Of a stretch of DNA of 64,000 nucleotides, positions 1 through 64,000 are shown in pieces. Within the stretch, counting starts at the first letter, position 1. Each line of letters begins with the position of its first letter. The notes below the pieces were generated by a model. That model worked only from the letters and a program-made list of their open reading frames with translations. It had not been told where the DNA came from and ran no database searches. The stretch comes from an uncultured Planctomycetota bacterium (GTDB taxonomy: Bacteria; Planctomycetota; Phycisphaerae; Tepidisphaerales; Tepidisphaeraceae), in NCBI GenBank assembly GCA_963841915.1, contig CAWJEN010000006.1, positions 160,001 to 224,000 of the forward strand, in the 5' to 3' direction. Made by a program: the position numbers and the translations under genes.

Positions 1-891
<891 letters not shown>

Positions 892-1108
892 GGCCGGGTG
901 CCTCCAAAAAGGCGTTTCTGTGTGTGAGGTGAAGTGCGGTTGCCGATACCGGCAGAGGCCGGTGAGGCAGTCGTATCTGGTCTGGGTAGCCGCGTCACGC
1001 GTTGTGACGGGCCGCAGTTATAGGCGTCCCGAACGCCACGCGATGAGATCGTGCGACGAAGCAGAGTCAGGCCACCCGTTCGGGCGGTCCAAACGCCTGC
1101 AAAGGCGA

Positions 1109-1180
1109 AGCTCGCGGAGGGGGTTGAACCCTCGACCTCGTCCTTACCAAGGACGCGCTCTGCCACTGAGCTACGCGAGC
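1109..1180 (-). tRNA. tRNA-Thr(GGT), CCA not encoded
   Basis: Reverse complement GCTCGCGTAGCTCAGTGGCAGAGCGCGTCCTTGGTAAGGACGAGGTCGAGGGTTCAACCCCCTCCGCGAGCT folds as a cloverleaf, anticodon GGT; typical position upstream of tuf. Confidence 0.96.
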
Positions 1181-1569
1181 CAGCGTCGCCAAGTTCTGAC
1201 CGTCAGGCCAAAGCTGGCAACATAAGCCGATGCGAAGACGTCCCGGTGATCGCACCAGGACGCCGCGGGCCGGCCAGTGTAGCGGGCCGCTCCGTCTCGT
1301 CAACGCGGGCCCGGCGCTTCTGCGGCTGTCGGTCCATTCTCCCCCACACGCTGCCCCATCAGGTGTGGCGGCACATCATTCTGAGCCGGCACCCAAACGT
1401 CGACCGACGGCAAGTGTCACGCGCGGACCCTGCCCACGACGCTGCTGACGTCGTATTGGCGTATGACCTTTCCCCTTCTGTTCGACCATCAGGCCAATGT
1501 GCTCGGCGGCTTGGACTTGGTCGGTCCGATGGTCGATCAAAGTCCTGCCGCTACCGCTACGCGTCGTTG

Positions 1570-2510
1570 ATGAATCCACCCGATGTCTCCATCCTGATTT
1601 GCACCCGTGATCGGGCGGAGAGTCTTCGTCAGACCGTCGCCGCCATCGCCGAGGCCGTTACCGCTGCGAAGGGCATTACGTGCGAACTCGTTGTCGTCGA
1701 TGACGGCTCTGAGGATGCCGAAGCCGTTCGAAGTGCGGTTGCCGAAGGTGGCGGTACGGCGCGTTACGTGCGTGGCGAGGGTCGTGGCCTGAGCCTTGCC
1801 CGTGACTTAGCCCTCGCCGAGGCGACAGGTGTCGTCGCTTTGTTCACCGATGACGACGTTCGACCGCGGGACGGCTGGATCGAGAAGATGGCCCGCCCGA
1901 TTCTCGACGGCGCCGACGCGGTGGCCGGTGCCGTTGTCATCGCGCCCGACCTCGAGCGCGACTGGCTCTCGCCCGACGTCCGCATGCTGATGGCCGCGAC
2001 GGACTCGCTCGACTTCCACGACGTCAGCGGCCTCGTCGGCGCGAACATGGCCGTCCGACGTAGCGTCGCCCTGGAGATCGGCTTCGACGAAGAACTCGGG
2101 GCAGGCCGCCTGGCGCAGGGGAAGAGACGCTCTTCTACGCCCAGCTTCGTCATCGGGGGCATGACATTGTCGGTGCCCCTGACGCTGTCGTGGTCCACCA
2201 TTTCGACCCGTCACGGCTGGACCGAGAGGTCCTGCTCAAGCGTGCCCGCATCGCCGGCAAGACATGGGCGTGGTTCAACCATCACGTCCTGCACCAGCCT
2301 CTCCGGCCGACCGTCGCCGGCAGCCTTCGAATGAAGGTGCGGCTGTCATGGATGCACTTGGCCGCACGGTTGGCGGGTCGACATGATCGCGTCACGCCCG
2401 GAGAGCTTCGGCTTTGCAGCGAGGCCGGCTGGATTGATGAGGCCAAGCGGCTTAAGGGAACGCCGCGTCGCTACGCGACGCCGATCAAGCTGCCGAGCGC
2501 AACACGCTGA
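1570..2510 (+). pseudogene. GT2 family glycosyltransferase, frameshifted near 2110-2121 (or sequencing error)
   Basis: MNPPDVSILICTRDR...VVVDDGS...FTDDD...GFDEELGAGR in one frame; the expected continuation GEETLFYAQLRHRGHDIVGAPDAVVVHHFD lies in another frame ending at 2510. Confidence 0.75.
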
Positions 2511-2519
2511 CACGCCCGC

Positions 2520-3087
2520 CTAGCCGCCCGACTGCCAAATGCGGATCGCGTCGATCGGCCACAACAGCATCAGGATGTTCAGCGAGAGGTTGTCACGAAT
2601 GGCGACGACCATCAGCAGCTCGAACATGATGAATACAACAATCGACCACCGCCAGCCGATCGATCTGGCGACGGCGAAGCCGATGACGCAGAACAGCAAG
2701 TCGCCGGCCGCGTTCACCAGCGAGTCGCCCGTGTACCCATTGGCCGCCGTCGCCTCGCGATAGCGGTCAATGACGATCGGCGAATTCTCGAAGATCTCCC
2801 ACACCGCCTCCACCGCCAGGCTGACCACCAGCCGCCACCGCACCGCCAGCTTCGGAAACGACACCGTCAGGATCGAGTAGAAGACGAGCCCGTGCAGGAA
2901 GTGCGAGAAGCTGTACCAGTCGATGAGATGCTGCGAGTTGTGCATCGAAGCGACCTCGCCAGCAAAAAGCGTCGGCGTGCCGCACGCGCAGTACCACACA
3001 CGTCCCAGCAGACGCATCGCCACGCCCACGATCAGCGCAATTGCCACCGCCGACGCCACCGCCAGCCACGAACTCAGGTTTTGCGGC

Positions 3088-3110
<23 letters not shown>
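2520..3110 (-). CDS. DUF2585 (UPF0314) family membrane protein
   Basis: [50 protein letters not shown] motifs. Confidence 0.85.
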
Positions 3111-4152
<1,042 letters not shown>

Positions 4153-4229
4153 GGTGCGGCTTATCATGCCGCCACCGTCCGGCTTCGCCAACCCCAGAGT
4201 CTTCCTAGCGCAGCCCGCGCCGCCACCGC

Positions 4230-5534
4230 ATGAACGCTCAGCTCCACGACGCCCGAAGCGACGCCCTTGCCGTCGTTCGGCAGCTTCGCGACGCGGGGCA
4301 CACGGCATTTTTTGCCGGCGGATGCGTGCGGGACGAATTGTTAGGCCTGACACCCAAGGACTATGACGTTGCGACCGATGCACTGCCGGACCGCGTGCGC
4401 AACGTCTTCGGCAAGCGACGGACAAAGGCCGTTGGGGCGGCATTCGGTGTGGTGCTCGTCAAAGAGGGGACCAGCCAGATCGAGGTCGCGACCTTTCGCG
4501 CCGACGGCAGCTACGCCGACGGCAGAAGGCCCGACAGCGTCCGCTTCACCAACGCCGCCGACGATGCCAGGCGGCGCGACTTTACGATCAACGGCCTATT
4601 CTTTGACCCTCTGGCGAGTGACGACGATGACGGCATCATCGATCACATCGGTGGCAGGCGAGACCTCAAGGCGCGACTCCTTCGGTCCATTGGTGACCCG
4701 CTGCGACGATTCGGCGAGGACTACCTGCGCCTGCTCAGGGCCGTCCGATTTGCGGCACGATTCGACCTGAAGATCGAAGACGCGACGTGGCGGGCGCTGT
4801 CGGATCAGGCGTACCAGATCGCCAACATCACCAACGAGCGGATCGGCGACGAGGTGAAACGGATGCTCGCCCCGCCTTCCCGCGGTAAGGCGTGGCAGCT
4901 TCTGTGGGACAGCGGACTCATTGGCCCGATCTTCCGCGGCCTGCCTGAACCGCCGAGCGACACGCACCCGCACCGCCCCATCACGCGGCAGATCGCCACC
5001 CTGCCGGGTGACATCTCACCGACACTCGCGGTCGCGGCGACGCTTCTTGAACTGACGGGTCAAGCCGGTGCACCGCCGTCGCAGATTCTGTCCCGTGGCG
5101 GCGTCGAGGCGATGACGCGTGTCGGGCGCGACAGCCTCAGGCTCAGCAACGCCGAGACGGTCGCGCTGGAAGCAACGCTGAACGTCTGGCCGTTGCTGGG
5201 CGACGAGCCGTCGGTCGCGTTGCTGCGCCGATTCCTGGCCGTGCCGCAATCGCAGGACGCTCGGCACATCCTGCGGGCGTGCCGACACGACAAGGACCTG
5301 AAGCCGCGAATCGATGTCGTGCTCGAACGCCTTACCAACCTGTCAGAAACGAGCGGAGAAGCGGCTCCCGAACCCTGGGTCCGCGGCGACGACCTCATGC
5401 AGGCCGGCCTCGTGCCCGGGCCGACGTTCAGCATCGCCATCGACGCCGCCTACGACGCGCAACTCGACGGCTCTGCGAAAGATCGCGACGAAGCAATCGC
5501 TATTGCTCTCAGCGCGGCAGCAAATCGAACGTGA
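4230..5534 (+). CDS. cca: CCA tRNA nucleotidyltransferase / poly(A) polymerase family
   Basis: [46 protein letters not shown]. Confidence 0.9.
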
Positions 5535-6261
5535 CGCTGAGGGTCGCCGACAGCTTCTCGCGACCGGCAGGCATGGCATCACGACCGACCGCGATTGTCG
5601 CCCCTTCAGATAATCTGTTGTTCACCATCGGCCCGTAGCCGCCTGCTTCGACGATCTTGCGGACGGGTCCGAGATCGCAGTCGAGCCGGTCGGCCAGCCG
5701 CGTCGCTTTTTCGCGTGCCGCATCGGCTGCCAGGTCGCGGGCCTCGTCAAGCTTCTCGCGGCTGTCGACGACGCCGTAGTTCGGGCCGTCAAGCTGGTTG
5801 GCACCGTTGCCAAGCCCGTCGCGAATCATCTGCGGGACCTTCTCCAGACTGTTCACCCGCACGGTGTATTGCCGCGTCACGCGGTAGCCGACGATCGTCA
5901 ATGGCCTTACGGAGTCGCGGTCGCCCCGGTCGTACTGCGGCGACACGTCCATCTGCGTCGTCGAGACTTCGCCTTCTTCTGCGCCGGCCTGCTTCAACGC
6001 CGCAAGAAGCGTCCGTCCTCGCTGATCGTTGTCCGCCACCGCAGCGGCCAGGTCAGCGTCGGCCGAAACAACGCCGAAAGTCAGCACCGCCACGTCCGGC
6101 TCTGCAAAGACCTCAGCCGTTCCGTTGACGCTGACCGTCCGAACCTGCGTCGTCGCCTCCTCAGCCATGGGCTGGGCGTGACCCGTCGACACCAGCCACG
6201 AGCCTGCGAGCAACGGGACAAGGACGAGCGACGCGACAAGTTTCTTCGACATGTCACGCAT
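5509..6261 (-). CDS. SIMPL (DUF541) domain secreted protein
   Basis: Signal peptide; TVSVNGTAEVFAEPDVA; AREKATRLA; terminal LSVTFDL. Confidence 0.85.
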   Translation of the reverse strand: MRDMSKKLVASLVLVPLLAGSWLVSTGHAQPMAEEATTQVRTVSVNGTAEVFAEPDVAVLTFGVVSADADLAAAVADNDQRGRTLLAALKQAGAEEGEVSTTQMDVSPQYDRGDRDSVRPLTIVGYRVTRQYTVRVNSLEKVPQMIRDGLGNGANQLDGPNYGVVDSREKLDEARDLAADAAREKATRLADRLDCDLGPVRKIVEAGGYGPMVNNRLSEGATIAVGRDAMPAGREKLSATLSVTFDLLPR

Positions 6262-6284
6262 CGTCGCGATCTATCAAAGCAATC

Positions 6285-6980
6285 TCAAGCATGATGGCAC
6301 AGCCGGGCATCGAGATGCGCCGGCACCGCGTCGGCCGGGCCGTCGTAGCGGACATCGCGGTCGAGATACAACAGCCGATCCGACAGCCGCATGGCAGCGA
6401 GATGGTCGTGCGTGTTGACGACGAAGGCGGTTCCGAGTCGGCTGCGGGCAAGCGTGAGCGTCTCGACGAGGCGATCGACTGCCGCCGGCGCAAGGCCGAG
6501 CGTCGGCTCATCGAGGAGCACGAGCGACGGCCGGTGAGCCAGTGCGCGGGCGACCACAACGAGCTGATGCTGACCGCCTGACAGTTCGCGGAGCGGTTGA
6601 TCGAGATCGACATCTGACAGCGCAACGTCGATCAGCTCGCGCCGCCACGCGTCGTCGCCAGGGCGGGCGGCAAGCTTGAGCATTTGGCGGCCTGTGATTG
6701 GTAAAACGCCCGGCGGTTCGGCCCGCTGCGGGACGTAACCGAGTCGCTGCCCCCGGACTGCGACGTCGGGGGTCGAGTCGCCGACCGTGATCGTGCCGTG
6801 CTCGATCGGGATCGAACCGAGAACAGCCAGGGCAAGCGTCGTCTTACCACCGCCGTTGGGGCCGGCGACGGCGAGGCAGCCACCGGGTTCAACCGCAAGC
6901 GAAACGCCACGCAGTACCTCACGGCCGCCCCGGCGGACGGTCAAGTCGCTGACGCGAAGGGCGTTGCTGGCGTCGCTCAT
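6285..6980 (-). CDS. Metal (Zn/Mn) ABC transporter ATP-binding protein, ZnuC-like
   Basis: GPNGGGKT, LGYVPQR, LSGGQ, LLDEP; His-containing C-terminus. Confidence 0.8.
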   Translation of the reverse strand: MSDASNALRVSDLTVRRGGREVLRGVSLAVEPGGCLAVAGPNGGGKTTLALAVLGSIPIEHGTITVGDSTPDVAVRGQRLGYVPQRAEPPGVLPITGRQMLKLAARPGDDAWRRELIDVALSDVDLDQPLRELSGGQHQLVVVARALAHRPSLVLLDEPTLGLAPAAVDRLVETLTLARSRLGTAFVVNTHDHLAAMRLSDRLLYLDRDVRYDGPADAVPAHLDARLCHHA

Positions 6981-8134
6981 CGGCCGACCGGCACGATCGC
7001 GGGACGCTCGCCCAAAGGCAGCTCGGCGATGAGCAGCAATCGGCCGTCATTGCCCGGCCGCGCCTGAATCGCTCCGCCGCCGGACACCGTGCCGGCTACA
7101 TCAATCGCGCCACTGATGTCGCCTGTCTCACGGGCCGCTGCAACAACGGTGAACAGGTCGCGGATCGCCCGCTGACGAAACTCCAGCTCGTACGCCTCCC
7201 GCGGCGACACGAGCGAATAACGGCTCAGCCACAGCGAGTCACGCTCGTGGCCTGCCTCCCACTCTTCGAGAAACTCCCGCATCTTCGCAGGCTCGCCACG
7301 CAACTTGGCCAGCTCGACTTCGACGTCGAAGTACAGCTCGTACTCGCCGATGAGCTGCTCGCGACGCTCGGGATCGGCCCACTCTTTCCGCCACACCTCG
7401 ACCTCATCGGCGGCGATGCCGCGTCGCTCGGCCAGCAACGGAACAAAATTGGGCAGATCGTCGGTCTGTCGCATGTAGACGGCCAGTGCCTTGCCTTCTT
7501 GACCGGTGACGACGGCGAAGTCCTGCAACGGCGGCAGGTCGGCCAGATCGCGAAGCGTCTGCGGCGTGATGCTGCCGCTTCGCCCGGCGACCGTCTGCCG
7601 AATCACCGCGTCGGCGTTGGCGGCAGAGAACCAGTAAGCCGTCGACTCACCGGCCGACAACGGCACGAGCAGACCGGCCACTGCCGTTGCGTGACGGGCG
7701 GCCTCGTTGGCCTTCTCCTCGGTGTCGGCGACCGCTTCGGACAAACCGGCCAACGCCGCAGAAACGAGCGGGTTGATGCCTGCCGAAAAAGGTCTTGGGG
7801 CGGCGGCGCTGACGTCGGCCGTCGGTGGCTCGACCGCCTCGAGGTCCAGCTCGCCCGCCCGGACGAACAGCGGCTTGAAGACTTCCAACGCCTCGACGGC
7901 CGCGTCGGCGTTGTCGGCGTCAACCCGCGGGCCACGGGCGATGGCCTGCTGTTGCGACTCCGACAAGTTCGTGAACACGTCGGCTGCGTCGGTTAGCAGT
8001 TCCTCCAGCGGCGTCAGATTTGCAGGACGCGTTGCCGGTGCGGTCGCGGGAACCGTCGTCGACTGGGCACGCGCAGGCGACGCAAAGAGTGTCGCGGCGA
8101 CAGCAGCTGTGAGGAAACGCTTCATGACCGGCAT
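6977..8134 (-). CDS. Hypothetical secreted protein
   Basis: Long ORF with signal peptide (MKRFLTAAVAATLFASPARA); 4-bp overlap with the downstream gene. Confidence 0.7.
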   Translation of the reverse strand: MPVMKRFLTAAVAATLFASPARAQSTTVPATAPATRPANLTPLEELLTDAADVFTNLSESQQQAIARGPRVDADNADAAVEALEVFKPLFVRAGELDLEAVEPPTADVSAAAPRPFSAGINPLVSAALAGLSEAVADTEEKANEAARHATAVAGLLVPLSAGESTAYWFSAANADAVIRQTVAGRSGSITPQTLRDLADLPPLQDFAVVTGQEGKALAVYMRQTDDLPNFVPLLAERRGIAADEVEVWRKEWADPERREQLIGEYELYFDVEVELAKLRGEPAKMREFLEEWEAGHERDSLWLSRYSLVSPREAYELEFRQRAIRDLFTVVAAARETGDISGAIDVAGTVSGGGAIQARPGNDGRLLLIAELPLGERPAIVPVGR

Positions 8135-8199
8135 CACCGACCGTACGGGGCAAAGTCGCAGCAGGTCACCGGAGCAAGCTTGCAGCGGCTTTCGTGGCG

Positions 8200-8745
8200 T
8201 CAGGCCCCTTTGCCCGCTTCGGGAGGAAGCTCGGGTTCATCGATCTCCGTCAGGTCCTGCGCCAGACGCCCCAGGAAGAACTGCAACTCGTTCGCCGCCA
8301 CAGCGCACGGCAGCGGGTCGCGTAGGTCGTACTGATGGTGGTGATCCTCGGCCGTGTCCTGGTCGCGGCGTTCGCCCTCGGTGATGATGTGGTGCTCGAA
8401 AGTCACTGCATCTTCATGGCTCTGCATGATGACCAGTTCGCCCCACCGCCAGGCAAGGTGGATGCGGATCGACAATTGGTTGCCCCACGTGCTGACGCGG
8501 TGTACTACGCGGTCTCGAGCGAGCATCGACGTCAGGGCGTCGACGCTTGGGAAAACGCAGGTCTTAAGGAACGTGGTGTAGTTGTCGTTGAACTCCCGCA
8601 GCCGCTCGACGGCTTCACGTTCGGCTGCGAGCTTCTCGTCGGGCACCTCGATGAACGGGTGAACGCGACCGAGCCACCATTTGGTGAAGCCGCCGTCCAT
8701 GCCCGAGGCGATGTCTTTGTTGTCTTTGCCACCGGATTTAGACAT
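8200..8745 (-). CDS. Hypothetical protein
   Basis: ORF with natural composition; TATAGT 7 nt before ATG at 8745. Confidence 0.7.
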   Translation of the reverse strand: MSKSGGKDNKDIASGMDGGFTKWWLGRVHPFIEVPDEKLAAEREAVERLREFNDNYTTFLKTCVFPSVDALTSMLARDRVVHRVSTWGNQLSIRIHLAWRWGELVIMQSHEDAVTFEHHIITEGERRDQDTAEDHHHQYDLRDPLPCAVAANELQFFLGRLAQDLTEIDEPELPPEAGKGA

Positions 8746-8753
8746 GGCCCGCA

Positions 8754-9785
8754 CTATACCGGCGTCTGCACGTCGTGCCCGAATGCGCCGCCGATGACGT
8801 GCCGGAGCACGTTCGCCGCCAGAATCGGCTGGGCAACATCGGCCGGGTGCAGGTCGTCGGGCATAAGCGTCTTCATATCCGAGCCTGAGGGAATGCTGTC
8901 GGGCCCGAAGATCGAAAGACCGTCGACGTAGTGCAGCGCTTCGTCGCCGCGATTCTGAAGCCGCTTGACAACATCGCCGACGACCCGCCGCATATCGACG
9001 AGCGTCAGATCCAGGACCGCTTCGTTCTCACGCGGCGGCGAAAAAATCGGACTGATGAGACACAACGGCGTGTCCGGGTGGCCCTCACGGATGGTCTCGA
9101 TCGTGCCGAACAGTGCCGCCAGGAAAGACCTCGAGTTGAGCGTTCCGGCGTTGTGCAGGTTGATGCCGGCACAGATCGAAATGAAGTCGGCCGGCTGGCT
9201 GCGGATCACGCGGGCGACCATTGGGTCGAGGTGACATTCGCCGCCGAAGCCGAGACACGTCAGGTCGAGCCCTGCCTCCGTGGCCACCCGTGCCGGCCAG
9301 GTGCGGGTTGGCCCAGTCGCGTCGCTGCAGTGGGTGATGGAGCTGCCATAGGTGAGCCAGCGTGGCTGCTCGTCATCGTCGGGCCGGCCGGTCTTGGCTT
9401 GGCTCGGCAGCTCGATTCCACGGACGACACTTGTGCCGATCTGCGGCAGCCAGACCGACAGTGTCCGCCTGCCCTCGCCGGGCAGCTTGCAGTGTTGGCC
9501 TGGAACCACATCAACGACCTCGCCGCCGTCGAGCACCTGGGCAGGCCGCGTTTCCTCGCCGGCCGGCAGGTCGGCATCGAGCATCAGCCAGGTCGCATCG
9601 GTCGACAGCTCGATCCGAACGCCTGCCGCCATTTCAGCCTTCTCATTGACGCCCGGGAACAATTCCCGATCCAGATACGGGATACGCCACGGCTTGATCG
9701 CGTCGCCCATCGGCTCGAGGCTGATGTGTCCCCTCCACCGCAGTCGCGGGTCGGTGGCGGCAACGAATTGCGTGGCATCTGGCAT
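8754..9785 (-). CDS. SGNH/GDSL hydrolase family protein
   Basis: YGSSITH, LGFGG, GINL, DDLHP blocks. Confidence 0.88.
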   Translation of the reverse strand: MPDATQFVAATDPRLRWRGHISLEPMGDAIKPWRIPYLDRELFPGVNEKAEMAAGVRIELSTDATWLMLDADLPAGEETRPAQVLDGGEVVDVVPGQHCKLPGEGRRTLSVWLPQIGTSVVRGIELPSQAKTGRPDDDEQPRWLTYGSSITHCSDATGPTRTWPARVATEAGLDLTCLGFGGECHLDPMVARVIRSQPADFISICAGINLHNAGTLNSRSFLAALFGTIETIREGHPDTPLCLISPIFSPPRENEAVLDLTLVDMRRVVGDVVKRLQNRGDEALHYVDGLSIFGPDSIPSGSDMKTLMPDDLHPADVAQPILAANVLRHVIGGAFGHDVQTPV

Positions 9786-9804
9786 GGCCGCCAGTGTAGA
9801 AGCC

Positions 9805-10953
9805 TCACAGGTTTTCGACGGCTTCGAGCAGTTCGTCGACACGGTGCCCGCACGTGTGCCGAGCCTTGATCGTCTCGAGCCCTTGAGCCGCCAGGTCGGA
9901 CGCCAGCGAGGGCTCGCGGACGATGCGGCGAAGTTGCTCGGTCATGCCCGCGGGGCTGTCGACCATGAGAAAGTCGCGGCCGATCGTGAAGAGGCCTTCG
10001 GTGTCCTTCCACGGTGCCGACACGAGCGGCAAGCCGCACGCCAACGCTTCGAAGACGCGGATCGTCGGAATGCCCGGCAGGTGCGTGACGTACCATCGCC
10101 TTGGCACGTGGGCGGTCATCTTGTGCTTGGCAAAGAGTGCCGGTGCCTCCTGGTTCGGCACGTAGCCCTTGAACGAAAGCCCCGCCGCCTCGACCGCCGC
10201 CTTGCCTTCGTCGGGATACCGCACGCCACGAATTTCACCGCTCAAGCCCAGCGACTGTGCCGGGTCGAGCAGGTAGTCGTGCAGCTCTTTGGTCCGTTCA
10301 CCGTCACCCCAGTTGCCGACCCAGACGAGGTCGCGTTGCGGGTCGCGTGCTTCGGGCGTGAACTTGCGGATGTCTGCCGCCTCGTGCCATGTGACGACGC
10401 GGCCTGGATCCCAGCCGCGTTTGAGGTAGGCCTCACGCAGCACCTCGCCGAACACGAGCACGCCGTCGTAGTTGGAGATGTCGAACCGTGCCATTTTCTC
10501 GGGTTCGCTGACGGCCCGGTGGTGCGTGTCGTGGAACCAAAGCTGGTAGTTTGCCCCGGCCTTGCGGTGCCTGCCGATTGCCGCCACGACGGACGGCGGC
10601 GTCCATTCGTGAACGACGACCACGTCGATGCCCTTGAGCCGATCGTCGAGCGATAGCGCAGCCTCGGCCGCTTCGACATCGGCATGATCCGGGTCGGCAA
10701 ACGTACCGGATCGACCACCGACATTGAACGTCTTGGCGACGCCCGCCAGAGACGGATACGCCGCCTCGAACGTCAACTTGGCATCAACGCCTTCGACCGA
10801 CTCGAGGTGGTACGTCGACCAGTTGTTTTGTTGCTCGTGCGTATCGAGCGTGTGTCCACGCGCGACGATCTCACTGCACACGCCTCGCAGAAAGTGTGCG
10901 TTTCCATGGTTCCAGTCTGAGGCGAGCGCGTGGACGAAGAAGGCGAAGTTCAC
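9805..10953 (-). CDS. CgeB/YkvP family glycosyltransferase
   Basis: SDWNHGNAHFLRG, HDTHHRA, GNWGDGERT, IRVFEALACG. Confidence 0.85.
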   Translation of the reverse strand: MNFAFFVHALASDWNHGNAHFLRGVCSEIVARGHTLDTHEQQNNWSTYHLESVEGVDAKLTFEAAYPSLAGVAKTFNVGGRSGTFADPDHADVEAAEAALSLDDRLKGIDVVVVHEWTPPSVVAAIGRHRKAGANYQLWFHDTHHRAVSEPEKMARFDISNYDGVLVFGEVLREAYLKRGWDPGRVVTWHEAADIRKFTPEARDPQRDLVWVGNWGDGERTKELHDYLLDPAQSLGLSGEIRGVRYPDEGKAAVEAAGLSFKGYVPNQEAPALFAKHKMTAHVPRRWYVTHLPGIPTIRVFEALACGLPLVSAPWKDTEGLFTIGRDFLMVDSPAGMTEQLRRIVREPSLASDLAAQGLETIKARHTCGHRVDELLEAVENL

Positions 10954-11007
10954 GCACGCACCGTAGAACGAGACGATGCTTTTGGCTTCGTCGCATAAGC
11001 TTGCGAC

Positions 11008-12147
11008 ATGCCCGAGGACACCGACCTTTCACTGCTGATCGACCTCTGTTCGCTTCCGACGGCGGCGTTTCTTGAAGATGCGGTCGTGGCGTACGTCGAC
11101 GCCTGGGCCAAACGCCGACGCAACCTCACGCTCGAGACAGACACCCACGGCAATCGGTTGCTCAGCACAGCCGGTGACGGGCCACGCACCGTCTTCGTCG
11201 CACACTGCGATCACCCTGCGTTCGTGAGCGGCGAGACCGACAAGAAGGGCCGCCTGCACGCAGAGTTTCGCGGCGGCGTCATGGCCGAGTGCTGCGTGAA
11301 GGGGACGAAAGTCCGATTTGGTGACGCGGTCGCCCGCGTTCGCAAAGCCACCGCCGATGACAACAAGCGGCTCGTCGCGGCAACGTTTGACGTTCCGGAA
11401 GGTAAGCAAGTTGCCGCCGGCTTGCCGGGCATGTTCGACTTCGGCAAGCCATTCGCGAAGGTCAAGAAGAAGCGGCTCGTCGCCCGCGCCTGCGATGATC
11501 TGGCCGGCTTGGCCGCCTGCCTGGAAGCGCTCGACCACTGCCGCAGTCGGCCCAGGTCACCAGTCGCGGTGCTCGTGACACGGGCCGAGGAAGTCGGCTT
11601 CATCGGTGCCATCGCCGCCGCCAAAGACGGCCGCAAGGGGTTGCTGCGTCGCGACGACCGCGTCATCAGCATCGAAACGAGCAGCGCCCAAGCCGCCGCT
11701 CCGATCGGTGGCGGGTGCGTCTTGCGGGTCGGGGATCGCACGAGCGTGTTCCACAGCGGCCTGACGGACTACATCCATCAACGGTGCTTGGCGCTGGCCA
11801 AGGAGGACAAGTCGTTCAAGTTCCGCCGAGCGCTTATGCCGGGCGGCACGTGTGAGGCGACGGCCTTCGACGCCTTCGGCCACATCGCCTCGGCCGCGTG
11901 TGTGCCGTTGGGTAGCTACCACAACATGAACCGCGACAAGAAGCGCATGGCTGCCGAGGAGATCGACCTGAACGACTGGCGCAATCTCGTCAAGATGCTC
12001 ACCAACGTCGGCCGCCACGCCGACACCTTCGACGGAAAGCCGACCGAGCTGCGTCGTCGCATGACCGAGCGGTTCAACGGGCACAAGCACCTGTTCGTCG
12101 AGCCGGCCGGCCATCTCGACAAGGCCAGCGGTCCCGGTGCCGACTGA
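11008..12147 (+). CDS. M20/M28/M42-like Zn metallopeptidase
   Basis: AHCDH, ACDDLAG, AEEVG, GGTCEA, YHN metal-site motifs. Confidence 0.8.
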   Translation: MPEDTDLSLLIDLCSLPTAAFLEDAVVAYVDAWAKRRRNLTLETDTHGNRLLSTAGDGPRTVFVAHCDHPAFVSGETDKKGRLHAEFRGGVMAECCVKGTKVRFGDAVARVRKATADDNKRLVAATFDVPEGKQVAAGLPGMFDFGKPFAKVKKKRLVARACDDLAGLAACLEALDHCRSRPRSPVAVLVTRAEEVGFIGAIAAAKDGRKGLLRRDDRVISIETSSAQAAAPIGGGCVLRVGDRTSVFHSGLTDYIHQRCLALAKEDKSFKFRRALMPGGTCEATAFDAFGHIASAACVPLGSYHNMNRDKKRMAAEEIDLNDWRNLVKMLTNVGRHADTFDGKPTELRRRMTERFNGHKHLFVEPAGHLDKASGPGAD

Positions 12148-12310
12148 CGATCGAACATCACGCGACGGTCGGCCTTATCACCAGTGGCAACCTGCAGTTT
12201 ATCGCACCCGGCAGTCAATAATCGCTGTTCGTTGGATAAAGCTGCATCGTGCATCTCCCGATTTAGTTGTGTCGCCTTCATCGCCGGGCGACTTCATCTG
12301 GGAGACACTT

Positions 12311-12805
12311 ATGCAAGAGAACACGTATCGATCAGGATTTGAGGGTCTGATGCTTGCCGGTGGTGACGGAGGCGGTGGTGGTGGTAGCGGAGCGGATCGT
12401 CGGCGAAGTCAACGCCTCGGCACTCGGCGACTTGTAACTGCCGCACGCATTCGAAACGGCATGGCGCAGCTCATCGACCTACAGCTACGCGACGTCAGTC
12501 TGCACGGCCTGGGCGGCGTCACCAACGCAGGCGGGCTCAACGTCGGCGACCGGTTTACTGCCGCCCTGCCTCATCCGGACGGCGGCAGCGAGTCGTCAGG
12601 GTTTCGGCACGAGCGGATGCTCATGGCGGGGCTGCGGGTGACGCGGGTACGTGTGCTGGGAGGAGGCCGCAAACGCGTCGGAGCTGAACTCGTCTCCTGC
12701 TCCACGCAAGCGTTCGACAGCTTCGGCCCACCGGACGACGATCAAAGGTCGTTGTTCTGCCGAGCGATCGACGCGGCGACAACGCCCCTGCGTCGGGCGG
12801 CGTGA
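12311..12805 (+). CDS. PilZ domain protein
   Basis: RRSQR (RxxxR) and DVSLHG (DxSxxG) c-di-GMP motifs; GGAGA RBS. Confidence 0.75.
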   Translation: MQENTYRSGFEGLMLAGGDGGGGGGSGADRRRSQRLGTRRLVTAARIRNGMAQLIDLQLRDVSLHGLGGVTNAGGLNVGDRFTAALPHPDGGSESSGFRHERMLMAGLRVTRVRVLGGGRKRVGAELVSCSTQAFDSFGPPDDDQRSLFCRAIDAATTPLRRAA

Positions 12806-12880
12806 CTACCGGACGGTGCTTTTCCACCGTTTGCCCTCACTTTGTGCGGCGAGCTGTCGATAAGTGCCGGTCAGCAGAGG

Positions 12881-14992
12881 ATGACTCTGCACATCTACAT
12901 GCATCTGTTTCGGGGGCCGGAACGGAACCTACGCGTGCTACACCACTGGAACCAATTTCGCCAGAGCCGACTCGCCGCGACTGCGGCGAGGCTTGCCCCG
13001 CCCGGAGTCGCTATCGGTGTGTTCGCGGCCGCCTCTGCCATTACGGTGCTGCTCGTCAACCACGAGGTAAACCGCACAAGGGCCATCGATGAGGCACGAT
13101 TTGCCGCCCATGTGGATGACGCCTCTGACGCCATCACGACCAGTCTCAACAACTTCGAGTTGCTGCTCGGAGGAGCACGGGGATTCGTTCACGGGTCCGA
13201 AACCGTCAGCCGCCAGGAATGGCGGACGTACGCCCAGGATCTCAACATCGACGAGACCGCGGCCGGCATCAAGGGCCTTGCACTCGTCCGTGGCGTGACT
13301 CACGAAGCGCTGCCTGACCTTATTGAGGAGATGCAACGGGAGTACCTGCCCGACTTTCGTGTGCATTCGGCACCCGACGCTGACCTGGATGATGCAGAGC
13401 AGCACCAAATCATCGTCTACCACGAGCCTCTTGAGCGCAACATGCGGGCGATCGGGTTTGACATCTCGCTCAACCCCGAAGCCATCGCCGCCCAGGAGTT
13501 GGCACGAGACACCGGGCTGATCTCGATGACCGGCCCGACGCCGCTTGTGCAGGACATGCGGGACACCGACCGCATCGGGCTCGTGATGTATGCCGCGACC
13601 TATGACAAGAGCCTGCCGCTGCTCACGGTCGAACAGCGTCGGGTGGCCCACACCGGCTTCATCGGTGCCCCCGTTTTTGCCGACGCGCTCATCGGCCGGG
13701 CCATCGGGCAGAATGTCAGCAGCCACATCGGCATGGCCGTGCGGGACCGGGACAGCGACGTCAAGCTCTGGGGATCGGGTGGCGTGTCCGACGCCGACTC
13801 CGTGGCCGAGCGGGTCGTCCAAATCAAACGTGGCGGCAGGACGTGGGACATCACGTTCGTCGCGCACCCGTCGTTCTCTGCCACAGCGTCGGCCCCGGCC
13901 AAGACCGCCGGCGCGGGCACCATCGCCACGGTGCTGTTGACCGCACTCGTTTGGTCGCTCAAGACGCTGCATCGCCGTGGCCGAACCGAGGTCGCCCGCA
14001 TGACCGCCCGTGCAGGTGAACTCGAAGCCCGCTTCACCGCCGCCTTCGAATCGAGCGGCATCGGCATGGCGCTCATTGACACTGAAGGTCGCTGGCTCCG
14101 CGTCAACAACGCGCTCGTTCGCCTCCTGGGACCTGCCGCCTCCAGCGTCGATAAGGGCAACCTGCACGAGGTCGTCCATCGCGACTACCTGACGAAAACC
14201 CTCGCCGCGGTCCGCGGCATTAACCACAACGAGACACGGCATGTAAACTTCGAATGTCGCTTCAAGAAAGATGATGGCGACGACATCTGGTGCGATCTGA
14301 GCCTCAGCGGTGTCGCAGACGGCACCGACGCCAACGGCAAGGCGGCCTACATCGTCGTTCAGATTCAAGACGCCACCACCCGCAAAGCAAGCGAACACGC
14401 CCTTGAACACGCCGCCACACACGACGTGCTCACCGGCCTGGCCAGTCGCTCGCAATTCAAGGCCTCGCTGAGCGGTTGCTTTGATCAAGGCGATCGCAAC
14501 AAACGACGCAGCGGCTTTGCCGTCCTGTTCCTCGACCTCGACCGCTTTAAAGAAGTCAACGACACCCTCGGCCACGAGGCCGGTGACGGCGTGCTCGTCG
14601 GCGTTGCCCGACGTATCTGCGGCAGCCTGCGAGGCAGCGGCACCACCTCGCGACCCGGCGGTGACGACCTGCCGGCACGGCTTGGTGGTGACGAATTCGT
14701 CGTCCTGCTTCGCGACGTGTCGAGCCGCGAGACGGCCATCGCCGTCGCCCGCCGGCTTCGCGACGCACTTGCTAAGGACTTTCACATCAACGGCCAGCCG
14801 ATCACCGTCGGGGCCAGCATCGGCGTCGCCACGAGCTTCGGCGGGTATGCCAATGCCGATGAGATGCTTCGCAGGGCCGACCACGCGATGTACGACGCCA
14901 AAGGCGCCGGACGCCTGGGCCGCGGTGACGTGGTGGTGGCCGACGACGTCAAAACCTTCGCCGCCTCAGAGCCCTTGCGGCTCGCCGCATGA
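12881..14992 (+). CDS. CHASE-PAS-GGDEF diguanylate cyclase
   Basis: Two TM segments around a CHASE-like region; PAS (FESSGIGMAL); DLDRFKEVNDTLGH, LGGDEF. Confidence 0.92.
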   Translation: MTLHIYMHLFRGPERNLRVLHHWNQFRQSRLAATAARLAPPGVAIGVFAAASAITVLLVNHEVNRTRAIDEARFAAHVDDASDAITTSLNNFELLLGGARGFVHGSETVSRQEWRTYAQDLNIDETAAGIKGLALVRGVTHEALPDLIEEMQREYLPDFRVHSAPDADLDDAEQHQIIVYHEPLERNMRAIGFDISLNPEAIAAQELARDTGLISMTGPTPLVQDMRDTDRIGLVMYAATYDKSLPLLTVEQRRVAHTGFIGAPVFADALIGRAIGQNVSSHIGMAVRDRDSDVKLWGSGGVSDADSVAERVVQIKRGGRTWDITFVAHPSFSATASAPAKTAGAGTIATVLLTALVWSLKTLHRRGRTEVARMTARAGELEARFTAAFESSGIGMALIDTEGRWLRVNNALVRLLGPAASSVDKGNLHEVVHRDYLTKTLAAVRGINHNETRHVNFECRFKKDDGDDIWCDLSLSGVADGTDANGKAAYIVVQIQDATTRKASEHALEHAATHDVLTGLASRSQFKASLSGCFDQGDRNKRRSGFAVLFLDLDRFKEVNDTLGHEAGDGVLVGVARRICGSLRGSGTTSRPGGDDLPARLGGDEFVVLLRDVSSRETAIAVARRLRDALAKDFHINGQPITVGASIGVATSFGGYANADEMLRRADHAMYDAKGAGRLGRGDVVVADDVKTFAASEPLRLAA

Positions 14993-15157
14993 GGTCCAAA
15001 TCACGTTCACCCTTATCGGGCAACAATCGTGTCGCAACTGGACTATCCAACGGCAATGGTCCGAACGTAGACTTACAGCCCCGCCCCTGGCTCGTTTGCC
15101 GCGTCTCCTGCGTCGGACCTGCCGCCCCTGCCCGCGATACAAGAGAATCCCGACGAC

Positions 15158-16177
15158 GTGCGTTACCTGTTCCGAGGCCTAATCCGTGAAACCGGCCGCA
15201 CCGTCGAAGGTGCCGTCGAGGCCGAATCGGCAGAAGATGCGCTGACTGCGCTGAGTAACAACGGCATCGTCACCGAGGACCTGACACCGGCCCCGATGCC
15301 GATCGGGCCCGCCTCGCCGCGGGCGGCCTTTGCGCCGTCGACCGCAGGCCGCGCCGGTGCCCCGCCCGTCCCGCCGGGCGACGAAGGCATTGATGCCGGT
15401 GACGAAGGAGCCATCGTCGGTGGATTGCGTCCGGCACCCGTCGGTCCGCCACCTCAGCATCCGGGCGCGACGAGCAGCGACCCGATCGATCAGGCCTTTG
15501 CCGCGGCAAGTCAGTCGGTCAGCTTCGATGCCGTCGCCCAGCGGTACAAAGGCAAAAGCGTTTGGGTCATCGACCGCGACCGCATCCGCAGGCAGGTGGC
15601 CGTTGTCGTCGACAAGGCGATTCAGACCGCCACCGACGACGCCAAGCGACAAGACGACGAGAGCGAGAAGGAACACAAATCTCGGCTCGACGAGACGGGT
15701 GATCGCGTACGTGAGTCTGTGGCGACAGCGTTGAAGGAGCTGTTCAAGGACAACCGCAACATCTCCAGCGAGATGTCAGCCGAAGAGGCCGCCAAGCAGC
15801 GGGCGGCCCAGCAACCTGCCGCCGCGGTGCAAGGCGGAACCGTCGCCGCCAGCACCCCCCAGCTTGAGGCTCTGACGGGCCGACTCGAGGCGTTTCTGGG
15901 TAAGGCTGAGACGGTCCTGACGCAGCTACAAGTCGCCGCCAGGCGTGTAGGCAGTGGCGGTGGTGGTGGCGGAGCGGCGGGCTTTGCCCCGCGTCGGATG
16001 AGCCACATCCCCAAGCCCCAGAACGACGAGCAGAACAGCGTGCTGATGGAGATCTTCAAGAGCAACATGAAGCTCCGAGACACCGTCCGCGCCAAGCCCG
16101 ACACCGCCTCGGCGACCGCGTCGGACGCCCCACCAGCCGAGGCATCCGCCGAAGCACAACCTGCCGCGACCGAATAA
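15158..16177 (+). CDS. Hypothetical protein (GspF/PilC N-terminus-like first ~45 aa, Pro-rich linker, helical segments)
   Basis: YLFRG...GRTVEGAVEAESAEDALTALSNNGI resembles the PilC/GspF N-terminal segment; no TM helices. Confidence 0.7.
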   Translation: MRYLFRGLIRETGRTVEGAVEAESAEDALTALSNNGIVTEDLTPAPMPIGPASPRAAFAPSTAGRAGAPPVPPGDEGIDAGDEGAIVGGLRPAPVGPPPQHPGATSSDPIDQAFAAASQSVSFDAVAQRYKGKSVWVIDRDRIRRQVAVVVDKAIQTATDDAKRQDDESEKEHKSRLDETGDRVRESVATALKELFKDNRNISSEMSAEEAAKQRAAQQPAAAVQGGTVAASTPQLEALTGRLEAFLGKAETVLTQLQVAARRVGSGGGGGGAAGFAPRRMSHIPKPQNDEQNSVLMEIFKSNMKLRDTVRAKPDTASATASDAPPAEASAEAQPAATE

Positions 16178-16320
16178 GGCGTGAGCAGATTGCCCGTCGC
16201 CGGCTCGGTGCCGATATGCGATGACATAGCACACGACCGAGCTCCCCCAAGCTCTACGATCCCACCTCGCCGAGGCCACTCGGCCTCTTTACCTACCGCA
16301 GCTTCAGCTTTATCAACCAG

Positions 16321-17403
16321 ATGGCCCAAACGAAAACCATTCTCGAGTCCCAGGCCGACGATTCCGGCCGCGAAGTCCAGGCCATGGTCATGGGCATCGA
16401 CCTCGGCACCAGCCGCTCGTCTATCGCCTCCATGAACGGCGTTCGCAAGACCGTCGAGTCCTACGTCGGCTTTGCCAAGGACGCCGTCAGCCGCAAGCAC
16501 CTCGGCGCCGACATCCTGTATGGCCGCGATGCCATCGACAACGAGATGAGCGTCAACCTCTACCGCCCCCTCGAAAAGGGCGTCATCAAGGGCACGCTCG
16601 GCGACGACGCCGACGAACTCGACAAGAACCTCGAAGCCGCCCAGCTCCTGGTCCGTCGCCTCGTCGAACTCACCAAGCCCTCACGCGACGAAGCCCTGTA
16701 CGGCGTCATCGGCGTCCCCTCACAGGCCAGTGACAAGAACAAGGAAGGTATCCTCGCCAGTGCCAAAGACGTTTTTGATGCGGTCATGATCGTCTCCGAG
16801 CCCTTCACCGTCGCCTACGGCATGGAGCGACTCAGCGACGTGCTCGTCGTCGACATCGGTGCCGGCACGACCGACCTTTCCCGCATGCACGGCACCGTGC
16901 CCTCGGCAGAGGACGAACGCTCGTTCCCCATCGCCGGCGACGCCATCGACCGCGAGCTCTACAAGATCCTGCAGGAGCGTTACCCCGAGGCGTCGCTCAC
17001 GGTCAACATGTGCAAGAAGTTCAAGGAGTCGTACGGCTACGTCAGCGACACCAAGGACAAGATCGAAGTGCTGCTGCCCGTCAAGGGCAAACCCACGCCC
17101 TTCGACATCACCAACGAGATGAAGCAGGCGTGCGAGATCCTGGTCGAGCCGATCCTCGAAGGCGTTGCCGACCTGATCAGCACGTTCAACCCCGAGTTCC
17201 AGGAAAAGCTCCGCAACAACGTCATCATCGCCGGTGGTGGCAGCCAGATGCGTGGTCTCAACAAGCGCGTCGAGGACGGTCTGGAGCGTGTCGGTGGCGG
17301 CAAGGTGACGATCGTCGACGAGCCGATCTACGCCGGTGCCAACGGTGCCCTGCAGCTGGCCCTCGACATGCCGGCCGACTACTGGCAGCAGCTGCACGAC
17401 TGA
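16321..17403 (+). CDS. MamK-like actin family ATPase
   Basis: GIDLGTS, VIGVPSQAS, VSEPF, DIGAGTTD, HGTVP, AGGGS, GALQLALDMPADYWQQL match MamK-type rather than MreB signatures. Confidence 0.85.
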   Translation: MAQTKTILESQADDSGREVQAMVMGIDLGTSRSSIASMNGVRKTVESYVGFAKDAVSRKHLGADILYGRDAIDNEMSVNLYRPLEKGVIKGTLGDDADELDKNLEAAQLLVRRLVELTKPSRDEALYGVIGVPSQASDKNKEGILASAKDVFDAVMIVSEPFTVAYGMERLSDVLVVDIGAGTTDLSRMHGTVPSAEDERSFPIAGDAIDRELYKILQERYPEASLTVNMCKKFKESYGYVSDTKDKIEVLLPVKGKPTPFDITNEMKQACEILVEPILEGVADLISTFNPEFQEKLRNNVIIAGGGSQMRGLNKRVEDGLERVGGGKVTIVDEPIYAGANGALQLALDMPADYWQQLHD

Positions 17404-17426
17404 TCCGTCTTTGGTCGCAATCGATC

Positions 17427-17459
17427 GAAGCCCACGGCCACTCGCCGTGGGCTTCTTCG
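17427..17459 (+). terminator. Hairpin after actin gene
   Basis: GAAGCCCACGGC-CACTC-GCCGTGGGCTTC followed by TTCG. Confidence 0.55.
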
Positions 17460-17475
17460 TTGGCTAAAGAGCCCC

Positions 17476-17490
17476 GAGCCGCGGTCCCAC
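17476..17490. repeat. REP-like element family A, half copy
   Basis: GAGCCGCGGTCCCAC, identical to the left part of the copy at 61913. Confidence 0.55.
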
Positions 17491-17565
17491 CCTTCTTTCA
17501 AAGATCGCACGCCTGACTTTTTAGACGGTTGTCGTTCAATCTCGTGCGGGCTTACAACGGTCCGA

Positions 17566-18147
17566 ATGAGCATTAAACTTGCCACCGTCTATTGGTCGGG
17601 CTACGGCCACACGAAGAAGCTCGCCGAGGCGATCCACGAAGCCGCCGCGGCGGAGAGCGATGTCGAGGCCGTGCTGCTCGACGCCGAGAATCTGCAGGAA
17701 GGCGACGCCCTTGAGCCGCTGGATGACTGCGACGCGATCATCTTCGGCACGCCGACCTACATGGGCGGACCGGCAGCGAAGTTCAAGGGTTTCATCGACG
17801 CCGCCAGTGGCCGTTGGATGAAGCAAGCGTGGAAGGACAAAGTCGCCGGCGGCTTCACCAACAGCGGCTCGATGAGTGGCGACAAGCAAGGCACGCTCCA
17901 GGCGCTGCACGTCAACGCCATGCAACACGGCATGATCTGGGTCGGCCAGGCCGAGTTGCCCGCGCAGTCTGAGGTCGAGGGGCCAGGTGCCGACAAGGTC
18001 AACCGGATCGGCAGCTACATCGGCGTGATGGCCAAGAGCGCCAGCGGCAGCCCGGAAGGTCCCGGCGAAGGCGATCTCGAAACTGGTCGGATTTATGCCC
18101 GCCGCGTGGTCACTGTGACCAAGCACCTCAAGGCCGGTCGCGCCTGA
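17566..18147 (+). CDS. Flavodoxin/WrbA-like NAD(P)H-dependent oxidoreductase
   Basis: SGYGHT, FGTPTYMG, GFTNSGSMSGDK. Confidence 0.9.
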   Translation: MSIKLATVYWSGYGHTKKLAEAIHEAAAAESDVEAVLLDAENLQEGDALEPLDDCDAIIFGTPTYMGGPAAKFKGFIDAASGRWMKQAWKDKVAGGFTNSGSMSGDKQGTLQALHVNAMQHGMIWVGQAELPAQSEVEGPGADKVNRIGSYIGVMAKSASGSPEGPGEGDLETGRIYARRVVTVTKHLKAGRA

Positions 18148-18149
18148 GA

Positions 18150-18725
18150 TCAGCTACGCGCCTCGCGTGTGCAGTGGTCGAACAAGACACGCCACTCGGC
18201 CTGCTGGATTCGAACCGCTGGCCGCCACAGGGGCGACGCTTCGCCGCCCTCGTGGGCGGCCTGGCATAGATCTACAAAGGCCGTCGGATCCCAATCGTCG
18301 GTACCGAGCTTGAACAGGCGCTTGTCGGCCGGCTCGTCGCGCGTCGCCTCGGCCGCGTGGGTCGCCAGCGTCGGGAACAGCAAGTCGGACACGCCGGCCA
18401 TTCGGAACCAGTATTTCGCGTTCGAGAAGTCGCCTTCTCGACGGTGCATGATCCCGTGCCAGTAGCTACCGGCAAACGTGTCGACACCCTGACTGATCGC
18501 GTGAGACGCATCGAGGAAGTCGTGCCACAGCCACAGCCCTGCCCGGCAACACGCCTCGGCGTCGGCGTCGGTGGCGTCTTTGACCACGCCTTCGTCCGCC
18601 AGCGTTTCCAGGATCGGACGGGCCGACTCATTGGGTGACGTCGGGACCATCTTCTCATAAGCCTTCATGACGTCGAGCTTCAACGCCTCGCGAGCCGCCG
18701 CCGTGAGTGTGTCTTGATCTGCCAT
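18150..18725 (-). CDS. Conserved hypothetical protein
   Basis: LWLWHDFLDASHAISQ, YWHGIMHRREGDFSNAKYWF; real start judged at 18725, not 20450. Confidence 0.8.
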   Translation of the reverse strand: MADQDTLTAAAREALKLDVMKAYEKMVPTSPNESARPILETLADEGVVKDATDADAEACCRAGLWLWHDFLDASHAISQGVDTFAGSYWHGIMHRREGDFSNAKYWFRMAGVSDLLFPTLATHAAEATRDEPADKRLFKLGTDDWDPTAFVDLCQAAHEGGEASPLWRPAVRIQQAEWRVLFDHCTREARS

Positions 18726-18773
18726 AGACAACGGTAGAGCCTTTGCGGTCTCCGGCTCGTATCCTCCACCGCC

Positions 18774-20231
18774 ATGCCCACCGCTCAGGAAGTCAAGACG
18801 CTCGTCGGTCTCGAAATTCACGTTCAGCTCAACACCGACAGCAAGATGTTCACCGATGCCAAGAACGGCTTCGGCGGCGAGCCCAATACGCAGGTCACGC
18901 CGATGGTGATGGGCTTGCCCGGCACGCTGCCGGTCATGAACAAGCTCGCCGTCGAGCACGCCATTACCGCCGGCCTGGCACTCGGCTGCGAGATCGCCAA
19001 GACGTGCAAGTGGGACCGCAAGAGCTACTACTACCCGGATCTTCCCAAAAATTACCAGATTTCGCAGTACGACCAGCCGCTGTGCGGCGAAGGCGTCTAC
19101 GAGCTGACGCTGGCCGACGGCACCACGAAAAGTGTGCGCATTCGACGCGCTCACCTTGAAGAAGACTCCGGCAAGCTGATGCACGACGCACCGGGCGGCT
19201 ACGCGATCGATTACAGCATCGTCGACCTCAACCGGGCTGGAACGCCCTTGCTGGAGATCGTCACCGAACCCGACTTCGACTCGGCAGAAGACGTCTCGGC
19301 GTTTGCCAGGGAACTGCAGCAACTCGTCCAGTACCTCGGCGTCAGCGAGGGCCAGATGCAGATGGGCCACATGCGGTTCGAGCCCAACATCAACCTCCAC
19401 ATCACCGACGACGCCGGCAACAAGCACAAGACCGCCATCACCGAGGTCAAGAACCTCAACAGCTTCAACGTGGTCGAAAAGGCCATCGCCAGCGAGGTCA
19501 AGCGACAGCTCGCCGCTTGGGAAGCCAACGGCGACCTCGGCTCGAAAGCGACCTACGGCTGGGACGAAGCGGCTGGTCGGACGGTGCTGCAACGTGAAAA
19601 GGAAGAAGCCCACGACTACCGCTACTTTCCCGACCCCGACCTGATGCCGGTCGAGGTGGATGATGCCTGGCTGACAGAGCTCAAGAGCCGCATCGGCGAA
19701 CTGCCCGCCGCCCGGCGGAAGCGGTACCTGGGCGAGCTGCAGCTCAACGAGCAGGTGGCGATGGACCTCAGCCAGCACAAGCCGCTGGGCGACTATTTCG
19801 ATGCGGTGGTGGCCGCCGGTGCCGAGCCCAAGCGGGCGGCGGCGGTGGTCGAGACCCTGCGTGAAATGGCGGGCGAGGGACCGATCGACAGCGTCGGCGT
19901 CAACCCCGAGCGGGCGGCGGAAGTCGCCAGGTTGGCCGCCGATTCGAAGATCGCGGCGAGCAAGGAAGTGGCCGGAAAAATCCTGCGCAAGCTGGCCGAC
20001 GACGGCGGCGACGCCGAAGCCGCCGCCGAGTCTTTGGGCCTCATCCAATCGAGTGACACCGGCCCGGTCGACGACGCAATTGATGCCATGCTCGCCGAGA
20101 ACCCCAAGCCGCTTCAGCAATACCGCGAAGGCAAACAGGCGGCTTTCGGTGCCCTCGTCGGCAACGTCATGAAGCGGGGCAAGGGCCTGAACCCGAAGCT
20201 CGTTCAGGAACGACTCAAGGCGAAGCTGTAG
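18774..20231 (+). CDS. gatB: Asp/Glu-tRNA amidotransferase subunit B
   Basis: GLEIHVQL, RKSYYYPDLPKNYQISQ, HLEEDSGK, DLNRAGTPLLEIVTEP, DYRYFPDPDL. Confidence 0.97.
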   Translation: MPTAQEVKTLVGLEIHVQLNTDSKMFTDAKNGFGGEPNTQVTPMVMGLPGTLPVMNKLAVEHAITAGLALGCEIAKTCKWDRKSYYYPDLPKNYQISQYDQPLCGEGVYELTLADGTTKSVRIRRAHLEEDSGKLMHDAPGGYAIDYSIVDLNRAGTPLLEIVTEPDFDSAEDVSAFARELQQLVQYLGVSEGQMQMGHMRFEPNINLHITDDAGNKHKTAITEVKNLNSFNVVEKAIASEVKRQLAAWEANGDLGSKATYGWDEAAGRTVLQREKEEAHDYRYFPDPDLMPVEVDDAWLTELKSRIGELPAARRKRYLGELQLNEQVAMDLSQHKPLGDYFDAVVAAGAEPKRAAAVVETLREMAGEGPIDSVGVNPERAAEVARLAADSKIAASKEVAGKILRKLADDGGDAEAAAESLGLIQSSDTGPVDDAIDAMLAENPKPLQQYREGKQAAFGALVGNVMKRGKGLNPKLVQERLKAKL

Positions 20232-20424
20232 CATTGCGTTCGGGCGGGACTTCGTGTGCGACAACACACCGTGCACCTTGTTCAAGAACGAGCAAATCAT
20301 CAAAATCAGCATCAAATAATCCGATGCTGGCAAACGGCTTAACCACGCTAACGGAGCGTGGAAGACGTGGCGCGCCGCGATGTTCTCTTGCCACTCTTGC
20401 CACGAGTCGAGTGAACTTGCTGGC

Positions 20425-20658
20425 ATGCCAAGCCCTGTTCGCTTTGCCATCGTCCGTCGTCAGCTTGAAGCCGTCGGCTGGACCTTCAGCCACATCAGCG
20501 GCTCTCACCACGTTTTTAAGAAGCCCGGGCAACGGAGCTACCCCGTGCCGGTGCATGGTGGTAAAGTGCAACCAAACTATGTCCGTGTCATCGACAAGCT
20601 CATCAAAGACGCCGCGGCCGATCACGACGAAAATGCGTCGGGCGGCCGCGGAGCTTGA
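20425..20658 (+). CDS. hicA: HicA family toxin
   Basis: GWTFSHISGSHHVFKKPG...PVPVH. Confidence 0.85.
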   Translation: MPSPVRFAIVRRQLEAVGWTFSHISGSHHVFKKPGQRSYPVPVHGGKVQPNYVRVIDKLIKDAAADHDENASGGRGA

Positions 20659-20659
20659 G

Positions 20660-21064
20660 ATGGACGTCGAGCAGTACGAGCAGGTCTCACGCCCGCTCGA
20701 TTCCGACCTGCTTCGGCGGGCCAAGCAGATCGTCAGTCGCTATCGCATGTTCGTCCAGTGGCACGAAGATGAGCGGCTCTTCTTTGCCGGTGCTGCCGAG
20801 CACGGCAGCCCGTGTGGCCATGGCAGTACGCGCGAGACCGCGCTGAAAATGGCGACTGAAGGCACCATTGCAGTCGTTGCGACTGAACTTGAAGATGGAG
20901 TCGAACCTGCCGCCCCTCTCGGCGAGCATTCAGATGACCAACGGCACGTTGATGTCGCCTTGTCGGCCGACGAGGAACGCTCTCTAGTGGATGCGGCCAA
21001 GCGGGAAGGCTTCGCCGATCTGTCAACCTACTTACGTAGCACCGCACTGGCGAAGGCGGGCTAG
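20660..21064 (+). CDS. hicB: HicB family antitoxin with C-terminal RHH-like domain (alternative start 20633)
   Basis: YRMFVQWHEDERLFF...GHGSTRETAL...EDGVEPAAP; directly follows hicA. Confidence 0.8.
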   Translation: MDVEQYEQVSRPLDSDLLRRAKQIVSRYRMFVQWHEDERLFFAGAAEHGSPCGHGSTRETALKMATEGTIAVVATELEDGVEPAAPLGEHSDDQRHVDVALSADEERSLVDAAKREGFADLSTYLRSTALAKAG

Positions 21065-21072
21065 CAGGTGGT

Positions 21073-22653
21073 TCATTCACCTTCGCCAGCAATAAAGCTC
21101 CGCACGTCTTCGCCGATCTGCTTGCGCTCGTCGGCGACGTGGTACATCATGTGGCCGCCCTCGTAGTACGTCTGCACGATTCGCTCCCGCACCTCCGGCG
21201 GGACGTCAAACTGGTCAACCGTGTAGTCGGCTCCGTACCACGGCGTGGCCAGGTCATAGATGCCGCTGGCGACGAGAAGCCTCAAGCCGGGAATCTCGTT
21301 CAGCGCTCGCTCGAGGTCGTCGGCGACGTTCAAGTAGCCGCCGCTGTAGCTGTTGGCTGAATCAGCAGTCGGCTTCCACGGTCGGGTTCGGCTGCTGAGC
21401 ACTTCGTACGCCAAGTCGCTCTCAAAGCCGAGGCGGCCGCGGATGTAGTCGTTGAAGGCACCGGCGTAGAGGCCGTAGTAACCGCCGAGCGACGGATCGC
21501 TGTCCGGCTCGGCGGCGGCGGGATCGCGGTCGTGGCCGGTCAGTCGCCCATCCATGCGACCGACGACCTGCCGCTCGTCGGCGAGCAACTGCTTCATGAA
21601 GCGGAACGGGCCGACCCGCAGATCGTTCATCATCACGTAGTCGGCGTCGAGGCCGGTCAATTTCGCGTACTCCTCGGCAACGTTGCGGCGGGCGGCCTCG
21701 TCGAGCGAACGACCACGAACCAGCGCCGGCAGATACCGCTCGACAGCAAACTCCGCTGCCGCTCGGCGGGCTTCATCGGGCGCCATGTCAATTTTTCCGT
21801 GAAACGCCGCCGTGGCTGCGTACGTCGGCAGGAAGCTTACCAGCGGCATCGGGTTGTTGGCCGCCTCCCGGATCGTGCTGAAGTCGAGCACGGTGCTGAT
21901 GAGAATGACACCACTGACGTCAAAGCCGAAGCGGTCGTGCAGATCGATCGCAAGCCGTGCCGCCCGCGTGGTGCCGTAGCTCTCACCGGCGAGGAACTTC
22001 TTGTCGTCCCACCGGCCGAATCGGGTGCAGTGCAGGCGGATGAACTCACCTACCCACTTTGTGTCCTGTTCGACGCCGTAGAACCGCTCGCCTTCGTCTT
22101 TGACGTCGGCATCCTGGTCCTGCTTGCCGTCCTTGTCTTTGTCTTCCTTTTTCGTGGCCGCACGGCTGAAGCCGGTGCCGATCGGGTCGATGAAGACAAG
22201 GTCGGTGGCGGCGAGCCAGCTCGACTCGTTTTTTACGACAACGCTCGGCGGCTGGGGCGGCGTGCCGTCGTCGGGTAAATCGACGCGAAACGGACCGGCC
22301 GTGCCCAGGTGCAGCCAGACGCTCGCCGCGCCTGGTCCGCCGTTGAAGACGTAGGTGATCGGCCGCGGCTGAGTCTCGTGCAACGGCTTGCCGTCGTCAC
22401 CCGTTGCCGCGTAGTAGACGAAGAAGATCGTGCCGCGCGTGACGCCCGCATCGTCCTTCATGTCCAGCTCGGCGGCCCTGGCCTCGAACTTGACGCCGGC
22501 TGCTTCGTGCTGCGTGACGCTGTTGCTCTTGAACGCCGGCTGATCGGCCGCGGGCTGGGCGTCGTCGACCTTGTCCTCCTGTGCCCCGGCCGTGCCCGCC
22601 ATGGCCAGAACGAACGGCAGAGCGATCAACGCGTTCCACATCACATCAGGCAT
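21073..22653 (-). CDS. S10 family serine carboxypeptidase, secreted
   Basis: FNGGPG, IDPIGTGFS, GESYG, GIYDL, GGHMMY. Confidence 0.92.
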   Translation of the reverse strand: MPDVMWNALIALPFVLAMAGTAGAQEDKVDDAQPAADQPAFKSNSVTQHEAAGVKFEARAAELDMKDDAGVTRGTIFFVYYAATGDDGKPLHETQPRPITYVFNGGPGAASVWLHLGTAGPFRVDLPDDGTPPQPPSVVVKNESSWLAATDLVFIDPIGTGFSRAATKKEDKDKDGKQDQDADVKDEGERFYGVEQDTKWVGEFIRLHCTRFGRWDDKKFLAGESYGTTRAARLAIDLHDRFGFDVSGVILISTVLDFSTIREAANNPMPLVSFLPTYAATAAFHGKIDMAPDEARRAAAEFAVERYLPALVRGRSLDEAARRNVAEEYAKLTGLDADYVMMNDLRVGPFRFMKQLLADERQVVGRMDGRLTGHDRDPAAAEPDSDPSLGGYYGLYAGAFNDYIRGRLGFESDLAYEVLSSRTRPWKPTADSANSYSGGYLNVADDLERALNEIPGLRLLVASGIYDLATPWYGADYTVDQFDVPPEVRERIVQTYYEGGHMMYHVADERKQIGEDVRSFIAGEGE

Positions 22654-22689
22654 ACCCGCACACTATCCGCCGGACGCTGCACACTGCGG

Positions 22690-23133
22690 TCAGACGATCT
22701 GCGAGAGTTCACGGCGGCTGTGGGCGTCGAGTTCATCGGGCGGCGGCAGCTCGAAGATCTGACCATCCGCATCGCGGATCAAGGTGCGGCCGTCCGCCAA
22801 CGCCCGAAGGTCTTCGCGTTCGCGTAGCAGCACCCGGTGATTGCCGCGGTCGGTCGACACCTCGAAGAGCGTCACCGCGTTGGCCGACTTCACCGCATTG
22901 ACCCGCAGAATGCGTGGCACAAACGTGTGGCGTTGCAGCCACGCCTCGATCGCCCCGCGGCTCCTGGCCGGCAGCTTCGTCAGGTCGTCGATGCACGTCA
23001 CCTCGTTGCCGTCGCCGTCACGCAGGACGATCATGCGATCCGGGTGCGACCACGGGAACCCTCGGGCGGCGGTCACTGTCGTGCCGTCGCTCGTGACCAG
23101 GTCGCCGGCTTCGTTGAGGTCGACGTCGGTCAT
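22690..23133 (-). CDS. DUF1854 domain protein
   Basis: RGFPWSHPD, FVPRILRV, VSTDRG, LDAHSRREL; overlaps ABC gene stop. Confidence 0.8.
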   Translation of the reverse strand: MTDVDLNEAGDLVTSDGTTVTAARGFPWSHPDRMIVLRDGDGNEVTCIDDLTKLPARSRGAIEAWLQRHTFVPRILRVNAVKSANAVTLFEVSTDRGNHRVLLREREDLRALADGRTLIRDADGQIFELPPPDELDAHSRRELSQIV

Positions 23134-25361
23134 TCCGGCTCCTCTTCGGTCAGCGCATTGGCTTGCAGACGGTTCTGCATCTGCACGAGCTTGCGGAAGC
23201 GGCCGTCCTCATTGGCCAGAAGCTCGTCGTGACGACCCGATTCGACGACGCGTCCGGCATCGAGGACGACGATCATGTCCGCCGACGCAAGCGTGCTGAG
23301 ACGGTGGGCAATGGCGAAGGTCGTGCGACCGGTCACGAGGTGGTCGAGTGCTTCCTGGATCGCCCGCTCGGTCTTGGTGTCGACGCTGCTCGTCGCTTCG
23401 TCGAGGATGAGAATCTTCGGATTCTGCAGGATCGCCCTGGCGATCGACACGCGTTGCCGCTCACCGCCCGAGAGGCTTTGGCCGCGTTCGCCGACGATGG
23501 TGTCGTAGCCGTCGGGCAGCTTCGTGATGAAGTCGTGCGTGTTGGCCGCCCGTGCTGCTTCGACGACTTCGCCAAGCGTTGCGTCGGGCCGGCCGTAGCG
23601 GATGTTGTCGGCGACGGTGCCGTAGAACAGGTACGGCTCCTGCAGCACGACGCCCACGTTGCCGCGAAGCCACTCGAGGTCGTAGTCGCGTACGTCGACG
23701 CCGTCGATGAGGATCGACCCGTCGCTGACGTCGTAGAAGCGGCTGATGAGGTTGACGAACGTGCTCTTGCCCGCGCCGCTGTGGCCGCAAAGGCCGACCA
23801 TCTGGCCCGGCTCGACCGCCAGGCTCACGTTGCGCAGTACGGGCTTGGCCCCGTCGTAGCTGAAGCTGACGTTCTGCAGCTCCACGCGTCCCTCGAAGTC
23901 TGTCGGCACGTACGCGTCCGGCTTCGACTTGATCTCGATCGGCGTGTCGAGCACCTCAAACACTCGCTGCGCACTGGTCGCCGCTCGCGTCACCAGCCGC
24001 TGCTTCTGCACCATGTCACCGATGGCCATGTGGTAGAAGCCGGCCACGGTCAGGAACATCACGAGCGTGCCCAATGTGTCGGCATCGGTGGCCGTCCTGG
24101 CGATGTCGGACTCAATGATGAACCAGCCGCCGGCCACGAGGATCAGCACCCGGCTGAGCATCATCGTGCCTTCAACGATCGGCTGCAGGTTCACCCAAAC
24201 GTTGATGGTCGACAGCTCGTCGTCGCTGAAGATCTTGTTCTGTTTCGAAAACTTACCGACTTCGCGGCCCTCAGCGGCGAAGGCCTTCACCACTTTGGCG
24301 CCGGGCAGCACGTCGCCGACGACCCCGGTCAGCCGCGACCAGTAGGTCCACAAGCGGCCGAACAGCTGGGTCATCTTTTTCATCTTGTACCACGTCAGCA
24401 ATGCCACGAACGGCACCGGCAGCAACGCGATGACCGCGAGTCGCGGGTTGACCCAGAACATGATGACCGTCGCCGCAGCCATCATGAGCACGTTGCGGGC
24501 GTAATCGACACTGCCGAAGACGATGAAGTCCCACAAGCGGTCTGTATCGCTTGTCACGCGGGTGATGAGGCTGCCCGTGCGGTGCTTGCCGAAGTATCGC
24601 AGGCTCAGCTTGTGCATGTGGCTGTAGACCGCCGTTCGCAGGTCGCGGGCGACCCACGTGCCGACGGCACTGAGCAGCCGCAGGCGGACACCGAACATCG
24701 TCATCTGGACGACGATCGCCAGTACGTACAGGCCGCCCCAGAACACAAGGTTGCTGACCCGCTCGTCACGCGTCAGGTGCGCTGTTGTCTGTGGATTGAT
24801 GGAAGCGTCGATGACGTACTTCGTCAGCCAGGCCGGAACGACCTGCACGACGCCGACGAGCATCGTCAGCACCGAAGCGAAGATGATTCGCGTGTGGTAA
24901 GGCTTGGCGACCTCCAGCAGGCGCCCCAGCACCGCCACACGCGGGCGATCGAGGTCTTTTTCAAGGTCCGGCCCCTCCACCAGCGGTGGCGGCGACAAAT
25001 CAGGCTCGCCGTCTCCGTCGACGCGGTGCTTCAGCCGAGCGATCAGCCGCGTCATCGACAGCTTCACCCGTTCGCGGCGGCTGAAAGGCAGCTCGACTCG
25101 CCGGCCCGACGTCAGCGTCAACACCAAACGGTCAAAGCCGATCGCCTCCTGGTGCTCGGCCTTGTCAATGTCACTCAACGGCACGACTCGTTCATCAATG
25201 TGCAGCTGCGACTCCGTCAGCACCACCCGACGGCGGCCATACCGCAGGTCGTCGTCAAGGTCCAGCTCCACCTCGGCCACGACATCACCGGCCGGCGCAT
25301 CGACCTGCGCGGCAGCGGGTAAATCAAGCTCGTCTTCCTTCTGGAGCATCAGCTTCTGCAT
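23130..25361 (-). CDS. ABC exporter, fused permease/ATPase with N-terminal extension
   Basis: TM domain; GHSGAGKS, LSGGERQR, ILDEATS. Confidence 0.93.
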   Translation of the reverse strand: MQKLMLQKEDELDLPAAAQVDAPAGDVVAEVELDLDDDLRYGRRRVVLTESQLHIDERVVPLSDIDKAEHQEAIGFDRLVLTLTSGRRVELPFSRRERVKLSMTRLIARLKHRVDGDGEPDLSPPPLVEGPDLEKDLDRPRVAVLGRLLEVAKPYHTRIIFASVLTMLVGVVQVVPAWLTKYVIDASINPQTTAHLTRDERVSNLVFWGGLYVLAIVVQMTMFGVRLRLLSAVGTWVARDLRTAVYSHMHKLSLRYFGKHRTGSLITRVTSDTDRLWDFIVFGSVDYARNVLMMAAATVIMFWVNPRLAVIALLPVPFVALLTWYKMKKMTQLFGRLWTYWSRLTGVVGDVLPGAKVVKAFAAEGREVGKFSKQNKIFSDDELSTINVWVNLQPIVEGTMMLSRVLILVAGGWFIIESDIARTATDADTLGTLVMFLTVAGFYHMAIGDMVQKQRLVTRAATSAQRVFEVLDTPIEIKSKPDAYVPTDFEGRVELQNVSFSYDGAKPVLRNVSLAVEPGQMVGLCGHSGAGKSTFVNLISRFYDVSDGSILIDGVDVRDYDLEWLRGNVGVVLQEPYLFYGTVADNIRYGRPDATLGEVVEAARAANTHDFITKLPDGYDTIVGERGQSLSGGERQRVSIARAILQNPKILILDEATSSVDTKTERAIQEALDHLVTGRTTFAIAHRLSTLASADMIVVLDAGRVVESGRHDELLANEDGRFRKLVQMQNRLQANALTEEEPE

Positions 25362-25417
25362 CCGACGGGCGCAGGACAAGCAAGTCAACCTTCAGAAGTG
25401 CGTCGAGTCGCACGGTA

Positions 25418-25511
25418 AAGGTAGCTGCGACCTTACAGGTCGCAGTAAGGACTGGGCGACAAAACAGCTGACCCTCCATCCGAGGGCGATTCGCAGGGTC
25501 GCAGCTACCTT
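25418..25511. repeat. REPIN-like element (inverted GTAG-type REP doublet)
   Basis: 15-bp inverted repeats AAGGTAGCTGCGACC / GGTCGCAGCTACCTT; left copy is GTAG + palindrome CTGCGACCT-TAC-AGGTCGCAG. Confidence 0.55.
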
Positions 25512-25517
25512 ACATCT

Positions 25518-26240
25518 GTGAGCGAAACGAAAACGATCCTCGTGACGGGTGGAGCTAAACGAGTCGGCCGGCACGTTGCGTTGCACTTTGCCAAGCTCGG
25601 CTACGACGTGGCCGTCACTGTCAACACGAGCGACCCGGCGTCGCTCCGCGGCGAGGTCGAGGCGGTGGGCCGGTCGTTTCTGAGCGTGCGGGCCGACTTT
25701 GCACAACCTGTCGAGGCGACCGAGGCCGTCGGCAACGTAGTCGAGCGTCACGGCCGACTCGACGTGCTCGTCCACAACGCAAGCGTCTACGAGCCATGCC
25801 GACTGGCCGATGTGACGCCGGAGGTGTTGCGGCGGGATCTTGCGGTGCACGTCGAGACGCCGTTGCTCTTGACACGTCGCCTTCAGCCGCTGCTTTCGAC
25901 CGCCAGGGGAACGGTTGTGGCCATGACTGATGTCGACCTCGACCGGTCGCGGCCGAGCTTCCTGACGTATCAGCTGTCCAAGGCGGCGCTGGCGAACCTC
26001 ATGGCCAATCTCGCTCGAGAACTGGCACCTGAGGTGACCGTCAATTGCGTCGCCCCCGGAGCGGTCGAATGGCCACCGGAGATGAAACAGGAAGCCAAGG
26101 ACATGTACCTGTCGCGTGTGCCGTTGGATCGGGTCGGTAGCCCCGCCGACGTGGCCAAGGCGATCGAGTATCTTGTAACAAGCGGCCGCTACGTTACCGG
26201 CCAAACCCTCCGCCTCGACGGTGGACGCCATCTGGTTTAA
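25518..26240 (+). CDS. SDR oxidoreductase, pteridine reductase/FolM-like
   Basis: TGGAKRVG, HNAS, YQLSK, NCVAPG; near folE. Confidence 0.85.
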   Translation: MSETKTILVTGGAKRVGRHVALHFAKLGYDVAVTVNTSDPASLRGEVEAVGRSFLSVRADFAQPVEATEAVGNVVERHGRLDVLVHNASVYEPCRLADVTPEVLRRDLAVHVETPLLLTRRLQPLLSTARGTVVAMTDVDLDRSRPSFLTYQLSKAALANLMANLARELAPEVTVNCVAPGAVEWPPEMKQEAKDMYLSRVPLDRVGSPADVAKAIEYLVTSGRYVTGQTLRLDGGRHLV

Positions 26241-26376
26241 CATTTGAGCCAATCAGCCGCTTCCGTCATTGAAGGCGACTCAGGGACTTTGCCCGGTCGC
26301 GTTCTTTTCAGACGAGGTCGCTCGGCTGTCGTCGGAGTGACGGATGCGGGTGCGCCGGTCGGCTCGCCGAGGCGGT

Positions 26377-27012
26377 TCAACCGGCGGCGTCGGCCTTTTT
26401 CGCCTCTTCGTACAGCTCGCGGACGTTGAGGAAGTCGATCATGTGCTCGTCGTACGTCGCCCGCGCCTTGGGGTCACTCAGGGGCAGGCGGAGTTCGTTG
26501 ATGACCTTGGTGCCCATGCCGATCCATTCCTGCCAGCTGGAGGCCGAGACGTTGTCGTAGATGACGCGGCCGAGCGTGCCTTTCATGGGTTGGCGGCGCA
26601 TGCGGGGGCCGGGTTCGCCGGTGCGGACGTCGAGCACCTGGCCTTCACCGACGACAACTTTGCGGGTCTCGGTGACGTCGGGCAATGCTTCGCCCATCTC
26701 GGTGAGCTGCTTCTCCATCGCCTCTCGGGGCATGCGGTCGCCGCGGTCGGCGGCGACCTGAACGCCTCGCTTGAGCACGACGGCTGCGTCGCTGGCACGA
26801 TCCAGGTCGCGCAGCGCCTGGCCGAGCAGCTCGTAGGCCTTGGAGAACTTGTCGTTGATCTCCAGCGTCCGCCGAAATGACTCTGCCGCGTCGGCGGGTT
26901 TGCCGGCACGGAGCAACTCACGCCCGAGGGACAGGTGACCCAGCTCGTTGTCCGGATCGTCGGCTGCCATTTTGCGGAACTGCTCGATCCGCTCGTCAAT
27001 TGCGTCACTCAT
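26377..27012 (-). CDS. TPR + Fe(II)-trafficking (YggX-like) fusion protein
   Basis: TPR-like N-half; C-terminal WQEWIGMGTKVINELRL. Confidence 0.8.
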   Translation of the reverse strand: MSDAIDERIEQFRKMAADDPDNELGHLSLGRELLRAGKPADAAESFRRTLEINDKFSKAYELLGQALRDLDRASDAAVVLKRGVQVAADRGDRMPREAMEKQLTEMGEALPDVTETRKVVVGEGQVLDVRTGEPGPRMRRQPMKGTLGRVIYDNVSASSWQEWIGMGTKVINELRLPLSDPKARATYDEHMIDFLNVRELYEEAKKADAAG

Positions 27013-27020
27013 GGGACGTT

Positions 27021-27653
27021 CTATGCCCGGGGCGAAATCAGCGTCATGACTTCGCTGCGGGTCCGGGCGTCGCTGCGGCACAGGCCACGCAGGCAGCTTG
27101 TCAGCATCGTTGCCCCGGTTTTCTTGACGCCGCGGATCGTCATGCACGAGTGGACGGCCTCGACGACGACAGCAGCGCCTTTGGGCTGCAAGGCATCCAT
27201 GAGGGCTTCGCAAATCTGCACCGTCAGCTGCTCCTGAATCTGCGGCCGACGGGCGTACCCCTCGACGAGTCGGGCCAGCTTGCTGAGCCCCACCACTTTG
27301 CCGCTCGGGATATAAGCGACGCTGGCTCGACCTGTGAACGGCAGCAGATGGTGTTCGCATACGCTGGCGAACGGAATGTCCCGCAGCACGACTACCTCGT
27401 CGTAGTCGGCGGTGAAGACGGTGGCCAGGTGCTTGCGCGGGTCCTCACGCAGGCCTGCAAAGAGCTCGCCGTACGCGCGGGCGACGCGGTGAGGCGTTTT
27501 GAGGAGGCCCTCGCGGTCGGGATCCTCGCCAACGGCTAGCAGAATCTCTCGCACGGCATCGGCGATGCGATGCTCATCAACGTCCAGCGGAACAACGGCG
27601 TGAGGCTCGTGATCGAACGGGTCGTCGCGGAGGTCTGTAGATTTGTCGGACAT
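27021..27653 (-). CDS. folE: GTP cyclohydrolase I
   Basis: [43 protein letters not shown]. Confidence 0.97.
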
Positions 27654-27855
27654 GAGCGATGGTGGGTCCCGTGCAAAGTGAGCGGCGACATCGTGAAGGT
27701 ACGGCCACTAACGGGCCTCAGGTGACGCCACCGCTGTTTTCACGAGGATTGCGAAGCTGCATATGTGGCCTTGGCCCGTGGTTTGTATTGGACTTACCCC
27801 ACACGGCAGGCGATTGCACCTCGGCCAGACTCAGTAGTACATGAACCAGATTCCA

Positions 27856-28449
27856 ATGAAGACCACCACCAAGCGTTTGTTCCTCGCCGTTTCCGCCGCC
27901 GCCGTCGCCGGCCTCACGTTCGCCGCCGGTAGCGCGTTCGCCGATCACCACGAGAAGAAGGGCGATCACGCCCACATGAGCGGTGAGAAGGACATCGTCG
28001 CCACCGCCGTTGCAGCCGGCCAGTTCAACACCCTCGCCGCCGCCCTCAAGGCCGGTGACCTCGTCGAGACGCTGCAGGGCGAAGGCCCGTTCACCGTCTT
28101 TGCCCCGACCGACGAGGCCTTTGCGGCCCTGCCGAGCGGCACGATCGAGACGCTGCTCAAGCCGGAGGCCAAGGGTCAGCTCCAGGAAATCCTGAAGTAC
28201 CACGTCGTCTCGGGTGAAGTCATGGCCAGCGACGTCGTGAACCTCACCGAGGCCGAGACGGTCCAGGGCGAGGCGATCGAGATCGCCGTCGTCGACGGCA
28301 AGGTCATGCTCAACGACACCGTCGAGGTCATCAAGACCGACGTCAAGGCCAGCAACGGCGTAATTCACGTCATTGACGGCGTGCTCATCCCGAACGGTGG
28401 CCAGCAGGCCGAAGAGATGGAAGACATGGAAGAAGAGCCTTCGATGTGA
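27856..28449 (+). CDS. Fasciclin (FAS1) domain secreted protein
   Basis: Signal peptide; [29 protein letters not shown]. Confidence 0.93.
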
Positions 28450-28480
28450 GGCCTGTAGAGAATCTCTCTCCAACGCGGAT

Positions 28481-28512
28481 CGACGCCCGCACGCCTAGGC
28501 GTGCGGGCGTCG
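28481..28512. terminator. Perfect palindrome / hairpin after fasciclin gene
   Basis: CGACGCCCGCACGCC-TA-GGCGTGCGGGCGTCG; no clear U tract. Confidence 0.45.
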
Positions 28513-28546
28513 CCGTTGCGCCACCCTGCAATTGGCCGGGTACAAC

Positions 28547-29674
28547 ATGACCATGCGCAGAGCCGTCGTCGCCACCAGCAACACCCTGAAGTACCCGCAA
28601 GGCGGTCACGTGTGGGTCTACTTGAACTGGGCACTGTCGTTCGTCGCCCGCGGGTACGAAGTGACGTGGCTGGACATGGTCGAATCTGGCGACGACGTGT
28701 CGGCGTTGCCTGCGAAACTCGAGACGCTGCGTGACAAGCTCCGGCCGTTCGGCCTGAATGACCGCGTCCTCATCGTCGACGAGCACGGCCACCCGCACGA
28801 AGCGCTGGCCGACGCAGCGATGCCCGATGTCGACGGTGACGTGTTGCTGAACCTGCGATACAACCTGCCCGACGACTTCCCGAAGCGGTTCCGCACGTCG
28901 GCCCTCATCGACACGGACCCGGGCATGGTGCAGTACGCCATCCACCAGGGCTCGATGCGTCTCGCGCCGCACGATGCCTACTTCACCGTTGGAAACAACA
29001 TATTCTCCAAGAAAAACGGTGACTTTCTGGCGACGGGGCTGACGTGGCACGCGATGACACCCGCCGTCTCGCTGGAGCACTGGCCGGTCGTGCCATGGCC
29101 CGCCGACGCGGCGTGGTCAACGGTGAGCCATTGGTACATGGACGTCTGGATGGTCGACGCGGCAGGCGAGGCCTACATGAACGACAAGCGGACGGCCTTC
29201 GAGCCGTACCTGCACCTGCCCCAACGGGTCCGGCAGCCGATGAAGCTGGCGCTCAACCTCAACGGCGACCCCGAAGAACAAGCCCGTCTTGAAGCCCTCG
29301 GCTGGCAGATCGAAGAAGCACACGACGTCGGCGGCCTCGATGCGTATCAGCAGTTCGTCCAGCAATCGTTCGGCGAGTTCTCGTGCTGCAAGCCGTCGTA
29401 CCGCCGCCTAGGGACCGGCTGGATCAGCGACCGGACGGCCTGCTACCTCGCCAGCGGTCGCCCATGCGTGGTCGAGTGGAGCGGCGAGCGACCGGAACTC
29501 GAGGGCAGTGACGGGCTGCTGCGGTTCAAGGATCCCAGCGAAGCGGCCGCGGCGTTGGCACGCGTGGCGGCCGACCCGGCGTCGCACGCCAAGGCCGCCC
29601 GCGCTCTCGCCGAACGCCACTTCGACGGCCGCGTGTGCGTCGATCGCGTGCTGGAGTGTGTTCAAGCGAAGTGA
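28547..29674 (+). CDS. Putative glycosyltransferase (GT-B, CgeB-like C-terminus)
   Basis: GGHVWVYLNW, IDTDPG, GWISDRTACYLASGRP. Confidence 0.7.
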   Translation: MTMRRAVVATSNTLKYPQGGHVWVYLNWALSFVARGYEVTWLDMVESGDDVSALPAKLETLRDKLRPFGLNDRVLIVDEHGHPHEALADAAMPDVDGDVLLNLRYNLPDDFPKRFRTSALIDTDPGMVQYAIHQGSMRLAPHDAYFTVGNNIFSKKNGDFLATGLTWHAMTPAVSLEHWPVVPWPADAAWSTVSHWYMDVWMVDAAGEAYMNDKRTAFEPYLHLPQRVRQPMKLALNLNGDPEEQARLEALGWQIEEAHDVGGLDAYQQFVQQSFGEFSCCKPSYRRLGTGWISDRTACYLASGRPCVVEWSGERPELEGSDGLLRFKDPSEAAAALARVAADPASHAKAARALAERHFDGRVCVDRVLECVQAK

Positions 29675-29709
29675 CCCGGAGCCGCGGTCCGTGGGACCGC
29701 GGCTCCGGG
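29675..29709. repeat. REP-like palindrome family A (may also act as terminator)
   Basis: CCCGGAGCCGCGGTCC-GTG-GGACCGCGGCTCCGGG. Confidence 0.75.
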
Positions 29710-29746
29710 ACCTTTTGTCGGCCGTCGCGTTCACTACCGTCGTGAC

Positions 29747-30037
29747 ATGCTGCTTGCCGAGATTTCGATGTGGCCGATGGACAAGGGCCAAAGCGTCAGC
29801 CCATACGTCGCTCGCGTGCTGAAGGTGATTCAGGCGAGCGGGTTGCCGTATCAGCTCGGGCCGCTCGGCACGGTCGTCGAAGGCGAGCCGGCGGCAGTTT
29901 TGAAGCTCGTCGGTGACTGCCAGGCCGAGCTGGAGGTCGACTGCGACCGCATCATGTGTTCGATCAAGATGGACTGGCGACGCGGCCACGCCGGCCGCAT
30001 CGAGGGCAAGGTCCGCAGCGTCGAAGAGAAGCTGTAA
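29747..30037 (+). CDS. MTH1187/YkoF family thiamine-binding protein
   Basis: SVSPYVA, YQLGPLGTVVEG, GKVRSVEEKL. Confidence 0.88.
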   Translation: MLLAEISMWPMDKGQSVSPYVARVLKVIQASGLPYQLGPLGTVVEGEPAAVLKLVGDCQAELEVDCDRIMCSIKMDWRRGHAGRIEGKVRSVEEKL

Positions 30038-30045
30038 CGCCGGCC

Positions 30046-30990
30046 TCACGCAGTCGGCTTAACCGGCGCGATGAAGGACAGCGACAGCACCGCCGCAAAA
30101 CCGGCAACGGCGGCGGCGAGGCCGACGCCGATCGCCGCCGGGGTGCTGGCACCCGTGAACGGCCAGATCGCAAACACGCTGCCCCACAACACGCCCAGCA
30201 GCAACCCACCCATGAGGCGCTCGTGCTTTTCGAGCAGGCTTTTGAGCAAGTTCGACAGGAGCACCAGCGACACGACCGCCGCCACGCCGACGGGGACGAG
30301 GATCGACAGCGACGTCATGATGTCCGCCGAGTTTGCCCCGACGAGGCCGTCCTTGAGCAGGCTGATGGCCCCGGTGACGTGTTCGTAACGGCCCAGCAGC
30401 AGCAGCATGTACGCGCCGCTGATGCCCGGCAAGACCATCGCGCTCATCGCCAGCACGCCACCGACGGCGTCGCGGGCCATGGCCGGCTGCGGTCGAAACG
30501 CCTCGGTCTCCCGCAGCGCTCTGGCCTGCTCGCGGGCGTTGGCGTCTTCGCCGAGGGCCAGAGCGAGCATGATGACGAAGCCGACGGCGATGGCCGTGAG
30601 TACCAGCCCGCGGTTCGGCAGCTTCGGGGCCGCCATCTTCCACAAAGGCGGCGTGCCGGCGAGCGTCATGCCGATGAACAACGCCTTCATCGTCGCCTCG
30701 TGATCGACAAACAGATTCGTCATGAGCTTCGCAAACGACACCGCAACCGCGGCAGCGGCGACGATCAAGACCGCCAGAAAGATCACCCTGTCACGCGTGA
30801 TCTTGCCCCGCGAGACGCCGGCAACGGCGTCGATGAACCGGTCGTACACGCCGATGACGAGCACCATCGTCCCACCCGACACCCCGGGCACAAGATTGGC
30901 TGCCCCCATGAGCCCGCCCGCGGCGGCGGTGCGAATCAGCGGGACGTTCGGGTCGATCTGCTTGGCAAGCGGAAGGGCGTCTTCAGGCAT
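30046..30990 (-). CDS. DUF368 membrane protein
   Basis: MGAANLVPGVSGGTM, AMVLPGISGAYMLLLLG. Confidence 0.9.
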   Translation of the reverse strand: MPEDALPLAKQIDPNVPLIRTAAAGGLMGAANLVPGVSGGTMVLVIGVYDRFIDAVAGVSRGKITRDRVIFLAVLIVAAAAVAVSFAKLMTNLFVDHEATMKALFIGMTLAGTPPLWKMAAPKLPNRGLVLTAIAVGFVIMLALALGEDANAREQARALRETEAFRPQPAMARDAVGGVLAMSAMVLPGISGAYMLLLLGRYEHVTGAISLLKDGLVGANSADIMTSLSILVPVGVAAVVSLVLLSNLLKSLLEKHERLMGGLLLGVLWGSVFAIWPFTGASTPAAIGVGLAAAVAGFAAVLSLSFIAPVKPTA

Positions 30991-31023
30991 GTCGGTTCTT
31001 TATCGGCCACTTGTCCCGCAGAC

Positions 31024-31254
31024 TCAACGACGCATCGTCAACCTGAACAGCAGCAACAGAAACACGATCGTCAGCGACAACTGCAACCCCATGCCGAATA
31101 GCCGCACCACGTTCGGCACGTTGGCAAACAAACCGGCGGTGTTGGCGGCGACAAGCACAATCTTGAGCCCGATGACGATCCACAGCAGCCGCGTCAAACG
31201 CTTGCGACTAGCTTCGGCCGATCCACGCGTGTCGTACTCGAGCGGCTGCGTCAC
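31024..31254 (-). CDS. Small membrane protein
   Basis: Two hydrophobic helices; TAGCCT 5 nt before GTG. Confidence 0.6.
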   Translation of the reverse strand: MTQPLEYDTRGSAEASRKRLTRLLWIVIGLKIVLVAANTAGLFANVPNVVRLFGMGLQLSLTIVFLLLLFRLTMRR

Positions 31255-31406
31255 GGCTGAGGCTAGTGCCGTCTGCCAACGGGTCCACGACCCACGCGAG
31301 TCATCCTCAGTGTAACAACGTCCCTCGACTCCCTTGGGTCAATCGGGATGACTGAAGTTCCAGCGGCCGGCCGGCAGGATGACGAACTTTGCGACCGCAG
31401 ATCAGC

Positions 31407-32054
31407 TTACCCCTGCGACGACCCGCCCCAGCCTTGCTGGTCGTTCTGCTCCGGCGGCGTGCCACCCTGGGCGTAGTACTGCTGCCAGGCCGCTTGCTGT
31501 TGCTCGTCGACGCCGCCGGTCGATCCGGCCCGCTCACGAAGGGCCAGGGCCAGTAGCACGATTGCAACGATCTCCAGCAGCGTGAGCACGACGCTGACCG
31601 CAAGGGTCACTGGCCCGTTCGCAGCAGCCACCTCTGGGTCGCTGGCGAGGGCCAGCATCGCCACCAAACCCAGCAGGTTGAGCAGGACGCCGATGCCCAG
31701 GAGGACGATCGACGTGATCATCGCCCACGCCTTGCCGTGCCACGTGAACGCCGCCAGCAGCACACCGATGCCGACGATGATGAGGCCGCACGCCCCGCCG
31801 CAGGCCCGAACGATGTTCACAAGCGAGTCGGCAGACATGCCCGCCGCCTCCATCTCAGCCAAGTCATTCGGATCGACTTCCTGCATAAGCGTGGCGCTGT
31901 CAATCGCAAAGACCTGGAATACCGCGTTTGCGGCAATGAGCAACGTGATCAGCAAAAGCACGCCCGCCGCCAACCTGGCCATCGGGCGACGTGCCCCACC
32001 GCCCGTCGGCTGGCCCGGATACTGCAACTGCTGTGGCTGATACGGATCCGTCAT
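31407..32054 (-). CDS. Hypothetical membrane protein (4 TM, Gln-rich tails)
   Basis: Hydrophobic segments; TAGAAT 6 nt before ATG. Confidence 0.75.
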   Translation of the reverse strand: MTDPYQPQQLQYPGQPTGGGARRPMARLAAGVLLLITLLIAANAVFQVFAIDSATLMQEVDPNDLAEMEAAGMSADSLVNIVRACGGACGLIIVGIGVLLAAFTWHGKAWAMITSIVLLGIGVLLNLLGLVAMLALASDPEVAAANGPVTLAVSVVLTLLEIVAIVLLALALRERAGSTGGVDEQQQAAWQQYYAQGGTPPEQNDQQGWGGSSQG

Positions 32055-32231
32055 GCCCGCATTCTACCGCGCCGCCGCAGCCTTCAGCCGGTCTTTCGTC
32101 ACGCCCGCCGCATGCCCCTTCGCCATGCCCGGTGCGGGCGAGAAACCGGCAGACGTCACCGGCAACATCTTTGAGCTGCGCCGCGACGATGGAGAGACGA
32201 AGCCACGTGCTCCTGCTGTACCATGCCTGCG

Positions 32232-33437
32232 ATGGTCACCGCAGACGACGTCACCCGCGCCGCCGACCGCTTGGCCGACGGCATCAGGCGGACGCCCTGC
32301 GATCGTGCCCCGACCCTCGACGCCCTCTGCGGCGAGGCCGTCGTCTACGTCAAACGCGAGTACCTTCACCCGACCGGCAGTTTCAAGGAACGCGGCGCCC
32401 GCAACGCCCTGCTGCAACTCTCGGCCGACGCTCAAGCGGCCGGCGTCATCGCCGCCAGTGCCGGCAACCACGCCCAGGCCCTGGCCTATCACGGCCGTGA
32501 CCTCGGCATCGCCGTCAGCGTCGTCATGCCCCGCTGGGCACCGCTCGTGAAGGTCAACAACTGCCGCAGACTCGGGGCCGACGTGACGCTCAGCGGCGAC
32601 AGCTTCGAAGACGCCCGCCGACTCGCCGTCGACCTCGCCGCCAGCGACGGCATGACCTACGTCCACGGCTTCAACGACGACGCCGTTATCGCCGGCGCAG
32701 GCACCGTGGCCATCGAAGTGCTCGACGACGTGCCGGACGTGGAGGTCGTCATCATTCCCGTCGGCGGGGGCGGCCTGATCGCGGGCATGGCGACGTACAT
32801 CAAGGACAAGCGACCCGACTGCCGAGTCGTGGGTGTCGAGACCGAAGCCGCACCGACCCTCTCACAAGCCCTCGCCGCTGGCCAACCCGTCGACGTCGAG
32901 ACGGCCACCAGCATTGCCGACGGCCTGGCGATCGGCCGCCTCGGCGACAACTGTTTTGCCCCGTGCCGCGAATACGTCGACGAGGTCGTGACGGTCAGCG
33001 AAGCCGAAGCCGCCCGTGCGGTGCTGCGGCTACTCGAAGGTGAAAAGGCGGTCGTCGAAGGGGCAGGCGCCGCCAGCCTCGCGGCGGCGACGGGTCCGTT
33101 GAAGAAGGATCTGGCCGGGAAGAAGGTGGCGCTCATCCTGTGCGGCGGCAACATCGACGTGCAGACGCTCGGCCGCGTCATCGAACGCGGCCTCGCCGCC
33201 GACGGACGACTCTGCCGCATCGCCTGCCGCACCAGCGACCGCCCCGGCAGCCTCGCCAAACTCCTCGACCTCGTCGGCAAGCTCGGCGCAGGGGTCAAGG
33301 AGGTGCATCACGACCGAAGTTTCGGCAGCGGCGACATCGGCCGGGTGGATATCGAACTCGTGCTGGAAACCGATGACAAAGCACATGCCGCCCGCGTCCG
33401 GGAGGCGGTGCTCGAGGCGGGCTATCTCTCGTCGTGA
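32232..33437 (+). CDS. ilvA: Threonine ammonia-lyase with C-terminal ACT domain (alternative start 32223)
   Basis: TGSFKERGA, SAGNHAQ, PVGGGGL, CGGNID, DRPGSL. Confidence 0.93.
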   Translation: MVTADDVTRAADRLADGIRRTPCDRAPTLDALCGEAVVYVKREYLHPTGSFKERGARNALLQLSADAQAAGVIAASAGNHAQALAYHGRDLGIAVSVVMPRWAPLVKVNNCRRLGADVTLSGDSFEDARRLAVDLAASDGMTYVHGFNDDAVIAGAGTVAIEVLDDVPDVEVVIIPVGGGGLIAGMATYIKDKRPDCRVVGVETEAAPTLSQALAAGQPVDVETATSIADGLAIGRLGDNCFAPCREYVDEVVTVSEAEAARAVLRLLEGEKAVVEGAGAASLAAATGPLKKDLAGKKVALILCGGNIDVQTLGRVIERGLAADGRLCRIACRTSDRPGSLAKLLDLVGKLGAGVKEVHHDRSFGSGDIGRVDIELVLETDDKAHAARVREAVLEAGYLSS

Positions 33438-33630
33438 AGCCGAGATGCCGGTCGCCCTGGTCCTTATCCGTGCGCGATGGCGGCCGCCGCGGCGCAACCG
33501 ATCTTGATGCGCAGGGGGTACGGAACGCACCCGAATCTACCGCAGCGGCGACGCAGGCGGCGGACGGTCCGCGACCTCACAAATCCATCACGGCCGACGA
33601 CCCGCCGACGCACTCGGCGACGCTCAATGG

Positions 33631-33646
33631 TGTTCCACGTGGAACA
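33631..33646. promoter_or_regulatory. parS centromere site
   Basis: Perfect palindrome TGTTCCACGTGGAACA (canonical parS). Confidence 0.9.
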
Positions 33647-33703
33647 TTTCGGGTCCGCCTCGACCTCCAAACCCCGTTGGCGACGCGTGGCGACGGTCGA
33701 GAA

Positions 33704-33719
33704 TGTTCCACGTGGAACA
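33704..33719. promoter_or_regulatory. parS centromere site
   Basis: Perfect palindrome TGTTCCACGTGGAACA. Confidence 0.9.
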
Positions 33720-33824
33720 ATCGAGCCCCGCCGCCAATCGCCGCCCCCCATTCGGCCGCCGCGGCGCAACAGCTTTGCGTCGCTTCGAGCGCCAAGGACC
33801 CTGACAAGGCGTGAGACGGGCGGG

Positions 33825-35900
33825 CTACTTCGCGGTGAGCAGCGAGCGGTTGTTGCGCTCTTCAACGAGGCGGGCGACGGCTTCGTCGAGGGTGACGACG
33901 CCGAGGTCGCCTGTGGTTCTGCCGCGGAGGCTGACGGTGCCGGCCTCGGCTTCCTTGCCGCCGCAGACGAGCATGTACGGAACCTTCCGCTCGGTCGCGA
34001 GGCGGATCTTGGAGCCGACCTTGTCGTTGCCGTCGTCGAGCGTCGCCCGCAGACCTGCCGCTTTGCACGCGTCGACGACTTTGTGCCCGTAGTCGTTGAA
34101 TTTCTCACTGATCGGCAGCACCCGTACCTGCTCGGGGGCCAGCCACAACGGGAAAGCGCCGGCAAAGTGTTCGATGAGGACGCCGACGAACCGCTCCATC
34201 GAGCCGAAGGGCGCGCGGTGGATCATGACCGGACGGTGGTCGGTGTTGTCGCTGCCGACGTAGCTGAGGTCGAACCGCTGGGGCAACTGGTAGTCGACCT
34301 GCACCGTACCGAGCTGCCACTCGCGGCCGATGACGTCTTTCACCACAAAGTCGATCTTCGGCCCATAGAAAGCGGCCTCGCCCGGCTCGGTCGTGAAGGC
34401 GACGCCGAGCGTTTTGGCGGCCTCCGTGCAGGCGGCTTCGGCCTGGTCCCATTGCTTGGCATCGCCGACGAACTTGTCGGCGTCAGGGTCACGCAGGCCG
34501 ACGCGTACGCGATAGTCGTTCATGCCGAGCGTGCCGAGGACGATCTTGACCAGTTCCAGGCAACCCAGCACTTCGGCAGCGACCTGTTCTTCGGTACAGA
34601 AGATGTGCGCGTCGTCCTGCGTGAAGCCGCGGACGCGGGTCATGCCGCCGAGCTCGCCGGATTGCTCCCAGCGGTAGACGGTGCCGAACTCTGCGAGTCT
34701 TACCGGAAGATCGCGATAACTGTGCGGGTCCGACGCGTAGATGCGGATGTGGTGCGGGCAGTTCATGGGCTTGAGCATGAAGCCCTCGATTTCGCCTTCT
34801 CCGAGCTTGTTGGCCAGTTCGCCGCAGGTGCAGCCTTCCTTGGCGAGCAGCTCGACCGTCTCTTTCTCGATCAGCGGCGGGAACTGGCTGTCGCTGTAGT
34901 ACGGGTAGTGGCCGCTGGTTCGGTAGAGGTCGAGCTTGCCGATGTGCGGCGTGAAAACCTGCTTGTAGCCCTGCCGTTGGAGGTGCTCTCCGATGAAGTT
35001 CTGCAGCTCTTGGCGGACGACCGCGCCGTTGGGCTTCCAGAGGACAAGGCCCTGGCCGACCTTGTCGTCGATCGTGTACAGACCGAGGGCGGGCCCGAGG
35101 ACACGGTGGTCGCGTTTTTTGGCTTCTGCAAGGGATTCTAGGTGTGCGTCGAGGTCGCCCTGGGTGTAGAAGGCCGTGCCGTAGATGCGTTGGAAGCGGT
35201 CGCTGGTGACATCGCCGTGCCAGTGGGAGCTGGCGGTGCTGGTGAGCTTGTACGCCCCGATGCGGCCGGTCGATGGAACGTGCGGGCCTTGGCAGAGGTC
35301 TTCCCAGTTCTGATCCTTTTGCCCGGTGACGTACCACGAGAGCGTCGTCGCCCCGCCTGCGATGGCCCGATCGGCGTTGTCGAGTTTGTACTTGTTTCCT
35401 TCAGTCTTCAGCCGCTCGACGCCAGCCTCGGTCGGCAGGTCGTACCGGGTAAACGGACGATCCTCGCCGACGACGGCTGCCATTTCCGCCTCGATCTTCT
35501 CGAAGTCGTCGGAGCTGATCGGCGGCTCGATCGCGATGTCGTAGTAAAAGCCGGTCTCCAGCGGTGGTCCGTAGGCGAGAACCGCGTCCGGTCGAACCTT
35601 TTGGATCGCCTCTGCCATCACGTGTGCCGTCGAGTGCCGGAGCAGGTAGAGGGCGTCTTTCTCATGCTGTTCGTCACGCCATTTGCTGCGATCCTTCTTG
35701 TCGACGCGCGGGCCGGTGACGAGGGCAACGTCGTGCTCGCCTTCGGGCAGCGGGCGATGGAGGTCGACGAGCACATGGTCGACGCGGGCACCGACGGCGG
35801 CGGCGGCGAGCTTCTCGCCGATGGTCACGGCCAGGTCGTAAGGCGTGCTGCCGTCGGGCAGGTCGCGGCGGGAACCATCGGGCAGGATCGCGGTGGGCAT
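33825..35900 (-). CDS. thrS: Threonine--tRNA ligase
   Basis: TGS domain, RHSTAHVMA, DLCQGPH, RDHRVLG, KPMNCPHH, RVRGFTQDDAH, GEAAFYGPK. Confidence 0.98.
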   Translation of the reverse strand: MPTAILPDGSRRDLPDGSTPYDLAVTIGEKLAAAAVGARVDHVLVDLHRPLPEGEHDVALVTGPRVDKKDRSKWRDEQHEKDALYLLRHSTAHVMAEAIQKVRPDAVLAYGPPLETGFYYDIAIEPPISSDDFEKIEAEMAAVVGEDRPFTRYDLPTEAGVERLKTEGNKYKLDNADRAIAGGATTLSWYVTGQKDQNWEDLCQGPHVPSTGRIGAYKLTSTASSHWHGDVTSDRFQRIYGTAFYTQGDLDAHLESLAEAKKRDHRVLGPALGLYTIDDKVGQGLVLWKPNGAVVRQELQNFIGEHLQRQGYKQVFTPHIGKLDLYRTSGHYPYYSDSQFPPLIEKETVELLAKEGCTCGELANKLGEGEIEGFMLKPMNCPHHIRIYASDPHSYRDLPVRLAEFGTVYRWEQSGELGGMTRVRGFTQDDAHIFCTEEQVAAEVLGCLELVKIVLGTLGMNDYRVRVGLRDPDADKFVGDAKQWDQAEAACTEAAKTLGVAFTTEPGEAAFYGPKIDFVVKDVIGREWQLGTVQVDYQLPQRFDLSYVGSDNTDHRPVMIHRAPFGSMERFVGVLIEHFAGAFPLWLAPEQVRVLPISEKFNDYGHKVVDACKAAGLRATLDDGNDKVGSKIRLATERKVPYMLVCGGKEAEAGTVSLRGRTTGDLGVVTLDEAVARLVEERNNRSLLTAK

Positions 35901-35916
35901 GGTCGTTGGAAGGAGC

Positions 35917-35947
35917 AAACAAAAGCCGCCCGGTTGAGCGGGCGGCT
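35917..35947 (-). terminator. Attenuator terminator upstream of thrS
   Basis: Minus strand AGCCGCCCG-CTCAAC-CGGGCGGCT-TTTGTTT, 16 nt before the thrS ATG. Confidence 0.8.
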
Positions 35948-35976
35948 GCGTCAGGGTGGACGAGAACCGGCCCGCG

Positions 35977-36024
35977 TTACAGCGGCGTGGTCGAAGTGGT
36001 CGCGGTCGTCGTCGTGAAGGTCAC
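35977..36024 (-). CDS. Thr-rich leader peptide MTFTTTTATTSTTPL
   Basis: GTG start, 9 of 15 codons Thr, TAA; precedes terminator and thrS. Confidence 0.8.
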   Translation of the reverse strand: MTFTTTTATTSTTPL

Positions 36025-36030
36025 GGCCCA

Positions 36031-36058
36031 ACCATAGATCATGCCGCCGCTCATGCAA
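36031..36058 (-). promoter_or_regulatory. Sigma70-type promoter for the thrS leader
   Basis: TTGCAT-N16-TATGGT, 6 nt before the leader GTG. Confidence 0.55.
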
Positions 36059-36415
36059 CCGCTCCTCCTGAGACCGGTCGCCGTGACGCTGGATCCGACA
36101 TTCGTCGTGGCCAACGTCATCGAGGCCGGGCTTTGGGTGGTCGTCGCGATCATCGTCCTGGCGAAGTGGAAGCACAAGACGGCAGCGATCGTGCTCGTCG
36201 CATTCGGCATCAGCGACCTCGTCGAGACACAGACGGGTGCGTGGTGGAAGCCGTGGTGGCTACTCGCCTGGAAGGCACTGTGCGTGATCGCGCTGCTGGT
36301 GATCGTCGGTTCCACGTGGAAGTCGTCGGTTCCACGTGGAACAGGCGACGTCAAGATTTGGATGAGGCGCACCAAAAGACCGGCGCCCTGGAGGAGGAGG
36401 GGACGCCGGCCTTAG
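36041..36415 (+). CDS. Small membrane protein (start uncertain)
   Basis: Three hydrophobic segments; FGISDLVETQTGAWWKPWWLLAWK. Confidence 0.65.
   Translation: MPPLMQPLLLRPVAVTLDPTFVVANVIEAGLWVVVAIIVLAKWKHKTAAIVLVAFGISDLVETQTGAWWKPWWLLAWKALCVIALLVIVGSTWKSSVPRGTGDVKIWMRRTKRPAPWRRRGRRP
36308..36343. promoter_or_regulatory. Two tandem parS-like sites
   Basis: GGTTCCACGTGGAAGT (36308) and GGTTCCACGTGGAACA (36328) in a 20-bp tandem duplication. Confidence 0.75.
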
Positions 36416-36925
36416 AGGAGGCTCGAAAACGGATGCCGGCCGGAGGAGGAGAAGCCGGCACCCGTGGAGGAGGATCAAAAGCCGACGCTGGAGGAGGAGG
36501 AGAACCAGCGTCGGCTGCGGAGGAGGTCTAAAACCGACGTCGAGGGAGGAGGAAACTCGACGCCGGTTGGAGGAGGCTCGAAACCCGGCACCGGGGGAGG
36601 AGGAAACCCGATGCCGGATGGAGGAGGTCCTGAGGGCTGGCCAGTTGGCCTAGTGGCATTGGCGTCCGCATCGCCAAGGCCCTGCCCGTGTTCTAAAAGC
36701 CGATGCGGGCGGAGGAGGAGAACCCGCACCGGCTGGAGGAGGTTTAAAACGGGCACCGGCCGGAGGAGGAGAAGCCGATGCCCGTGGAGGAGGTTTGTGT
36801 GGTCGCTGCGTTCTCCGACGCTGAAGGCCCTTTCGGGCTGGTGCGGGCTTCGCGACGGTCGCGTCAGCTCCGCTGTGTTCTAAAACCGGTGCCGGCCGAA
36901 GGTTGTCCTCCGGCACCGGTTGCGG
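36372..36925 (-). ncRNA. Putative structured RNA array: hairpins with CCUCCUCC loops (cuckoo/anti-SD-like)
   Basis: 7 units of CCTCCTCC-stem-TT(C/T)CCTCCTCC-like loop-stem-TTT(T) at ~50-nt period, plus an eighth hairpin; stems vary in sequence but keep pairing. Confidence 0.7.
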
Positions 36926-36993
36926 GTCGGGCCCTCGCCCGGATTCCGCGTCTCTCCCTCGCCCCGAGGGTTGCATTTTCCCCCACGGATTCT

Positions 36994-37290
36994 CTAAGGC
37001 ATCCCGTCGTCATCTCGTTCATAGAACGAGGCGAAGAGGCCCGTGATCAGCACAGAACCGGCTGCGGCGACGCACATCAGTGGCGTCACGAGCCCGCCTT
37101 CCCGAACCAGCTCACCGTTCGCCAGCCACAGCAGGCCGGCAGCGACAAGAATGGCAACGAGTGGCAGCAGGAGCCGTCCGACGCGACGAACCAGGTGGTT
37201 CGCCTGGGCCACCCGCCAGTCGATGTAGTCGAGGGACGGGGACACGCGGTGAGTCGCAAGATCAGCGACATGCCGGAGGGCGTGGTTCAT
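36994..37290 (-). CDS. Small membrane protein
   Basis: GGAGA RBS before ATG at 37290; two TM helices. Confidence 0.6.
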   Translation of the reverse strand: MNHALRHVADLATHRVSPSLDYIDWRVAQANHLVRRVGRLLLPLVAILVAAGLLWLANGELVREGGLVTPLMCVAAAGSVLITGLFASFYERDDDGMP

Positions 37291-37937
37291 TGTGATCTCC
37301 ATCGCAATCGGCGGCCTTGCCTGCTGCGAAGAGGGGTTGAGTCGTTCTGAGCCGTCGCTTCTTGCGACGGGGTCGTGTCCGCCTCACCTGCCGACGGCAC
37401 CGTGCCGTCGTCTTGTGCAGGTTTGCGTCACGTTGAACCCTTTAGAGAAGTTCGTGCCACCCGACGCAGATCGAGGAAAAAAAACGCTGCGGGCGATGGG
37501 CAGGGAGCGTGAAAAGGCCGCTGATCGCTCGTATGGCTTGATTCGACGCTTCAAGTTTGTGACTTTATCTTCTGCGGCCTTTCGGACCTTCATCTACTGC
37601 TTACAGAACACTGCCTGCGGACTGGGCAATGTGGTGGGGAAGCGCGCAGTTGCATGCCAGTGCAGCGACGCCCGCCGCCGATGCCGCCAGACCTTTAAGT
37701 AAGACGTCGCGGAGTAGATGGCGACCCGAGGCTTATCGCTGCGTGTGCCATTCGCACCACAGGATGATTCGCGTCGTACGGTGCATTGACACGCGCAGGA
37801 AAAGTCTGCGCAATTCCAGTGGGACAGGCGGGTTCGTCCGCCTACACTGGCGGCCCGGCCGGTGGGTACGCGCTTGCGTCCCGCAACGGTTCGGTTCGGT
37901 TCGAAGGTACACGTGCGGCTCCGGCCGCGGGAGCGTT

Positions 37938-40900
37938 ATGGCTAAAGGTATTCGCGTCAGCTCACTGGCTAAGGAATTGGGAGTCAAGAGCAAGGACGTT
38001 CTGGCCAAGCTCCGCGAGGAGGGCTTGGGCGAGAAGGTGCCCAACCACCAGAGCACCGTCGGTCCGGGTTTGGAAGCCTCCATCCGCGATTGGTTCCCAG
38101 GAGCCGATGCAGGCGGTGGTGGAACTGCCACCGCCACCAAGACCACCAAGAAGGCCGTAAAGAAGACGACCAAGAAGGTCGCCAAGGCGGTGACCAAGAA
38201 TGCTCCCGCAGACGATGCGTCGGCTGCGCCCGCTGAGGAGGCTGAGACGTCTAAGGCCGCTCCACCGCCGCCTCCACCGCCTGCGGCACCGACGCCGCCG
38301 CCTGCGGCGCCGGTTGCACCTGCGGCGGTGGTTGCTGAGACGCCCCAAGCCGCCCCGCCTCCGCCGCCGCCCCGTCCGGCCCCGCCGGCCAACTCGCGTC
38401 CGACGCCGCCTGCGCCGCGTCCGCCCGTTGCTGCGCCTCAACCGCCGCTGCGTCCTGCTGCCACGATTTCGGGTCCGTCACCGTCGCTGGGTCGTCGCGA
38501 CCCCAAGACCGGCCGCCTGATCCCGCCGCCGGCACCGCCGGCGCCACCCAAGCCGCAGGCTCCGGTCGCGCCGCAGCGTCCTGCCGTGCGACCCGCCGCA
38601 CAAGCCCCGGGTCAGCCCGGTCGTCCGATGCCCCGGCCGGCCCCGCCGTCCGATGGTCGTCGCCCCGCCCCGCCGCAGCGTCCGGGTCAGCCCGGCCTGC
38701 CCGCCGGTGGCACCGTCAACCCCAACACGGGCGTTGCCGAGCAGCCGATGCGGCCGACGATTACGCTTGCCGATAAGCAAAAAGAGCTTCAAGAGCGGAT
38801 CAAGGTCGAGCGAGAAGCCAAACGCGCTGCCGAAGGTCCCGTCAAAGCCGCCCCACAGCTTTCGGAGCTGAAGAAGGCTGAGGTCAGCGGGCCCAAGGTC
38901 GTTCGCGTCGAAGCGCCCGACCACGTGCCTGCCCCACGTCGTCGCGACGCCTCGCGTCCGGGTGGACCGGCTCGCATTCCGACCGGACCCATCGCCAAAG
39001 GTGGTGGCGGCGTTAAGGTGCGTGACCCCAACGCAGCCGGCGCGCCAGGTACCGGAACCGGTGCCGCGGGTGATCGTGGCAGCCTGTCGGGTCGCCGTCG
39101 CACCGATGGTCGGCGTGGTGAGGCGCTTGAGAAGCTTCGCGAGTTCACCGACGCCGACATCATTGCTCGGCGCGATGCGCTCAATGCAGCCAAGGCCAAT
39201 CGGAACCTGCTGGATCGTCAGATGCAGCGGACCGCCCAGCGTGGTCGCGGTTTCCGCGCCCCCACGCCTTCGCAGTCGGACGGCCCGGTCATCGTCAAAG
39301 AGCCGATCACCGTCAAGAGCTTGTCGAACGATCTCGGCGTCCGCTCCAACTCGCTGCTTCGCACGCTGTTCGTCAAGCATGGCGCACGCGGCGTGAGCAT
39401 CAATAGCAGCCTCGATGCTGAACAGGCAGAGGCGTTGGCGATGGAGTTCGGGATCGACGTCGCTATCGAGCGTGAGCCGTCTGCCGAAGAGAAGCTCATC
39501 GAGCGGTTCATCGACATCGATGCCGCCATGGCCCCGGAGGATCTGACCTCCAGACCGCCCGTCGTGACCATCCTCGGCCACGTCGACCACGGCAAGACGA
39601 GCCTGCTGGACAAGATTCGCAACACCAATGTCGTCGCCGGCGAGAGTGGCGGCATCACGCAGCACGTTGCCGCCTTCGATGTCAGCATCGAGCGTGATGG
39701 CGAGACCAAGCAGGTCACATTTATCGACACGCCCGGCCACCAGGCCTTCACGGCCATGCGTGCCCGTGGTGCGCAGGTAACGGACATCGTCGTGCTGGTG
39801 ATCGATGCCGCCCAAGGCATTCAGCCGCAAACGACTGAGAGTATCAACCACGCCAAGGCCGCCGGCGTGCCGATCGTGGTCGCGCTCAACAAGATCGACC
39901 GTCCCGACGCCAATCCCGACAAGGTGCTTGGCGAACTAGCGGCTGCCGACCTGAACCCGGCCGAATGGGGTGGCGACACTGAAGTCGTCCGCACCAGTGC
40001 GATGACCGGCCAAGGGATCGACGATCTTCTGGAGATTCTCGACATTCAGGCCGAGATTCTCGAACTCCGGGCCGCGCCGCAGACGGCAGCCCGTGGCCGT
40101 GTGATCGAGGCGCGTCAAGCCCAGGGCCTTGGCCCGGTCGCGACAATCCTCGTGCAGCAAGGCACGCTCCGTGTCGGCGATGTCATTCTCGCCGGTGTCG
40201 GCTGGGGCCGCGTGCGTGCCCTGCAGAAGGCTGACGGCAAGAACCACAAGGAAGCCCCGCCCAGCACGCCCGTGCTCGTCAGCGGCTTCAATGAGGTTCC
40301 GTCGGCCGGTGACGCATTCTTCGTCATGAGCGACCTCGACGAAGCCGTCGCCGTCGCCGAAGAGCGTCGGTCGGAGCAGCGCCAGGAAGACCTTGCCCTC
40401 AAGAACAAGGTCAGTCTCGAGAACCTGTTCGACACCGTGGCCGAGGGCCAAATTAAGACGATCAACCTCATCCTCAAGGGCGACGTCAAGGGGTCGGTCG
40501 AGACGCTCCAAGCGACGGTCGGCCAGCACAACAACCAGGAAGTGCAGGTCAAGATCATCCACAGCGCTGTCGGTGCTGTGAATGAGAGTGATGTGGAGCT
40601 CGCCGACGCATCGGAGGCCGTCGTCATCGGCTTCCACGTCGCCATCGATGAGGGTGCCCGCCACCTCGCCGAGCAGCGTGGCGTCGAGATCCGGACGTAC
40701 AACGTCATCTACGAGATCTACGACGACATCAAGCTGGCCTTGAGCGGCCTGCTCACGCCCGACATCGAAGAGCGGTACCGTGGCACCTGCGAGGTGCGGC
40801 AGACGTTCCGCTCGAGCCGTCTGGGCACGATTGCCGGTTGCTACGTCACCGATGGCACGATCAGTCGCGATGCGTTCGTCCGCCTGCTGCGGGACGGCCG

Positions 40901-41069
40901 CATCGTGCAGGAAGAGCTTCGTGTCGACAGCCTCCGCCGCATCAAGGACGACGCCCGTGAGGTCAAGCAAGGCCTTGAGTGTGGTCTGAACCTGCAGAAC
41001 TACGACGACGTGAAGGACGGCGACAAGCTAGAGTTTTACGTCCGTGAAGAAGTCGCGCGGTCTCTTTAA
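37938..41069 (+). CDS. infB: Translation initiation factor IF-2
   Basis: [43 protein letters not shown]-terminus. Confidence 0.98.
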
Positions 41070-41098
41070 AACGCCACGGGACGCGGAGCAAGAACGCA

Positions 41099-41130
41099 GA
41101 AAGCGGCGGCTCGCTGAGCCGCCGCTTTTT
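41099..41130 (+). terminator. Rho-independent terminator after infB
   Basis: AAGCGGCGGCTC-GCT-GAGCCGCCGCTTTTT. Confidence 0.8.
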
Positions 41131-41205
41131 CGCAATGGCGATGCCGAGGACGAATAGCACATCGCGCCTTGTGCCAGATCGTCTCTGCCGTGACAATGTC
41201 CGTCC

Positions 41206-41670
41206 GTGTCTGACACCCCGCCGCAGCTTCCTCTCGTCGCCGGTTGGAAGGAAAAGGCGGCGTTCCCCGAGTGGCACGTGCGGCGGCTGACGGTCAAGCT
41301 CGATACAGGAGCCGCAACCGGGGCCATCGACTGTGCAGAAATTGAAGATCTTGATGACGGCAACGTTCGCTTCGTCATCCGCCTGCACCGCCGAAACGGC
41401 GACATCTCGCGTGAAGTTGTCTGCCCAGTAAGCCGTCACAGCCATGTGCGATCGGCCAGTGGCCACGGGCAGAACCGGCTGTTCGTCCAGACGAAACTCT
41501 CGATGGGCGGCGTGCTGCGTCAGGTTGAGCTCTCACTGAGTAGCCGACACAAGATGCTCCACCGCGTGTTGCTGGGCCGTCGCGCCTTGGCCGACGCCTT
41601 CCTCGTTGACAGCGCGCAAGCGTTTCTCCTTCCCAAACCGAGCCGCACAACGCGGAACCAATCCCTGTGA
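41206..41670 (+). CDS. RimK-associated retropepsin-like protease (RimB / ATP-dependent Zn protease family)
   Basis: GWKE, KLDTGA, VRSASG, LLGRRAL; overlaps rimK start. Confidence 0.85.
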   Translation: MSDTPPQLPLVAGWKEKAAFPEWHVRRLTVKLDTGAATGAIDCAEIEDLDDGNVRFVIRLHRRNGDISREVVCPVSRHSHVRSASGHGQNRLFVQTKLSMGGVLRQVELSLSSRHKMLHRVLLGRRALADAFLVDSAQAFLLPKPSRTTRNQSL

Positions 41671-42836
41671 AACTCTGCATCCTGTCCCGCGGCCCGAAGT
41701 CCTACTCCACCCGTCGCCTCCGTGAAGCCGCCGCCGAGCGAGGCCACAACGTCAAGGTTCTGGACCACATGCGGTTCTCGATCCACGTCGAGCAGCAGGA
41801 CCCGTCACTCCACTTCCGCGGCAAGGAACTCAGCAGCTACGACGCGGTCATCCCGCGCATCGGGGCCAGCGTCACCTTCTACGGCACGGCCGTCGTGCGC
41901 CAGTTCGAGCAGATGGGCGTCTTCTGCGTCAACGGCTCTGCCGCCATCAGCGTCAGCCGTGACAAGCTCCGGTCGCTGCAGATCCTGGCTCGTCACGACA
42001 TCGGCCTGCCCTCCACCGCCTTTGTCAGTCACCGCGACGACATCCTTCGCGGCATCAACGCAGTCGGCGGAGCACCCGTCATCATCAAGATGCTCGAAGG
42101 CACGCAAGGCGTCGGCGTTATTCTCGCCGAAAGCGAGAAAGTCGCCGAGGCCATCATCGAAGCCTTCAGCGGCCTTCGGCAGAACGTGCTCATCCAGAAG
42201 TTCGTTGCCGAGAGCAAAGGCAAAGACGTTCGCGCGTTCGTCGTCGGTGATAAGGTCGTCGGCGCGATGCGCCGCAGCGCCGTCGGCACCGAGTTCCGCA
42301 GCAACGTCCACCGCGGCGGCACGACGGAGGCCATCGAACTCACGCCCGAGTTCGAGAGAACGGCGGTCCACGCCGCGCAAGTGCTCGGGCTGCGCGTCGC
42401 GGGCGTCGATATGCTCGAAGCGACTGACGGGCCGCAGGTGATGGAAGTGAATTCGTCACCGGGGCTCGAAGGCATTGAAGGCGCGACCGGCCTCGACATC
42501 GCTGGCGAAATCATCAAGCTGTGCGAGCGCGAGGTGAAGTTCCCCGACGTCGATATCCGTCAGCGGCTCACGCTCAAGAGCGGCTACACGGTTGCCGAAG
42601 TGCCCGTCGCGGCCGAGAGTGACCTGGTCGGCCAGACGATAGCAGAGACGAAACTGCGTGACCGCGACGTGCTCGTGCTGAGCATCATTCGCCAGAACCT
42701 GACCATTCCCAACCCACGCGGCAGCCGCGAAATCATGGCAGGCGACACACTCGTCTGCTTCGGCAAACAGATGACGCTCGAGACGCTTGTACCTGTCAAG
42801 CAGCCCAAAAAGCCCAGAAGGCCGGCCAAGGCCTGA
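41667..42836 (+). CDS. rimK: RimK family alpha-L-glutamate ligase with C-terminal TrkA_C domain
   Basis: YSTRRL, IPRIGASVTFYG, GTQGVGV, FRSNVHRGG, EVNSSPG; RCK_C-like tail. Confidence 0.92.
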   Translation: MKLCILSRGPKSYSTRRLREAAAERGHNVKVLDHMRFSIHVEQQDPSLHFRGKELSSYDAVIPRIGASVTFYGTAVVRQFEQMGVFCVNGSAAISVSRDKLRSLQILARHDIGLPSTAFVSHRDDILRGINAVGGAPVIIKMLEGTQGVGVILAESEKVAEAIIEAFSGLRQNVLIQKFVAESKGKDVRAFVVGDKVVGAMRRSAVGTEFRSNVHRGGTTEAIELTPEFERTAVHAAQVLGLRVAGVDMLEATDGPQVMEVNSSPGLEGIEGATGLDIAGEIIKLCEREVKFPDVDIRQRLTLKSGYTVAEVPVAAESDLVGQTIAETKLRDRDVLVLSIIRQNLTIPNPRGSREIMAGDTLVCFGKQMTLETLVPVKQPKKPRRPAKA

Positions 42837-42858
42837 CGAGCGATCGGCGATGCTTTTA

Positions 42859-43380
42859 TTATTTGCCCTTCTTCGCAGCCAGCGCACGGAAGAGCACCCC
42901 TTGCGTCGGGTCGGCGCCGTCATGCTCCATCACCTGGCGGATCTGGCCCATCAGCTCGTCAACTGTTGCAAAGCGGTGGTAGACGCTGGCAAAGCGGACG
43001 TAAGCGACCTCGTCAAGTTCCCGTAGACGGCTCATGACCTTGTCGCCGATCCAGCCGCTGGGCACTTCGCGGTCGAAGACGCGTTGGGCCTCGTCTTCGA
43101 CGTCCTCTGCGATCTTCTCGAGTGCCGCTTCGGGAATGGCCCGTTTGTAGCAGGCACGTTCGAGGCCGACGACGATCTTTTGCCGGTCCCAAGGGCTTCG
43201 GCGACCGTCCTGTTTTACCACCGTCAGCTTTACCGCGAGTTCAATTCGCTCATACGTCGTAAATCGCTTCTCGCATCGCAGGCACTCGCGGCGTCGGCGA
43301 ATTGCTTCGCCACCCTCGGCGCTGCGGGAGTCGATGACCTTGAGTTGGTCTTTGTGGGCACCACAGAACGGACAGATCAT
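42859..43380 (-). CDS. nrdR: Transcriptional repressor NrdR
   Basis: CPFC, VIDSR, IRRRREC..C..RFTTYE, VAYVRFASVY. Confidence 0.97.
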   Translation of the reverse strand: MICPFCGAHKDQLKVIDSRSAEGGEAIRRRRECLRCEKRFTTYERIELAVKLTVVKQDGRRSPWDRQKIVVGLERACYKRAIPEAALEKIAEDVEDEAQRVFDREVPSGWIGDKVMSRLRELDEVAYVRFASVYHRFATVDELMGQIRQVMEHDGADPTQGVLFRALAAKKGK

Positions 43381-43444
43381 CGACGGTCAGCTTACGCGAC
43401 GGAGCGGGTGTCGGGAGCTTGCCGCAACGGCCGATAATGAGAAG

Positions 43445-44605
43445 GTGAACGCACTGGCCCGACTGTTTCGCCGCCGACCCGGGCGCTCTCGCGTCGCCAT
43501 CGCCAGCGATCCGCTGCGTGACCTGCCCGCGTTGCTCGGCCGGCCGACGGTCAACCTCGACACGCCCGAGATCCAACGCTTCATCGCCGGCCGTCGCGTG
43601 CTCGTCACCGGCGCCGGTGGTTCGATCGGCAGCGAATTGTGCCGTCAGATCGTCCGCTTTTGCCCCAAGCGGCTCACGCTTGTGGACCGCAGCGAGTTCG
43701 GCCTGTTCGAAACGCACCGCGAGCTACAAAGCCGTTGGATCGGCAGTGACCTGCGGGCCTGCGTGGCTGACGTACGCGACCGCAGGCGTTTGCGTGACGT
43801 GCTCGCCGATGAGCGGCCGCACGTGCTGTTCCATGCCGCGGCCCATAAGCACGTCGGGCTCATGGAAGACAACCCGGGCGAAGCGGTGAAGGTTAATGTG
43901 CTCGGCACTGCCGCTTTGGCCGATGCCGCCATTGATGCCAAGGTTGGCAAGTTCGTCTTCATTTCCACCGACAAGGCCGTTAATCCGGCCGGTGTCATGG
44001 GAGCGACGAAGCGGGCGGCAGAACTCGTGATCCGCCGCCGACAGGACGAGGCACGGCACACACGCTTCTGCTGCGTCCGCTTCGGCAACGTCCTCGGCTC
44101 GTCGGGCAGCGTCGTGCCGATCTTCGCCAAGCAGATCGCAGAGGGCGGGCCGGTCACGGTGACGCACCCGGCCATGAAGCGATTCCTCATGACGATTCCA
44201 GAGGCCGCGGGCTTGGTCATGCAGGCCGGCGCGACGGCTGAAGGTGGTGAGGTATTTGTCCTGGAGATGGGCGAGCCGGTGGCCATCGTCGAGCTTGCCC
44301 ACGCGATGATTCGTCGCGCCGGGTACGAGCCGGGGCGTGACATCTCGATCCGCTACACCGGCGCTCGGCCTGGCGAAAAGCTCGAAGAAGAGCTCGACGA
44401 CGGCGGCGGCGGGACCATCGGCACCGCGCACGAGAAGATCCGCATCTGGAACCTGCCGGACGTGGTTCACGTGGATCCTGCCATTGCGTTGGCCCGTTGC
44501 ATCGACGCGCCGGGCGATGTCGTCCGCCGCGCCTTGTCGGCCGTGGTCGCCGAGTACGAGCCCTTCGGCCGGTTACAGCAGACGCCCCTGCGACTGGCGG
44601 CATGA
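43445..44605 (+). CDS. CapD/PglF-like nucleoside-diphosphate sugar dehydratase (no TM domain)
   Basis: TGAGGSIGSEL, HAAAHKHV, STDKAVNP..VMGATK, RFGNVLGSSGSV, RPGEKLEEEL. Confidence 0.9.
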   Translation: MNALARLFRRRPGRSRVAIASDPLRDLPALLGRPTVNLDTPEIQRFIAGRRVLVTGAGGSIGSELCRQIVRFCPKRLTLVDRSEFGLFETHRELQSRWIGSDLRACVADVRDRRRLRDVLADERPHVLFHAAAHKHVGLMEDNPGEAVKVNVLGTAALADAAIDAKVGKFVFISTDKAVNPAGVMGATKRAAELVIRRRQDEARHTRFCCVRFGNVLGSSGSVVPIFAKQIAEGGPVTVTHPAMKRFLMTIPEAAGLVMQAGATAEGGEVFVLEMGEPVAIVELAHAMIRRAGYEPGRDISIRYTGARPGEKLEEELDDGGGGTIGTAHEKIRIWNLPDVVHVDPAIALARCIDAPGDVVRRALSAVVAEYEPFGRLQQTPLRLAA

Positions 44606-44736
44606 TGCCTTTTTCATCGTCGTCACGACAGTCATTACAGGAACCAGTGGCCAACGGCCGATATTGCACGTGTCAACGGGGGTGACACTGCACACGTTTT
44701 CGGACGCTCATCCACACGCTGTAACAGACGCCCACT

Positions 44737-46035
44737 ATGCGGACACTTGCGATCATCAACCAAAAGGGCGGCTGCGGTAAGACCACCGTCGCCATCAATC
44801 TCGCCGCATGTCTCGCCAAGTTGGGCCACAAGACACTGCTCGTCGACATGGACCCCCAGGGGCACTGTGCAACGGGCCTTGCTGTTCCCGATGACCAGAT
44901 CGAGCGGACCGTGCTCGACGCCCTGCTCGAAACCGGCGACCTCGGCTCAACCGGCCCTGTCTCAATCAAGGACATGGTCTGGCAGATCGCAAGCGGCTTC
45001 GACCTGGCTCCGAGCGACCTGAAGCTCGCTGGCTTCGAGCAGCTCTTCGCCGGTAGATCGGGTCGCGAGAAGCGCCTCGAGTCAGCCTTGGCCGAAGTGG
45101 CAGACGGTTACGAGTGGTGCATCCTCGACTGCCCACCCGGTGTCGGCCTGCTGACCTTCAACGCGCTTGTCGCCTGCGACGAAGCGATTGTGCCGGTCGA
45201 GACAGGTTACTTCAGCCTGCACGGTCTGGCCCGCATGGTCGAGACGCTTGAAGAGCTCAAAGAACAAGCAGGCAAGACGACGAACATTCGCGTCCTGCCG
45301 ACGCTGTACGACACGCGGACCAAGCTCGCTCGCGAAGTACTGGCCGAGCTGCGTGGCCGGTTCAGCGACGTGCTCATGCGGTCGTGCGTGAACTTCAACT
45401 CAAAGCTCAAAGAGGCCGCCAGCTTCGGGCAGCCGATCACCGAGTACGACCCCGGCAGCCGTGGGTACAAAGATTTTGTCGATCTGGCCCGCGAGTTGAT
45501 GGGTCAACCGGAAGTGGCCGTTGTCCCCGGTGCCACGGACGGCCCACTGAGCCGTCCGGCCGAGCTGGTACACCGCGCCCGGCAGCTCGCTCAATTTTCG
45601 GCCAAGAGCTTCGGCCGCGAGGCCAAGCGGGTGCCGGCCGTCGAGGCCGAAGCCACGCCGCCCGCATCCACGCCGGGCTTCACGTTCGGCACCCGTCAGA
45701 ACGGTCAGTACGTCGACTGCATTGTCAGCTTCCCGGGTGCTCGAAGCGTGCAGGTCGCTGGCGACTTCAACGACTGGAACCCGTCGACCGGTCGCCTGAC
45801 GAAGCTCGACGCCGACGGTGACGCCTGGCATTGCCGCCTGCCGGCCAAGGGTGGCCGACACCGTTACCGCTACGTCGTCGACGGCGAATGGCTTAATGAC
45901 CCGCACGGCGGTGAGATCGAGCGCAACGAGTTCGGCGAGTACAACAACATTCTCATCGTCAAGCACGCCCAGCCGCAGCCGAGTCAGGCACGGCCGGCCA
46001 CCTCGCAACCCGCCCGCCAAGCCGTCGCGGCCTGA
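44737..46035 (+). CDS. ParA/Soj family ATPase fused to C-terminal CBM48 (AMPK glycogen-binding-like) domain
   Basis: KGGCGKTT, DMDPQG, DCPP; C-terminal VQVAGDFNDW...YRYVVDGEW..DP...NEFGEYNN. Confidence 0.9.
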   Translation: MRTLAIINQKGGCGKTTVAINLAACLAKLGHKTLLVDMDPQGHCATGLAVPDDQIERTVLDALLETGDLGSTGPVSIKDMVWQIASGFDLAPSDLKLAGFEQLFAGRSGREKRLESALAEVADGYEWCILDCPPGVGLLTFNALVACDEAIVPVETGYFSLHGLARMVETLEELKEQAGKTTNIRVLPTLYDTRTKLAREVLAELRGRFSDVLMRSCVNFNSKLKEAASFGQPITEYDPGSRGYKDFVDLARELMGQPEVAVVPGATDGPLSRPAELVHRARQLAQFSAKSFGREAKRVPAVEAEATPPASTPGFTFGTRQNGQYVDCIVSFPGARSVQVAGDFNDWNPSTGRLTKLDADGDAWHCRLPAKGGRHRYRYVVDGEWLNDPHGGEIERNEFGEYNNILIVKHAQPQPSQARPATSQPARQAVAA

Positions 46036-46062
46036 ACACTTCCCGTTCCCAAGGAGACACGG

Positions 46063-47559
46063 ATGTCACACGACACGAACGGCACCCCGCACCGCGATCA
46101 CCGCCTCGACGGCCAAGCCCGCCTTAACGGTGACAGCGGCAGACCGCTCAGCGCGATCAGCCACCTGTTCCTCAGCGACCACCGCGGTCGCGAGAACAAA
46201 CCATCGCCCGTCCGCCATCCACCGGCACAGCAGCCGATGGTCGAGGTGGTCGAGCAGCTTCCGCTGGCTGTCATCGGCACGGGACTCGACGCCGACTTCG
46301 ACCGCCGCGCCGCGGCCGTCGCTGCGTCGCTTATGGACGATGACGTCGCCCGCGTCGGCTTGGCCATCGTCGACGCCGACGGCCTGCGACTGCTCTCCAT
46401 CGAGACCGACGCAGCAGAGACATTTGACGCTTACGAGACCGATGACCCACGCCAAGCCGCCGCCCATGTGGCCGAGCTGGCAGGCGACGTCGATGCCTGG
46501 GTGATCGCCCTGCCCGACGCGCGATTGCCGCGTGCCGCACGGTTCCTGGCGTTGGCCGACCGGTGGACGCTTGTCACCAGCGCTGACCACGAAGGCGTCG
46601 TTGCCGGTTACCGCACGCTCAAAGGGTTGTGCGACCGGGCTGGCCTGACGGATCACGAGCCGACGGTGACGCTTGCGCTACCCGACGCAGACCACTCTGC
46701 CGATGCCGAGCGCGCCGCCCGCAAGCTCGTCGGCGTGTGCCGCCAATTCCTCGATGTCGGCGTCGACGGCATGGCCGAGACGACTTCGACACCAATCGCC
46801 TGGTCGTCGCACGTCGTGCTGCACGCCCTCTGGCGCAGCGGCATTGACGCTTCACCGGCGTGGGACGCGCTGGCCCGCCACCTTGCAGGCGACGTTGCAG
46901 AGACCACCGAACCGACCTTCACAGAACAGCCGATGCGTATCGCCCCGCCCGCCAACACTCGTCAGCCTGTTTCGCCTGCCACGCCGGCTGGTGGAGACTT
47001 CGGCGACATTCCATTCGTCGACGATTCGTCGATCCCGGCGATGGCCCGCCCGATGCCGACGCAGCCACCGGTGGCCGCTTCGCCGACACCTGAAGCCTCG
47101 GCGCCCGCGCCTGCGGCTGTGTTTGCTCAGAACGCGTCGTCGTGCGACGAGGTGATCGACCTGCCGATGGGTGCGTGCGTTGCCGACATCTTGATCAGTC
47201 GCGAGCCAGGCCTAGCCGCCACCGCCGTGAAGCCGCCGATGTTGCCGAGCGGTCGGGTGGCGGTGGATCGCGACGGACGACTCGTACTTGTTGCCGCCGC
47301 AGCGCCGGGCCTGGCCGATCTGGCCAGGATTGGCGAGGCCGTGGCGTGGATCGCCCAGAACCGCCAGCTGCTGTCGATGGCGTTGGGCCAGTTCCGTCTC
47401 GACGACGCATTTGCCGTGCAGACGCGTCTGCTTGTTTCCCATGCCGACGCCGGGGCCGACGCGTTACGTCCGCTGCTCGGTAGCGATGAGGTCAAGGTCC
47501 ACGCCTACCGCCGCCTGACCTGGGGTGGCCGCACCGGCCTGCTCCTCGACGCGGCTTAA
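46063..47559 (+). CDS. Hypothetical protein with degenerate MinD/FlhG-like core
   Basis: AGGAG RBS; ADRWTLVTSADHEGVVAGYRTLKGL and AARKLVGVCRQFL resemble FlhG segments; no Walker A. Confidence 0.7.
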   Translation: MSHDTNGTPHRDHRLDGQARLNGDSGRPLSAISHLFLSDHRGRENKPSPVRHPPAQQPMVEVVEQLPLAVIGTGLDADFDRRAAAVAASLMDDDVARVGLAIVDADGLRLLSIETDAAETFDAYETDDPRQAAAHVAELAGDVDAWVIALPDARLPRAARFLALADRWTLVTSADHEGVVAGYRTLKGLCDRAGLTDHEPTVTLALPDADHSADAERAARKLVGVCRQFLDVGVDGMAETTSTPIAWSSHVVLHALWRSGIDASPAWDALARHLAGDVAETTEPTFTEQPMRIAPPANTRQPVSPATPAGGDFGDIPFVDDSSIPAMARPMPTQPPVAASPTPEASAPAPAAVFAQNASSCDEVIDLPMGACVADILISREPGLAATAVKPPMLPSGRVAVDRDGRLVLVAAAAPGLADLARIGEAVAWIAQNRQLLSMALGQFRLDDAFAVQTRLLVSHADAGADALRPLLGSDEVKVHAYRRLTWGGRTGLLLDAA

Positions 47560-47595
47560 GTCAGTCGCTTGGCTGGTCGGCGTAGACTGTTCGTG

Positions 47596-48480
47596 ATGAC
47601 CGGTCGCGGCTACAAGTTGTTCACGCTGCTGGGTATTCCTGTTCACGTCGACTGGACGTTCTTCGTCATCGTCCCGGTCTTCGCCTACCTCATCAGCGGC
47701 AATCTGATGATGTACGCCACCTGGGTCGGCCTCGGCAAAGAGGCGGCAGAGCTCGTTCAGCTCGGTGCCAATGACGCAGGCGACGTTGTCGTCAACCGAC
47801 CGTGGATCGGCTACGTCTTCGGCGGGCTCATGACGGTCGGCCTCTACGCCAGCGTCCTCGTCCACGAGTTCGGCCACTCGCTGACCGGTCGCATCTTCGG
47901 CGTGCAGACGAAGAAGATCACGCTCTGGTTCCTCGGCGGCGTCGCGGGCTTCGAGCGGATGCCCCGGCAACCCGGGGCCGAAGCCGTCGTCGCCATCGTC
48001 GGGCCGCTGACGAGTTACGCCATCGCCGGACTGTTGGCGGTTGCGTTTGTGCTGGTGCCGGACGATTTTCTGCTGACGCGCCTGACGATCGGGGCGCTCT
48101 CGATCCTGAACATCATCCTGGCGACCTTCAATCTGCTGCCGGCCATGCCTTTGGACGGCGGGAGGGTGGTGCGGTCGGTGTTGGCGTTGTTCCTGTCTTA
48201 CCTGACGGCCACGCGTATCGCTGCCGTGCTGTCGAAAGCACTGGCCATCTTGCTTGTCGTATGGGCAGTCTGGGGCGGTGGTGGTGTGATGATGTTCATG
48301 GTGGCCCTCTTCGTCTGGACTGCCGCAGGTGCCGAGCTCCGGGCGGCCGTGCTGCAGTCGATGTTGGACAAGCAGTTGCAGGGCGGCAGTCCGATGCGGC
48401 CTGTGATGTCTGGGGTGGTCGAACCGGCCGGCTTCGTGTTTGAGCCGTACCAAGCTCCGGCCCCGCCACCGCATCGTTGA
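47596..48480 (+). CDS. Site-2 protease (M50 family)
   Basis: HEFGH, VGP, FNLLPAMPLDGGR. Confidence 0.93.
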   Translation: MTGRGYKLFTLLGIPVHVDWTFFVIVPVFAYLISGNLMMYATWVGLGKEAAELVQLGANDAGDVVVNRPWIGYVFGGLMTVGLYASVLVHEFGHSLTGRIFGVQTKKITLWFLGGVAGFERMPRQPGAEAVVAIVGPLTSYAIAGLLAVAFVLVPDDFLLTRLTIGALSILNIILATFNLLPAMPLDGGRVVRSVLALFLSYLTATRIAAVLSKALAILLVVWAVWGGGGVMMFMVALFVWTAAGAELRAAVLQSMLDKQLQGGSPMRPVMSGVVEPAGFVFEPYQAPAPPPHR

Positions 48481-48554
48481 ACCTGTTGCCGCTTCGTGGC
48501 GAACATTGGGGCAGCAACTCCACACAATCGTCCGACTCTTTCAATCCTGAATAC

Positions 48555-50138
48555 ATGACATTCAGCCCTGCCTCCCGTTTCGCCGTCGCTTCTGCCGCCC
48601 TTCTCGCCAGCGTGAATGTGGCACAAGCCTGCACCGTTTGCGGCTGGGGCGATTCGGTTCACCCTTCTGACGGCGGTGCCGAGGTCGCCGCCGCCCGAAT
48701 CGCTCAGTACAACGCGAATCTGGCTCCCGGACAGGCGGCTTTGGTCGAAGGTGTCACATTCGGTCAAGCGAACGCGCAGATCGGTCGTCTTGACCCCAGT
48801 GGCGGCACACAACGTGTGTTCCTCGACTTCAGCCAAGCAGTCGGCGGTGTCTACAACGCGAGCGAGCGCCAGCAGATCGTCGACGGCCTGTCCGACCTCT
48901 ACCGCGGCTTCGACATCGAGTTCACGCAGTCGCTGCCCAGCGGCGACTTTACCCGCCTGACCTATGACGGTGACGGCCTTGGCGGAGTGGCCATCACCGG
49001 CATCGACTTCCGCAACACCGCCTCCAACGACCTGGCCTTCGTCGGCACCGACGGCCTGCAGTTCGAGTCGTCGACGCGGCAGGTCAACTACTCCGTCAAC
49101 GTCGGTGCCCACGAAATCGGCCACACCCTGGGCCTGCGGCACTACGACAGCTTCGGCCCCATCGGCAGCGGTGTGGCCGACGCCTCGAGCGGGTTCAGCG
49201 GACCGCTTGCCCAGAGGTTCCTGCCCGACTTCAGCGGCCCCCGCGACGGCAACGAGTTCTTCGAGAACACCATGTCGACGCCCGCCTTCGGCGGCAGCTT
49301 CGAAGGCTTCATCGGCGGCCGCAGCGCGCTCAGCGAGCGGTCGCTCATCAAGGTGCAGTACGCCCAGGAAGGTATTCTGCAAGCCGAAAGCGGCAGCTTC
49401 AACAACACGGTCGGTTCTGCCGAGACGCTTACGCTCGACTACCTGGACGTCCTGAACACTCGCCCCGCCGGCAGCCAAGCTGCAATATCTGGTGATCCAT
49501 ATCTGCCGGCCCGGGCGGGCGCGATCTCCGGCACGATCAACAACGCCGATCCGATCGACGTCTTCGCGGTCGACGCTTTCGCCGGCGACTTCTTGAGCGT
49601 TGAACTCCTGAGCCTCGTCCTCGACGAGCGGATCTCCAACGGTGTCGACGCGGCCGTTACCGTCACCGACGCCAACGGCACTCCTCTCAACTACTACGGC
49701 CAGGACGCTTTCAACGAGGACGAGATCGAGACGTTCGACGCTTGGATTCTCGACCTGGAGATCCCGAGCGACGGCACGTACTTCATCAGTGTTGACAGCA
49801 ACTTCAACAACAACAGCGGCGACTACGAATTGTTCGTCACCAGCTACGGCACCGGACGCCTTCCCGGCGACGCCAACGGCGACGGAACGGTCAGCATTCT
49901 CGACTTCGCCATCCTGCGGGCGAACTTTGGTGGCGAGGCCCGCTTCTCAGGCGGTGACTTTAACGGTGACCTGATGGTCACCATTCTCGACTTCGCCGTC
50001 CTGCGGGCCAACTTCGGCGGCTCGACCGCGGATGCCGCAACGATCGACGCATGGTACGCCACCGTCGTACCGGAACCGACGACGCTCGGTCTTGCGGGAT
50101 TGGCCGGCCTCGGACTGCTGCGTCGCCGCCGCGTCTGA
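48555..50138 (+). CDS. Secreted zincin metalloprotease-like protein with PPC, dockerin-like and PEP-CTERM domains
   Basis: Signal peptide; HEIGHTLGLRH; GDANGDGTV / GDFNGD; VPEPTT...LRRRRV. Confidence 0.85.
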   Translation: MTFSPASRFAVASAALLASVNVAQACTVCGWGDSVHPSDGGAEVAAARIAQYNANLAPGQAALVEGVTFGQANAQIGRLDPSGGTQRVFLDFSQAVGGVYNASERQQIVDGLSDLYRGFDIEFTQSLPSGDFTRLTYDGDGLGGVAITGIDFRNTASNDLAFVGTDGLQFESSTRQVNYSVNVGAHEIGHTLGLRHYDSFGPIGSGVADASSGFSGPLAQRFLPDFSGPRDGNEFFENTMSTPAFGGSFEGFIGGRSALSERSLIKVQYAQEGILQAESGSFNNTVGSAETLTLDYLDVLNTRPAGSQAAISGDPYLPARAGAISGTINNADPIDVFAVDAFAGDFLSVELLSLVLDERISNGVDAAVTVTDANGTPLNYYGQDAFNEDEIETFDAWILDLEIPSDGTYFISVDSNFNNNSGDYELFVTSYGTGRLPGDANGDGTVSILDFAILRANFGGEARFSGGDFNGDLMVTILDFAVLRANFGGSTADAATIDAWYATVVPEPTTLGLAGLAGLGLLRRRRV

Positions 50139-50174
50139 ATGTGTCAGTATCTGCCGACCGGAGGATCGGCGCCC

Positions 50175-50204
50175 GGCCCACCCGCTCTGCGGGTGGGCCT
50201 TGTC
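50175..50204 (+). terminator. Terminator-like hairpin
   Basis: GGCCCACCCGC-TCT-GCGGGTGGGCC-TTGT. Confidence 0.6.
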
Positions 50205-50340
50205 GTTGAAGCGGCAGCCATCTGCCAAATCGGCAATCACCATGCGATCGACTGCCGGGCATGGCAGCCCGATCGGCAGGCGTCTTTCCGGCGCCCGATA
50301 TAAACCTTTGGTCTTCAACGCATTCGATCGAAGCGTTGGC

Positions 50341-50356
50341 TTGGCACGCTCGTTGT
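50341..50356 (+). promoter_or_regulatory. Candidate sigma54 (-24/-12) promoter of the chaperone operon
   Basis: TTGGCACG-CTCG-TTGT (consensus TGGCACG-N4-TTGC, one mismatch at -12). Confidence 0.5.
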
Positions 50357-50413
50357 TCTGAGGCAAGGCAACCCGCCGCGGTCTTTGCACCGGGGCGAAT
50401 CAACGCAAGCTAG

Positions 50414-52078
<1,665 letters not shown>

Positions 52079-52369
52079 TTGAGCGGGTAGAACCCTGAGC
52101 CTTCGATGAGGGAAGCCGCAGCGGGAAGTCCTTCAAGTCCAGTTCCGGATGAAGCATGCCGGCTGTCGCGACCTTCTACAAAAGCGGACCGTGATGCTCT
52201 CCTGAGCCGGACAGCAACTGTGCCGATCGCGTCTTGGCCCCGACTAATCTGCACTCGACATCGGCATGAGGCCTCACCACGCTTCGCTCAAAGATGCAAC
52301 TGACGCACGCCGTCGTCACAACAACGTTGCCGCAGCACGCGGCTGATACACACTGTTCACTACTACAGC

Positions 52370-53125
52370 ATGAAGCTCCAGAAACTCGCCAAGCCGTTCG
52401 CCCTTGTTGCCGCCTGTGCGGTTGCCATCGGGTGTGCCACCACCGCCTCCGCTGACCACCACGAAAAGGGTGAAGTCAAGTCCGGCAGCGACGCGTTGAC
52501 CCGTCTCATGGAGGGCAACGGCCGCTTCGTCGCGGGTGAAGCCACCGCAGTCATGAGCATTGACGAGCGGGCTGAGCTGGCCAACGGCCAGTCGCCCTAC
52601 GCGATCATCGTCTCGTGCGCCGACAGCCGGGTTGCTCCGGAGCTTGCCTTCGACGCCAACCCTGGCGATCTGTTCGTCATCCGCGTCGCCGGCAACATTG
52701 TCGACGACTACGAGCTGGCCAGCATCGAGTACGCCGTTGCCGTCCTGAAGTCGCCGCTGCTGGTGGTCATGGGGCACGAGTCTTGCGGTGCCGTCGGCGC
52801 AGCCGTCAAGAGCGAGAAGGACGGCGAGAACTACCCGGGTCACATCCACGACCTCGTCGAGGCCATTCGCCCCGCCGTCCGTAAGGCCATGGATCACACG
52901 AAGGGTGACGATCTGCTCGATGTCGCCGTTCAGGAGAACGTCCGTTTGGTCGTCGATCAGATGGAGAACAGCCAGCCGATCATCGGTCCGGCCATCAAGG
53001 GTGGCAACCTCAAGGTTGTTCCGGCCCGCTACGACCTCAACACGGGCGAAGTCACCGTCGTCTCCATGGACGATGCCGACCACCACGAGGGTCACGACCA
53101 CGCCGACCACAAGCACGGCAACTGA
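52370..53125 (+). CDS. Beta-class carbonic anhydrase, secreted, His-rich tail
   Basis: Signal peptide; CADSRV, RVAGN, HESCGAV. Confidence 0.93.
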   Translation: MKLQKLAKPFALVAACAVAIGCATTASADHHEKGEVKSGSDALTRLMEGNGRFVAGEATAVMSIDERAELANGQSPYAIIVSCADSRVAPELAFDANPGDLFVIRVAGNIVDDYELASIEYAVAVLKSPLLVVMGHESCGAVGAAVKSEKDGENYPGHIHDLVEAIRPAVRKAMDHTKGDDLLDVAVQENVRLVVDQMENSQPIIGPAIKGGNLKVVPARYDLNTGEVTVVSMDDADHHEGHDHADHKHGN

Positions 53126-53249
53126 CAGCGCCATCAGGCAAAGCCACTTCAGTGGCCTTGTCCGGCCGAGCACCATCTCGCGCGTGACCAACCCGTCCGC
53201 GTGAGACTTCGACCCACAACCGGGTCCCACACCAACACCAACGACACCA

Positions 53250-53540
53250 ATGCCCAGCCTCAACCCCCTCAACGACCGCATCGTCGTCCGCCAACTTGAA
53301 GCCGAAGAAGTGACCAAGAGCGGCATCGTGCTTCCCGACGCAGCCAAGGAAAAGCCCACCCGCGGCACCGTCATCGCCACCGGCCCCGGCAAGTCCGACG
53401 ACAACGGCAAGCGGACTGCTGTCGGTGTCAAAGAAGGCGAAGTCGTCGTCTACGGCAAGTACAGCGGCACCGAGATCGAGCTCGACGGTGACAAGTTCGT
53501 CCTGCTCCGCGAGAGCGACCTGCTCGGCGTGCTCGAATAA
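53250..53540 (+). CDS. groS: Co-chaperonin GroES
   Basis: PLNDRIVV, TKSGIVLPDAAKEKP, KYSGTE. Confidence 0.98.
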   Translation: MPSLNPLNDRIVVRQLEAEEVTKSGIVLPDAAKEKPTRGTVIATGPGKSDDNGKRTAVGVKEGEVVVYGKYSGTEIELDGDKFVLLRESDLLGVLE

Positions 53541-53548
53541 GCACACCG

Positions 53549-53576
53549 TTTCCAATACACGCTTTCCAATACACGC
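53549..53576. repeat. 14-bp tandem duplication
   Basis: TTTCCAATACACGC x2 between groS and groL. Confidence 0.8.
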
Positions 53577-53640
53577 TGCCGTTTGCTAACGCGGGCGGCG
53601 ACGCTTCTGCGACCGACACTCCAACCACTGCAATAAAATC

Positions 53641-55266
<1,626 letters not shown>

Positions 55267-55284
55267 GTGATTAAATGCGACTCC

Positions 55285-55322
55285 GAGCGGCACGAGGCCG
55301 ACCGCCTCGTGCCGCTCTTTTG
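55285..55322 (+). terminator. Rho-independent terminator after groL
   Basis: GAGCGGCACGAGGC-CGACC-GCCTCGTGCCGCTC-TTTT. Confidence 0.8.
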
Positions 55323-55372
55323 CCGGCGACGTTTTGGCGAACCGCCGGGCCTGACCGAAGTAAGACTGCTCC

Positions 55373-56566
55373 ATGTCCTCCGCCACCAGCACCAAGCGCG
55401 ACTACTACGAGGTTCTCAGCGTCGACCGATCGGCGACTGTGGTCGAGATCAAGAAGTCGTACCGCCGGCTTGCAATGAAGTTCCACCCGGACCGCAATGG
55501 TGGCGACGCAGAGGCCGACACGAAGTTTCGCGAGTGTGCCGAGGCGTACGAGGTGCTCTCCGACGACCAGAAACGCGCCCGCTACGACCGCTTCGGCCAT
55601 GAAGGCGTTAAGGGCCAGGCACACGACTTCCGCCATGCCGACGTCTCGGACATCTTCGACGCGTTCGGCGACATTTTCGGCTTCAGCGGCATGGGCGGGG
55701 GCGGACGACGAGGCGGACGCCAAGGCCCACGTGCCGGAGCAGACCTTGAAACAACCGTCGAGCTCACGCTTGAGGAAGTTGCCGTCGGCGTCGAAAAGAC
55801 GCTGGAGTTCGACCGACGCGAGATCTGCGAAAGGTGCGAAGGCAACGGCCTCAAAGAAGGCGCATCGCCGTCGACGTGCTCGACCTGCAACGGCCAGGGT
55901 CGTGTAGCCCAGCAAGGGCTTGGCGGCATGTTTCGGATGGTCGTCGCCTGCCCCGCCTGCCGCGGTCGAGGCGTAAAGGCCGACCCGAGCGACGCTTGCC
56001 CCAAGTGCGACGGAGACGGTCGAACGACCGAAACCCGCAAAGTCAGCGTCAAAGTTCCCGCAGGCGTCCACGAAGGCCAAGCCGTCCGCATCGGCGGCGA
56101 GGGTGAGCCCGGCTCGACCCGCGAAGCGCCGTCCGGTGACCTCATCTGCTACATCAGCGTCGCCAACCACCCGGTCTTCACGCGGCACGATCGCGACCTT
56201 GTTTGTCAGGTGCCCGTCAGCTTCACGACAGCCGCCCTGGGTGGTCGGCTCGATGTACCGACGCTTGCCGAGCCGTCGAACAACGGTCGCCAAACGCTCG
56301 GCCAAGGCAGCCTCGACATCGACGCCGGTACGCAACACGGCGAGGTGTTCAAGATGCGCAGCAAGGGCCTGCCCGACGTCAGGGGCGGCCGCCGAGGCGA
56401 TCTGATGGTCCAGGTGCTCGTCGAGATTCCCAAGCAGCTCGACGACAAGCAGCGTGACCTGCTGAACCAATTCGCCGAGACCGAAGACGACAACCACAAC
56501 CGCCACGCGATGCCGCAGCGCAAGGGCTTTTTGAAAAAGCTCAAGACGATGCTCGCCGGCGACTAG
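55373..56566 (+). CDS. dnaJ: Chaperone DnaJ
   Basis: J domain with HPD, G/F region, four CxxCxGxG. Confidence 0.98.
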   Translation: MSSATSTKRDYYEVLSVDRSATVVEIKKSYRRLAMKFHPDRNGGDAEADTKFRECAEAYEVLSDDQKRARYDRFGHEGVKGQAHDFRHADVSDIFDAFGDIFGFSGMGGGGRRGGRQGPRAGADLETTVELTLEEVAVGVEKTLEFDRREICERCEGNGLKEGASPSTCSTCNGQGRVAQQGLGGMFRMVVACPACRGRGVKADPSDACPKCDGDGRTTETRKVSVKVPAGVHEGQAVRIGGEGEPGSTREAPSGDLICYISVANHPVFTRHDRDLVCQVPVSFTTAALGGRLDVPTLAEPSNNGRQTLGQGSLDIDAGTQHGEVFKMRSKGLPDVRGGRRGDLMVQVLVEIPKQLDDKQRDLLNQFAETEDDNHNRHAMPQRKGFLKKLKTMLAGD

Positions 56567-56606
56567 ATCGCGACGCCCGCTACTTCTCCGCACACCACGA
56601 CTTCCC

Positions 56607-57164
56607 ATGAGCGACCCGAACCCGCAGGCGACCCCGGAACTGAACGACTACGTCGAAGACGCCGACGCCGAGACGTCGCAGAACACGCCGGCCGAAGAAG
56701 AAGCTGTCGACGAGCTGGAGCTGCTCCGCCAGGAGAATGGCGAGCTGCGCAACATGCTCGCCCGCAAGCAGGCCGACTACCAGAACAGTCAGCGGCGGCT
56801 CGAAAAGGACGCGTCGCAACGCCTCAAGGTCGCCGCAGGCCAACTCGTGCGCGAGTTCCTGCCCGTCGTCGACAACCTCGAGCGGGCGCTGGACGTGCCC
56901 GACACAGTCGACGTCGCGACCGTGCTTAATGGCGTCCGCGGCACCTACACGCAGCTCGTCGATGTGCTCAAGACGAATGGCGTTGAATCCATCGCCCCGG
57001 AGGTCGACGAGCCGTTCAATCCCGAGCATCACGAGGCGCTCATGCAGGAGCCGCGTAATCCAGCACCCGACACGCAGGTCGTAACGCGTGTCCTGCAAAA
57101 GGGCTACAGCTTCGACGGTCGGGTCATCCGTCCGGCTCAGGTTGCGGTCAGTGCCTCTGCCTGA
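56607..57164 (+). CDS. grpE: Nucleotide exchange factor GrpE
   Basis: ADYQNSQRR, LPVVDNLERAL, FNPEHHEA, QKGY...VIRPAQV. Confidence 0.96.
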   Translation: MSDPNPQATPELNDYVEDADAETSQNTPAEEEAVDELELLRQENGELRNMLARKQADYQNSQRRLEKDASQRLKVAAGQLVREFLPVVDNLERALDVPDTVDVATVLNGVRGTYTQLVDVLKTNGVESIAPEVDEPFNPEHHEALMQEPRNPAPDTQVVTRVLQKGYSFDGRVIRPAQVAVSASA

Positions 57165-57248
57165 CCCCAGACGTACGGCAGCTCGGATATCGGTAAGCCC
57201 CTGGAGCTTTGCCACACCGGCAGCGGCCCTGTAATGCGGGATCTAGTA

Positions 57249-57276
57249 TTGACACAGACGTAACTTGTAGTAACTT
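57249..57276 (+). promoter_or_regulatory. Sigma70-type promoter overlapped by GTAACTT direct repeat
   Basis: TTGACA-N16-TAACTT; GTAACTT-GTA-GTAACTT. Confidence 0.55.
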
Positions 57277-57572
57277 ACGCCTTAGAGGAGGCGCTGCGGC
57301 CTGCGCTGTGCAGGTTTGCGAGGCGCGTCGCAGAGGCGCTTCAGGAGGCAATGAGCGGTCAACGAGGGTAGAGCGTCACCTGTTTTTGCAGAGGCGTAGA
57401 GCCGGTGTCGCACCTGATGAGGTGCCGTCCCGGCAGATGCGCCATGCGTTACAGGCCAAGCACGGCTTGGCAGCAGATGCGTCGACACCTTGCAACCCGC
57501 TGTTGTTTCACCGAAGGCCTACGTCGACTTATCACATTGAGCGCTTTGCTCACCACAACATTCGGAGGAATC

Positions 57573-58622
57573 ATGCAACTAAACCTAACCGTCGCCACCA
57601 CCACGATCGCCGCCCTCGCTCTTGCCGCCAGCGCGACGAGTGCTCAGCTTACGTTCAACGACGACTTCACCGCCGGCGCGACGCTGGCCGACAACTACAC
57701 CTACTTCGTCCTCGACAACGACTTCGCCACTGCCGGCAATCAGAACCTGCCAGGCGGCGGGACGAACACGCTCTCGGAGACCGGCGGCGCGTTCAACCTC
57801 ACCGCGTCCGGCGTTGACCTCACGAGCAGCTCCGGCGGCGCCTTTAACTTCACCCGCCTGACCCGCAGCGAAAGTCCTGACTCGGCCTTTGACCTCACGC
57901 AGCCTTCGTCGCTGACCATCGACGTCGCCAACCTTGACAACCTCTTCTTCGACGCCATCCAGCGGCCCGTCGTCTTTGGATTCGGCGACACCGTCCCGGC
58001 CATCAATGTTCAGGTTCAGGCCCGCTTCAACGGCGGCATGGTTCAGTCGATCATCGACGTCCTCGACAGCGACGGCAACATGCTCGCGCCGCGCACGACG
58101 ACCGTGCTCAACCCCAACAACAACCTGCTCACGCTCAATCTCGATGACGACAGCTTCAGCGTCGACTTCGGCACTGCCACCGTCATCGGCGACACGCTTC
58201 ACAACCTCACTTTTGACTCGGCCAACGACGGCAAGCCTTTCTTCGAAGCCCGCACCGTCTTTGGCGGCGACACGGCTAACTTCCTCGTCCAAAGCTTCTC
58301 CGGCAGCGGCTTTGCCGTCATCGACGACATGCGCCTGCCCGGCGACGCTAACGGTGACGGCACCGTCTCCATCCTCGACTTCGCCATCCTGCGGGCCAAC
58401 TTCGGCAGCAACATGGGCACCTTCGAGACCGGCGACTTCAACGAAGACGGCCTTGTTTCCATCCTCGACTTCGCCATCCTTCGCGCCAACTTCGGCACGA
58501 GCCTGACGCCGGCACAACTGGCAACGGTCGACGCCTGGTACGCCAGCGTGGTCCCCGAGCCGACGACCGCCGCCCTGTTCGCCCTTGGCGGACTGGCGAT
58601 GCTGCGTCGTCGCCGCGCTTGA
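57573..58622 (+). CDS. Secreted dockerin-like + PEP-CTERM protein
   Basis: GGAGG RBS; signal peptide; GDANGDGTV / GDFNED; VPEPTT...LRRRRA. Confidence 0.88.
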   Translation: MQLNLTVATTTIAALALAASATSAQLTFNDDFTAGATLADNYTYFVLDNDFATAGNQNLPGGGTNTLSETGGAFNLTASGVDLTSSSGGAFNFTRLTRSESPDSAFDLTQPSSLTIDVANLDNLFFDAIQRPVVFGFGDTVPAINVQVQARFNGGMVQSIIDVLDSDGNMLAPRTTTVLNPNNNLLTLNLDDDSFSVDFGTATVIGDTLHNLTFDSANDGKPFFEARTVFGGDTANFLVQSFSGSGFAVIDDMRLPGDANGDGTVSILDFAILRANFGSNMGTFETGDFNEDGLVSILDFAILRANFGTSLTPAQLATVDAWYASVVPEPTTAALFALGGLAMLRRRRA

Positions 58623-58685
58623 GCAAGACGATGCCGTCTTGAGAGAACTTAATCGGCTATACGGCCTACCGCTCTGCCTCCTCCC

Positions 58686-58725
58686 GCCCCGCCGCAGGCT
58701 CATCGTCTGCGGCGGGGCGTTCTTC
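58686..58725. terminator. Hairpin between convergent genes
   Basis: CGCCCCGCCGCAG-N9-CTGCGGCGGGGCG-TTCTT. Confidence 0.55.
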
Positions 58726-58742
58726 TGCGTGGCGGGCGACGG

Positions 58743-60032
58743 TCATCGTTCAGCGGCGAGCCGCTCGGCGATGCGTCGCCTGACGTCGCTCACGGTCACC
58801 CCTGACGCCAAATCCGAGGCAGCGGTTTCAAGGGCGAGGCCGAGCGTGGCAGCACCCTCGAGAAAGTCTGCATCGTGCGGCGGCAGATCGACGTGTGGCG
58901 CGAGCTGCCGAAATAACACCCGCGGCGGGCCGGTGACGTAGTACGGATCTGACGCAGGCTCGACCGCCAGCTCGAGCAACGGCGGCACGATGTCGGTCGC
59001 CGCCGATCGTGCACCGACAGCTTCCGGCGATGCGGCGATATACGTCAGCAACGCGATGGCCGCATCGACGTTGGGCGTGCCCGCGGGAACGGCCAGCATT
59101 GTCGCGCCCCAACCGGCCGTCGGCGGACCGTCGAGCGTCCAGCGCGGCAGCGGCATCAAGGCGACCTTCCCGGCCAGCTGCGGGGCCGACAAACGCAAAT
59201 AGGCCGATCGCCAGTCGGGAAGCCAAAGCGTCGCCACATCCCCGGCGGCAAAGTCGGCCGCCCACCTGCCGTGCCCTGCGGCCGTCGGTTTGGCCGCACC
59301 GTCGGCCAGCAGATCGGCAAGCAGCATCACTGAGTCAACAACGGCAGGCGTGTCGAGCGGACCGTCAAAGTCGTGCTGCGCCTGCTGGAGCAGCAGCGTC
59401 AGATGATCACTCTTCGTGAGCGTCGCCTCAAGAGCTGCCATGTGCGGCTCGCCGCGTGCCGCCCGTTTCGCCTTGTAATCTCGGCAAAGCTGGGAAAACT
59501 GTGCCCACGTCGCCGCTTGCGTCGGGTCGAGGCCGACCTCTTGCCAGAGGTCGACGCGATACGCCAAGGCCACTGGGTGGACGTCGATCGGCAGGCCGTA
59601 CATAACGCCGTCGCGTTGCCAGAGCCGCAGCCGGCTCTGCAGGAATCGCTGCATCACATCCCCGCTGATGAAGTCGTCGAGCGGCACGAACGGCCGATCC
59701 TGACCGAGCAGCCGCGTGGCCGACACAACGTCAAGCTGCACGACATCGGGCAGGCCGGACGGGTCACCCGACCACATCGTGCCTAGTCGCACGTCCATCG
59801 CCCGTCGATCGAGAACCTGAGCCGCAACGGTGCGGCCGGTTACCTGCTCGAAGCTGTCGAGCGGCGACGGGTCGCCCTGCCGAAGGGCATCGGCACTGGT
59901 TTGGGCAAAGGTCCAGAATTGCTGATCCGCCTTCGGTGGCGACGGCAACATCGCCAGCGTCGCTCCCGCCAGAAGGGTGACCGCCAGCAACAGCGTCGCC
60001 GGGAGCCCGAGCCGGTCGATCAGGGAACGCAC
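58743..60032 (-). CDS. ABC transporter substrate-binding protein (sugar-type)
   Basis: N-terminal TM anchor; LPDVVQL, YGLPIDVHP..LAYRVDL, GWGATMLAV; TACGCT 6 nt before GTG. Confidence 0.82.
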   Translation of the reverse strand: MRSLIDRLGLPATLLLAVTLLAGATLAMLPSPPKADQQFWTFAQTSADALRQGDPSPLDSFEQVTGRTVAAQVLDRRAMDVRLGTMWSGDPSGLPDVVQLDVVSATRLLGQDRPFVPLDDFISGDVMQRFLQSRLRLWQRDGVMYGLPIDVHPVALAYRVDLWQEVGLDPTQAATWAQFSQLCRDYKAKRAARGEPHMAALEATLTKSDHLTLLLQQAQHDFDGPLDTPAVVDSVMLLADLLADGAAKPTAAGHGRWAADFAAGDVATLWLPDWRSAYLRLSAPQLAGKVALMPLPRWTLDGPPTAGWGATMLAVPAGTPNVDAAIALLTYIAASPEAVGARSAATDIVPPLLELAVEPASDPYYVTGPPRVLFRQLAPHVDLPPHDADFLEGAATLGLALETAASDLASGVTVSDVRRRIAERLAAER

Positions 60033-60068
60033 AGCCGAAGCGTACGGCGTGATCAGGAGGGACCATGG

Positions 60069-60095
60069 GAGTGGTGGTCCCACGGACCGCGGCTC
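60069..60095. repeat. REP-like palindrome family A, degenerate left arm
   Basis: GAGTGGTGGTCC-CAC-GGACCGCGGCTC. Confidence 0.65.
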
Positions 60096-60171
60096 TAGGC
60101 ACATCTTGTCTGTCACGACGCTCCGTCTCCTCAGTTCCCCTCATTGTCAGTCGGCCCCTTACCCTCACCCC

Positions 60172-60699
60172 GTGTCTGACGCAGAGCCGATCCCGCACAA
60201 GCCCAAGCCGCTGGCGACACTCGACCATCTGCCGCGGCTGCCGGTGGGGGATGATCCGATCCGCCCCTTCGCACCAGCCTGTGCGACGTTCCGCACGTTT
60301 CTCCGCAAGCAGGGGTTGAAGTTCACGCCTGAGCGGGCGGCGATTCTGGATGCGGTGCTGAAGCACGAGGCTTTGTTTCACGCCGATTCCATCGTCGCGG
60401 CGCTGCGTGACGGCGAGGCGCGTGGCAGCCGGGCGACGGTGTACCGCACGCTCGCCCACCTGCAGGACGCCGGCCTGTTGCGGCAGGTCGCCTTTGATGG
60501 TGCGCGGCAGGGCTACTTCGAAGTCGTCACGGGGCGCCGGGGGCCGCGTGATTATCTTGTCGACGCCGAGACGGGCGAGGTGATTCAGCTCATCGACGAC
60601 GACCTGCTGGCCGCCCGCGATGCCGCCTGCCGCAAGCTCGGATACGAGCCTGTTCGGCACCACTTCCACGTCTTTGCACGCAAGCGAGCGGCGACTTGA
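60172..60699 (+). CDS. Fur family transcriptional regulator
   Basis: GLKFTPERAAIL, SRATVYRTL..L..AGLL. Confidence 0.85.
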   Translation: MSDAEPIPHKPKPLATLDHLPRLPVGDDPIRPFAPACATFRTFLRKQGLKFTPERAAILDAVLKHEALFHADSIVAALRDGEARGSRATVYRTLAHLQDAGLLRQVAFDGARQGYFEVVTGRRGPRDYLVDAETGEVIQLIDDDLLAARDAACRKLGYEPVRHHFHVFARKRAAT

Positions 60700-60744
60700 A
60701 CCACCTGACTTGTCGCGCGTGTTCTATGAGGCGACGATGCCGGT

Positions 60745-61914
60745 ATGGCCGACGCTTCTGACCGACCGCTCCGCGTCGTCCACATCATCACGAGGCTCAT
60801 CGTCGGCGGTGCGCAGGAGAACACACTGCTCACCTGCGAAGGTCTGCACGACCGCGGCCACGAGGTCACACTGCTCAGCGGCCCGAGCCTCGGCCCCGAA
60901 GGCACCCTCGAAGACCGCGCTCGATCGCACGGCTATCGCTTCGAAACGATTGACCCGCTCCGCCGCAGCATTCTTCCGCGGAAGGATTGGGCGTCTTACC
61001 ACGCGCTTCGCCACCGCATTGCCGAGCTCAAACCCGATGTCGTCCACACGCACAGCAGCAAAGCCGGCATCATCGGGCGATTGGCGGCGTGGGACGAGCA
61101 TGTGCCGCACGTCATCCACACGGTGCACGGCTTGAGCTTTACTGCCAGCACGCGACGCGTCGTCAATGCCGCCTACATCCAGCTCGAGCGACTCGCTGCC
61201 AAGCGGTGTCACACAATTGTCGGCGTCGCAGACGCCATGAACCGCGAGATGCTTGACCGACATATCGGCACCGCCGACCAGTATGAGACGGTTTACAGCG
61301 GCATGGACACGCGGGCTTTTGTCGAGGCGACCCGTGAGCGGGAGGCCACCCGCAGCGACCTCGGCCTTGCTGCCGATGATGTTGCCGTCGTGACGGTCGC
61401 CCGGCTGTTTGATATGAAAGGTCATGACGATCTGCTCGCCGCTGCGCCAAAGCTGTGCGAGAACCCAAACATCAAGTTTGTTTGGGTCGGCGACGGCTCG
61501 CGACGCGGCGACTTCGAACAAGAGATCGAGCGGCTGGGCCTGAAGGACCGCTTCATCCTCGTCGGCCTTGTCGACCCGGCGGCAGTGCCGAATTACGTGG
61601 CGGCCAGTGACGTGCTGGCCCACCCGTCGCGTCGCGAGGGCCTGGCCCGTGCCCTGCCGCAGGCGGCGTTGTGCGGGTTGCCGGTCGTTTGCTACGACAT
61701 CGACGGCAACATCGAAGGTCTCGTCCAAGGCGAGAGCGGCTACGCGGTGGCGGCATTCGACACGGCGGCGTTTACCGATCGAGTCGGCGAGTTGGTGAGT
61801 GATGCCGGCAAGCGACAGCAGATGGGCGGGATCGGCCAGCAATTCGCCACCGAGCGATTTGCGAAGGAGACGATGGTCGACGCTCTGGAGCGAATCTACC
61901 GCAAGCGTCCTTGA
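60745..61914 (+). CDS. GT4 family glycosyltransferase
   Basis: HIITRLIVGGAQEN, HTHSSKAG, HTVHG, KGH, EGLARALPQA. Confidence 0.92.
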   Translation: MADASDRPLRVVHIITRLIVGGAQENTLLTCEGLHDRGHEVTLLSGPSLGPEGTLEDRARSHGYRFETIDPLRRSILPRKDWASYHALRHRIAELKPDVVHTHSSKAGIIGRLAAWDEHVPHVIHTVHGLSFTASTRRVVNAAYIQLERLAAKRCHTIVGVADAMNREMLDRHIGTADQYETVYSGMDTRAFVEATREREATRSDLGLAADDVAVVTVARLFDMKGHDDLLAAAPKLCENPNIKFVWVGDGSRRGDFEQEIERLGLKDRFILVGLVDPAAVPNYVAASDVLAHPSRREGLARALPQAALCGLPVVCYDIDGNIEGLVQGESGYAVAAFDTAAFTDRVGELVSDAGKRQQMGGIGQQFATERFAKETMVDALERIYRKRP

Positions 61915-61939
61915 GCCGCGGTCCCACGGACCGCGGCTC
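61913..61939. repeat. REP-like palindrome family A
   Basis: GAGCCGCGGTCC-CAC-GGACCGCGGCTC. Confidence 0.75.
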
Positions 61940-62025
61940 GGGAACGTTGCACCAGAACGTGCTTCCCGGCCGCGCGCCGGATCAGACATTGGTTCGGCCC
62001 CGCGTGACGCGTACCGTCGTCGTCT

Positions 62026-64000
62026 ATGGCGAAGCGACGGCCGAAAGTGGCAAAGAAGCCCGACGAACCCACCCTTGAGGCCGAAACGGTCGACCAATCT
62101 GCCGGTCCTGTCACCGTAACGGGCCGCCCAACTGTGAGTGTCGCCGGAGGGCCACAGCAGATCGTGATCCCCGAGACGCTGCCGATTTTGCCGCTGCGCA
62201 ACCTCGTCGTCTTCCCCGGCACCGTCATGCCGCTCAACATCGGGCGGCCCAAGAGCAAGGCGCTGCTCGAAGAAGTCATGAGCGGTGAGCCCAAGATGAT
62301 CGGGGTCGTCGCCCAGCGCGACGTCGATGAAGAAGACCCCGACGCTTCCGGCCTGCACGCCATCGGCACCGTCTGCATGATCCTCAAGCTCTTCCGCCTG
62401 CCCGACGGCAATCAGTCGATTATCGTCCACGGCCACAACCGCTTCAAGCTCGACTCCATCGCCCAGACCGATCCGTTCCACATCGGCCATGTCGAACCGC
62501 TCGTCGACCACGATCCGGACGATGACGAGAGTCTGGCCCTCGTGGCCGGGATCCGTGAGCAAGCCAAGCGGCTCATCGAGCTGTCGCCCAATACGCCCGA
62601 AGAGGCGCAGCAGGTTCTGGAAAACATCCAGACGCCCGGCGCTTTAGCCGACTTTCTTGCCGCCAACTTGCCCGGTGAAGCCGACGAACGGCAGGAAGTT
62701 CTTGAAACGCTCAAGGTGCCCAAGCGTCTGCACCTTGTGGCCGAACGACTCGCGCGGCAGCTCGATGTGCTCGAGCTGCAGGACAAGATCCAGACGCAGG
62801 TCAAGAGCAATATCGACAAGACGCAGCGTCGCTTCTTCCTGCAGGAACAGATGAAGGCCATCCGCAAGGAGATGGGCGATATCGAAGAAGGTCCCGGCAA
62901 CGAAGCTGACGAGCTACGCGAACGACTCGAAGCGGCCGAACTTCCAGAGGCCGTCATGAAGGAGGCCAACCGCGAGCTGTCGCGGATGGAAACCATCCCG
63001 CAAGCCTCGCCGGAGTACGGCGTGATCCGCACGTACCTCGACATCCTCGCCGAGCTGCCTTGGAACAAGGCGACGGACGATCAGATCGATCTGACGCTGG
63101 CCCGAAAGCAGCTCGACAGCGATCACTATGGCCTGGACAAGGTCAAGAAGCGCATTCTCGAGTACCTGGCCGTCCGCAAGCTCAAGCCCGACGGTGGCGG
63201 CGCGATCCTTTGCTTCCTGGGCCCGCCCGGTGTCGGAAAAACGTCGCTCGGCAAAAGCATCGCCGAAGCGACCGGCCGCAACTTCATCCGCGTTGCGCTG
63301 GGCGGCGTCCGCGACGAATCTGAGATTCGCGGGCACAGGCGGACCTACATCGGCTCCATGCCCGGCCGCATCATCTCCGAGCTTCGCAAGGGGCAGACGA
63401 ACAACCCCGTCATGATGCTCGACGAGATCGACAAAGTCGGCAGCGACTTCCGCGGCGACCCGGCGTCGGCTTTGCTCGAAGTGCTCGACCCGGCACAGAA
63501 CCACGCCTTTACCGACCACTACCTTGACGTGCCTTTTGATTTGAGCAAGACGCTCTTCATCGCCACGGCCAACACGATGGACACCGTGCCCGGGCCGCTG
63601 CGGGACCGCATGGAGGTCATCGATATTCCCGGCTACACGCAGGCCGACAAGTTCCACATCGGCAAGACGTATCTCGTCCCACGCCAGCTTGCGAATAACG
63701 GGCTCAAGAAGTCACAAGCTCGCTTCAGCGATAAGGCGCTCCGCCTCATCATCGACGGCTACACCCGCGAAGCTGGCGTACGCAACCTTGAGCGGTCCAT
63801 TGGCAGCGTGATCCGATCCATTGCCGCAGAAATCGTCGGCGGCGAGTCGAAGAAGGTCACGGTCGACGAAGCGTACGTTGAAAAAGCCTTAGGGCCCGTC
63901 AAGTTCGAGGACGAGCTGGCCGCCCGAACCAGCGTGCCGGGTGTCGCGACAGGACTCGCCTACACGCCCTACGGCGGTGAAATTCTGTTCATCGAAGCCA
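62026..64000 (+). CDS. lon: Lon protease (runs off right edge)
   Basis: LPILPLRNLVVFPG, DHYGLDKVKKRILE, GPPGVGKT, HRRTYIG, LLEVLDPAQN. Confidence 0.97.
   Translation, partial: MAKRRPKVAKKPDEPTLEAETVDQSAGPVTVTGRPTVSVAGGPQQIVIPETLPILPLRNLVVFPGTVMPLNIGRPKSKALLEEVMSGEPKMIGVVAQRDVDEEDPDASGLHAIGTVCMILKLFRLPDGNQSIIVHGHNRFKLDSIAQTDPFHIGHVEPLVDHDPDDDESLALVAGIREQAKRLIELSPNTPEEAQQVLENIQTPGALADFLAANLPGEADERQEVLETLKVPKRLHLVAERLARQLDVLELQDKIQTQVKSNIDKTQRRFFLQEQMKAIRKEMGDIEEGPGNEADELRERLEAAELPEAVMKEANRELSRMETIPQASPEYGVIRTYLDILAELPWNKATDDQIDLTLARKQLDSDHYGLDKVKKRILEYLAVRKLKPDGGGAILCFLGPPGVGKTSLGKSIAEATGRNFIRVALGGVRDESEIRGHRRTYIGSMPGRIISELRKGQTNNPVMMLDEIDKVGSDFRGDPASALLEVLDPAQNHAFTDHYLDVPFDLSKTLFIATANTMDTVPGPLRDRMEVIDIPGYTQADKFHIGKTYLVPRQLANNGLKKSQARFSDKALRLIIDGYTREAGVRNLERSIGSVIRSIAAEIVGGESKKVTVDEAYVEKALGPVKFEDELAARTSVPGVATGLAYTPYGGEILFIEA

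Follow-up and report, generated by a model that had tools for sequence, protein, structure and literature searches.

Tandem CCUCCUCC-displaying hairpins in a planctomycete genome: a probable silencer of the few genes with strong ribosome-binding sites, uncatalogued and apparently similar to the alphaproteobacterial cuckoo RNAs

The window analysed here, a 64-kb stretch of DNA from a member of the Planctomycetota, contains a tandem array of hairpins between two convergent genes encoding small membrane proteins. The gene upstream of the array (36994..37302, minus strand) is read in the same direction as the array and encodes a small predicted two-helix membrane protein with a P-x-M-C-V motif. 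This protein matches no Pfam family at an E-value of 0.01 or better and no NCBIfam family, a Pfam search did not find a receiver domain in the ORF, and its Atlas neighbours are only non-informative ones with scores of 0.85 or less. The spacer between this gene and the array holds the G-rich box CGGGGCGAGGGAGAGA (36951..36966, minus strand), which is conserved in genomes G001, G003, G004 and G053, where it is found about 45-190 nt before unit 1. The gene on the other side (36041..36415, plus strand) is conserved in the genus, and its 3' end runs into the last unit of the array.

The array occupies positions 36368-36799 and is made up of seven head-to-tail hairpin units on the minus strand, each about 51-59 nt long and arranged in blocks of two and five, which agrees with the original prediction of seven units of about 50 nt carrying two motifs each. 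From 5' to 3' a unit displays a single-stranded CCUCCUCC, a GC stem of 11-13 bp, a loop bearing CCUCCUCC and a short U-tract. The motif is found in the loop of all seven hairpins, and the stem sequences vary. The first unit, U1 (36741..36799; all units are given on the minus strand), has the single-stranded CCUCCUCC, the stem CGGGCAUCGGC/GCCGGUGCCCG, the loop UUCUCCUCCUCC and the tail UUUUAAA, and scores 54.8 bits with R2, a covariance model of the unit. U2 (36690..36748; 68.5 bits with R2) ends in UUUUAGAACAC and closes the two-unit block. It is followed by a 60-nt spacer (36628..36687, minus strand), for which folding predicts two small hairpins, and then by the five-unit block. U3 (36575..36633), U4 (36524..36582) and U6 (36421..36479) are placed by their hairpin coordinates and their matches to R2, while U5 (36472..36530) has a fully Watson-Crick stem and orthologous units in G003 and G004 that differ from it by paired changes. 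The terminal unit, U7 (36368..36427), has the single-stranded motif variant CCUCCUCU and the tail UCUUUUGG. The linkers between the units are A/U-rich and read UUUUAGA or GUUUCGAG.

The exact sequence CCTCCTCC is found 17 times in the window, and 15 of these matches, every one in the minus sense, fall within 36390-36793. In shuffled windows it occurs 2.62 times on average and six times at most, and none of 100 shuffles reaches 17. The 15 matches represent 13 distinct sites, since two of them are CCTCCTCCTCC, and together with the variant CCTCCTCT before U7 this gives the predicted number of 14 motifs. The two-motif pattern was not found elsewhere in the 3.63-Mb genome, where the array is unique. 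A scan of genome contigs for three closely spaced copies of CCTCCTCC gave at least 120 stretches; the 80 loci listed consist largely of low-complexity sequence or repeats within coding regions, and with the unit model these 80 score 33.8 bits at best.

An eighth hairpin is found between the array and the upstream gene (36885..36920, minus strand). It was predicted to lack the loop motif and to share the ending of the two-unit block, and it does end in TTTAGAACAC like U2, is devoid of both CCUCCUCC motifs and is followed by UUUAGAACAC. It scores 22.1 bits (E 0.002) with R2, is absent from the other three array-bearing genomes of the genus and is specific to this genome. We read it as a decayed unit or as a plain terminator of the upstream gene.

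The units were further compared within the genus and within the family. In the genus set, A2 (25 units, a plain MAFFT alignment), the CCUCCUC columns show little or no variation, compensatory changes are found in 11 of the 13 stem pairs, and 97.5% of the cells are paired. The covariation score of this set is 0.705, compared with 0.280 for shuffles (0 of 500 reach 0.705) and at most 0.144 for slid registers. In the family set, A4, which comprises 47 units drawn from 17 genomes, compensatory changes occur in each of the 13 pairs and 96.9% of cells are paired. Its score is 0.729, whereas shuffles give 0.202 and slid registers no more than 0.113; these figures are biased toward structure because the alignment was fitted to the model. 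The proposal that the stems differ yet stay paired is borne out in both sets. These results support the conclusion that the array is a structured RNA, and neither coding sequence nor a product of chance. Short ORFs do cross the array, for instance a minus-strand frame of 93 amino acids at 36475-36756, and it could be imagined that the locus is no RNA element at all, being instead a Pro/Ser/Leu-rich coding repeat, an assembly artefact or a dispersed repeat. The unit lengths and the differences between species are not multiples of three, and the coding reading was rejected on this ground and on that of the 13 compensated stem pairs, which speak against an artefact as well. In addition, the array is found in four independently assembled genomes with differing unit numbers, and once per genome, so that the probability left to all of these readings is negligible.

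When it comes to the strand, several features support the minus strand, as had been predicted. G·U cells outnumber A·C cells in the minus sense by 24 to 0 in A2 and by 38 to 2 in A4. It had been claimed that six of the seven stems contain one such G-U pair; six stems indeed contain them, but U7 carries two, and U5 has none. The predicted fold has an energy of -209.7 kcal/mol (z -11.2) on the minus strand and -197.6 kcal/mol (z -3.8) on the plus strand, and homologues consisting of a single unit, when read in the CCUCC sense, have long U-tracts at their ends. The functional RNA might alternatively be read from the plus strand, as a GGA-rich sponge for CsrA exposing GGAGGAGG in loops and linkers. 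The genome contains two CsrA-family genes, and the plus strand would offer about 14 GGA-rich sites. On that strand, however, 24 A·C mismatches would replace the 24 G·U pairs (38 versus 2 in the wider set), and the T-tracts turn into 5' A-tracts, so that no terminator follows the hairpins. Together with the weaker fold and the orientation of the single-unit homologues, this makes the plus-strand sponge, already the weaker alternative in the original prediction, very improbable.

A covariance-model scan of relatives had been proposed as a check. With the model built here (59 positions, 13 pairs), structure-conserving homologues were found by R2 in 62 of 141 genomes, representing 37 of the 76 genera of the family/order to which the window belongs; the family-level and the order-level scans covered the same 141 genomes. 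With 79 of the 141 genomes lacking a match, the lineage can do without the RNA. Another model, R1, gave no match in 130 genomes from 20 other families of the class, and R2 gave three weak matches among 150 other genomes sampled from the phylum. The unit is accordingly confined to the family/order and found almost nowhere else in the class and phylum samples. Syntenic arrays of 5, 5 and 8 units are present in three of the four other species of the genus, and a terminal unit orthologous to U7 is found in all four array-bearing genomes. Most relatives have just one unit, which carries one or two motifs, and many homologues are solitary or lie 3' of unrelated genes. The solitary ones have TAAAAT- or GAAAAT-like boxes, read by eye, 7-12 nt before the motif.

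All seven units have the hairpin-plus-U-tract shape of a Rho-independent terminator, although a terminator pattern scanner missed every one because their loops exceed its 8-nt limit. The array might therefore act solely in cis, as a 3'-UTR and terminator stack that stabilises or insulates the mRNA of the upstream small protein and halts convergent transcription, with no targets in trans. Its position between convergent genes, with U7 overlapping the 3' end of the opposite gene, would suit such a role, as would the observation that the unit lies directly 3' of the small-protein gene in 14 of the 30 loci retrieved with that protein as query. The terminator shape does not explain the conserved motifs, though: terminators need no conserved loop or flank, and here CCUCCUC is invariant while the stems drift. 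Many homologues, moreover, do not follow this gene, and a single terminator would be enough. We consider a purely cis-acting stack unlikely.

The upstream membrane-protein gene is possibly the co-transcript partner of the array. No sigma-70-like promoter was found in 35900-37700, which includes the 60-nt spacer between the blocks, and no sigma-54 site (GG-N10-GC, at least 8 of 10 matches) is present within 900 nt upstream of 23 loci. A sigma-54 candidate with two mismatches at 37444-37459 was rejected; its -12 box lacks the GC, and such sites are within chance expectation (25 found, 29 expected). Efficient termination at seven serial hairpin-plus-U units could stop transcription after the first unit.

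The 16S rRNA of this genome ends in GGAUCACCUCCUUUCU, the core of which equals the array motif. It had been claimed that few mRNAs in the genome are led by a Shine-Dalgarno (SD) sequence, and only 74 of 3583 crude ORFs (about 2%) do have GGAGG in the stretch from -16 to -3 relative to their first ATG. Signal-peptide-like starts are found in 42 of these 74, compared with 355 among the 3140 ORFs that lack an SD (odds ratio 10.3, p 2e-20), a contrast that rests, like the other target statistics, on a crude way of calling ORFs and starts and on a regex test for signal peptides, and that is inflated because an ATG behind GGAGG is likelier to be the true start. Among ORFs starting at most 15 codons from an upstream stop, the numbers are 10 of 25 with GGAGG and 150 of 1348 without SD (p 2e-4). 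Of 468 GAGGAGG sites, 28 have a long ORF beginning 3-10 nt after them, while its reverse complement does so at 3 of 468. GGAGG precedes 12 of 25 ORFs with an N-methyl motif (p 1.5e-8) and 10 of 58 PEP-CTERM ORFs (p 0.004), compared with 368 of 5540 ORFs in a permissive background. The Pfam family N_methyl was found in all of 10 picked ORFs, nine of them over the cut-off, and proteins of the N_methyl/DUF1559 and PEP-CTERM types abound in the genome, DUF1559 being a typical family of the Planctomycetota. Strong SD sites in this genome mark mainly secreted and cell-surface proteins, and such families may have strong SD sites for causes unrelated to the array RNA. The median predicted duplex energy of the 74 GGAGG leaders is -15.1 kcal/mol when they pair with the unit motifs; for pairing with the 16S tail it is -12.0 kcal/mol. 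A possible cis target, GGAGGAG upstream of the thrS leader peptide, was rejected because codons of the opposite gene run across it and G003 does not have it.

From these data we judge it fairly likely that the array is a trans-acting anti-SD sRNA on the minus strand, possibly a precursor that is processed. The locus would then encode a non-coding RNA that is an amplified tandem array of an sRNA unit common in the family/order, each unit showing CCUCCUCC twice, once as a single-stranded 5' copy and once in the loop of a GC-rich, terminator-like hairpin. The exposed motifs would most likely pair with the extended SD sequences (GGAGG, GAGGAGG) of the small minority of mRNAs that carry them, so that the 16S rRNA tail would meet a competitor at these sites and initiation would be blocked. 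The array and the upstream gene probably share a transcript, or the array is transcribed just behind that gene, and its RNA may act multivalently or be cut in the A/U-rich linkers into units of about 50 nt, as CcsR1-4 are in Rhodobacter.

The minus-strand RNA might also work without any pairing to mRNA, as a decoy in which the CCUCCUCC copies titrate a protein that binds C/U-rich RNA or a factor that recognises the 3' tail of 16S rRNA. Sponge RNAs such as CsrB and RsmZ repeat one motif many times, and the array shares this layout, with a high valency of 14 motif sites per possible transcript. The identity of the motif with the core of the 16S tail fits as well, as does the failure to find Hfq (PF17209) in the genome, which is 93.8% complete. 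On the other hand, no candidate binding protein is linked to the array, whose sole conserved neighbour encodes a small membrane protein that belongs to no RNA-binding family, and the relatives with one unit and one or two motifs suit a base-pairing seed better. A protein decoy is hence improbable in our judgement.

The anti-SD reading can be taken further, and here we are doubtful. The array might be a multivalent mimic of the anti-SD tail that gates an SD-dependent regulon of exported N-methyl/DUF1559 pseudopilin-like and PEP-CTERM surface proteins, in a lineage mostly without strong SD sites. It would have arisen independently of the cuckoo RNAs and act free of Hfq, with the number of units (1 to 8) setting the dose.

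In the literature searched on the phylum, no described sRNA of the anti-SD tandem-hairpin kind was found. If the proposed function is true, tandem CCUCCUCC-displaying hairpins also exist in a phylum far from the Alphaproteobacteria, with another unit design, another neighbour gene and no Hfq, which would argue for mimicry of the anti-SD tail as a general and repeatedly invented form of translational control. A poorly studied phylum would gain an RNA regulator with a clear target set, one that ties control of the cell envelope to how strong a ribosome-binding site is. A new Rfam family could be seeded with the covariance model of the unit.

The closest known systems include the cuckoo RNAs, which according to the cited part of the source consist of two to four adjacent hairpins with variable stems, each loop carrying CCUCCUCCC (PMC4615179). 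The family includes ar14 (RF02344), NfeR1/SmrC14 and CcsR1-4, also named RSs0680a-d, of which CcsR1 is RF02791. A likeness to cuckoo, ar14 and CcsR had been claimed for the array, and the Rfam models do find it, below their thresholds. The best ar14 hit scores 35.2 bits (E 2e-4), followed by hits of 30.4 and 27.8 bits, against a gathering score of 58.8; in a whole-genome search the ar14 score is 27.8 bits, and CcsR1 reaches 21.3 bits against 65.3. Both hairpin loops of the ar14 alignment fall on CCUCCUCC. This supports the conclusion that the array resembles these RNAs but lies outside their Rfam families.

The cuckoo and CcsR RNAs are described, in the parts of the sources cited here, as anti-SD-like RNAs that share a transcript with a small gene ahead of them and undergo cleavage by RNase E (PMC4615179; PMC8034643). 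The array and the cuckoo RNAs have in common neighbouring GC-rich hairpins with variable stems and CCUCCUCC(C) in the loop, tandem paralogous copies, a co-oriented position behind a small gene and an anti-SD-like motif, and an RNase E/G gene is also present in the genome of the array. The array differs by the extra single-stranded motif 5' of each hairpin, by the U-tract after each hairpin and by its units of about 51-59 nt, of which there are up to seven or eight compared with two to four hairpins; the ninth C of the cuckoo loop is not kept. While CcsR is adjacent to a DUF1127 gene (CcaF1), the array follows the gene for the two-helix membrane protein, and no DUF1127 was found in this genome (93.8% complete). 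The chaperone route of the CcsR type is missing here because Hfq was not found. The hosts differ as well, the array lying outside the Alphaproteobacteria and the cuckoo RNAs in Rhodobacterales and Rhizobiales. As presented in the cited part of the 2015 screen by Reinkensmeier and Giegerich, cuckoo RNAs occur in 78 alphaproteobacteria only, among 2,689 genomes (PMC4615179). Common descent and convergence of the array and the cuckoo RNAs cannot be told apart here.

Repressor sRNAs with C-rich loops are described in the same source as pairing with G-rich ribosome-binding sites (PMC4615179). The hairpins of Staphylococcus aureus RNAIII, RsaE/RoxS and the actinobacterial 6C RNA have C-rich loops like those of the array, and no Rfam match of the array to such sRNAs was found. 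These RNAs carry UCCC or CCCC motifs in another architecture and form no tandem array of identical modules. CsrB and RsmZ resemble the array in that many hairpins expose one short motif, but they expose GGA and bind CsrA, whereas the array exposes the complement of GGA on the favoured minus strand. By its features the array appears to be an uncatalogued look-alike of the cuckoo RNAs, one that probably silences the few genes of this genome with strong ribosome-binding sites.

The array consists of seven RNA units (U1-U7) on the minus strand at window 36368-36799, arranged in two blocks (U1-U2 and U3-U7) with a 60-nt spacer between them, which confirms the seven-unit hairpin array of the original prediction. 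Each unit begins with a single-stranded CCUCCUCC, followed by a GC-rich stem of 11-13 bp with a loop of the form UU(C/U)(U)CCUCCUCC and, after the return stem, a short U-rich linker such as UUUUAAA, UUUUAGA, or GUUUCGAG. The exact motif CCTCCTCC has 17 matches in the window, 15 of them at 36390-36793 and all of these on the minus strand, while dinucleotide shuffles gave a mean of 2.62 and none of 100 reached 17. The 15 array matches correspond to 13 distinct sites, and with the variant motif CCUCCUCU, which precedes U7, they make up the 14 motifs that had been claimed. Tandem Repeats Finder detects only a weak 26-nt period in the array because the stems differ between units. No second occurrence of the two-motif pattern was found in the whole genome (3.63 Mb, six contigs). 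An eighth hairpin at 36885-36920 scores 22.1 bits with the unit covariance model; as had been described, it ends in UUUAGAACAC like U2 of the two-unit block and lacks the loop motif, both motifs having been lost.

There is good support for the RNA, for its strand, and for its conservation. A MAFFT alignment of 25 units of the genus (A2) gives a consensus helix of 13 bp, with two-sided changes in 11 of the 13 pairs and 97.5% of the cells paired. Its covariation score is 0.705, compared with 0.280 for column shuffles (none of 500 reached 0.705) and at most 0.144 for slid registers. Differences between orthologous units are paired changes; the arm end of the U5 stem, for example, reads CUGG:CCAG, and that of the matching unit in G003, a genome of the same genus, reads CCAG:CUGG. 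When 22 units from other genera were added and the resulting 47 fitted to the model (A4), all 13 pairs covary and the score is 0.729 vs. 0.202 for shuffles. The stems thus vary and stay paired, as was proposed. G·U cells outnumber A·C cells by 24 to 0 in A2 and by 38 to 2 in A4, the predicted fold of the minus strand is -209.7 kcal/mol (z -11.2) and that of the plus strand -197.6 kcal/mol (z -3.8), and U-tracts are found 3' of the hairpins in the CCUCC sense only, all of which supports an RNA from the minus strand. Both motif positions are mostly unpaired in the predicted minus-strand fold.

Of the other four species in the genus, three have syntenic arrays, with five, five, and eight units; no array was seen in the fourth genome, which is 89% complete. 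The covariance-model scan that had been suggested did find structured homologues. A model built from the genus units (R1) has matches in 17 of the 141 genomes of the window's family and in none of 130 genomes from 20 other families of the class. Retrained on the 47 units, the model (R2) has matches in 62 of the 141 family genomes, representing 37 of 76 genera and 36 of 72 high-quality genomes; the scan labelled as order-level covers these same 141 genomes. A phylum sample of 150 other genomes gave three weak R2 matches (29.6-36.0 bits). The commonest form across genera is a single gene of about 58 nt, with a 5' CCUCCUCCGC(C/A), a hairpin with CCUCC(UCC) in the loop, and a long U-tract; the loop motif is missing in a few copies. 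Arrays occur in the window's genus, where they are most tightly packed, and in four other genomes (G053, G060, G123, and G113). Given a single unit in most genera and arrays in few, the array in the window is an amplified version of a small RNA that occurs family-wide. In a Desulfobulbaceae MAG contig (L131), positions 400-480 hold two single-stranded CCUCCUCC and then a hairpin whose loop displays CCUCCUCC, with an R2 score of 33.8 bits. It is a single locus and may represent an analogous RNA in another phylum.

Upstream of the array lies a 102-aa ORF on the minus strand (36994-37302), and beyond it is the divergent infB on the plus strand (ORF 37629-41069, with Pfam domains within the translated span 37941-41069). 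A convergent 124-aa membrane-protein ORF on the plus strand (36041-36415) overlaps U7 with its end, and past it, at lower coordinates, the minus strand encodes a threonine-rich leader peptide with a terminator, and then thrS. Neither the 36994-37302 nor the 36041-36415 ORF has a Pfam or NCBIfam match. The former has no receiver domain; its product is small, is predicted to form two hydrophobic helices, and carries a conserved P-x-M-C-V motif. An alignment search of the family found it once each in 35 of 141 genomes (24 of 76 genera). An RNA unit follows directly downstream on the same strand in 14 of 30 fetched small-protein loci, and G123 adds a fifteenth case, giving eight genera in all. The remaining 16 loci have no unit at E <=0.01, and most of them have a Thr-rich leader peptide or thrS directly after the small gene. 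From the units behind the small gene, and from thrS or its leader in that place in the unit-less loci, the RNA is placed at a conserved spot between the two genes in part of the family. Other copies stand alone or behind unrelated genes, four of which are PEP-CTERM-type. The single units at L040 (G078), L066 (G081), L068 (G156), and L072 (G150) lie 7-62 nt 3' of the stops of PEP-CTERM-type genes; all four have the 5' CCUCCUCCGCA without the loop motif, and they may be 3'-UTR forms of the RNA.

The Thr-rich leader peptide (35924-36042, minus strand) is directly upstream of thrS and reads MIYGWAVTFTTTTATTSTTPL. A GC hairpin with a U-tract follows it, and the thrS leader peptide of other genera has runs of 6-7 Thr codons; Thr-rich leaders are also found downstream of the small protein gene at loci L221, L227-L230, and L232-L235. 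This arrangement suggests leader-peptide attenuation of threonyl-tRNA synthetase and recurs in many of the family's genera. On the minus strand at window 36053-36070, a GGAGGAG lies 7 nt 5' of an in-frame ATG of the leader ORF; it is probably incidental, since Leu codons of the opposite gene run through it and G003 has not kept it. The 3' part of the 36041-36415 ORF contains a perfect 20-bp tandem duplication at 36303-36341 (TCGTCGGTTCCACGTGGAAG x2) with a 12-bp palindrome, TTCCACGTGGAA, an insert missing from the other three genomes of the genus compared.

Neither the array nor its spacers contain a recognisable promoter, and the spacers are predicted to fold into small hairpins. Both features fit a single transcript that would start upstream and either run through leaky terminators or be processed at its A/U-rich linkers. 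The seven hairpin-plus-U units could stop most transcripts early. No sigma-54 site was found in 23 loci examined. Between the small protein gene and the first unit, a G-rich box, CGGGGCGAGGG-GAGAGA (36951-36966, minus strand), is kept before the arrays of five genomes (including loci L030, L031, L032, and L037), in three of which a small hairpin of variable sequence follows. Possible roles for this box are those of promoter, processing site, and pairing partner.

With GGAUCACCUCCUUUCU as the 3' end of the 16S rRNA, the unit motif contains the anti-Shine-Dalgarno (anti-SD) core plus three extra bases. By our own crude ORF calling (GC3 filter, first ATG), GGAGG is found at -16 to -3 of 74 of 3583 ORFs (2%), in line with the few SD-led mRNAs that were anticipated, and a further 369 have a 4-mer only; a small peak in SD spacing is visible at 4-8 nt. 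GAGGAGG stands before a long ORF at 28 of 468 sites, vs. 3 of 468 in the reverse-complement control. A signal-peptide-like N-terminus is encoded by 42 of 74 SD-led and 355 of 3140 SD-less ORFs (odds ratio 10.3, p 2e-20), a contrast that start-calling bias works in favour of; with tighter start calls the numbers are 10 of 25 and 150 of 1348 (p 2e-4). Among ORFs with a prepilin N-methyl motif, 12 of 25 have GGAGG, nine of them as GAGGAGG (permissive background 368/5540, p 1.5e-8), as do 10 of 58 PEP-CTERM ORFs (p 0.004). Pfam N_methyl was matched by all 10 picked ORFs (nine over cut-off), six of which also match DUF1559 (two over cut-off), and Pfam PEP-CTERM by five of eight picked ORFs. Strong SD sites are rare in this genome and are concentrated on genes for exported proteins, N-methyl/DUF1559 pseudopilin-like and PEP-CTERM ones above all; they often take the form CCUGAGGAGG, placed 5-7 nt ahead of the ATG. 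For the 74 leaders, the median predicted duplex is -15.1 kcal/mol with the unit motifs vs. -12.0 with the 16S tail. A 118-aa membrane-protein gene without a Pfam family (L255, G000:C6:484190-484572, in the window's own genome) has three tandem SD-like motifs in its leader (AGGAGGCGGAGGAGGAGG), and the duplex predicted for this leader and the unit motifs is the strongest of all, at -24.8 kcal/mol.

The anti-SD core in the motif, the rarity of strong SD sites, the non-random set of SD-led genes, and the stronger predicted duplexes make anti-SD action the best-supported reading of the units, and one that we consider moderately probable. The units would base-pair with the extended SD sites of a few mRNAs, a set enriched in those for envelope and secretion proteins, and compete with the ribosome there.

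The original prediction also saw a likeness to the alphaproteobacterial cuckoo-type RNAs ar14 and CcsR. Cuckoo RNAs are described as groups of 2-4 adjacent hairpins whose stems vary and whose loops carry CCUCCUCCC; of 2,689 genomes screened, 78 had them, all from alphaproteobacteria (PMC4615179). In full-text literature search listings, no RNA of this kind is described for Planctomycetes or Planctomycetota. No DUF1127 gene and no Hfq gene were found in the window's genome, which does have an RNase E/G gene and two CsrA genes. Over the whole window, a single tRNA alone passes an Rfam gathering score. The likeness holds in part: both hairpin loops match up on CCUCCUCC in the ar14 alignment, but the scores of 35.2 bits for ar14 and 21.3 bits for CcsR1 are below the gathering scores of 58.8 and 65.3. 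By these membership tests the array locus is outside ar14 and CcsR, and its presumed mode of action resembles theirs.
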